A stretch of DNA of 32,000 nucleotides from NCBI RefSeq assembly GCF_000017305.1, contig NC_009664.2, positions 2,520,001 through 2,552,000 on the forward strand, given 5' to 3'. Source of the DNA: Kineococcus radiotolerans SRS30216 = ATCC BAA-149 (lineage in GTDB: Bacteria; Actinomycetota; Actinomycetes; Actinomycetales; Kineococcaceae). Below, one piece after another: positions 1 through 32,000 of this stretch. Within the stretch, counting starts at the first letter, position 1, and every line of letters begins with the position of its first letter. Position numbers and translations under genes: made by a program. The notes under the pieces are model-generated. The model saw only the letters and a program-made list of their open reading frames with translations. It was not told where the DNA came from and did not search any database.

Positions 1-66
1 CTCGCGCAACCACGCGCGGGCGCGCCGGGCCGCCGACGGGTCGGCCCGCAGCTCCAAGCGCGTCAT
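1..66 (-). CDS. 5' end (22 codons) of a gene that runs off the left edge. The N-terminus MTRLELRADPSAARRARAWLRE resembles RsbW-type anti-sigma factor / HATPase serine-kinase N-termini.
   Basis: Hand translation of the minus strand from CAT at 64-66. Every codon is GC3-rich. A divergent GAF-PP2C phosphatase is a plausible partner-switching neighbour. Only 22 aa are visible, so the family call is weak. Confidence 0.3.
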   Translation of the reverse strand, partial: MTRLELRADPSAARRARAWLRE

Positions 67-169
67 GCCACCCCGTCCGTCCCACCTCGTGTCCTCCCAA
101 CTGTGGCACCAGGTTCCGCGTCGGCAACCGGGACCCGCCGCCGGGGGCACCGCGAGGCATGATGCACCG

Positions 170-1900
170 GTGGACGAACGGGTGCGCGGGCTCAGCAGCA
201 CGACCCTGCTGCCGGCGCACCCCGACGGCGACTTCGACCGCTTCGCCCGGCTGGGCACCCTCGTCCTCGGCGTGCCCGTCGCGCTGGTCTCGATGGTCAG
301 CCGCGACGGGCAGGTCTTCCCCGGCGCCGTCGGCCTGCCCGAGCCGTGGCAGACGCTGCGCCGGACCCCGCTGACCCACTCCCTGTGCCGGCACGTGGTC
401 ACCTCCGGGGAGGTCTTCACCGTCGAGGACGCCCGGCTGGACCCCCTCACCGCGGACTCCCTGGCCATCCCCGACCTCGGCGTCGTCGCCTACGCCGGCG
501 CCCCCCTGCGGCTGCCCGACCCCCTCACCGGGGTCGCCGACCCCGACGCACCCGTCGTGGGGGTGCTGTGCGCCATCGACGGCCGGCCGCGCCGCTGGAG
601 CGCCGCTCAGGTCGAGGTCCTGGAGGACCTCGCCGCCGCCTGCTCCGCCGAGCTGGGCCTGCGGGTGCTGGAGGAGCGCAACCGCCTCCTGCTCAGCCTC
701 GCCGACGCCCTCGTCGGGGCGCGCACCGTCGCCGACGTCGACGCCACCGTCGCGGCCGTCACCCGCTCCTGGCTCGGGGGCGCCTGGAGCGGGCTGGTGC
801 TGGCCGACCCCGGTCACCGCCGGCTGCGCCGCGCCGCGCCCTCCGCCCCGCCCGCCGGCACCGGCGTGGAGGGGGAGTTCGTCGACCTCGACGACGAGGG
901 ACCCGTCGCCCACGTCGCCCGCGAGCGCCGCCCGCTGCTCTTCGCCAGCGTGGAGGAGCTGCGCGAGGCGTTCCCGCGGGCCGCGACCGCGGCGGAACCG
1001 GCCTTCGCGGCCTCGGCCTACCTGCCGCTGCTGGTGCAGGAACGCCTCGTCGGGGTCCTGTGCCTGGTCTGGGACTCCGACCGCCTCACCCTCGGCGCCG
1101 AGGCGGACGTGTGGAGCGCCCTGGCCCGCTTCACTGCCCAGGCCCTGGACCGGGCGACCCTCGACTCCGAGCGGCGCTCGCGCGCGGAGGTGCTGCAGCG
1201 CTCGCTGCTGCCCCGGCTGCCCGAGGCGACGGGGGAGCTGCAGGTGCGGGGCCGCTACGTCCCCGCCAGCCGCGAGGAGGAGGTCGGCGGGGACTGGTAC
1301 GACGTCGTCGTGGGACCCGGCGGGGAGACCACCCTCGTCCTGGGCGACGTCGCGGGCCACGACGTGGTCGCCGCGGCGACCATGGGGCAGGTGCGCGGCC
1401 TGCTGCGCGCCTTCACCTGGGACCGGCCCGGGTCCCCCGGCGAGCTGGTGTCGCGGCTGGACTCCGCGATGGCGGGGCTCGGCGTGGACGGGCTCGCCAC
1501 CCTCGTCCTGGCCCGCGTGGAGCGCCGCGCGACGGCGGCGGGCACGCGCTACCGGCTGCGCTGGACCAACGCCGGTCACCCGCCGCCGGTGCTGCTGCAC
1601 CCCGACGGGAGGACCGAGCTGCTCGACGGCGCCTCCGACCTGCTCGTGGGGCTGCTGCCGCGGGTCGAGCGCCACGACCACGTCGCCGACGTCCCGCCCG
1701 GGGCGACCCTGGTGCTCTACACCGACGGGCTCATCGAGCACCGCGGCCGCAGCCTGGCCGGGGGGATCGCGCGGGCCCGCACCACCCTGGAGCGCCACGG
1801 CGGGTCCACCCTCGACGTCCTCCTCGACGACCTGCTGGGCGAGCTCGTCGGCACCCGCGGCGAGGACGACTGCGCGCTGCTCGCGGTGCGCTTCCCGTGA
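170..1900 (+). CDS. GAF domain-containing PP2C/SpoIIE-family serine phosphatase (RsbU-like)
   Basis: ORF 65..1900. The N-terminal region is GAF-like (DFDRFARLGTLVLGVPVALVSMV...GVLCAIDGRPRRW). The C-terminus has the SpoIIE/PP2C signature (LLPRLPE..RGRYVPASREEEVGGDWYDV..LVLGDVAGHDVVAAATMGQVRG..YTDGLIEHRG). The start is uncertain. I prefer GTG 170, preceded by CATGAT-N6, because ATG 65 would overlap the divergent minus-strand ATG at 64-66 and leave no promoter space. Confidence 0.8.
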   Translation: MDERVRGLSSTTLLPAHPDGDFDRFARLGTLVLGVPVALVSMVSRDGQVFPGAVGLPEPWQTLRRTPLTHSLCRHVVTSGEVFTVEDARLDPLTADSLAIPDLGVVAYAGAPLRLPDPLTGVADPDAPVVGVLCAIDGRPRRWSAAQVEVLEDLAAACSAELGLRVLEERNRLLLSLADALVGARTVADVDATVAAVTRSWLGGAWSGLVLADPGHRRLRRAAPSAPPAGTGVEGEFVDLDDEGPVAHVARERRPLLFASVEELREAFPRAATAAEPAFAASAYLPLLVQERLVGVLCLVWDSDRLTLGAEADVWSALARFTAQALDRATLDSERRSRAEVLQRSLLPRLPEATGELQVRGRYVPASREEEVGGDWYDVVVGPGGETTLVLGDVAGHDVVAAATMGQVRGLLRAFTWDRPGSPGELVSRLDSAMAGLGVDGLATLVLARVERRATAAGTRYRLRWTNAGHPPPVLLHPDGRTELLDGASDLLVGLLPRVERHDHVADVPPGATLVLYTDGLIEHRGRSLAGGIARARTTLERHGGSTLDVLLDDLLGELVGTRGEDDCALLAVRFP

Positions 1901-2796
1901 CCGGCTCCCTCACCGACGTCGCCGGGATCGAGGTCGGGCACGCCACCCGGCGCGGGGACGGCTGGCTCACCGGGGTCACCGCCGTCCTGCTCCCGCCGGG
2001 CACCGTCGGCGGCGTCGACGTGCGCGGCGGCGGGCCGGGCACCCACGAGACCGACGCCCTGGACCCCCGCACCCTCGTCCCCACCGTCGACGCCGTCGTC
2101 CTGACCGGCGGCTCGGCCTACGGCCTGGTCGCCGCCCACGGCGTGCAGCGCTTCTGCGCCGAGCGCGGCCGGGGCTTCCCCGTCGGCCCCGGCCCCGGGG
2201 AGGTCGTGCCGATCGTGCCCGCGGCCGCCGTCTTCGACCTCGGCCGCGGCGGGGTCTTCGGGAACCACCCCACCGAGGCCATGGGCCACGAGGCCGCCGC
2301 CGCCGCGCACCCCGGACCGGTCGAGCGCGGTGTCGTGGGGGCCGGGACGGGAGCCGTCGTCGGGGGGCGCTGGAAGGGCGGGGTGGGGTCGGCCTCGGCG
2401 CGCTCGGGCGGGGTCGTGGTCGCGGCGCTCGCCGTCGTCAACGCCGTCGGGCTCCCCGTCCCGGGACCCGCCGGGCCGGTCGAGCCCGGCCCGGTGAACA
2501 CCACCCTCGTGGTCGTCGCCACCGACGCCGCGCTGGACCCGGCGGAGACCTCCCGCACCGCCACCGTCGCCCACGACGGGCTGGCGCGGGCGCTGAACCC
2601 CGTCCACACCCTCGCCGACGGCGACACCGCCTTCGCCGTGGCGACGGGCGCGGTGGCGCTGCCCCCGGAGCGGGCGGCGCGGGTGCGCGAGCTCGTGGAC
2701 CTGCAGCGGGTCGCCGCCGACGTCGTCCGCGACGCGGTGCTGGACGCGATCGCCGCCGCCGAGGACGTCGGGCCCTACCCGCGCTACCCGGGGTAG
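1897..2796 (+). CDS. P1 family (S58, DmpA/BapA-like) aminopeptidase
   Basis: This is the downstream part of track ORF 346..2796. A GTG at 1897 overlaps the upstream TGA (GTGA coupling). The sequence VTGSLTDVAGIEVGHAT...GVTAVLLP...GGGPGTHETDAL...VLTGGSAYGL...NTTLVVVATDAALD is typical of this family. The 346..1896 part of the ORF is off-frame Arg/Pro-rich junk over the phosphatase gene. Confidence 0.8.
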   Translation: MTGSLTDVAGIEVGHATRRGDGWLTGVTAVLLPPGTVGGVDVRGGGPGTHETDALDPRTLVPTVDAVVLTGGSAYGLVAAHGVQRFCAERGRGFPVGPGPGEVVPIVPAAAVFDLGRGGVFGNHPTEAMGHEAAAAAHPGPVERGVVGAGTGAVVGGRWKGGVGSASARSGGVVVAALAVVNAVGLPVPGPAGPVEPGPVNTTLVVVATDAALDPAETSRTATVAHDGLARALNPVHTLADGDTAFAVATGAVALPPERAARVRELVDLQRVAADVVRDAVLDAIAAAEDVGPYPRYPG

Positions 2797-2802
2797 GCCT
2801 GC

Positions 2803-4644
2803 TCAGGCCCCGGTGCCGCGCAGGTCGATGGTGCGGCGGGCGGGGGCGGCGCTGCGGACGCGGCCCTTGCCCGACCCCTTCGCCTCGTACATCGCGGCGT
2901 CGGCCTGCTGGAGCACCCGCGCCGCGTCGGTGCGGGAGCCGGCCATGGCCAGGCCGACGCTGATGCCGACCCGGAACTCCCACCCGGCGACGGGGAACGG
3001 CTCCGCCATCGCCTCCACGATCCGCCCGGCCACGACGGCCGCGGCGGCCTCGTCGGGCAGGTCGGGGCAGACGACGGCGAACTCGTCGCCGCCGATGCGG
3101 GCGACGGTGTCGCCGGGACGGACGGCCGCGGAGAGGCGCTCGGCCACCGCGATGAGGACGTGGTCGCCGGCGGCGTGACCGCCGGTGTCGTTGACGGGCT
3201 TGAAGTCGTCGAGGTCGCAGTAGAGCAGCGCGACCCGGTCGCCGCTGCGGTGGGCCGCGGACAGGGCGTGGCGCAGCCGGTCCTCCAGCAGGGTGCGGTT
3301 GGGCAGCCCGGTCAGCGGGTCGTGCAGGGCGGCCTCGCGCAGCCGGCGCTGGACGAGGCGGCGCTGGGTGACGTCGACGACCTGCACGACGGCGCCGACC
3401 TCCCCGGGGCCCTCCCCGCCGGGCGTGGGCCAGGCCGAGGCGGCCAGCTCCAGCCAGACCTCGCCGTCGCCGTGCTGCAGCTCGGCGTGCCACTGCGCGG
3501 GACGGCCGGCGACGACCTCCTCGGCCATCTCGGCGGCGGCGGCGACGAAGGTCTCGCGGTGGTCGGGGTGGACCTGCTCGGCCCAGTCCGACCCGACGGC
3601 GACCTCCACGCCCAGCATCGACTGGAGGCGGTCGTTGGCGCGGGCGACGACGGCCGAGCCGTCCGGGCGCAGCCGCAGCAGGGCCACCCCGAGCAGGGCG
3701 TCGTCGAAGGTGCGGCGGAAGACGTCCTCGCGGCGGGAGGCGGTGACGACGGCGCGCTCGCGCGAGCGCACCACCAGCGACATCACCAGGGCGACGGCGC
3801 CGGAGGTGAACAGCAGGGCCTGCAGGGCGACGTCGTCGGCGGTGCCGGCGCCGCGCCCGGTGGCGGTGCCGCCGGTGGCGACGACGGCGACGACGAGCTG
3901 GCAGCTCAGGGCCCGCGCGACCCCCAGGCGCGCGGCGCCCCACAGGATCGGGACGACGACGAGGAAGGACCAGGGACCCACGGCCCCGTCGCGGAAGACG
4001 GCGGCGGACACCCCCAGGGACAGCGCCAGGACCAGCACCCACTCGGTGAGCGCGGCCCGGGCGCGGCGCTGGTCCGCCGCGGGCGCGGAGGGGCGCAGCA
4101 CGAGCAGCGGCGCGACGAGCAGGATGCCGAGGAGCTGGCCGAGGGCGTACGTCGCCCCGGCCCCGGAGTCGCCGGCGAGCTGGACGAGCAGGGCGGCGGC
4201 GGTGACCCCGGCGAGGGCGCCGGCGGTCAGCCGCCACGCGTCGCGGCCCCGTCGCAGGCGCGCGGGCTCCCCGCGGCCGAGCACGGTGATCAGCGCGGCG
4301 CCGACCCCGCACTGCAGCGCCTGCGCGCTCGCGAACGTGACCGTGGTGCCCGCCCCGGAGGGCAGCAGGCTCGCGGCGAGGGTCCCCACCAGCGTCCCGG
4401 CGACGCACCACCACCGCCGGGCGGGGTGGCGCGCGGCCAGGGCCAGGGCCGCCCCCGCGGCCGGCCACCAGACCGCGGCGGCGGGTGCGGAGGACCCCAC
4501 CAGCACCGGGGCCACCGCCGCGAGGACCGCGACGACCACGGCGGTCGTGACCGCGAGCCGCAGCCCGCCGCCGTGCACGCGCGACGACCGCGCGCGGGGG
4601 CTGCCGGTGTCACCCGTCCGGACCTCGGGGGCTGTCGCGATCAT
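2803..4644 (-). CDS. Membrane sensor diguanylate cyclase (polytopic N-terminal domain, PAS, GGDEF)
   Basis: 613-aa ORF with about 8 hydrophobic helices, then a PAS-like segment and a GGDEF domain (LTGLPNRTLL...DLDDFKPVNDTGGHAAGD...RPGDTVARIGGDEFAVV). The RxxD I-site sits 5 residues before GGDEF. A strong RBS (GAGGAGGGGG) lies directly upstream of ATG 4644. Confidence 0.85.
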   Translation of the reverse strand: MIATAPEVRTGDTGSPRARSSRVHGGGLRLAVTTAVVVAVLAAVAPVLVGSSAPAAAVWWPAAGAALALAARHPARRWWCVAGTLVGTLAASLLPSGAGTTVTFASAQALQCGVGAALITVLGRGEPARLRRGRDAWRLTAGALAGVTAAALLVQLAGDSGAGATYALGQLLGILLVAPLLVLRPSAPAADQRRARAALTEWVLVLALSLGVSAAVFRDGAVGPWSFLVVVPILWGAARLGVARALSCQLVVAVVATGGTATGRGAGTADDVALQALLFTSGAVALVMSLVVRSRERAVVTASRREDVFRRTFDDALLGVALLRLRPDGSAVVARANDRLQSMLGVEVAVGSDWAEQVHPDHRETFVAAAAEMAEEVVAGRPAQWHAELQHGDGEVWLELAASAWPTPGGEGPGEVGAVVQVVDVTQRRLVQRRLREAALHDPLTGLPNRTLLEDRLRHALSAAHRSGDRVALLYCDLDDFKPVNDTGGHAAGDHVLIAVAERLSAAVRPGDTVARIGGDEFAVVCPDLPDEAAAAVVAGRIVEAMAEPFPVAGWEFRVGISVGLAMAGSRTDAARVLQQADAAMYEAKGSGKGRVRSAAPARRTIDLRGTGA

Positions 4645-4738
4645 GCCCCCTCCTCGGCAGGTGCCCCCGGTTCCTTGAGTGCTCCGTCCGGGTGAACCCG
4701 GATCGTGACCGGACCGTCACCTCCGGGCCCGGGGCGGG

Positions 4739-7066
4739 GTGAGCCCGTGCCCGCCGGCTCCCGGCGTCGGGGATCCTGGAGGGGTGAGCACCACCGGGAT
4801 CCCGCACTCCTCGCACTGGGGCGCCTTCCGCGCCGACCCCACCGCGGACGGCGTGCGCGTCCGGGCGCACCCCGACGACCCGGCGCCGTCCGCGCTGCTG
4901 CGCAACGTCGCGGTCGCGGCCACCCCCACCGCCCGCGTGCTGCGCCCGCACGTGCGGCGCGGCTGGTGGGAGGACGGCCCCGGCCCCGACGAGCGGCGCG
5001 GGCGCGACGAGTTCCTGCCCGTGGAGTGGGACGAGCTGCTGGACCGGGTCGCGGGGGAGTACGCCCGGGTGCTCGGCGAGCACGGCCCGCGGGCGGTGTA
5101 CGCCGGGTCCTACGGCTGGGCCAGCGCGGGCCGCTTCCACCACTCCCAGAGCCAGCTGCACCGCTTCTCGCACTGCCTGGGCGGGGCGGTCCGCTCGACC
5201 TGGACCTACAGCCACAACGTCGGGGAGGTCCTCATGCCCCGCGTCGTCGGCAGCCAGGAGCCGCTGATCTCCCCGACCGCGTGGACGAGCGTGGAGGCCG
5301 CCACCGACCTCGTCATCGCCCTCGGCGGGCTGCCCGCGAAGAACTCCGAGGTCGCCAGCGGCGGCATCACCCGCCACGAGGTCGCCGGCCGGCTGCGCTC
5401 GGCCCGGGCCCGGGGCGCGGAGTTCGTCCTCGTCTCCCCGCTGCGCGACGACCTCGCCGCCGAGCTCGACGCGGACTGGTTCGCCGTCGTCCCCGGCAGC
5501 GACGCCGCGCTGCTGCTGGCGATGTGCCACGTCCTGCTGACCGACGGCAGCTTCGACGCGGGGTTCCTGGAGCGGTTCACCGCCGGCTCGGAGGAGTTCC
5601 TCGCCTCCCTGCGCGGGGCCGACGACGGGGTGGAGAAGACCCCCGAGTGGGCCGAGCCCCTCACCGGGATCGCCGCCGGGCGCATCCGCGACCTCGCCCG
5701 CCGCGCCGTGCGCGGCCGCACGATGATCACCGTCAGCTGGTCCGTGGCCCGCACCCGCTTCGGCGAGCAGCCCCTGTGGGCGGCCGTCGCGCTGGCCGCG
5801 ATGATCGGGCAGATCGGCCTGCCCGGCGGCGGCTTCGGCCACGGCTACGCCTCCACCGGCGGGGTCGGCAAGCGCGCCGGGACCTACCCGCTCCCCACGT
5901 TCCCGCAGTTCGCCGACCCGCTGCGGGTGCGCATCCCCGTCGCCCGCATCGCCGACGCCCTGTTGCACCCCGGGGAGCCCTACGAGGTCGACGGCCGGCA
6001 CGAGACCTACCCGCACCTGCGCCTGGTCCACTGGGCCGGGGGCAACCCCTTCCACCACCACCAGGACCTGCAGCGGCTGCAGCGCGCGTTCCGCGCCGCG
6101 GAGACGATCGTCGTCCACGAGCCGTTCTGGACCTCCACCGCCCGCCACGCCGACGTCGTGTTCGCCGCCACGACGACGCTGGAGCGCGAGGACGTCGGCG
6201 CCGCCCGCTACGACGACCGCCTCATCGCCATGGGCCGGGTCCACGAACCGCTGGGGGAGGCCCGCGACGACTACGAGGTCCTCTCCGGGCTCGCCCACCG
6301 CCTCGGGGCCGGCGAGCGCTTCACCGAGGGCCGCACGGCGGGGGAGTGGGTCGAGCACCTCTACGAGGAGTGGCGCACCGGCCCGGCCGCGCGCGCCGGC
6401 ATCACCGCCCCGCCCCACGCGGAGTTCCTCGCCGCGGGGGAGTTCCGGCTGCCCCCGGAGCCGAGGGAGAAGGTGATGTTCGCCTCCTTCCGCGCCGACC
6501 CGGACCGGTTCCCGCTGCGCACCCCCAGCGGGCGCATCGAGCTGCACTCCGAGACCATCGCCGGTTTCGGCTACGACGACTGCCCCGGGCACCCGGTGTG
6601 GCTGGCCCCGGAGGAGCAGCCCGACGAGGAGTTCCCGCTGCGGCTGGTCGCGAACAACCCCGCCACCCGCCTGCACAGCCAGCTCGACCACGGCGCCACG
6701 TCCCAGGCCGGGAAGGTCGCCGGGCGCGAACCGGTGCGGATGCACGCCCGCGACGCCGCCGCGCGCGGTCTCGCCGACGGGCAGGTCGTCGTGCTGCGCA
6801 GCCGCCGCGGCAGCTGCCTGGGCGGGCTCGTCGTCTCCGACGCCGTGCGCGAGGGCGTGGTGCAGATGTCCACCGGGTCGTGGTTCGACCCCGTGGCCGG
6901 GGCGGCCGCCGGGGTCACCTGCGGCTACGGCAACGTCAACGTCCTCACCCGCGACGTCGGCTCCTCCCGGCTCAGCCAGGCCTGCACCGGTCAGCACGCC
7001 ACCGTCCAGGTGAGCGCGTTCGAGGGGGTCCCGCCGAGGGTGACGATCTTCGACCAGCCCGCCTGA
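4739..7066 (+). CDS. Molybdopterin (bis-MGD) oxidoreductase of the biotin-sulfoxide / TMAO / S- and N-oxide reductase family (BisC/TorZ-like), cytoplasmic type
   Basis: 775-aa ORF. The N-terminus (IPHSSHWGAF...DGVRVRAHPDDPAPS) and the overall length and motif pattern match BisC-type enzymes. No Tat signal is visible. An alternative in-frame start is GTG 4784. Confidence 0.8.
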   Translation: MSPCPPAPGVGDPGGVSTTGIPHSSHWGAFRADPTADGVRVRAHPDDPAPSALLRNVAVAATPTARVLRPHVRRGWWEDGPGPDERRGRDEFLPVEWDELLDRVAGEYARVLGEHGPRAVYAGSYGWASAGRFHHSQSQLHRFSHCLGGAVRSTWTYSHNVGEVLMPRVVGSQEPLISPTAWTSVEAATDLVIALGGLPAKNSEVASGGITRHEVAGRLRSARARGAEFVLVSPLRDDLAAELDADWFAVVPGSDAALLLAMCHVLLTDGSFDAGFLERFTAGSEEFLASLRGADDGVEKTPEWAEPLTGIAAGRIRDLARRAVRGRTMITVSWSVARTRFGEQPLWAAVALAAMIGQIGLPGGGFGHGYASTGGVGKRAGTYPLPTFPQFADPLRVRIPVARIADALLHPGEPYEVDGRHETYPHLRLVHWAGGNPFHHHQDLQRLQRAFRAAETIVVHEPFWTSTARHADVVFAATTTLEREDVGAARYDDRLIAMGRVHEPLGEARDDYEVLSGLAHRLGAGERFTEGRTAGEWVEHLYEEWRTGPAARAGITAPPHAEFLAAGEFRLPPEPREKVMFASFRADPDRFPLRTPSGRIELHSETIAGFGYDDCPGHPVWLAPEEQPDEEFPLRLVANNPATRLHSQLDHGATSQAGKVAGREPVRMHARDAAARGLADGQVVVLRSRRGSCLGGLVVSDAVREGVVQMSTGSWFDPVAGAAAGVTCGYGNVNVLTRDVGSSRLSQACTGQHATVQVSAFEGVPPRVTIFDQPA

Positions 7067-7082
7067 GGGCCGGCGGAAACCG

Positions 7083-7796
7083 GTGGCGCCCGCCCGGGGC
7101 GGGCGGCAGGCTCGGCGGGTGCTGCCCGTGGAACTGCACCCCTTCGCCGGTCTGCGCCTGCTCGTCCGCGATCCCGGCGGCGACCCCGGCGGCGACGTCG
7201 AGCTGCGCACGGGCGACGTCGAGGGCCTCGTGGAGCTCGCCGCCGTCGCCGCCCGCGGGGTCCACGACCCCGGCCCGTCGCCGTTCGCGGTGCCCTGGAC
7301 CGCGTGCGCCCCCGCCGAGCGGGCCCGCCGGACCCTGCGCTGGCACCTGCTCGGCTGGGGCGGCTGGTCGCCGCGGGAGTGGCGCCTGGACTTCGTCGTC
7401 CGCCGCGGCGGGGTCGTCGTCGGCACCCAGTCGCTGGAGGCGGTGGACTTCCCCGTGCTGCGCGAGGTCGTCACCGGTTCCTGGCTGGGACGGGAGCACC
7501 AGGGCCGGGGGACCGGGCCCCTGATGCGCGCCGCCGTCCTGCACCTGGCCTTCGCCGGGCTCGGCGCGTCCTGCGCGCGCAGCGAGGCCTTCCTGGACAA
7601 CCCCCGGTCCCGGGCGGTGTCGCAGCGCCTGGGCTACCGCGAGGACGGGCAGCGGGCCGTGGTGCGCGACGGCGTGCGCGCGGTGCAGCAGCGGCTGCGC
7701 CTGGACGCCGCGGACTGGGCCGCGGGCGAGCGGCCGGAGGTGCTCGTGGAGGGGGTGGAACCGGTGCGGGAGGCCCTGCTGCCCGCGGCCCCCTAG
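7083..7796 (+). CDS. GNAT family N-acetyltransferase (RimJ/RimL-like)
   Basis: 237-aa ORF with the acetyl-CoA binding pattern (GSWLGREHQGRGTGPLMRAAVLHLAF...AFLDNPRSRAVSQRLGYRE). An alternative start is GTG 7128. Confidence 0.7.
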   Translation: MAPARGGRQARRVLPVELHPFAGLRLLVRDPGGDPGGDVELRTGDVEGLVELAAVAARGVHDPGPSPFAVPWTACAPAERARRTLRWHLLGWGGWSPREWRLDFVVRRGGVVVGTQSLEAVDFPVLREVVTGSWLGREHQGRGTGPLMRAAVLHLAFAGLGASCARSEAFLDNPRSRAVSQRLGYREDGQRAVVRDGVRAVQQRLRLDAADWAAGERPEVLVEGVEPVREALLPAAP

Positions 7797-7893
7797 CCGC
7801 GCGTCCCGGGTCGGGGCGTTGCTCCGTGTGGGGCATCATGGAGCTCCGAACACGGTGCGCGCTGCGCACCGCCGAGGTGCGGAGGTGCCGCAG

Positions 7894-9732
7894 GTGACGA
7901 CCGAGGGCTGGCCCGACGACAGGATCACCTCCTCCGACGCCCCGTCGATCGTCCGCCACCACGCCGGACCGGCCGACGACCCGGACCGCTACGAGCTGCT
8001 GGGCGAGGCCGACGGCGCCGACGAGGCGTGGCACGTGATCGACCACCGCGCCGTGACGGGGGAGGCGCTGTTCACCCTCGCCGCGCTGCGCCCGGCGGCG
8101 ACCGGCGACCTCGAGGTCCGCCACGACGCGGGCGGGGACGTGCAGGACGGGGAGGACGGGGACGACGCCCCGGTGCCGCCCGAGGTCCTCTGGCGCGAAC
8201 GGGCCGCCGGCCTGGCCCGCGTCCGCCACGCCCGGCTCGCCGGCCTCGTGGGCACCTTCACCGGACCCGCCCCGCACGCCCCCGGCCGCGCCGACCTGCA
8301 GGCGCGGGAGTGGGACTACGCCGTCCTCGAGCAGGCCGCCGGCCGGTCGGTGGCCGACTGGCTGCGCGACGACCCCGGCGCCGGCGTCGAGGAGCGCTTC
8401 ACCGTCCTGGCCGCCGCGGCCGCGGTCCTGCAGGAGCTGCACCGGGGGTCCGAGGACGCCCCGCCGGTCGTGCACGGCGACATCACCCCGCGCTCGGTGC
8501 GCCTGGGCGGCTTCTGGCCCGCCGACGGCGTCCGGCTCTCCGGGGCGAGCCTGGGCGGGTTGCGGCACGGCCCCGTGCGGCGGCGCTCCAGCAGCGTCTA
8601 CACCGCGCCCGAGGTGCGGCGGGGAGCGCTGCCCTCCGCGGCCAGCGACGTCTTCGGCCTCGGCGCGACGGCCGTCCTGGTCCTCACCGGCACGCCCCCG
8701 GCCACCTCCCCCGACGGCGTCCTGGACCCCGCGCTGGTGAAGCGGCAGCTCTTCGCCGCCCCGCTGACCGCCCCGCACCCGGGGCTGGCCGAGGTCCTGC
8801 TGCAGGCCCTCTCCGACGACCCCGCCCAGCGCCCGGACCGGCTGCCGGCCTGGGTCAACGGGATGCGCGCCTTCGTCGAGCCGCGGTCCTCCGCGGGCAC
8901 CCGCGACGGGGCGGGCCCCGTCGGCGCGGCGGGGGCGGCGGCGGGAGCGGCGGCCGCCCGGTCGGCGCGCACGCTGCCCCGGCGCCCGGTGGTCGTCGTC
9001 GCGGGGGCGCTGCTGCTGGCGACCGCCGGCACCGCGGTCGCGATCGGCGCGGTGCAGCAGGGCCGGCTGAAGGACGTCCCCAACCCCGTCGCCATCGTCC
9101 AGGGGCCTCAGACCCCCGCCGCGCCGTCCCCGCCCCCGGCGCCGCCCGCCCCGGTGCCCACCAGCGCGGAACCGTCTGCGGACGGGTCCGCGCGCCCGCG
9201 GGTCCCCGCCACCCGCCGCCCCTCCGCGTCGGCCTCCTCGACCCCCCCGTCGCCCTCCGCGTCGGTGCCCCCCACCGCGCCGGCAGTACCGGCGCCGACG
9301 ACCGGGCCGGACCTGCTCGGGGGCCCGCCGACCGCCACCCCGCCCCCGGGCACGTCCCCGGCGCCGGCCGTCCCCGTGCCCCCCGCGGTGCCCACGACGT
9401 CCCCCACGACCTCACCCACCACCTCGACGGCCCCGCCCACCGGCGGGCCCGGGGTCCCGCCGCCCACCCCCACCCCGACCGCGCCCCCCACGAGCAGCCC
9501 CACGGGCAGCCCGACGGGCAGCCCCACCTCCAGCGCGCCGCCCACCCCGACGGCGAGCACGTCGACGGCGGCCGTCCCCCCGCGCACCGAGTCCCCCACC
9601 CCGCCGGGGAACGGGGTCGGGAACGGGGTCGGGAACGGGCCGGGCAACGGGATCGGGAACGGACCGCCGCCCGAGGTGACCCTGCCGCCGCGCGTCGCCC
9701 CCGGCCTCGACGGGACCCCCGCCGACCGCTGA
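7894..9732 (+). CDS. Membrane-anchored Ser/Thr-kinase-fold protein, probably a pseudokinase, with one TM helix and a long extracytoplasmic Pro/Thr/Ser-rich tail
   Basis: The C-lobe is recognisable: VVHGDITPRSV (degenerate HRDxKxxN), YTAPE, SDVFGLG, DDPAQRP. There is no Gly-rich loop, no Lys anywhere in the N-lobe and no DFG. TM helix: VVVVAGALLLATAGTAVAIGAV. GTG 7894 is preferred because GGAGG lies 8 nt upstream; the track ORF starts at a TTG at 7819. Confidence 0.7.
   Translation: MTTEGWPDDRITSSDAPSIVRHHAGPADDPDRYELLGEADGADEAWHVIDHRAVTGEALFTLAALRPAATGDLEVRHDAGGDVQDGEDGDDAPVPPEVLWRERAAGLARVRHARLAGLVGTFTGPAPHAPGRADLQAREWDYAVLEQAAGRSVADWLRDDPGAGVEERFTVLAAAAAVLQELHRGSEDAPPVVHGDITPRSVRLGGFWPADGVRLSGASLGGLRHGPVRRRSSSVYTAPEVRRGALPSAASDVFGLGATAVLVLTGTPPATSPDGVLDPALVKRQLFAAPLTAPHPGLAEVLLQALSDDPAQRPDRLPAWVNGMRAFVEPRSSAGTRDGAGPVGAAGAAAGAAAARSARTLPRRPVVVVAGALLLATAGTAVAIGAVQQGRLKDVPNPVAIVQGPQTPAAPSPPPAPPAPVPTSAEPSADGSARPRVPATRRPSASASSTPPSPSASVPPTAPAVPAPTTGPDLLGGPPTATPPPGTSPAPAVPVPPAVPTTSPTTSPTTSTAPPTGGPGVPPPTPTPTAPPTSSPTGSPTGSPTSSAPPTPTASTSTAAVPPRTESPTPPGNGVGNGVGNGPGNGIGNGPPPEVTLPPRVAPGLDGTPADR
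9607..9666 (+). repeat. In-frame 12-bp tandem repeat (GGGAACGGGGTC x5, progressively degenerate) encoding (G-N-G-V/P/I)5 inside the kinase-like gene
   Basis: Read directly: units at 9607, 9619, 9631, 9643 and 9655. The first two are identical. Confidence 0.9.
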
Positions 9733-9971
9733 CCCCGGCGGTGGGAAGGGCCCCCGGGGCTCCTGTGGAGGTGTGGTGCACACCCGGTCGGCCCAGCACC
9801 GGGGGCGGGCGCCCGCAGCACGGCGACGCATACTGAGGACGACGAGCACCCAGGGCGTGGCGCCGAAGGCCCCGCCGACCGCCGCCGACGGATCGGTGGC
9901 ACCCACGACGCGAACCGGCGCGAGCGACCGTCGCCCGCACCGGCGCACGACCGCCGGAGGACCAGACAGAC

Positions 9972-12266
9972 GTGGCCGCACGACGTCCCGCCCCCACCCC
10001 GCCGACCCGCCGCAGCGCGGGCCGGCCCCCGGCCCGACCCGCGCGCCGCCCCCGGCGCCGCCGCGTCCTCGGCTGGCTCCTCGGGCTGCTCGTCGCCGGT
10101 CTGGCGCTCGCCGCCGGCGGGTTCACCGCGGCCTACGCGCTGGTGAAGGTCCCCGACCCCAACGAGCTCGCCGACGCCCAGATCAGCACGGTCTACTACG
10201 CCGACGGCACCACCGAGCTGGGCCGGTTCGCCTCGGTCAACCGGGAGAACGTGCCCCTGGCCCAGGTGCCGGACCCCGTCCAGAAGGCCGTGCTGGCCGC
10301 GGAGGACCGCAGCTACTACGAGAACCGCGGCGTCTCGCCCACCGGCATCGCCCGGGCCCTGTGGAGCAACGTCAGCGACGGCACCAGCCAGGGCGGCTCC
10401 ACCCTCACCCAGCAGTACGTCAAGAACTACTACCTCTCCGCCGAGCAGTCGTACACGCGCAAGGCCAAGGAGTTCTTCATCTCGCTGAAGCTCGACCAGC
10501 AGCAGACGAAGGACGAGACGCTGGAGAACTACCTCAACACCGTCTACTTCGGCCGGGGCGCCTACGGCATCCAGGCCGCGTCGCAGGCCTACTTCGGGAT
10601 CGACTCCGCCCAGCTGAACGTGTCCCAGGGGGCGCTGCTGGCCGCGCTGCTCAAGGGCCCGGGCAACTACGACCCCCGCAAGGGCGAGACCCAGGCCGCG
10701 GCCGCGCGGGAGCGCGTGGACTACGTCCTCGACGGGATGGTCACCGAGGGCTGGCTCTCCCCGGCCGACCGCGCCGCCGCGGGGCTGCCCGACACGATCG
10801 AGCCGCAGCAGGACAACCAGTGGTCGGGCACCAAGGGGTACCTGCTCAAGACGGTGAAGAACGAGCTGTCGAAGACCGTGGGGCTGTCCGAGGAGGACAT
10901 CGACCGCGGCGGCCTGAAGATCACCACGACGTTCGACGCGAAGGCCCAGGCCGCGGCCGAGGAGGCCGTCGCCGACCAGCTCCCCGCCGAGCGCCCCGAG
11001 GGTTTCCACGTCGCGCTGACCGCGATCGACCCCCGGACCGGCGGGGTCACCGCGATGTACGGCGGGGCGGACTACGAGAAGAGCCAGTTCAACGACGCCA
11101 CCCAGGCCACGGCGCAGGCGGGGTCGACGTTCAAGCCCTTCACCCTGGTCGCGGCGCTGGAGCAGGGCATCTCGCTGCGGACGACGTTCAACGGCTCCAG
11201 CCCGCGCACCATCGACGACTGGCCGGCGAGGAACTTCGGCGACGAGCAGTTCGGGCGCATCGACCTCGTCACCGCGACCGAGCACTCGGTCAACACCGTC
11301 TACGGGCAGCTCAACGACGAGGTCACGCCCGAGAAGACCCGCGACGTCGCGATCCGGATGGGGTACCCGCAGGAGACCGCGGGCCTGGCGGACAAGGACA
11401 CCACCATCTCCAACGTGCTGGGCACGGCCTCCCCGCACCCCATCGACGTCACCCAGGCCTACGCCACCTTCGCCGCGCAGGGCACCCGCACCCCGTGGCA
11501 CACCATCGCCAGCATCGACGACTCCGCCGGCACCCGGACCTACACGGCCTCGCCCACGACGACCCAGGCCATCGCCCCCGACGTGGCCGCCGACGCCACC
11601 TACGCCATGCAGCAGGTCGTGCAGTCCGGCACCGGCGCCTACGCCAAGCGCCTCAGCCGCCCCGCGGCCGGCAAGACGGGCACCTCCAACGGCAACATGT
11701 CGGCGTGGTTCGCGGGGTTCACCCCCAACCTCGCCGCGTCGGTGGCCCTGTTCCAGACCAGCCCCGACGGCAAGAGCAACGTGTCCCTGAAGCTGGGCCG
11801 CGGGGAGGTCACCGGCGGCTCCTACCCGGTGCGGATCTGGACGGCGTTCATGCGCGCCGCCCTCGACGGGGTCGAGGAGGAGGACTTCCCGGCCCGCGCG
11901 AACGTCGGCGTGGCCAAGGGCTCCACGAGCACGGCCACGTCGCGCTCCACCTCCCGGCCGAGCTCGACGTCCTCGTCGACCTCCACCGCGACGTCGTCCC
12001 CGACCGCGACCGAGAGCCCCACCGGCACCCCCACCGACTCCCCGAGCGGGGACCCCACCGGCACCCCCACGGGCACGCCGGCGAGCCCGTCGTCGAGCGC
12101 GTCGAGCTCCGCCAGCGCCTCCAGCAGCAGCCCGGCCCCGACCGGCGGCGCCGCCGGGGACGGCGACCCCGGCGAGCAGGCCGCCGAGCAAGCCGCGGCG
12201 GGCGGCGCGCGGGCCGGTGCGGCGGTCCCGAGCGCCGCGGCCCCGAGCGCGGCGGCCGCCGGGTAG
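9972..12266 (+). CDS. ponA: Class A penicillin-binding protein (bifunctional GT51 transglycosylase / transpeptidase) with a Ser/Thr/Pro-rich C-terminal tail
   Basis: GT51 motifs are present (AEDRSYYENRGVS, GGSTLTQQYVKN). Transpeptidase motifs are present (STFKP, SVN, KTGTS). There is an N-terminal signal-anchor. GGAGGA lies 11 nt upstream of GTG 9972. The gene occupies the ponA1 position of the conserved ponA-Rv0051-rpsF-ssb-rpsR-rplI-dnaB arrangement known from mycobacteria. Confidence 0.9.
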   Translation: MAARRPAPTPPTRRSAGRPPARPARRPRRRRVLGWLLGLLVAGLALAAGGFTAAYALVKVPDPNELADAQISTVYYADGTTELGRFASVNRENVPLAQVPDPVQKAVLAAEDRSYYENRGVSPTGIARALWSNVSDGTSQGGSTLTQQYVKNYYLSAEQSYTRKAKEFFISLKLDQQQTKDETLENYLNTVYFGRGAYGIQAASQAYFGIDSAQLNVSQGALLAALLKGPGNYDPRKGETQAAAARERVDYVLDGMVTEGWLSPADRAAAGLPDTIEPQQDNQWSGTKGYLLKTVKNELSKTVGLSEEDIDRGGLKITTTFDAKAQAAAEEAVADQLPAERPEGFHVALTAIDPRTGGVTAMYGGADYEKSQFNDATQATAQAGSTFKPFTLVAALEQGISLRTTFNGSSPRTIDDWPARNFGDEQFGRIDLVTATEHSVNTVYGQLNDEVTPEKTRDVAIRMGYPQETAGLADKDTTISNVLGTASPHPIDVTQAYATFAAQGTRTPWHTIASIDDSAGTRTYTASPTTTQAIAPDVAADATYAMQQVVQSGTGAYAKRLSRPAAGKTGTSNGNMSAWFAGFTPNLAASVALFQTSPDGKSNVSLKLGRGEVTGGSYPVRIWTAFMRAALDGVEEEDFPARANVGVAKGSTSTATSRSTSRPSSTSSSTSTATSSPTATESPTGTPTDSPSGDPTGTPTGTPASPSSSASSSASASSSSPAPTGGAAGDGDPGEQAAEQAAAGGARAGAAVPSAAAPSAAAAG

Positions 12267-12280
12267 GGGAAGCTGACGGG

Positions 12281-13693
12281 GTGAGCGAGCCCTCGAGCCC
12301 CGCGCCGCCCGGCGCCCCCTCGGTCCCGCCGACGGCCGTGGACCCCCTCGCCCGCGCGGGCAGCGAGGTCCTCGGCGGCCCCGCCGGGCGGCGCCTGGGC
12401 GGCGACGGCCCCTGGTGGGCGCGCGCGCTGCCGGTGGCGGTGTTCCTCACCTCCGCCGCGATCGCGGTGGGGGTGGCCACCCGCCACCACTGCCGGGCGC
12501 AGGGCTGGAACACCCCCGACCAGTTCGTCCACGCCTGCTACTCCGACCTGCCGGTCGTCTTCACCTCCTCCGGCCTGGCGAACGGGCTCGGCCCCTACGA
12601 CGACGGCGTCGCGCTGAACCAGCCGCCGGTGACCGCGGCGCTGGCCTGGCTGCTCGCCCGGCTCGCCCCGCACGAGGTGACCGTCGCGGCCCAGCGGACC
12701 TACTTCGACGTGTCCTCGGTGCTGCTGCTGCTCGCGGCGCTCGTCGTCACCGTCTCGGTCTGGGCCACCACCGGCCGCGGGCGCGGCTGGGACGTCCTGC
12801 TCGTCGCGGTCAGCCCCGTCCTCGCCCTCTCCGGCCTGCTCTCCCTCGACCTGGCCGGGGTCGCCCTGGCCACCGCCGGGACGGCCTGCTGGGCCCGCAG
12901 GCGCCCGGTCGCGGCGGGGGTCCTGCTGGGCCTGGCCGTCGCGGCCCGCACCTACCCCGTGCTGGTCCTGCTCGCCATCGCGCTGCTCGCGGTGCGCACC
13001 GGCCGCCACCGCGCGGCCGCGACGACGGTGCTGGCCGCGGTGCTGGCCTGGCTCGCGGTGGACCTGCCCCTCGCCCTGACCCGCCCCGGGGCCTGGTCCG
13101 CCTACCTCAGCGCCTTCTTCGAGCAGCGCGCCGGGTACGGGTCGCCGTGGGTCCTGCCGCAGCTGGCCCAGCAGGCCGTCGGCGCGGAGGGCACCTCGGG
13201 GCTGCCCGGCACCGCGGTGGTCGTGCTGAGCGTCGGCGCCTGGATCGCGTGGACGGCCCTCGTCGGGGTCTTCGCGCTGTGGGCCCCGCGCCGGCCCCGG
13301 CTGCCGCAGGTCGCGTTCCTGCTCGTGGCGGGCTGCTGCGCGCTGGGGGTGGCCTTCCCCCCGCAGGCGTCGCTGTGGCTGCTGCCGCTGGCCGTGCTCG
13401 CGGTCCCGCGCTGGCGCGACCAGGTGCTGTGGTGGGCCGCGGAGGCGGCGTACTACGGGGCCGTCTGGCTCTACATCGCGGGGCAGACCAACACCGACCG
13501 GGCGCTGCCGCCGGAGCTGTACGCGCTCTTCCTGCTGCTGCGCCTGGCCGCGGTGGCCTGGCTGGTGGTCTGCGTGGTGCGCGAGGCGCGCGCCCCCCGC
13601 CGCGACGCGGTCCGCTCCACCCCCGGGCTGGATGACCCCGCGGGCGGTGACTTCGACGGGGCCCCCGACGCCCTCGTCGTGCGGATCGGCTGA
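12281..13693 (+). CDS. Polytopic membrane protein, GT87/DUF2029-like glycosyltransferase (Rv0051-position homologue)
   Basis: This is the downstream part of track ORF 9773..13693, starting at GTG 12281, 15 nt after the PBP stop. It has about 10 hydrophobic helices. The family call rests on the architecture and on the conserved position between ponA and rpsF. Confidence 0.65.
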   Translation: MSEPSSPAPPGAPSVPPTAVDPLARAGSEVLGGPAGRRLGGDGPWWARALPVAVFLTSAAIAVGVATRHHCRAQGWNTPDQFVHACYSDLPVVFTSSGLANGLGPYDDGVALNQPPVTAALAWLLARLAPHEVTVAAQRTYFDVSSVLLLLAALVVTVSVWATTGRGRGWDVLLVAVSPVLALSGLLSLDLAGVALATAGTACWARRRPVAAGVLLGLAVAARTYPVLVLLAIALLAVRTGRHRAAATTVLAAVLAWLAVDLPLALTRPGAWSAYLSAFFEQRAGYGSPWVLPQLAQQAVGAEGTSGLPGTAVVVLSVGAWIAWTALVGVFALWAPRRPRLPQVAFLLVAGCCALGVAFPPQASLWLLPLAVLAVPRWRDQVLWWAAEAAYYGAVWLYIAGQTNTDRALPPELYALFLLLRLAAVAWLVVCVVREARAPRRDAVRSTPGLDDPAGGDFDGAPDALVVRIG

Positions 13694-13805
13694 CCGCCCG
13701 GGCGTGCACAGGGGCCCCGGCGGCGGGGTCTGTGGACGGCCGGACCCGCGCCCGGCGCCCGCGCGGCACAGTGGGCGCCCGGGGGCCGGTAGACTTCTGT
13801 GGTTC

Positions 13806-13904
13806 CCCGTCCGCTCGCAGCACGTGAGCCGGGCGGGACGACACGCACCGAGACCCTCCTGCCACGGAGAGACCGTGGCCGCCTGAGACCGAAGGAGGTG
13901 GGGA
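13806..13904 (+). promoter_or_regulatory. Structured rpsF 5' leader (candidate S6:S18 autoregulatory element) with an anti-SD segment
   Basis: Hairpin 1 pairs 13806-13816 with 13826-13837 (11 pairs including one G-U and one bulge). Hairpin 2 pairs 13862-13867 with 13873-13878 (ccacgg/ccgtgg). CCTCCT at 13855-13860 is exactly complementary to the AGGAGG SD at 13893-13898. Confidence 0.4.
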
Positions 13905-14201
13905 ATGAGCGCGCGTCAGTACGAGCTCATGGTGATCCTCGACGCGGAGCTGGAAGAGCGGACGGTCGCCCCGTCCCTCGACCGCTTCCTCAACGTGGTC
14001 CGCCAGGGCGGTGGCGAGGTCGGCAAGGTCGACATCTGGGGCCGCCGCCGGCTCGCGTACGACATCAAGAAGAAGTCCGAAGGCATCTACGCGGTGATCG
14101 AGCTCAACACCGAGCCCGCCGTCGCGCAGGAGCTCGACCGCCAGCTCAACCTCAACGAGGGTGTGCTGCGCACCAAGCTGCTGCGAGCCGAGGCTGCCTG
14201 A
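13905..14201 (+). CDS. rpsF: 30S ribosomal protein S6
   Basis: 98 aa ([13 protein letters not shown]...[24 protein letters not shown]). A strong GAAGGAGG RBS is present. Confidence 0.95.
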
Positions 14202-14797
14202 TGGCGGGTGAAACCGTCGTCACGCTGATCGGGAACCTCACCAACGACCCCGAACTGCGCTTCACCCCGTCGGGTGCCGCGGTGGCCAACTTCACGGTCG
14301 CCTCGACGCCCCGCACGTTCGACCGCCAGTCGAACGAGTGGAAGGACGGCGAGACGTTGTTCATGCGCTGCGCGATCTGGCGCGAGGCGGCGGAGAACGT
14401 CGCCGAGTCCCTCACGCGCGGCACGCGGGTCGTGGTCACCGGTCGGTTGCAGTCGCGCACCTTCGACACGAAGGAAGGCGAGAAGCGCACCGTCATCGAG
14501 ATGCAGGTCGACGAGGTCGGCCCCTCGCTGCGCTACGCCACCGCGAAGGTCAACAAGACCTCCCGCGGTAGCGGCGGTGGGGGCGGCGGCTTCGGCGGCG
14601 GCGGTGGCGGCGGTTTCTCCGGGGGCGGTTCCGCCGGCGGCAACGCCGGCGGCAGCGGCTCCGGCGGCGGCTGGGGCGGGAACCCCGGCGGCAGCGCTCC
14701 GCAGCCGCAGGACGACCCCTGGGCCACCGGCCCGTCCGGCGGCAACGCCGGCGGCGGGGGCTGGGGCGGCGCGTCCAACGACGACCCGCCGTTCTAG
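14201..14797 (+). CDS. ssb: Single-stranded DNA-binding protein
   Basis: The ATG at 14201 overlaps the rpsF TGA (TGATG). It has an OB fold ([34 protein letters not shown]...), a Gly-rich linker and an acidic tip (DDPPF). The track ORF start at 13799 is an off-target upstream extension. Confidence 0.95.
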
Positions 14798-14960
14798 TCG
14801 GCGACCGCAGCACTCCACGAGACCGGCACCGCGGGGCGAGTCCCCGGGGTTCCGCGCCTCACCGATCCGGCCACCGCGACCACGTCGCGTCCCGCCGGGT
14901 CGCACACATGACGTCATCCCGGGGTAGCACCCCGGGCTCTCACGAGAGGGGAGCACCACG

Positions 14961-15197
14961 ATGGCCAAGGTGCCCGTGCGCAAGCCCAAGAAGAAGCAGA
15001 ACCCGCTCAAGGCCGCCAAGATCGAGGCGGTCGACTACAAGGACACTGCGCTGCTGCGCAAGTTCATCTCCGACCGCGGCAAGATCCGCGCGCGTCGGGT
15101 GACCGGTGTGTCCGTCCAGGAGCAGCGTCAGATCGCCAAGGCGATCAAGAACGCTCGCGAGATGGCGCTGCTGCCCTACAGCAGCTCCGCCCGCTGA
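14961..15197 (+). CDS. rpsR: 30S ribosomal protein S18
   Basis: 78 aa ([40 protein letters not shown]...). Confidence 0.95.
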
Positions 15198-15211
15198 GGA
15201 GGGGGAACGAG

Positions 15212-15664
15212 ATGAAGCTCATCCTCACCCACGAGGTCTCCGGCCTCGGGACCCCCGGCGACGTCGTCGAGGTCAAGGACGGCTACGGCCGCAACTTCCT
15301 GCTGCCCCGCAACCTGGCCACCCCGTGGACCAAGGGTGGCGAGAAGCAGGTCGAGACGATCAGCAAGGCCCGCAAGGCCCGTGCGATCGCCAGCCTCGAC
15401 GAGGCCAAGGCCGTCAAGCAGTCCCTCGAGGCTCGCACGGTGGCGTTCGCCGCTCGCGCCGGCCGCGGGGGCCGCCTGTTCGGCGCCGTGACCCCGGCCG
15501 ACGTCGCGCTCGCCGTGTCCGCCGCCGGCGGTCCCACGGTGGACAAGCGCAAGGTCGAGATCCTGCAGCCGATCAAGACGACCGGCACGCACAAGGCGCT
15601 CGTCCGCCTGCACCCCGACGTCTCCGCCACGGTGACCATCGACGTCGTCGAGGCCACCGCCTGA
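15212..15664 (+). CDS. rplI: 50S ribosomal protein L9
   Basis: 150 aa ([36 protein letters not shown]...). A GAGGAGGGGG RBS is present. Confidence 0.95.
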
Positions 15665-15683
15665 TCGAGGCGCCCGTACGACA

Positions 15684-15715
15684 GAGGCCGGTCGCGCAGC
15701 AGCGCGGCCGGCCTC
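15684..15715. terminator. Bidirectional stem-loop between the convergent rplI and clpC genes
   Basis: A 14-bp stem pairs gaggccggtcgcgc (15684-15697) with gcgcggccggcctc (15702-15715), including one G-U, with loop agca. There is no clear U-tract, which is usual in high-GC actinobacteria. Confidence 0.55.
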
Positions 15716-15742
15716 CGTCGTTCCCGGACGACCCCGGAGGGG

Positions 15743-18265
15743 TCAGTCCTCGGCGGGGACGTCCCCGACCGCGACGGTCACCGGGAGGTCGTCGTCGGTG
15801 GGACGGGCGTGCCCGGTGTAGGTGAACACCTGCTCCTTGCCCTCGCCCTCGGTGCCGATCGAGATGATCTGCCCGGCGCGGAAGTCCCCGAAGAGGATCT
15901 TCTCGGACAGGACGTCCTCGATGTCGCGCTGGATGGTGCGCCGCAACGGACGCGCCCCCAGGACCGGGTCGTAGCCCTTCGTCGCCAGCAGGACCTTCGC
16001 CGACGGCGTGAGCTCGATGCCCATGTCGCGGTCCTTCAGCCGGGCCTCGACGTTGGCCAGCATGAGGTCGACGATCTGGACGATCTCCTCCTGCGTCAGC
16101 TGCGGGAAGACGACGGTGTCGTCGACGCGGTTGAGGAACTCGGGCCGGAAGTGCTGCTTGAGCTCCTCGTTGACCTTCGACTTCATCCGGTCGTAGTTCG
16201 TCTGCTTCGTCTGGGAACCGGCCGCGAAGCCGAGACCCGTGGCCTTGGAGATGTCCCGGGTGCCGAGGTTCGTCGTCATGATGATGACGGTGTTCTTGAA
16301 GTCGACCATCCGGCCCTGGGAGTCGGTCAGGCGACCGTCCTCCAGGATCTGCAGCAGCGAGTTGAAGATGTCCGGGTGCGCCTTCTCCACCTCGTCGAAG
16401 AGGACCACGCTGAACGGCTTGCGGCGGACCTTCTCCGTCAACTGACCGCCCTCCTCGTAGCCCACGTAGCCGGGAGGGGAGCCGAACAGGCGCGAGACGG
16501 TGTGCTTCTCGGAGAACTCGCTCATGTCCAGCTGGATGAGGGCGTCCTCCTCACCGAAGAGGAACTCCGCCAGCGCCTTGGCCAGCTCGGTCTTCCCCAC
16601 CCCGGTGGGGCCGGCGAAGATGAACGACCCACCGGGACGCTTGGGGTCCTTCAACCCCGCGCGGGTGCGGCGGATGGCCTGGGAGAGGGCCTTGATGGCG
16701 TCGTTCTGGCCGATGACGCGCTTGTGCAGCTCGGCTTCCATGTTGAGGAGGCGGGTGGACTCCTCCTCAGTCAGCCGGACCACGGGGATGCCGGTGGAGA
16801 CGGCGAGGACCTCCGCGATCAGCTCCTCGTCCACCTCCGCCACGATGTCGAGACCCCCCGAGCGCCACTCCTTCTCCCGGGTGGCGCGCTGGGCGGTGAC
16901 GGTCTTCTCCTTGTCGCGCAGGGAGGCGGCCTTCTCGAAGTCCTGCGCGTCGATCGCGGACTCCTTCTCCCGGCGCACGTCGGCGATGCGCTCGTCGAAC
17001 TCGCGCAGGTCCGGCGGTGCGGTCATGCGGCGGATCCGCAACCGGGCCCCGGCCTCGTCGATCAGGTCGATCGCCTTGTCCGGCAGGTAGCGGTCGTTGA
17101 TGTAGCGGTCGGCCATGGTCGCGGCGGCGACGAGCGCCCCGTCGGTGATGGTCACCCGGTGGTGGGCCTCGTAGCGGTCCCGCAGGCCCTTGAGGATCTC
17201 GATGGCGTGGGGGAGGCTCGGCTCGGGCACCTGGATCGGCTGGAAGCGGCGCTCCAGTGCCGGGTCCTTCTCGATGTACTTCTTGAACTCGTCCAGCGTG
17301 GTGGCGCCCACCGTCTGCAGCTCACCACGGGCCAGCATCGGCTTGAGGATGCTGGCCGCGTCGATCGCGCCCTCGGCGGCACCGGCCCCGACGAGGGTGT
17401 GGATCTCGTCGATGAACAGGACGATGTCCCCGCGGGTGCGGATCTCCTTCAGGACCTTCTTGAGGCGCTCCTCGAAGTCGCCGCGGTAGCGCGAACCCGC
17501 GACCAGGGCCCCGAGGTCCAGGGTGTAGATCTGCTTGTCGCGCAGGGTCTCGGGGACCTGCCCCCGGACGATCTCCTGGGCCAGGCCCTCCACCACGGCC
17601 GTCTTCCCGACCCCGGCCTCGCCGATGAGCATCGGGTTGTTCTTGGTGCGCCGCGACAGCACCTGCATGACCCGCTCGATCTGCTGCTCGCGCCCGATGA
17701 CCGGGTCCAGCTTGCCCTCGCGGGCCGCCTGGGTCAGGTTGCGGCCGAACTGGTCGAGCACGAGGGACCCCGCGGGCGTCCCCTCGCGCTGGGACTCGCC
17801 ACCCGCCGCGGTGGTCGGTTCCTTCCCCTCGTGACCCGAGAGGAGGGTGATGACCTGCTGGCGGACGCGGTTGAGGTCCGCGCCCAGCTTGACCAGGACC
17901 TGCGCGGCGACGCCCTCGCCCTCGCGGATCAGCCCGAGCAGGATGTGCTCGGTGCCGATGTAGTTGTGCCCCAGCTGCAGCGCTTCGCGCAGGGACAGCT
18001 CCAGGACCTTCTTGGCCCGGGGGGTGAAGGGGATGTGACCGGACGGGGCCTGCTGGCCCTGCCCGATGATCTCCTGGACCTGCTCGCGGACGGCGTCCAG
18101 GGAGATGCCCAGCGACTCGAGGGCCTTGGCGGCGACGCCTTCGCCCTCGTGGATCAGGCCGAGCAGGATGTGCTCGGTCCCGATGTAGTTGTGGTTGAGC
18201 ATCCGGGCCTCTTCTTGGGCCAGGACGACGACCCGTCGGGCGCGGTCGGTGAACCTCTCGAACAT
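15743..18265 (-). CDS. clpC: ATP-dependent Clp protease ATP-binding subunit ClpC (ClpC1-type)
   Basis: 840 aa from ATG 18265, with an RBS (GAGGAGACG). The protein shows the duplicated Clp-N repeat ([13 protein letters not shown]...[14 protein letters not shown], present twice). It has two AAA+ modules with Walker A sequences GEAGVGKT and GPTGVGKT, and a UVR-like linker. The extra 55 N-terminal codons in the track ORF were rejected. Confidence 0.95.
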
Positions 18266-18363
18266 CAACGTCTCCTCGGTTCGGCTCTCAGCGGCCTGTC
18301 GACCTGAGGGCGCGTGTCGAGCATGCGTCCGCCCCGGGGCATCGGCAACCCCTCGGGGCCCGA

Positions 18364-18377
18364 GTTCGCTGTGGGCG
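18364..18377. promoter_or_regulatory. ClgR-operator-like site (GTTCGC-N5-GCG) about 100 nt upstream of clpC
   Basis: Reads gttcgc tgtgg gcg. It matches the short consensus I recall for Streptomyces ClgR operators upstream of clp/lon genes. It is a single short match, so chance cannot be excluded. Confidence 0.25.
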
Positions 18378-18481
18378 TCGTCACCCCGCGTCACCACCCC
18401 AGGCCGGCGCGGCCGCCCGGGTGGGCGCACCCCGCCCGCCCCGGCCGCGCGGAGGGGCCGCTCGAGGGCCGCTCACGCCCC

Positions 18482-19795
18482 TCACGCCCCGGTGACCATC
18501 CACGCCCCGCCGCGCTCGCGCCGCACCAGCGTCACCAGCCGGGCCAGGGTGTAGACGCCCGCGAAGGCCACCCACAGCCACACCAGCCCGGCCCGCCCGG
18601 GCGGCACCAGCCACAGCACCGCCAGCGCCGCCGGGACGTAGCAGGCGAGGGTGACCACGCCCGCGCGGGCCAGGTAGCGCCCGTCGCCCGCCCCGATGAG
18701 CACCCCGTCCAGGACGAACACCCACCCCGCCGCCGGGAGGCAGACCCCCAGCACGACCAGCGCGGCCACGAGGTGGCGGCGGACCTCCGGCTCGGGGGCG
18801 AAGAACCCCGCCACGACCGGGCTCGTCACGACCAGCACGACCCCCAGCAGCACGCCCACCCCCACCCCCCACTGCGTCATCCGCCGGATCGTGGACCGGA
18901 CCCCCGCGACGTCGGCGGCCCCCAGCGCCCGGCCCACCAGCGCCTGGGCCGCGATCGCGAGGGCGTCCAGGGCCAGGGCCGTCGTCGTCCACACCGCGTT
19001 CGCCACCTGGTGCGCGGCGATCCCCGCGTCGCCCTGGGCGGCGGCCACGAACGTCGTCAGCAGCGCCGCGGCGCGCAGCGTGACCGTGCGCACGAGCAGC
19101 GGGAGCCCGTCCAGGGCGTTGCGCAGGACCCCCAGCGGGTGCGGCCGCACCCGCGCCCCGGTCGCGCGGACGCCGCGGGCCACGACGACGGCCAGGGCGA
19201 GGGCCATCAGCACCTGGGTCGTCGCCGTCCCGACCGCCGACCCGGCCACGCCCCACCCCGCCCCGTGGACGAGCAGCAGGTTCAGGACCACGTTGAGGGC
19301 CGCGCCCGCACCGGCCACGACCAGCGGGGTCCGGGTGTCCTGCAGCCCGCGCAGGACACCCGTGGCGGCCAGGACGACGAGCATCCCGGGCAGGCCGAGG
19401 AGGCTCCAGTGCAGGTAGGCGAGGGCGTGGGGGCGCGCGGCGGCGGAGACCCCCAGGACGTCCACGAGCGGGCCCGACAGCGACCGGGTGAGGACGGCGG
19501 TGACGACCCCGAGGCCCAGGGCGAGCCACATCCCGTCCACGCCCCGGCTCAGCGCGCCCCGCACGTCGCCGGCGCCGAGGTGGCGGGCGACGCTCGCGGT
19601 GGTGCCGTAGGCGAGGAAGACGAAGACGCTCACCGCGGTGGTCAGCACCGCCCCGGCGATGCCCAGGCCGGCCAGCGGGAGGGTGCCCAGGCGGCCGACG
19701 ATCGCGGAGTCGGCGAGCAGGAAGAGGGGCTCCGCCACGAGGGCGCCCAGCGCGGGGACGGCCAACCGCAGGATCTCGGCGTCACGAGGCGTCAC
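18482..19795 (-). CDS. MATE family efflux transporter
   Basis: A 12-TM-type sequence (EILRLAVPALGALVAEPLFLLADSAIVGRLG...). GTG 19795 is preceded by a near-perfect RBS (AAGGAGG). The 32 upstream codons in the track ORF were rejected. Confidence 0.85.
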   Translation of the reverse strand: MTPRDAEILRLAVPALGALVAEPLFLLADSAIVGRLGTLPLAGLGIAGAVLTTAVSVFVFLAYGTTASVARHLGAGDVRGALSRGVDGMWLALGLGVVTAVLTRSLSGPLVDVLGVSAAARPHALAYLHWSLLGLPGMLVVLAATGVLRGLQDTRTPLVVAGAGAALNVVLNLLLVHGAGWGVAGSAVGTATTQVLMALALAVVVARGVRATGARVRPHPLGVLRNALDGLPLLVRTVTLRAAALLTTFVAAAQGDAGIAAHQVANAVWTTTALALDALAIAAQALVGRALGAADVAGVRSTIRRMTQWGVGVGVLLGVVLVVTSPVVAGFFAPEPEVRRHLVAALVVLGVCLPAAGWVFVLDGVLIGAGDGRYLARAGVVTLACYVPAALAVLWLVPPGRAGLVWLWVAFAGVYTLARLVTLVRRERGGAWMVTGA

Positions 19796-19867
19796 CTTGA
19801 GCCTCCTTGACAGAGCGTTACCGAACTGCAACAAGCCGGACTTCCCCTCACCCGAACGGATGTTTTC

Positions 19868-20018
19868 GTCTCCACACGCCGTGGACAGCATCGTCGCAGG
19901 TCAGAGAGCCGGATCCGACGTTGTCCACTGCTCTGCACCTAGTTGTCCACAACCTTGTCCACCCCCTGTGCACAACCGTCCCCACCTCATCCACAGGCTG
20001 TCCACCAGCCTGTGCACA
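19868..20018 (+). promoter_or_regulatory. Array of DnaA-box-like 9-mers (actinobacterial consensus TTGTCCACA) upstream of dnaB
   Basis: Read directly, in the same orientation: ttgtccact 19921, ctctgcacc 19931, ttgtccaca 19943 (perfect), ttgtccacc 19955, ctgtgcaca 19966, ccgtcccca 19976, tcatccaca 19987, ctgtccacc 19998 and ctgtgcaca 20010. There is also a convergent pair, gtctccaca 19868 and cgtggacag 19880. Spacing is 10-12 bp. Confidence 0.55.
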
Positions 20019-20076
20019 GGGCGGTTTGACCTGCCGCCACGACGTCGGTCAGTGTGCTCGGAGCGTGTCGCAGTTC

Positions 20077-20099
20077 GTGTCGGAGCCGTGCCGTAGGAC
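20077..20099 (+). promoter_or_regulatory. Candidate dnaB promoter resembling the RecA-independent (PafBC-type) DNA-damage promoter motif
   Basis: Reads gTGTCGgag-N8-TAGGAC, compared with the recalled consensus tTGTCRgtg-N8-TAnnnT. The last hexamer base is C, followed by T. The 12-mer gtgtcggagccg is identical to the one upstream of dinB at 30568. Confidence 0.3.
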
Positions 20100-20165
20100 T
20101 GCGGTCAGCGGTCGTCGGGAGGACGCGCGCGGGGATGGGGGCGACGACGTGGTGGTGGCAGCGCA

Positions 20166-22877
20166 GTGACGGCGTACGACGAACCCCCCGCTGACTTCGA
20201 CGCCCCCGACGACGGGCCCTCCCGGGGCCGGCGCGGCGGCCGCAAGGACCGCGGCGCGGACGGCGGCGGTGCCTCCTTCGACCGCATGCCCCCCCAGGAC
20301 ATCGCCGCCGAGCAGGGCGTCCTCGGCGGGATGATGCTGTCCAAGGACGCCATCGCCGACGTCGTCGAGGTCCTCAAGGGCAACGACTTCTACCGCCCCG
20401 CCCACGAGCTCGTCTACGAGGCGATCCTCGACCTCTACTCCCGCGGCGAACCCGCCGACCCGGTCACCGTCTCCGCGGAGCTCACCAACAAGGGCGAGCT
20501 CACCCGCATCGGCGGCACCCCCTACCTGCACGACCTCATCTCCACCGTCCCCACCGCGGCCAACGCCGCCTTCTACGCCCGCATCGTCCGCGAGCGCGCC
20601 GTCCTGCGCCGCCTCGTCGAAGCCGGCACCCGCATCGTGCAGATGGGCTACGGCGCCGACGGCATGGACGTCGACGCCATCGTCAACTCCGCCCAGGCCG
20701 AGGTCTACGCCGTCACCGAGACCCGCACCAAGGAGGACTACGCCGTCCTCGGCGACGTCATCGAGGGCACCATCGACGAGATCGAGGCCAGCTCCCACCG
20801 CGGGGAGGGCATGGTCGGGGTCCCCACCGGCTTCGCCGACCTCGACAGCCTCACCAACGGCCTGCACCCCGGGCAGATGATCGTCATCGCGGCGAGGCCG
20901 GCTGTGGGGAAAAGCACCCTGGGACTAGACATCGCGCGCGCCGCGTCCATCAAGCACGGTCTCGCGTCGGTGATCTTCTCCCTGGAGATGGGGCGCAACG
21001 AGATCGCGATGCGCCTGCTCTCCGCCGAAGCGCGCGTGCCCCTGCAGAAGATGCGCAAGGGCAACATGGACGACGCGGACTGGACGCGCTTCGCGCGCAC
21101 CATGGGCGCCATCAACGAGGCGCCGCTCTACATCGACGACTCCCCGAACATGTCGCTGATGGAGATCCGCTCCAAGTGCCGGCGGCTGAAGCAGCGCGCC
21201 GACCTGAAGCTCGTCATCGTCGATTACCTCCAGCTCATGACGTCGGGCAAGCGCGTCGAGAGCCGCCAGCAGGAGGTCTCGGAGTTCTCCCGCGCCCTGA
21301 AGCTGCTGGCGAAGGAGATCGAGGTCCCGGTCATCGCGCTCTCGCAGCTGAACCGCGGTCCCGAGCAGCGCACGGACAAGCGGCCCATGGTCAGCGACCT
21401 GCGCGAATCGGGCTGCCTCACCGCCGGGACCCGCGTGCTGCGGGCCGACACCGGTGCGGAGACCACGATGGGGGAGCTGTTCGCCCTCCAGGCCCGTGAC
21501 GTGCCCGTCTGGTCGCTGGACGAGTCGCTGCGCTACGTCCGTCGCCACCTGACCCGCGTGTTCCCGACCGGGGTGAAGCCGGTGTTCCGGCTGCGGACGG
21601 CCTCGGGCAAGACGGTCCGGGCGACCGCGAACCACCCCTTCTTGACCTACGACGGGTGGAAGCCGCTGGGCGAGCTCTCCGTGGCCGACCGCCTCGCCGT
21701 CCCCCGCCACGTCCCGGCCCCGGAGCGCGTGGCGAGCTGGACCGACGACCAGGTGCTGCTGCTGGGCCACCTCATCGGCGACGGGTCGTTCGTGAAGCGC
21801 CAGCCCCTGCGCTACGCCAGCGTGGACGAGGCGAACCTGTCCGCCGTCACCGAGGCCGCCGCCAACGCGTTCTCCATCGTCGCCGTCCGCGACGAGTACG
21901 CCGCCGCGCGGTGCACCACCCTGCGCCTGCCCGCGCCCTACCGCCTGACCCACGGGCGCCGGAACCCGCTGGCCGCGTGGCTCGACGAGCTGGGGCTGTT
22001 CGGTCTGCGCAGCTACGAGAAGTTCGTGCCCCAGGAGGTCTTCCACCTCCCCAAGCGCCAGATCGCGTTGTTCCTGCGCCACCTGTGGGCGACGGACGGC
22101 AGCGTCACCCTGACCCGGCAGAGCCGCGGCGGCCGGATCTACTACGCCTCCACCAGCCTCCAGCTGATCCAGGACGTCTCCCGGTTGCTCCTGCGCTTCG
22201 GCATCTCGACCCGGGTCCGCACCACCACTCCGAAGGGCGACCACCGCCCCGGCTACACGCTGGACGTCTCGGGAGTAGACGACCAGCGCCGCTTCCTCCA
22301 GGAGATCGGTGTGCACGGCGCCCGCGGGGCCACGGCCGACCGGTTGCTGGAGGTCATCCGCGACGTGTCGGCGAACACCAACGTCGACACCGTGCCGCGC
22401 CAGGTGTGGGACGACGTCCGCCGCCTGCTCGTCGAGAAGGAGATGACGCACCGCGAGTTCGCCGCCGCGATGGGCACGTCCTTCGGAGGGAGCTCGCTGT
22501 GGAAGCACGCGCCGTCGCGGGAACGGCTGGGGCGCGTGGCCCAGGTCCTCGACAGCGCCGAGCTGGACGTGCTGGCGGTGAACGACGTCCTGTGGGACGA
22601 GGTCGTCGCCATCGAGCCCGACGGCGAGGAGCAGGTCTACGACGCGACCGTGCTCGGCGGCCACAACTTCGTCGCCGACGGCATCGCCGTCCACAACTCC
22701 ATCGAACAGGACGCCGACATGGTGATCCTGCTCCACCGCGAGGACATGTACGAGAAGGAGTCCCCGCGGGCGGGGGAGGCGGACTTCATCGTCGCGAAGC
22801 ACCGCAACGGCCCCACGGACACCATCACCGTCGCGTTCCAGGGGCACTACTCGCGCTTCGTCGACATGGCGACCTGA
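20166..22877 (+). CDS. dnaB: Replicative DNA helicase DnaB, interrupted by one intein (903-aa precursor, 475-aa spliced helicase)
   Basis: Helicase motifs are present: PPQDIAAEQGVLGGMM, Walker A AARPAVGKST, Walker B LVIVDYLQLM, LSQLNRGPEQR and IVAKHRNGPTDT. The start is GTG 20166. Confidence 0.95.
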   Translation: MTAYDEPPADFDAPDDGPSRGRRGGRKDRGADGGGASFDRMPPQDIAAEQGVLGGMMLSKDAIADVVEVLKGNDFYRPAHELVYEAILDLYSRGEPADPVTVSAELTNKGELTRIGGTPYLHDLISTVPTAANAAFYARIVRERAVLRRLVEAGTRIVQMGYGADGMDVDAIVNSAQAEVYAVTETRTKEDYAVLGDVIEGTIDEIEASSHRGEGMVGVPTGFADLDSLTNGLHPGQMIVIAARPAVGKSTLGLDIARAASIKHGLASVIFSLEMGRNEIAMRLLSAEARVPLQKMRKGNMDDADWTRFARTMGAINEAPLYIDDSPNMSLMEIRSKCRRLKQRADLKLVIVDYLQLMTSGKRVESRQQEVSEFSRALKLLAKEIEVPVIALSQLNRGPEQRTDKRPMVSDLRESGCLTAGTRVLRADTGAETTMGELFALQARDVPVWSLDESLRYVRRHLTRVFPTGVKPVFRLRTASGKTVRATANHPFLTYDGWKPLGELSVADRLAVPRHVPAPERVASWTDDQVLLLGHLIGDGSFVKRQPLRYASVDEANLSAVTEAAANAFSIVAVRDEYAAARCTTLRLPAPYRLTHGRRNPLAAWLDELGLFGLRSYEKFVPQEVFHLPKRQIALFLRHLWATDGSVTLTRQSRGGRIYYASTSLQLIQDVSRLLLRFGISTRVRTTTPKGDHRPGYTLDVSGVDDQRRFLQEIGVHGARGATADRLLEVIRDVSANTNVDTVPRQVWDDVRRLLVEKEMTHREFAAAMGTSFGGSSLWKHAPSRERLGRVAQVLDSAELDVLAVNDVLWDEVVAIEPDGEEQVYDATVLGGHNFVADGIAVHNSIEQDADMVILLHREDMYEKESPRAGEADFIVAKHRNGPTDTITVAFQGHYSRFVDMAT
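21414..22697 (+). mobile_element. DnaB intein (428 aa) carrying a LAGLIDADG homing-endonuclease domain
   Basis: The N-terminal junction is DLRESG|CLTAGTRV (Cys1 codon 21414-21416). Block B is TANHPF. The two LAGLIDADG motifs are LLGHLIGDGSF and FLRHLWATDGSV. The C-terminal junction is FVADGIAVHN|SIEQD (Asn codon 22695-22697, Ser+1 at 22698). Confidence 0.9.
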
Positions 22878-22884
22878 CGGCGGG

Positions 22885-23703
22885 TCAGGGACGGGCCAGC
22901 ACGAGCACGTGCCCCGTCTCGGCGTCCCAGTCGTCGGGGTCGCCGTCGGTCCTGGTCTCCACCCGCGCGTCCAGCCCGCAGCGGGCGGCGACGTCGGCGG
23001 CGGGCCCGGTCTGGTCCTCGTCGAGCTCGACGAACACCCGCCCGCGCGCGGACAACCAGTCGCCGGCCCCGCCGAGGACCCGGCGCAGGACGTCGAGGCC
23101 GTCGCCGCCGCCGTCGAGGGTGCGCCGGTCCTCGTGCTCGCGCATCTCCGCCGGCAGGTGCGCGATCTGCGCGGTCGGCACGTAGGGGACGTTCGCGATC
23201 ACCACATCGAGGCGGCCGCGCAGCGTCGGCGGGAGCGCGGCGAACAGGTCGCCCTCGTGGACGGCGGCGCCCGGCAGGTTGCGGCGGGCGCAGGCGACGG
23301 CGGCGGGATCGACGTCGGCGGCGTGCACGACCAGCCCCGGTACCCGCTCGCGCACCGCGCCGACGAGGGCGCCGGTGCCGCAGCCCAGGTCCAGCACGAC
23401 GTCGCCGGCCCGGGCGCGCGCCGCGACGAGGTCGACGAGGAACGCGCTGCGGTGGCGGGGGACGAAGACGCCGGGGGCGACGGCGTAGCGGCGGCCGGCG
23501 AACTCCGCCCAGCCGAGGACGTCCTCGAGGCGCTCGCCGGCGACCCGGCGGGCGAGGAGGTCGGCGAGGTCGCCGGGAGCGGCCAGCAGCAGCTCGGCCT
23601 CCCGCTCCGCGAAGACGCACCCCGCCGCCCGCAGGCGGGTGGCGACCACCCCGGCGGTCGTCGCGGCGTCCCCGCCGGTGTCCTCCCCGGTGCCCGCGCC
23701 CAC
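22885..23703 (-). CDS. PrmC/HemK-related class I SAM-dependent methyltransferase (putative protein glutamine-N5 methyltransferase, substrate unknown)
   Basis: It has the SAM motif VLDLGCGTGAL and the substrate motif NVPY in place of NPPY. The start GTG 23703 was chosen because CAGACT-N6 precedes it. The track ORF extension up to 24081 is off-type sequence overlapping the neighbouring gene. Confidence 0.7.
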   Translation of the reverse strand: MGAGTGEDTGGDAATTAGVVATRLRAAGCVFAEREAELLLAAPGDLADLLARRVAGERLEDVLGWAEFAGRRYAVAPGVFVPRHRSAFLVDLVAARARAGDVVLDLGCGTGALVGAVRERVPGLVVHAADVDPAAVACARRNLPGAAVHEGDLFAALPPTLRGRLDVVIANVPYVPTAQIAHLPAEMREHEDRRTLDGGGDGLDVLRRVLGGAGDWLSARGRVFVELDEDQTGPAADVAARCGLDARVETRTDGDPDDWDAETGHVLVLARP

Positions 23704-23809
23704 CGCGCCAGTCTGGCAGCGCCGGGGCCCCGACCACCCCGCAGCGCGCCCGGGCGGTCCGGGCGGGGGCGCCCTCAAGGTCCGGGGCGCCCCTGCCGAT
23801 CTCGCCGCA

Positions 23810-26575
23810 GTGACACCCCCGCCGCCCTCGATCCACTGCCCGGAGCGGAACGGGAACCCGGCCGAGGTCCAGCGGCTCACGGCGCTGCGCGAGTACGACG
23901 TGCTCGGCGCCCCCGCGGACGCCGAGCTGGACGACGTCGTGCGCGCCGCGGCGATGGTCGCCGGGGTGCCCCACGCGACGCTGAACCTCATCGACGAGCA
24001 CCGCCAGTGCCAGCTCGCGACCGTCGGTTTCGAGGGCACCGACTCCGCGCGCGAGGACTCGATGTGCGCGCTGCACTTCACCGACGGCGAGGTCGTGCAC
24101 CTCCCCGACGCCAGCGTCGACCCGCGCTACCGCACCAACCCGTGGGTGGACGGCCGGCTGGGTCGGGTGCGGCTGTACGCCTCCGCGCCCCTGATCACCC
24201 CGCGCGGGCACGCCGTGGGCAGCCTGTGCGTGTTCGACACCGTGCCCGGGGAGCTCTCCGCGGCCCAGCTGGACGCGCTGGCGGGGCTGGCCCGGGTCGT
24301 GGTGGCCCTCTTCGAGCGCCGCCGCAAGGCCCTGCTCGCCGAGCGCTACGCCGCGGAGGCGCACCAGCACGCCCTCCAGGCTCAGCGCCTCAGCGCGAGC
24401 GACGCCGAGCTGCGGCTGGTGCTGGCCGCGACCAGCGACGCCTTCCTGGCCGTCGACGAGAACCAGCGCATCACCTCCTGGAACGCCGCCGCCGAGGCGA
24501 TGTTCGGCTGGTCGCAGGCCGAGGCCCTCGGCCGCGGCCTGGTCGAGACGATCGTGCCGCCGGCGATGGCCGCGGCCCACACGGGCGGCTTCGAGCGGTT
24601 CCTGCGCACCGGCGCCCGCGAGCTCAGCAGCACCGTGGAGGTCCCCGCCCGGCGTCGCGACGGGACCGAGCTGGTCGTGGAGCTGAGCATCACCCCCGTC
24701 GAGGCCGGCGGGCAGCGCAAGGTCTACGCCGCGATCCGCGACGTCACCGACCGGCGGCGGCTGGAGCAGCAGGCCCGGTCGCTGGCCGGGATCGTCGCCG
24801 GCGCCCGCGACGCGATCGTCTCCGTGGACACCGCCGGGCGCATCACGTCGTGGAACGCGGCCGCGGAGCAGCTGTACGGCTACGACGCCGCCCAGGTCAC
24901 CGGCGCGGGGCTGGACCTCATCGCCGCGAGCGGCGAGGTGCAGCAGCTGGGCGCCTGGCTGGCCCGCGCCGCCGCCGGCGAGGCCGTCGACGGGGTCGCG
25001 GCCCGCGACGTCGTCGGGCGCCACCGCGACGGCAGCGCCGTCGAGGTCTCGATCACCGTCTCGCCCGTGCTCGACGCCGCCGGCGCCGTCGTCGGCGCCT
25101 CCATCGCCGCCCGCGACATCTCCGAGCGCCTGCGCGCGGAGGCGGCGCTGCGCGAGGCCGAGCAGCGCTTCGGCCTCGCCTTCACCCACGCCCCCACCGG
25201 GGTGCTGCTCACCGCCCTGAGCGGGGAGCACGCGGGCCGGTTCCTCAGCGCCAACCCCGCCGCCTGCGCGATGCTCGGCCACTCCGCCGAGGCGCTGCAG
25301 CACCTGACCTCCGCCGACGTCACCCACCCCGAGGACCTGCCCACCTCCCAGCGGCGGGTGCGGGAGGTCGTGGAGGGCCGCACGCCCAGCGCGCACTTCG
25401 AGGAGCGCTACGTGCGCGCCGACGGCCGCACCGTCTGGGGCGAGGTGGACATCTCTCTCGTCCACGACGCCGGCGGGCGGCCGCTGTACACGGTCACCCA
25501 CGTGCAGGACGTCACCGCCAAGCGCGCGGACCGGCAGCGCCTGGCCGAGTCCGAGCAGCGCTTCCGCCTCGCCTTCGACACCGCCCCGGTCGGGATGGTC
25601 ATCGTGGGGCTTGGGGAGGAGGACGCCGCGCGGATCCTGCAGGTCAACACCACGTTGTGCGAGTTCACCGGCCTGAGCGTCCCCGAGCTGCTGGGCCGCG
25701 ACGTGCACGACCTCGTCGACCCCGAGGAGCGCGTCGACAGCCTCCTGGGCTTCGCCCCCTTCCTGCTGGGCGAGCTCACCCACGGGCAGGTGGAGCAGCG
25801 CTACCGGCACGCCGACGGCACCGTCCGGTGGGGTCTGATGACGGTCACCGCGATGACGGCCGCGACCGCGCCGCTGGCGGGGGTGCCCGGCGCCGACGAC
25901 GCCGGGCCGCAGCTGCTGTGCCTCATCGAGGACGTCACCGCCCGCAAGGCCGCCGAGCTGGCGCTGCGTCACCAGGCGTTGCACGACGGGCTGACGGGGT
26001 TGCCCAACCGCACCCTGCTGCACGACCGCCTCGAGCACGCCCTGGCCGCGGCCGGGCGCAGCGGGGCGGGGGTGGGGGTGCTGTTCTGCGACCTGGACGG
26101 GTTCAAGGCGGTCAACGACTCCGCCGGGCACGCCGCCGGCGACGAGCTGCTGCGCGAGGTCGCGGCCCGCTTCGGCGGATGCCTGCGCCCGGGGGACACC
26201 CTGGCGCGCCTGGGCGGGGACGAGTTCGCCGTCGTCTGCCCCGACCTCGCCGGGCCCGCGGACCTGCGGGCCATCGCCGAACGGCTGCTGGGTTCCCTGC
26301 GCGAGCCGGTGGTCCTCGCCGCCGGCGCCTTCGGCGTCGGCGTCAGCGTCGGGGCCCACCTGGCCGGCGGGTGCGCGGCCGGGGACGGGGCGGGGGCCGC
26401 GGTGGACCAGGCGCTGGCCCACGCCGACACCGCCATGTACGAGGCCAAGCGCGCCGGGAAGAACCGCGTCCGCACCCACGACGACGGTGCCGGGGACCGC
26501 TGCGGGCGGGGCTGGCCGGCGCTCGCGCTGGCCGCCGGGGACCCGGTCGCGGCGGGGGTCCTCGCCTCCCGGTAG
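23810..26575 (+). CDS. Cytoplasmic GAF - PAS x4 - GGDEF diguanylate cyclase
   Basis: GAF domain: EVQRLTALREYDVL...ATLNLIDEHRQ...GSLCVFD. There are four PAS-like modules; two contain RITSWNAAAE and two open with EQRF.LAF. The GGDEF domain reads LTGLPNRTLL...RPGDTLARLGGDEFAVV with an RxxD I-site, and there is no EAL domain. The start is either GTG 23810 or ATG 23639; the latter would overlap the divergent methyltransferase by 65 nt. Confidence 0.85.
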   Translation: MTPPPPSIHCPERNGNPAEVQRLTALREYDVLGAPADAELDDVVRAAAMVAGVPHATLNLIDEHRQCQLATVGFEGTDSAREDSMCALHFTDGEVVHLPDASVDPRYRTNPWVDGRLGRVRLYASAPLITPRGHAVGSLCVFDTVPGELSAAQLDALAGLARVVVALFERRRKALLAERYAAEAHQHALQAQRLSASDAELRLVLAATSDAFLAVDENQRITSWNAAAEAMFGWSQAEALGRGLVETIVPPAMAAAHTGGFERFLRTGARELSSTVEVPARRRDGTELVVELSITPVEAGGQRKVYAAIRDVTDRRRLEQQARSLAGIVAGARDAIVSVDTAGRITSWNAAAEQLYGYDAAQVTGAGLDLIAASGEVQQLGAWLARAAAGEAVDGVAARDVVGRHRDGSAVEVSITVSPVLDAAGAVVGASIAARDISERLRAEAALREAEQRFGLAFTHAPTGVLLTALSGEHAGRFLSANPAACAMLGHSAEALQHLTSADVTHPEDLPTSQRRVREVVEGRTPSAHFEERYVRADGRTVWGEVDISLVHDAGGRPLYTVTHVQDVTAKRADRQRLAESEQRFRLAFDTAPVGMVIVGLGEEDAARILQVNTTLCEFTGLSVPELLGRDVHDLVDPEERVDSLLGFAPFLLGELTHGQVEQRYRHADGTVRWGLMTVTAMTAATAPLAGVPGADDAGPQLLCLIEDVTARKAAELALRHQALHDGLTGLPNRTLLHDRLEHALAAAGRSGAGVGVLFCDLDGFKAVNDSAGHAAGDELLREVAARFGGCLRPGDTLARLGGDEFAVVCPDLAGPADLRAIAERLLGSLREPVVLAAGAFGVGVSVGAHLAGGCAAGDGAGAAVDQALAHADTAMYEAKRAGKNRVRTHDDGAGDRCGRGWPALALAAGDPVAAGVLASR

Positions 26576-26683
26576 CGCCCGGCGGGGACGGGTCCCGCGG
26601 CCCGCCGCGGGGGTGGCCGGGAATCCGGGGGCCGCGGGCCGGGTTGTCCAGGACGGTCACACCCCCGCCGGAAAGGTCGCTCC

Positions 26684-27673
26684 ATGTCGCTCGCCCTCTC
26701 GATCCTGGACCTCGCCCCCATCGCCCCGGGGGAGTCCGCGGGCGACAGCATCGCCGCCAGCGTCGCGCTCGCGCGGACCGCGGAGGAGCACGGCTACCGG
26801 CGGGTCTGGTACGCCGAGCACCACAACATGGCGACGATCGCGTCCTCGGCGCCGGCGGTGCTCATCGCCCACGTGGGGGCGAAGACGAGCACCATCCGGC
26901 TCGGGGCGGGCGGGGTCATGCTGCCCAACCACTCCCCGCTGTCCATCGCCGAGCAGTTCGGCACTTTGGAGGCGATGTACCCCGGGCGCATCGACCTCGG
27001 CCTGGGCCGCGCGCCGGGTTCGGACGAGGCCACGACGTACGCGCTGCGGCGCGACCCGGCCGCCTCGGCGCAGTTCCCCGAGGACGTCGCGGAGCTGCGC
27101 GCCTACTTCGCCGGGCGGTCCCGCGTGCCCGGCGTCGACGCCGTGCCCGGTTCCGGGTCGAAGGTCCCGCTGTACGTGCTGGGTTCCTCGACGTTCGGCG
27201 CGCACCTGGCCGCCGCCCTCGGCCTGCCCTACGCCTTCGCCTCGCACTTCGCCCCGCAGCAGCTCGGGGCGGCCGTCGCCGCGTACCGCGCGGAGTTCCG
27301 CCCCTCCGAGCAGCTCGCCGAACCCCACGTCATCGTGGGGGTGAACGTCGTCGCCGCCGACACGACCGACACGGCCCGTGAGGCGTTCGGGCAGGTGCAG
27401 CGCCGGTTCGCGACGTCGCTGTTCGGGCGCGGGCGCACGTTCACCGAGGCCGAGGTCGACATCCTCATGGAGACCGCCGCGGGGCAGCACGTGCGGCAGA
27501 TGCAGGCGTACTCCGCCGTCGGCACCCCGCGCGAGGTCCGCACCTACCTCGACGAGTTCGCCGCCTCCACCGGCGCCGACGAGCTCATCGTGGCCCACCA
27601 GGCCCTCAGCACCCCCGCGCGGTTGCGGTCGGTGACCCTGCTGGCCGAGGCGATGGAGACCGTCGCCGCCTGA
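26684..27673 (+). CDS. LLM-class (luciferase-like) flavin-dependent oxidoreductase
   Basis: 329 aa (LSILDLAPI...HGYRRVWYAEHHNM..IASSAPAVLIAH...RLGAGGVMLPNHSPL..AEQFGTLEAMYPGRIDLGLGRAPG). Confidence 0.85.
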   Translation: MSLALSILDLAPIAPGESAGDSIAASVALARTAEEHGYRRVWYAEHHNMATIASSAPAVLIAHVGAKTSTIRLGAGGVMLPNHSPLSIAEQFGTLEAMYPGRIDLGLGRAPGSDEATTYALRRDPAASAQFPEDVAELRAYFAGRSRVPGVDAVPGSGSKVPLYVLGSSTFGAHLAAALGLPYAFASHFAPQQLGAAVAAYRAEFRPSEQLAEPHVIVGVNVVAADTTDTAREAFGQVQRRFATSLFGRGRTFTEAEVDILMETAAGQHVRQMQAYSAVGTPREVRTYLDEFAASTGADELIVAHQALSTPARLRSVTLLAEAMETVAA

Positions 27674-27733
27674 CCCCGACCGCGGTCCCCGCCCCGAGTA
27701 GCGGAGATCGTGATCGGTGCCACCATCGACGGT

Positions 27734-27810
27734 GAGGCGGCTGCACCGCCTCGCACGCCGCAAGACGGTGCAGCCCAGCGCCCCGGACGACGCGCGTCGT
27801 CCGGGGCGCT
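27734..27810 (+). promoter_or_regulatory. Structured intergenic element: two mutually exclusive stems followed by a perfect 34-bp palindrome
   Basis: Stem A pairs 27734-27740 with 27746-27752. Stem B pairs 27739-27748 with 27766-27775 (10 bp, overlapping stem A). The palindrome spans 27777-27810 (agcgccccggacgacgc|gcgtcgtccggggcgct). The function is unknown; it could be a terminator, an attenuator or an operator. Confidence 0.4.
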
Positions 27811-27852
27811 GCGCGTGCCGCCACTCCCCGTCGAACCCAGGAGACCCCCACG

Positions 27853-28611
27853 ATGAGCGCACCCACCGGAGTCGGTTCCCACGCCACCGGGTTGTACGGC
27901 AGCCGGGCGGGGGAGAACCTCCTCCGGTCGGGGGCGGCGGAACTGCTCGGGACGTTCGTCCTCGTCCTCGCCGGGGGCGCGGTCGCGGTGGGTGCGGGGA
28001 CGACCGACCCGCCGGTGTACGACCTGCTGGCCATCGTCCTCGCGTTCGGCCTCGCGCTGACCGCGCTCGTCGCGGCCCTCGGGCACGTGTCGGGCTGCCA
28101 CCTCAACCCCGCCGTCACCCTCGGCCTGGCGGTCACCCGGAAGTTCCCGTGGCGCGCGGTGCCGGTGTACGTGGTGGCGCAGCTGGTAGGGGCGGTCCTG
28201 GCCTCGCTGGCGACGTGGGCCGTGCACACCGGGCGCGGGCGCGAGGTCGCGAACCTCTCGACCACCCTGCCCGCCCCCGGCGTCTCGGACGGGCGCGCGT
28301 TCTTCGTCGAGGCCCTCATCACCTTCGTGCTGGTCCTGGTCGTCATCTCCGTGGCCACCGACGACCGCGTCCCCGCCGCGGCGGCCCCCCTGGCGGTGGG
28401 CGCCGCGCTGGCGGTGTGCATCTTCATCGCCGCCCCCGTCACCGGCGGTGCGGTCAACCCGGCCCGCGCGTTCGGCCCGGCGGTGGTGTCGGGGAACCTG
28501 GACGCGCTGTGGCTGTACCTGCTGGCCCCCGTCGTGGGCGGGGTCCTCGCGGCCGTCGTCTACGACCGGCTCCTGGCCCCCGCGCAGGCCCCGACCCCCG
28601 AGGACGACTGA
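27853..28611 (+). CDS. MIP family channel (aquaporin/aquaglyceroporin)
   Basis: 252 aa, about 6 TM helices, with both NPA boxes (HLNPAVTLG and GAVNPARAFGP). AGGAG lies upstream of ATG 27853. Confidence 0.9.
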   Translation: MSAPTGVGSHATGLYGSRAGENLLRSGAAELLGTFVLVLAGGAVAVGAGTTDPPVYDLLAIVLAFGLALTALVAALGHVSGCHLNPAVTLGLAVTRKFPWRAVPVYVVAQLVGAVLASLATWAVHTGRGREVANLSTTLPAPGVSDGRAFFVEALITFVLVLVVISVATDDRVPAAAAPLAVGAALAVCIFIAAPVTGGAVNPARAFGPAVVSGNLDALWLYLLAPVVGGVLAAVVYDRLLAPAQAPTPEDD

Positions 28612-28626
28612 ACCCCGCGCCCGGGG

Positions 28627-29688
28627 TCACTCCCACCGTCCCGACGGCAACGACCCCGCGCGCGCGGCCAGCGCCGTCGCCTGTCGCGGCGAGAACGTCG
28701 TGAACGCCTCCGGGACGACCTCCTCGCCGGCCCGTGTCCACGTGCCCACGACGGTGCCCGCGTCGACGACGGTGCCGCGGAAGACGCCGTTGCCGCCGGG
28801 CACGACGCGTCCGGCGTGCTCGGGGGGCAGCACGGCGGAACGGTCGCCGTAGCCGAGCAGGAACTCGTCGAAACCCGGCAGCAGGTGCGGGCCGCGGACC
28901 GCGGCGCGGTGGGCGGCGAGGAGGTCGGGGACCTCGGGGTGGACGAGGTGCTCCACGCCCTCCACCCCGACCGCCGCGAACTCCCCGCGGACGGCGGCGA
29001 ACCCGCGCCGGGCCGTCCCCAGCGGCAGCTTCGTCCAGGTCGCGAAGTCCGCGGGCGTGGCCGGCCCGTGCCCGCGCAGGTAGCGGCGGGTCCACTCCGC
29101 CAGCGGGTCCTCCGGTGCCCGCCGCGGCCCGATCCAGTCCCCGGTGAGCACGAAGGCCTGCTCCCGCCCGGCCGGCGGGCCCTGGCAGAGCGTCCCGGTC
29201 AGGCACAGGTGCACGAGCAGGTGGTAGCCGCGGCCGGCGGCGGTGCGCTGGCCGGTGCGCTCGAGCTCCGCGAGCAGTTCCGCCCGCGTCGCCCGCCCGC
29301 GGGTGCTGAGGAACTCCCGGGCGGTGGTGTCGACGGCGTCGAGGTCGGCGTCGGAGATCCCCAGCTCGGCGCGCCGGCGCCGCGCCGCGGTCACCGTCCG
29401 GCCCGCGCAGAGGTCGAGGACCCAGGCCAGGTCGGCCGCGGCGATCAGGTGCAGCGTCCCGCGCATCGGCCAGGACCGGACGACCTCGCCGGCCTCCAGC
29501 GCGGCGACGAGGCCCGCCGTCGTGGCGTCGGCGGTGCGGAGCGCGACGGCCGTCGCCGCCGCGCGCAGGTCCTGGGCCTGGACCGCGGCGAGGTGGTGGA
29601 CGACCGCGAGCGCGGACCCGAGCGGGGGCACGACCCGCTGGGCGACGAGCCGCCACGACCCCACGTCGCGGGCGGGGACCTCGATCAC
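28627..29688 (-). CDS. Winged-helix DNA-binding protein of the AlkZ/YcaQ (HTH_42, DUF1006) family, a candidate DNA crosslink/alkylpurine glycosylase
   Basis: 353 aa (WRLVAQRV...VVHHLAAVQAQDLRAAATAVALR...VVRSWPMRGTLHL...). It has a Q-A-Q motif where the AlkZ-like clade carries its catalytic (Q/H)-hydrophobic-Q. The start is GTG 29688, 27 nt after the TauE stop. Confidence 0.7.
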   Translation of the reverse strand: MIEVPARDVGSWRLVAQRVVPPLGSALAVVHHLAAVQAQDLRAAATAVALRTADATTAGLVAALEAGEVVRSWPMRGTLHLIAAADLAWVLDLCAGRTVTAARRRRAELGISDADLDAVDTTAREFLSTRGRATRAELLAELERTGQRTAAGRGYHLLVHLCLTGTLCQGPPAGREQAFVLTGDWIGPRRAPEDPLAEWTRRYLRGHGPATPADFATWTKLPLGTARRGFAAVRGEFAAVGVEGVEHLVHPEVPDLLAAHRAAVRGPHLLPGFDEFLLGYGDRSAVLPPEHAGRVVPGGNGVFRGTVVDAGTVVGTWTRAGEEVVPEAFTTFSPRQATALAARAGSLPSGRWE

Positions 29689-29715
29689 CCGCTCACGCTG
29701 GCAGCGGCGCGCCCC

Positions 29716-30474
29716 TCAGCGCAACAGGTTCAGCCCGGAGACGACGGTGAGGCCGAGGACCCAGCTCTCGAACTTCGCCTTGTCGATCCGCTTCGCCACC
29801 CACAGGCCGATGAGCGCGCCCACGACGACGCCGGGGACGAGCTTGAGGTCGAGCAGCAGGGAGTCCGCGCTGAGCAGCCCGAGGCCGACGCTGAAGGGGA
29901 TCTTGAAGCAGTTCACGATGAAGAAGAACCAGGCGCCGGTGCCGAGGAAGGACATCACGCCCAGGCCCATGGTGAACAGGTAGATCGACATCGGGGCGCC
30001 GCCGGCGTTGGCGACCATGGTGGCGAACCCGGCGAGGAACCCGAAGCCGATGGCGGTGAGGTGGCGCTTGCGCGGGGACATGGGGGCGGGGGCGGTCCCG
30101 CGCCGGCGCAGCTGCCGCTGGCGCGCCAGGTGGATGACGACGAGCAGGACGAGCAGGACCCCGATGGAGCGGCGCATGACGGTGTCGTCGACGACGTGGA
30201 CGAACCCGGCCCCGGCGACGACGCCCACGGCGACGTGGGGGAACAACCGCAGCAGCAGGCCCCAGTCGGCGTGGCGGCGGTAGAAGGAGATGGCGAACAC
30301 GTCGCCGAGGATCAACAGCGGCAGGATGATGCCCGTCGACTCCTTGGCGGGCAGGACCGCGGCGAAGACCGCGACCGCGATGGTCCCGGCGCCCCCGATC
30401 GAGGTCTTGGCGAACCCGATGACCAGGGCCGCGAGGTAGAGGGGGATCAACTGCGTCGTCGACAGGTCCAGCAC
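29716..30474 (-). CDS. TauE/SafE (DUF81) family anion/sulfite exporter-type permease
   Basis: 252 aa, about 8 TM helices (LYLAALVIGFAKTSIGGAGTIAVAVFAAVLP...). GTG 30474 is preceded by TAAGCT-N6, a leaderless-type layout. Confidence 0.8.
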   Translation of the reverse strand: MLDLSTTQLIPLYLAALVIGFAKTSIGGAGTIAVAVFAAVLPAKESTGIILPLLILGDVFAISFYRRHADWGLLLRLFPHVAVGVVAGAGFVHVVDDTVMRRSIGVLLVLLVVIHLARQRQLRRRGTAPAPMSPRKRHLTAIGFGFLAGFATMVANAGGAPMSIYLFTMGLGVMSFLGTGAWFFFIVNCFKIPFSVGLGLLSADSLLLDLKLVPGVVVGALIGLWVAKRIDKAKFESWVLGLTVVSGLNLLR

Positions 30475-30496
30475 CGTCGGAGCTTACTGAGCCGAG

Positions 30497-30559
30497 GCCA
30501 CCAACTCGCCCACCAACCCGCCCACCGACCCGCCCACCGACCCGCCCACCGACCCGCCC
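30497..30559. repeat. 12-bp tandem repeat, CCCACCGACCCG x3 perfect plus 2 degenerate units, in the divergent TauE/dinB intergenic region
   Basis: Units read directly at 30497 (gccaccaactcg), 30509 (cccaccaacccg), 30521, 30533 and 30545 (cccaccgacccg), with a partial ccc at 30557-30559. Confidence 0.9.
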
Positions 30560-30567
30560 GGGCGGCG

Positions 30568-30590
30568 GTGTCGGAGCCGCGGGGCAGACT
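30568..30590 (+). promoter_or_regulatory. Candidate dinB promoter of the RecA-independent (PafBC-type) class, positioned for a leaderless transcript
   Basis: Reads gTGTCGgag-N8-CAGACT-N6-GTG, with the start codon at 30597. The first hexamer base is C rather than T. Confidence 0.35.
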
Positions 30591-30596
30591 CGGGGG

Positions 30597-32000
30597 GTGA
30601 GCGGGCAGGTGGGGGCGGAGGTCCCCCGGGTGCGGGCGGGCCGCCCCGACCCGACCCGCCCGAGCGTCCTGCACCTCGACCTCGACGCCTTCTTCGCCGC
30701 CGTCGAGCAGCGGGACAAGCCCTCCCTGCGCGGCAAGCCCGTCGTGGTCGGCGGCCCGGGCGGGCGCGGGGTCGTCGCCACCGCGAGCTACGAGGCGCGG
30801 GTGTTCGGGGTCGGGTCGGCGATGCCGACGGCCCGCGCGCGCCGGCTCTGCCCGAACGCGGCGTACCTGGCGGGGCGGTTCGAGGCGTACCGGGCGGTGT
30901 CGGAGCAGGTGATGGGCCTGGCGCACACCCTGTCCCCGCTCGTGGAGCCGCTGTCGCTGGACGAGGCCTTCGTCGACCTGTCCGCGGTCCACGACGACCT
31001 CGACGTCGAGCGCGTCACCGGCATCGCGGAGGGTTTCCGCGCCGAGGTCCGGGCCCGGACGGGCCTGACGGTCTCCGTCGGGGTCGGGGCCAGCAAGCTC
31101 GTCGCCAAGATCGCCTCCGACCTGCGCAAGCCCGACGCCCTGGTCGTCGTGCCGCCGCAGGAGCAGGAGGCGCTGCTGGCGCCGATGAGCGTGCGCCGGA
31201 TCCCCGGGGTCGGGGCGGTGACCGGGGACCGGCTGGTGCGGTCGGGGCTGCGGACGATCGGCGACCTCGCCGCGGCCGACGAGGGGGAGCTGGTGCGGAT
31301 GCTGGGCAAGGCCCACGGCAGCGGGCTGCTGGCCTTCGCCCGCGGGATCGACCCGCGCCCGGTGGTCCCCGAGCGGGAGGCGAAGTCGGTCTCGGCGGAG
31401 GAGACGTTCTCCACCGACCTCACCGACCGCGCCGACCTCACCGAGCGGATCCGCCGGATGGCCGACCGGGTCGCGGTGCGGCTGGGGAAGGCGGGGCTGT
31501 CCGGGCGCACCATCACCATCAAGGTCCGCCGCTACGACTTCAGCACCCTCAACCGCTCGCGGACGCTGCCGCACGCGACGAGCTCGGCCAAGGAGGTCGC
31601 CCTGCACGCCGGGGAGCTGCTCGACGGCGTCGACGTCGCCGACGGCGTCCGGCTGCTGGGGGTGGGGGTGTCGGGGCTGTCGGAGTACAGCCAGATCGAC
31701 CTGCTGGCCGAGATCGAGGACCCGCTCCCGCCGGTGGAGGACGTCGAGGAGCCGGCGGGGCTGGTGGAGGGTGGTTCGCCGCACCCCTACGGGCCGCCGG
31801 CGTCCCCGGGGTGGCGGCCGGGGCAGGACGTCGTGCACGCGGGGTTCGGGCCGGGGTGGGTGCAGGGTTCCGGCGTCGGGCGCGTCACCGTCCGGTTCGA
31901 GGGGCCGCACACCCCGCCCGGGCGGGTCCGCACGTTCCGCGACGACGACCCCGACCTCACGGCGTGCGGGCCGCCGGCCTACCTGCCGGGGGACGCGTGA
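30597..32000 (+). CDS. dinB: DNA polymerase IV (Y-family, DinB) with a C-terminal extension
   Basis: Core motifs: VLHLDLDAFFAAVEQRD, ASYEARVFGV, LSLDEAFVDL, SVGVGASKLVAKIASD. Other possible starts are GTG 30609 and 30630. The stop is the last codon of the window (31998-32000). Confidence 0.9.
   Translation: MSGQVGAEVPRVRAGRPDPTRPSVLHLDLDAFFAAVEQRDKPSLRGKPVVVGGPGGRGVVATASYEARVFGVGSAMPTARARRLCPNAAYLAGRFEAYRAVSEQVMGLAHTLSPLVEPLSLDEAFVDLSAVHDDLDVERVTGIAEGFRAEVRARTGLTVSVGVGASKLVAKIASDLRKPDALVVVPPQEQEALLAPMSVRRIPGVGAVTGDRLVRSGLRTIGDLAAADEGELVRMLGKAHGSGLLAFARGIDPRPVVPEREAKSVSAEETFSTDLTDRADLTERIRRMADRVAVRLGKAGLSGRTITIKVRRYDFSTLNRSRTLPHATSSAKEVALHAGELLDGVDVADGVRLLGVGVSGLSEYSQIDLLAEIEDPLPPVEDVEEPAGLVEGGSPHPYGPPASPGWRPGQDVVHAGFGPGWVQGSGVGRVTVRFEGPHTPPGRVRTFRDDDPDLTACGPPAYLPGDA

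Follow-up and report, generated by a model that had tools for sequence, protein, structure and literature searches.

A phased array of DnaA boxes is located immediately upstream of the replicative helicase gene dnaB in Kineococcus radiotolerans. The array probably supports DnaA oligomerization just upstream of a predicted dnaB promoter, activating helicase expression and also titrating DnaA. We are highly confident that it is a functional DnaA-binding array orthologous to a site in mycobacteria, and we incline, with some hesitation, to the view that its main output is the activation of dnaB transcription.

The dnaB upstream region and its boxes

All positions refer to the window, i.e., the whole stretch of 32,000 nucleotides that was analyzed. 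The array lies downstream of the rpsF-ssb-rpsR-rplI cluster and ends 148 bp before the GTG start codon of dnaB at 20166, which is conserved in the Kineococcus alignment. On the other side of the gap, a MATE-family efflux gene is transcribed divergently. Both genes were identified by their translations and by Pfam matches on the gene calls of the Kineococcus locus L081, namely MatE on a call of identical length and DnaB, DnaB_C, Intein_splicing, and LAGLIDADG_3 on dnaB. A homolog search returned named Kineococcus MATE transporters for the former; the latter carries a LAGLIDADG intein at residues 417-844 of DnaB (window 21414-22697). The gap (19796-20165) has a GC content of 64.3% as compared to 75.5% in the window, confirming an earlier remark that it is less GC-rich than its surroundings. 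Rfam scans gave no match at the gathering threshold in the whole window and none at E ≤ 5 in 19700-20300; hence, there is no indication of a structured RNA belonging to a known family. A scan for tRNA genes found none.

A DnaA-box match was defined as ≤2 mismatches to TTGTCCACA unless otherwise stated; this sequence is the high-affinity DnaA box of M. tuberculosis and S. coelicolor (PMC4285127). The features of the region are as follows.

18482-19795, minus strand: MATE-family efflux gene, 437 aa, divergent from dnaB
19868-19876, plus strand: left half of a convergent pair, GTCTCCACA, degenerate DnaA box with two mismatches; 85% column identity in Kineococcus
19880-19888, minus strand: right half of the convergent pair, CTGTCCACG, two mismatches
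19889-19907, no strand assigned: conserved motif CATCGTCGCAGGTCAGAGA, which separates the convergent pair from the main array; column identity of 93% in the Kineococcus alignment
19921-19929, plus strand: TTGTCCACT, good DnaA box with one mismatch, only in this lineage
19931-19939, plus strand: ctctgcacc, four mismatches, without conservation
19943-19951, plus strand: box B1, TTGTCCACA, perfect match
19955-19963, plus strand: box B2, TTGTCCACC, one mismatch; 96% conserved
19966-19974, plus strand: box B3, CTGTGCACA; 98% conserved
19976-19984, plus strand: box B4, ccgtcccca, weak, three mismatches; CCCC core invariant, 11-bp register kept
19987-19995, plus strand: box B5, TCATCCACA, two mismatches; TCCACA invariant
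19998-20006, plus strand: box B6, CTGTCCACC, two mismatches
20010-20018, plus strand: box B7, CTGTGCACA, without variation among the Kineococcus genomes; end of the array nearest the candidate promoter
20026-20055, plus strand: candidate upstream dnaB promoter, proposed from conservation, with -35 TTGACC (20026-20031), an 18-bp spacer, and -10 CAGTGT (20050-20055)
20078-20099, plus strand: candidate second dnaB promoter or operator, TGTCGG-N10-TAGGAC, with a predicted -10 at 20094-20099; in six of seven Kineococcus genomes
20166-22877, plus strand: dnaB, replicative helicase, 903 aa

The preliminary description had listed nine consecutive boxes in the same orientation, with a convergent pair beside them. 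A position check located all 9-mers where they had been reported, the nine on the plus strand, and the convergent pair is present as described at 19868 (plus) and 19880 (minus). The list of nine held for the conserved boxes B1-B7 (19943-20018) and did not hold in full, since the sites at 19921 and 19931 are unconserved and those at 19931 and 19976 are weak, with four and three mismatches; the 9-mer at 19931 is probably not a DnaA site. Boxes B1-B7 all point toward dnaB, and strong and weak sites are mixed among them. Their spacings are 12, 11, 10, 11, 11, and 12 bp. The phasing of 10-12 bp claimed earlier was therefore found again as a regular lattice of ~11 bp; the accompanying claim that all sites share one helix face is only approximately true, because a mean spacing of 11.17 bp makes B1-B7 drift by ~137 degrees around a 10.5-bp helix. 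Tandem Repeats Finder (TRF) reported periods of 12 and 23.

Seven same-strand matches with ≤2 mismatches were found within 100 bp at 19921-20018, all on the ~11-bp lattice; at this threshold, the run breaks into 3 + 3 sites on the 11-bp lattice, because 19931 and 19976 are poor. The same-strand count per 100 bp reached at most 3 in 200 simulated sequences of 32 kb (Markov-1) and at most 4 when the composition of the gap itself was simulated 3000 times. The window as a whole contains 59 matches (≤2 mismatches) as compared to 33 ± 6 in shuffled sequences, and the excess falls in the dnaB gap. Comparison with such controls had been chosen beforehand as a check that could count against the array; box density was far above both the shuffled and the local-composition controls. 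Copies of the motifs upstream of rpsF (13703 and 13731), which had also been pointed out, fared differently: they are only partly kept in one relative, absent in another, and at chance level.

Conservation of the array

A similarity scan of genome contigs gave best matches of 78% identity and no Kineococcus among the matches listed. Kineococcus relatives were gathered through homologs of the MATE protein; one locus (L089), a MATE paralog in another context, was left out. The MATE gene adjoins dnaB divergently in each of the six Kineococcus loci retrieved (L081, L085-L088, and L090).

The core of the region, comprising seven boxes and TTGACC (19943-20031), was aligned across seven Kineococcus genomes without a single indel. 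Column identity was 93% in the boxes, 75% in the spacers, and 44-58% in the flanks, which contain many indels. Spacer bases thus vary across the seven genomes while the box spacing stays fixed. B1 reads TTGTCCCCA in the five other Kineococcus species. The site at 19921 is not conserved in these five, with 54% column identity and indels. At the right half of the convergent pair, two of the Kineococcus species have an insertion that adds another minus-strand TTGTCCACC. B3 contains the palindrome TGTGCACA, and the minus strand at 19967-19975 reads TTGTGCACA with one mismatch. The TGTGCACA palindromes are the most invariant elements and could in principle serve another dimeric factor.

Furthermore, the boxes recur outside the genus. 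Upstream of dnaB in 80 actinobacterial loci, which as mostly Streptomyces loci do not represent independent events, boxes with ≤1 mismatch occur at 5.58 per kb as compared to 0.107 per kb elsewhere (52-fold). At least three boxes precede dnaB in 70 of the 80 loci, 201 boxes are oriented toward dnaB versus 85 away from it, and box spacing peaks at 11-12, 21, and 32-33 bp. Conservation of boxes and spacing in relatives, expected if the array is functional, was thus seen across Kineococcus, and clusters were found in most of the other loci.

Individual modules are also common to distant taxa. In several orders, three phased boxes form a recurrent module (TTGTCCACA / TGTCCCC / GTGCACA); GTGCACA occupies its third, phased position in Arthrobacter, Streptomyces, Actinomadura, and Streptosporangiaceae. 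The site at 19868 belongs to a module TTTTC-nCnCCACA-N3-GGTGGA, which was found in Streptomyces, Arthrobacter, and Actinomadura. For the motif at 19889-19907, GCAG[GT]T[CA]A is present at the equivalent place in 49 of the 80 loci and near-identical in an Arthrobacter locus (L026) and a MAG (L069). The reverse complement of this motif reads TGACCTGC, and TGACCTGC is repeated at 20027-20034.

Promoters and possible functions of the array

The end of the array (20018) lies 7 bp before the -35-like TTGACC. This hexamer is kept in six of seven Kineococcus genomes, and CAnTGT in four of six distinct sequences compared. At the equivalent spot in Streptomyces, directly after the last box, TTGGCT-17-TACCGT is found. 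TGTCGG-N10-TAnnnn is shared throughout the phylum, being present in Streptomyces, Kitasatospora, Arthrobacter, Planotetraspora, Sinomonas, M. tuberculosis, and M. marinum; in Kineococcus, TGTCGG-N10-TAGGAC is a putative dnaB promoter or operator. A scanner for sigma-70 promoters and terminators returned nothing in 19600-20400; the promoter assignments are therefore drawn from conservation only.

The preliminary description had held that the array is not oriC, and this was borne out. A/T runs in the gap are at most 4 bases long and its lowest 25-mer has 48% GC, so that an unwinding element is missing; DnaA-trio repeats (TA[GA] or [CT]TA) were not found beside the boxes, and dnaA and dnaN are absent from the L081 gene calls, which match window 5226-25670. 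A dense and oriented DnaA-box array adjoining the helicase gene could still suggest an additional replication origin, the relic of one, or a site of helicase loading. This is very improbable in view of the lacking unwinding element and DnaA-trio, of the L081 gene calls, and of the equivalent arrangement in taxa whose oriC is known elsewhere (PMC4285127).

Binding by DnaA is documented for the mycobacterial counterpart. In both M. tuberculosis and M. marinum, TTGTCCACA and two tandem boxes spaced by 11 bp lie 210-300 bp upstream of dnaB; downstream of the boxes, the two loci share TGTCGG-N10-TAnnnT with Kineococcus. In M. tuberculosis IDAP-seq, the sites listed first in the table are windows 195-220 nt upstream of Rv0058 with 35-88-fold enrichment (PMC7738170). 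The strongest DnaA peak in M. smegmatis ChIP-seq is dnaB-rplI with 225-fold, as compared to 44-fold for oriC (PMC7738170). DnaA thus binds a site with the same position and modules, both in vitro and in vivo. The earlier claim of a DnaA-binding, oligomer-supporting array outside oriC is supported; density, conservation, and mycobacterial binding refuted none of it.

For Kineococcus, we infer the following course of events. Domain IV of DnaA would first bind the better boxes, i.e., B1, B2, and B3/B7, the latter fitting TTGTNCACA. Through cooperative head-to-tail binding, ATP-DnaA may then occupy the weaker sites in phase, as in the low-affinity arrays of E. coli oriC. The filament would end at about -48, counted from the start predicted for the upstream dnaB promoter, and would stimulate transcription, so that helicase supply would track the level of active initiator. 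Activation fits the position of the array, because it lies upstream of the -35 without overlapping the region from -35 to +1. It is also consistent with data on DnaA I282T: enrichment at the dnaB-upstream site was 12-14-fold versus 35-45-fold at 150 nM, and dnaB mRNA was reduced in the M. tuberculosis mutant (log2 -0.70, padj 1e-46; PMC7738170), a correlation observed in one mutant with many other expression changes. WhiA and WhiB2 also activate the M. tuberculosis dnaB promoter (PMC13473873); hence, DnaA may be a minor input to dnaB.

Repression would be the opposite outcome. DnaA on the array might repress dnaB, in a negative feedback like that of the E. coli dnaA promoter, or the divergent MATE gene, either by covering promoters or by looping to the convergent pair. 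DnaA represses several known promoters, with autoregulation cited in PMC7738170; furthermore, a leftward promoter could lie between the convergent pair at 19868/19880 and the main array, and -35-like TGACC hexamers lie on either side of the array in inverted orientation. We nevertheless regard repression as unlikely. The weaker-binding M. tuberculosis mutant makes less dnaB, not more, the array stops short of the -35 and leaves the core promoter uncovered, and no convincing leftward -10 was seen by eye. The element GCAGGTCAG was also considered as the -35 of a leftward promoter and rejected, as inspection by eye revealed no plausible -10 at 16-18 bp in either Kineococcus or Streptomyces.

The GTGCACA element fits the relaxed DnaA consensus TT(A/T)TNCACA. 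This speaks against a further explanation, according to which another transcription factor uses the conserved elements, wholly or in part, as its operators and the likeness to DnaA boxes is partly coincidental. Candidate operators are two invariant TGTGCACA palindromes 44 bp apart, a CCACA-N3-GTGGA palindrome, and GCAGGTCAG, which is unlike a DnaA box, yet conserved across orders; B3 and B7, the most invariant boxes, are perfect 8-bp palindromes. In addition, the dnaB promoter of M. tuberculosis is a target of WhiA and WhiB2 (PMC13473873), and CCACACGCCG at 19872-19881 is one base off the M. tuberculosis WhiA motif CGACACGCCG. This explanation appears quite improbable, since GTGCACA always follows canonical boxes in register by one box-length in many taxa, B1, B2, B5, and B6 are canonical TCCAC boxes, and purified DnaA alone binds the mycobacterial counterpart (PMC7738170). 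A WhiA site at the convergent pair was rejected, because its ACGCC part is unconserved in other Kineococcus species.

With its many boxes, the locus will necessarily also sequester DnaA. It might even act mainly as a DnaA sink, comparable to E. coli datA, S. coelicolor D78, and the B. subtilis clusters, and restrain re-initiation after replication of the locus, the effect on dnaB being secondary. Seven to eleven boxes within 150 bp are in line with this, as is the M. smegmatis counterpart, which exceeds oriC in ChIP (225-fold vs 44-fold; PMC7738170). For E. coli, S. coelicolor, and B. subtilis, a negative regulatory role of clusters outside oriC has been described (PMC3479198). Moreover, Streptomyces dnaB is copied early, because it lies inside a conserved ~51-kb 'origin island' (PMC8743542). 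A pure sink, however, requires neither a strict link to the dnaB promoter, nor an orientation bias toward dnaB, nor a fixed distance to the -35 across taxa; we therefore consider a predominant sink possible, though doubtful. As a second function, a sink is compatible with the preferred activation of dnaB. Sequence alone cannot separate transcriptional control from titration.

More tentatively still, the element could be an ancient, phylum-wide sensor of DnaA-ATP that also forms the principal DnaA sink of the chromosome and surpasses oriC in this respect. A one-way DnaA filament would then start at strong boxes and extend over weak ones in the direction of the promoter, and only a high level of active initiator would turn helicase synthesis on. 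Initiation potential, helicase supply, and initiator buffering would be coupled by one element, with GCAGGTCAG and TGTCGG-N10-TAnnnT as putative, hitherto undescribed partner sites.

Comparison with known systems

A strong DnaA site upstream of dnaB is not peculiar to mycobacteria; it is conserved in Actinomycetota and has a recognizable grammar, i.e., boxes aimed at dnaB, phasing of ~11 bp, and a putative promoter right after the last box. The regularity of the Kineococcus array, whose seven boxes form an unbroken row free of indels across species, is unusual and makes the array a convenient natural substrate for DnaA oligomerization on double-stranded DNA without origin unwinding. It can be used to ask how the level of the initiator couples to helicase supply and to initiator titration. 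This question is relevant to the control of replication and, for M. tuberculosis, to the drug tolerance linked to dnaA variants.

[quoted passage not shown] 2011; summary in PMC4285127). There, 9-mers of the same orientation, ~11 bp apart from center to center and nucleated at stronger boxes, are thought to guide progressive oligomerization of ATP-DnaA. The Kineococcus array likewise consists of same-orientation 9-mers ~11 bp apart, with strong and weak boxes mixed and spacing constrained. It differs in that it is a single array, not two opposed ones, abuts a predicted promoter instead of a DUE, and has no unwinding element, DnaA-trio, or origin function.

The array also resembles sites of the datA type in being a DnaA-box cluster outside oriC. 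E. coli datA works with IHF and promotes the hydrolysis of DnaA-ATP. In Streptomyces, DnaA-box clusters H69, H24, and D78 have reportedly been described, one of which may be the Streptomyces cluster preceding dnaB, and cosmid H24 presumably spans dnaA to dnaB; literature searches on D78, H24, H69, and SCO3911 returned no text placing these clusters relative to dnaB. Room for many DnaA molecules is a trait that the array would share with datA, D78, and the B. subtilis clusters (PMC3479198).

Control by the initiator over the expression of its own helicase partner, dnaB, is known from Caulobacter crescentus (Hottes et al. 2005, cited in PMC7738170), which belongs to another phylum and has a different box consensus, TGATCCACA (PMC4285127).

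The closest counterpart is the M. tuberculosis 'Rv0057' region and the M. smegmatis dnaB-rplI peak (Hicks et al. 2020, PMC7738170), at the same position between the rpsF-ssb-rpsR-rplI cluster and dnaB. The phenomenon is therefore less novel than the preliminary description assumed, as it was already documented there. Both sites have the box consensus TTGTCCACA directed toward dnaB, tandem boxes 11 bp apart, and TGTCGG-N10-TAnnnT downstream. In mycobacteria, DnaA binding was measured by IDAP-seq and ChIP-seq and tied to dnaB mRNA, whereas the Kineococcus array is known from its sequence. The mycobacterial site comprises about three clear boxes over ~85 bp and two ATGCACA elements; in the Kineococcus site, seven boxes follow one another on an 11-bp lattice and are accompanied by a convergent pair and by one more box confined to this lineage, and its divergent MATE gene takes the place of the annotated Rv0057 ORF of M. 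tuberculosis.

The dnaB-upstream box array

The gap between the MATE gene and dnaB comprises 370 bp with a GC content of 64.3%, as compared to 75.5% for the window. The preliminary description had noted this lower GC content and had reported nine same-orientation DnaA-box-like 9-mers and a convergent pair in the gap; all listed 9-mers were found at the positions assigned to them. Mismatches of the plus-strand sites were counted against TTGTCCACA.

Features in and around the MATE-dnaB gap
18482-19795, minus strand: MATE gene
19868 (plus) and 19880 (minus): convergent pair, 2 mismatches per half
19921, plus: 1 mismatch
19931, plus: 4 mismatches
19943, plus: box B1, 0 mismatches
19955, plus: box B2, 1 mismatch
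19966, plus: box B3, 2 mismatches; 1 on the minus strand at 19967
19976, plus: box B4, 3 mismatches
19987, plus: box B5, 2 mismatches
19998, plus: box B6, 2 mismatches
20010, plus: box B7, 2 mismatches
20026-20031: TTGACC, -35-like hexamer
20166, plus: GTG start of dnaB

Throughout the window, 59 matches with ≤2 mismatches were counted as compared to 33 ± 6 in dinucleotide shuffles, and the surplus falls wholly in the MATE-dnaB gap. Box density thus exceeds that of shuffled or same-composition sequence: 7 same-strand matches lie inside 100 bp of the gap, and the simulated maximum was 3 (200 Markov-1 runs modelling the 32-kb window) or 4 (3000 runs with the gap's own composition). Independently, TRF returned periods of 12 and 23. 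The seven conserved boxes B1-B7 are spaced by 12, 11, 10, 11, 11, and 12 bp (mean 11.17 bp). On a 10.5-bp helix, this mean leads to a rotation of ~23 degrees per step and ~137 degrees across the array; hence, the proposed location of all sites on one helix face is only approximate, and a period of roughly 11 bp holds.

The proposal that the array is not the canonical oriC was borne out; a replication origin was ruled out, the region having neither an AT-rich element nor DnaA-trios. Weaker copies reported upstream of rpsF (13703, 13731) reach only the 2-mismatch level; one relative retains them in part, another lacks them, and they are regarded as chance.

Conservation in Kineococcus and across Actinomycetota

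The locus of Kineococcus assembly GCA_014191015.1 (L081) matches window positions 5226-25670 at 98.9% identity. The MATE-dnaB gaps of seven genomes were aligned, including five further Kineococcus with MATE proteins 69-86% identical. Positions 19943-20031 contain zero indels across all seven, with 93% identity by column in the boxes and 75% in the spacers; identity is 44-58% in the three stretches around this core, which are rich in indels. This pattern is a textbook phylogenetic footprint, and the array spacing is under selection. B1-B7 thus keep their positions and spacing in relatives, and the array of nine reduces to these seven: sites 19921 and 19931 showed no conservation in the alignment. 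The former is a good box specific to the K. radiotolerans lineage; the latter is probably no site. B3 and B7 (CTGTGCACA) show essentially no variation. B1 reads TTGTCCCCA in every other Kineococcus species, so the perfect box at 19943 is a local improvement. The convergent pair CCACA-N3-GTGGA is also conserved, and two species carry an additional minus-strand TTGTCCACC inserted there, which supports the pair as DnaA boxes.

A search with the DnaB N-terminal domain returned at least 80 actinobacterial loci; those listed include Streptomyces, Kitasatospora, Arthrobacter and relatives, Actinomadura, Streptosporangiaceae, and Curtobacterium. In almost all 80 listed loci (~9 kb each), the densest cluster of near-perfect boxes lies just 5' of dnaB. 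Counts from these loci are non-independent, many being from related Streptomyces, yet the pattern is seen in several orders: boxes with ≤1 mismatch occur at 5.58/kb upstream of dnaB versus 0.107/kb elsewhere (52-fold), 70/80 loci have at least three, and 201 boxes point toward dnaB versus 85 away. Same-strand neighbour distances peak at 11-12, 21, and 32-33 bp, and not so elsewhere in these loci.

A phased three-box module, TTGTCCACA / TGTCCCC-type site / CTGTGCACA, was found in Arthrobacter, Streptomyces, Sphaerisporangium, Actinomadura, and Kineococcus. As the third member of this module, GTGCACA acts as a variant box that shares the register of the canonical ones; position 5 of the E. coli consensus TT(A/T)TNCACA is N. 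Binding of a different factor to the TGTGCACA palindromes is disfavoured, since these stand in strict register with canonical boxes and the mycobacterial site is bound by DnaA alone.

Promoter motifs and neighbouring genes

In Streptomyces, a good promoter, TTGGCT-17-TACCGT, directly follows the last box; Kineococcus carries a predicted counterpart, TTGACC-18-CAGTGT, in the equivalent place, its -35-like hexamer 7 bp from the array end. About 45 bp further downstream (20078-20099, ~65-90 bp 5' of the dnaB start) lies TGTCGG-N10-TAnnnn, conserved in Kineococcus, Streptomyces, Arthrobacter, and mycobacteria (~2016-2037 in the M. tuberculosis-complex locus L091, ~2920-2941 in the M. marinum locus L092) and present in many of the 80 listed loci. 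It is probably either an operator or the core dnaB promoter, whose upstream element at ~-28 to -23 would be unusual. The Kineococcus copy overlaps GTGTC (20077-20081), complement of the WhiA core GACAC.

Between the convergent pair and the main array, CATCGTCGCAGGTCAGAG (also (T)TTTCGCAGGTCAG; 19889-19907) is 93% identical in Kineococcus and does not resemble a DnaA box. The full motif is nearly identical in Kineococcus, Arthrobacter (L026), and a MAG (L069); its core GCAG[GT]T[CA]A occurs upstream of dnaB in 49/80 listed loci (L001-L080), ~440-500 bp 5' of the conserved dnaB part. Its complement repeats TGACCTGC at 20027-20034. Additionally, CCACACGCCG at 19872-19881 differs by a single base from the WhiA motif CGACACGCCG and overlaps the convergent pair; its ACGCC part is not kept in other Kineococcus species in the gap alignment.

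The MATE-dnaB junction is constant in six fetched Kineococcus loci (L081, L085-L088, L090). A chaperone-like Clp/AAA+ gene with Clp_N, AAA, UVR, and AAA_2 domains (~15743-18265, minus) stands between rplI and the MATE gene in this species only among the Kineococcus compared; at this spot the others carry no gene, a GGDEF gene, or a CN-hydrolase together with an unknown gene. DnaB contains a 428-aa LAGLIDADG intein after DLRESG (residues 417-844, window 21414-22697), and intein content differs within the genus: K. aurantiacus DnaB (635 aa) has no intein domains, and the 1236-aa K. xinjiangensis gene call has LAGLIDADG matches at two separate places, which suggests two inteins. The rpsF leader (13788-13905) is strongly conserved in Kineococcus. 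It gave no match to an Rfam family but may have an autoregulatory role of the S6:S18 type. It includes:

13790-13795: TAGACT, -10-like element
13862-13878: perfect hairpin CCACGG-AGAGA-CCGTGG, just 5' of the rpsF ribosome-binding site

The mycobacterial DnaA site and regulation of dnaB

Genome-wide DnaA binding was mapped by Hicks et al. 2020 (PMC7738170), who demonstrated DnaA binding and its correlation with dnaB expression in mycobacteria. M. tuberculosis IDAP-seq yielded five strongly enriched regions, one being "Rv0057 (upstream of dnaB)", and myc-DnaA ChIP-seq in M. smegmatis the same five (PMC7738170). The first quoted rows of its IDAP-seq table give windows 195-220 nt upstream of Rv0058 with 35-88-fold enrichment for wild-type DnaA. 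In M. smegmatis, the strongest peak of the genome is that at dnaB-rplI (225-fold; oriC, 44-fold). L091 has the order ssb-rpsR-rplI-Rv0057-dnaB-darT-darG. Both L091 and L092 carry, all oriented toward dnaB, TTGTCCACA ~296 bp upstream, a tandem pair TGATCCACA-gg-TT(C/T)TCCACA 11 bp apart at ~220-230 bp, two ATGCACA elements, and TGTCGG-N10-TACGCT. Within the limits of fragment resolution, these coordinates agree with the published peak windows. Shared position, boxes, and fit to these windows indicate that the Kineococcus array corresponds, in both position and sequence, to a DnaA site established by experiment.

The annotated Rv0057 ORF (L091 1586-2113) covers the box cluster and the dnaB promoter motifs, and the equivalent 530-bp gap of M. 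marinum (L092 2470-3000) has no gene call; hence, Rv0057 may be regulatory DNA, not a protein-coding gene. The M. tuberculosis WhiA motif GACACGCC (L091 ~1778-1785) lies 10 bp upstream of a perfect DnaA box.

We infer that DnaA would bind the Kineococcus array as well. With transcription starting near 20062, box centres would lie at about -48, -60, -71, and further upstream, which are activator-type positions rather than ones of promoter occlusion. In the same study (PMC7738170), DnaA I282T of M. tuberculosis gave 12-14-fold enrichment at 150 nM versus 35-45-fold for the wild type, and dnaB mRNA in the I282T strain was reduced (log2 -0.70, padj 1e-46). Box positions and this mutant thus favour DnaA-dependent activation of dnaB; repression by DnaA on the array is disfavoured, both the M. 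tuberculosis data and the array position pointing against it. The array may be a pure DnaA sink like datA or D78, which could coexist with regulation; under activation, titration would be an unavoidable, possibly selected side effect. Inputs besides DnaA are likely, since the M. tuberculosis dnaB promoter is activated by WhiA and WhiB2 as well (PMC13473873).

Binding of DnaA 5' of dnaB has already been published for mycobacteria and Caulobacter (PMC7738170 and work cited there). Phylum-wide conservation of these boxes, their orientation and phasing grammar, and the seven-box Kineococcus array were not found in the searchable literature, one relevant Streptomyces study lying outside it. The array is unusually regular: its boxes, some better and some poorer, share one orientation and a spacing of ~11 bp. 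DnaA site arrays of E. coli oriC likewise have a period of ~11 bp, and there the same arrangement supports nucleation and cooperative ATP-DnaA extension (PMC4285127). By this likeness, DnaA would nucleate on the better boxes of the Kineococcus array, and ATP-DnaA would extend cooperatively over the poorer ones.
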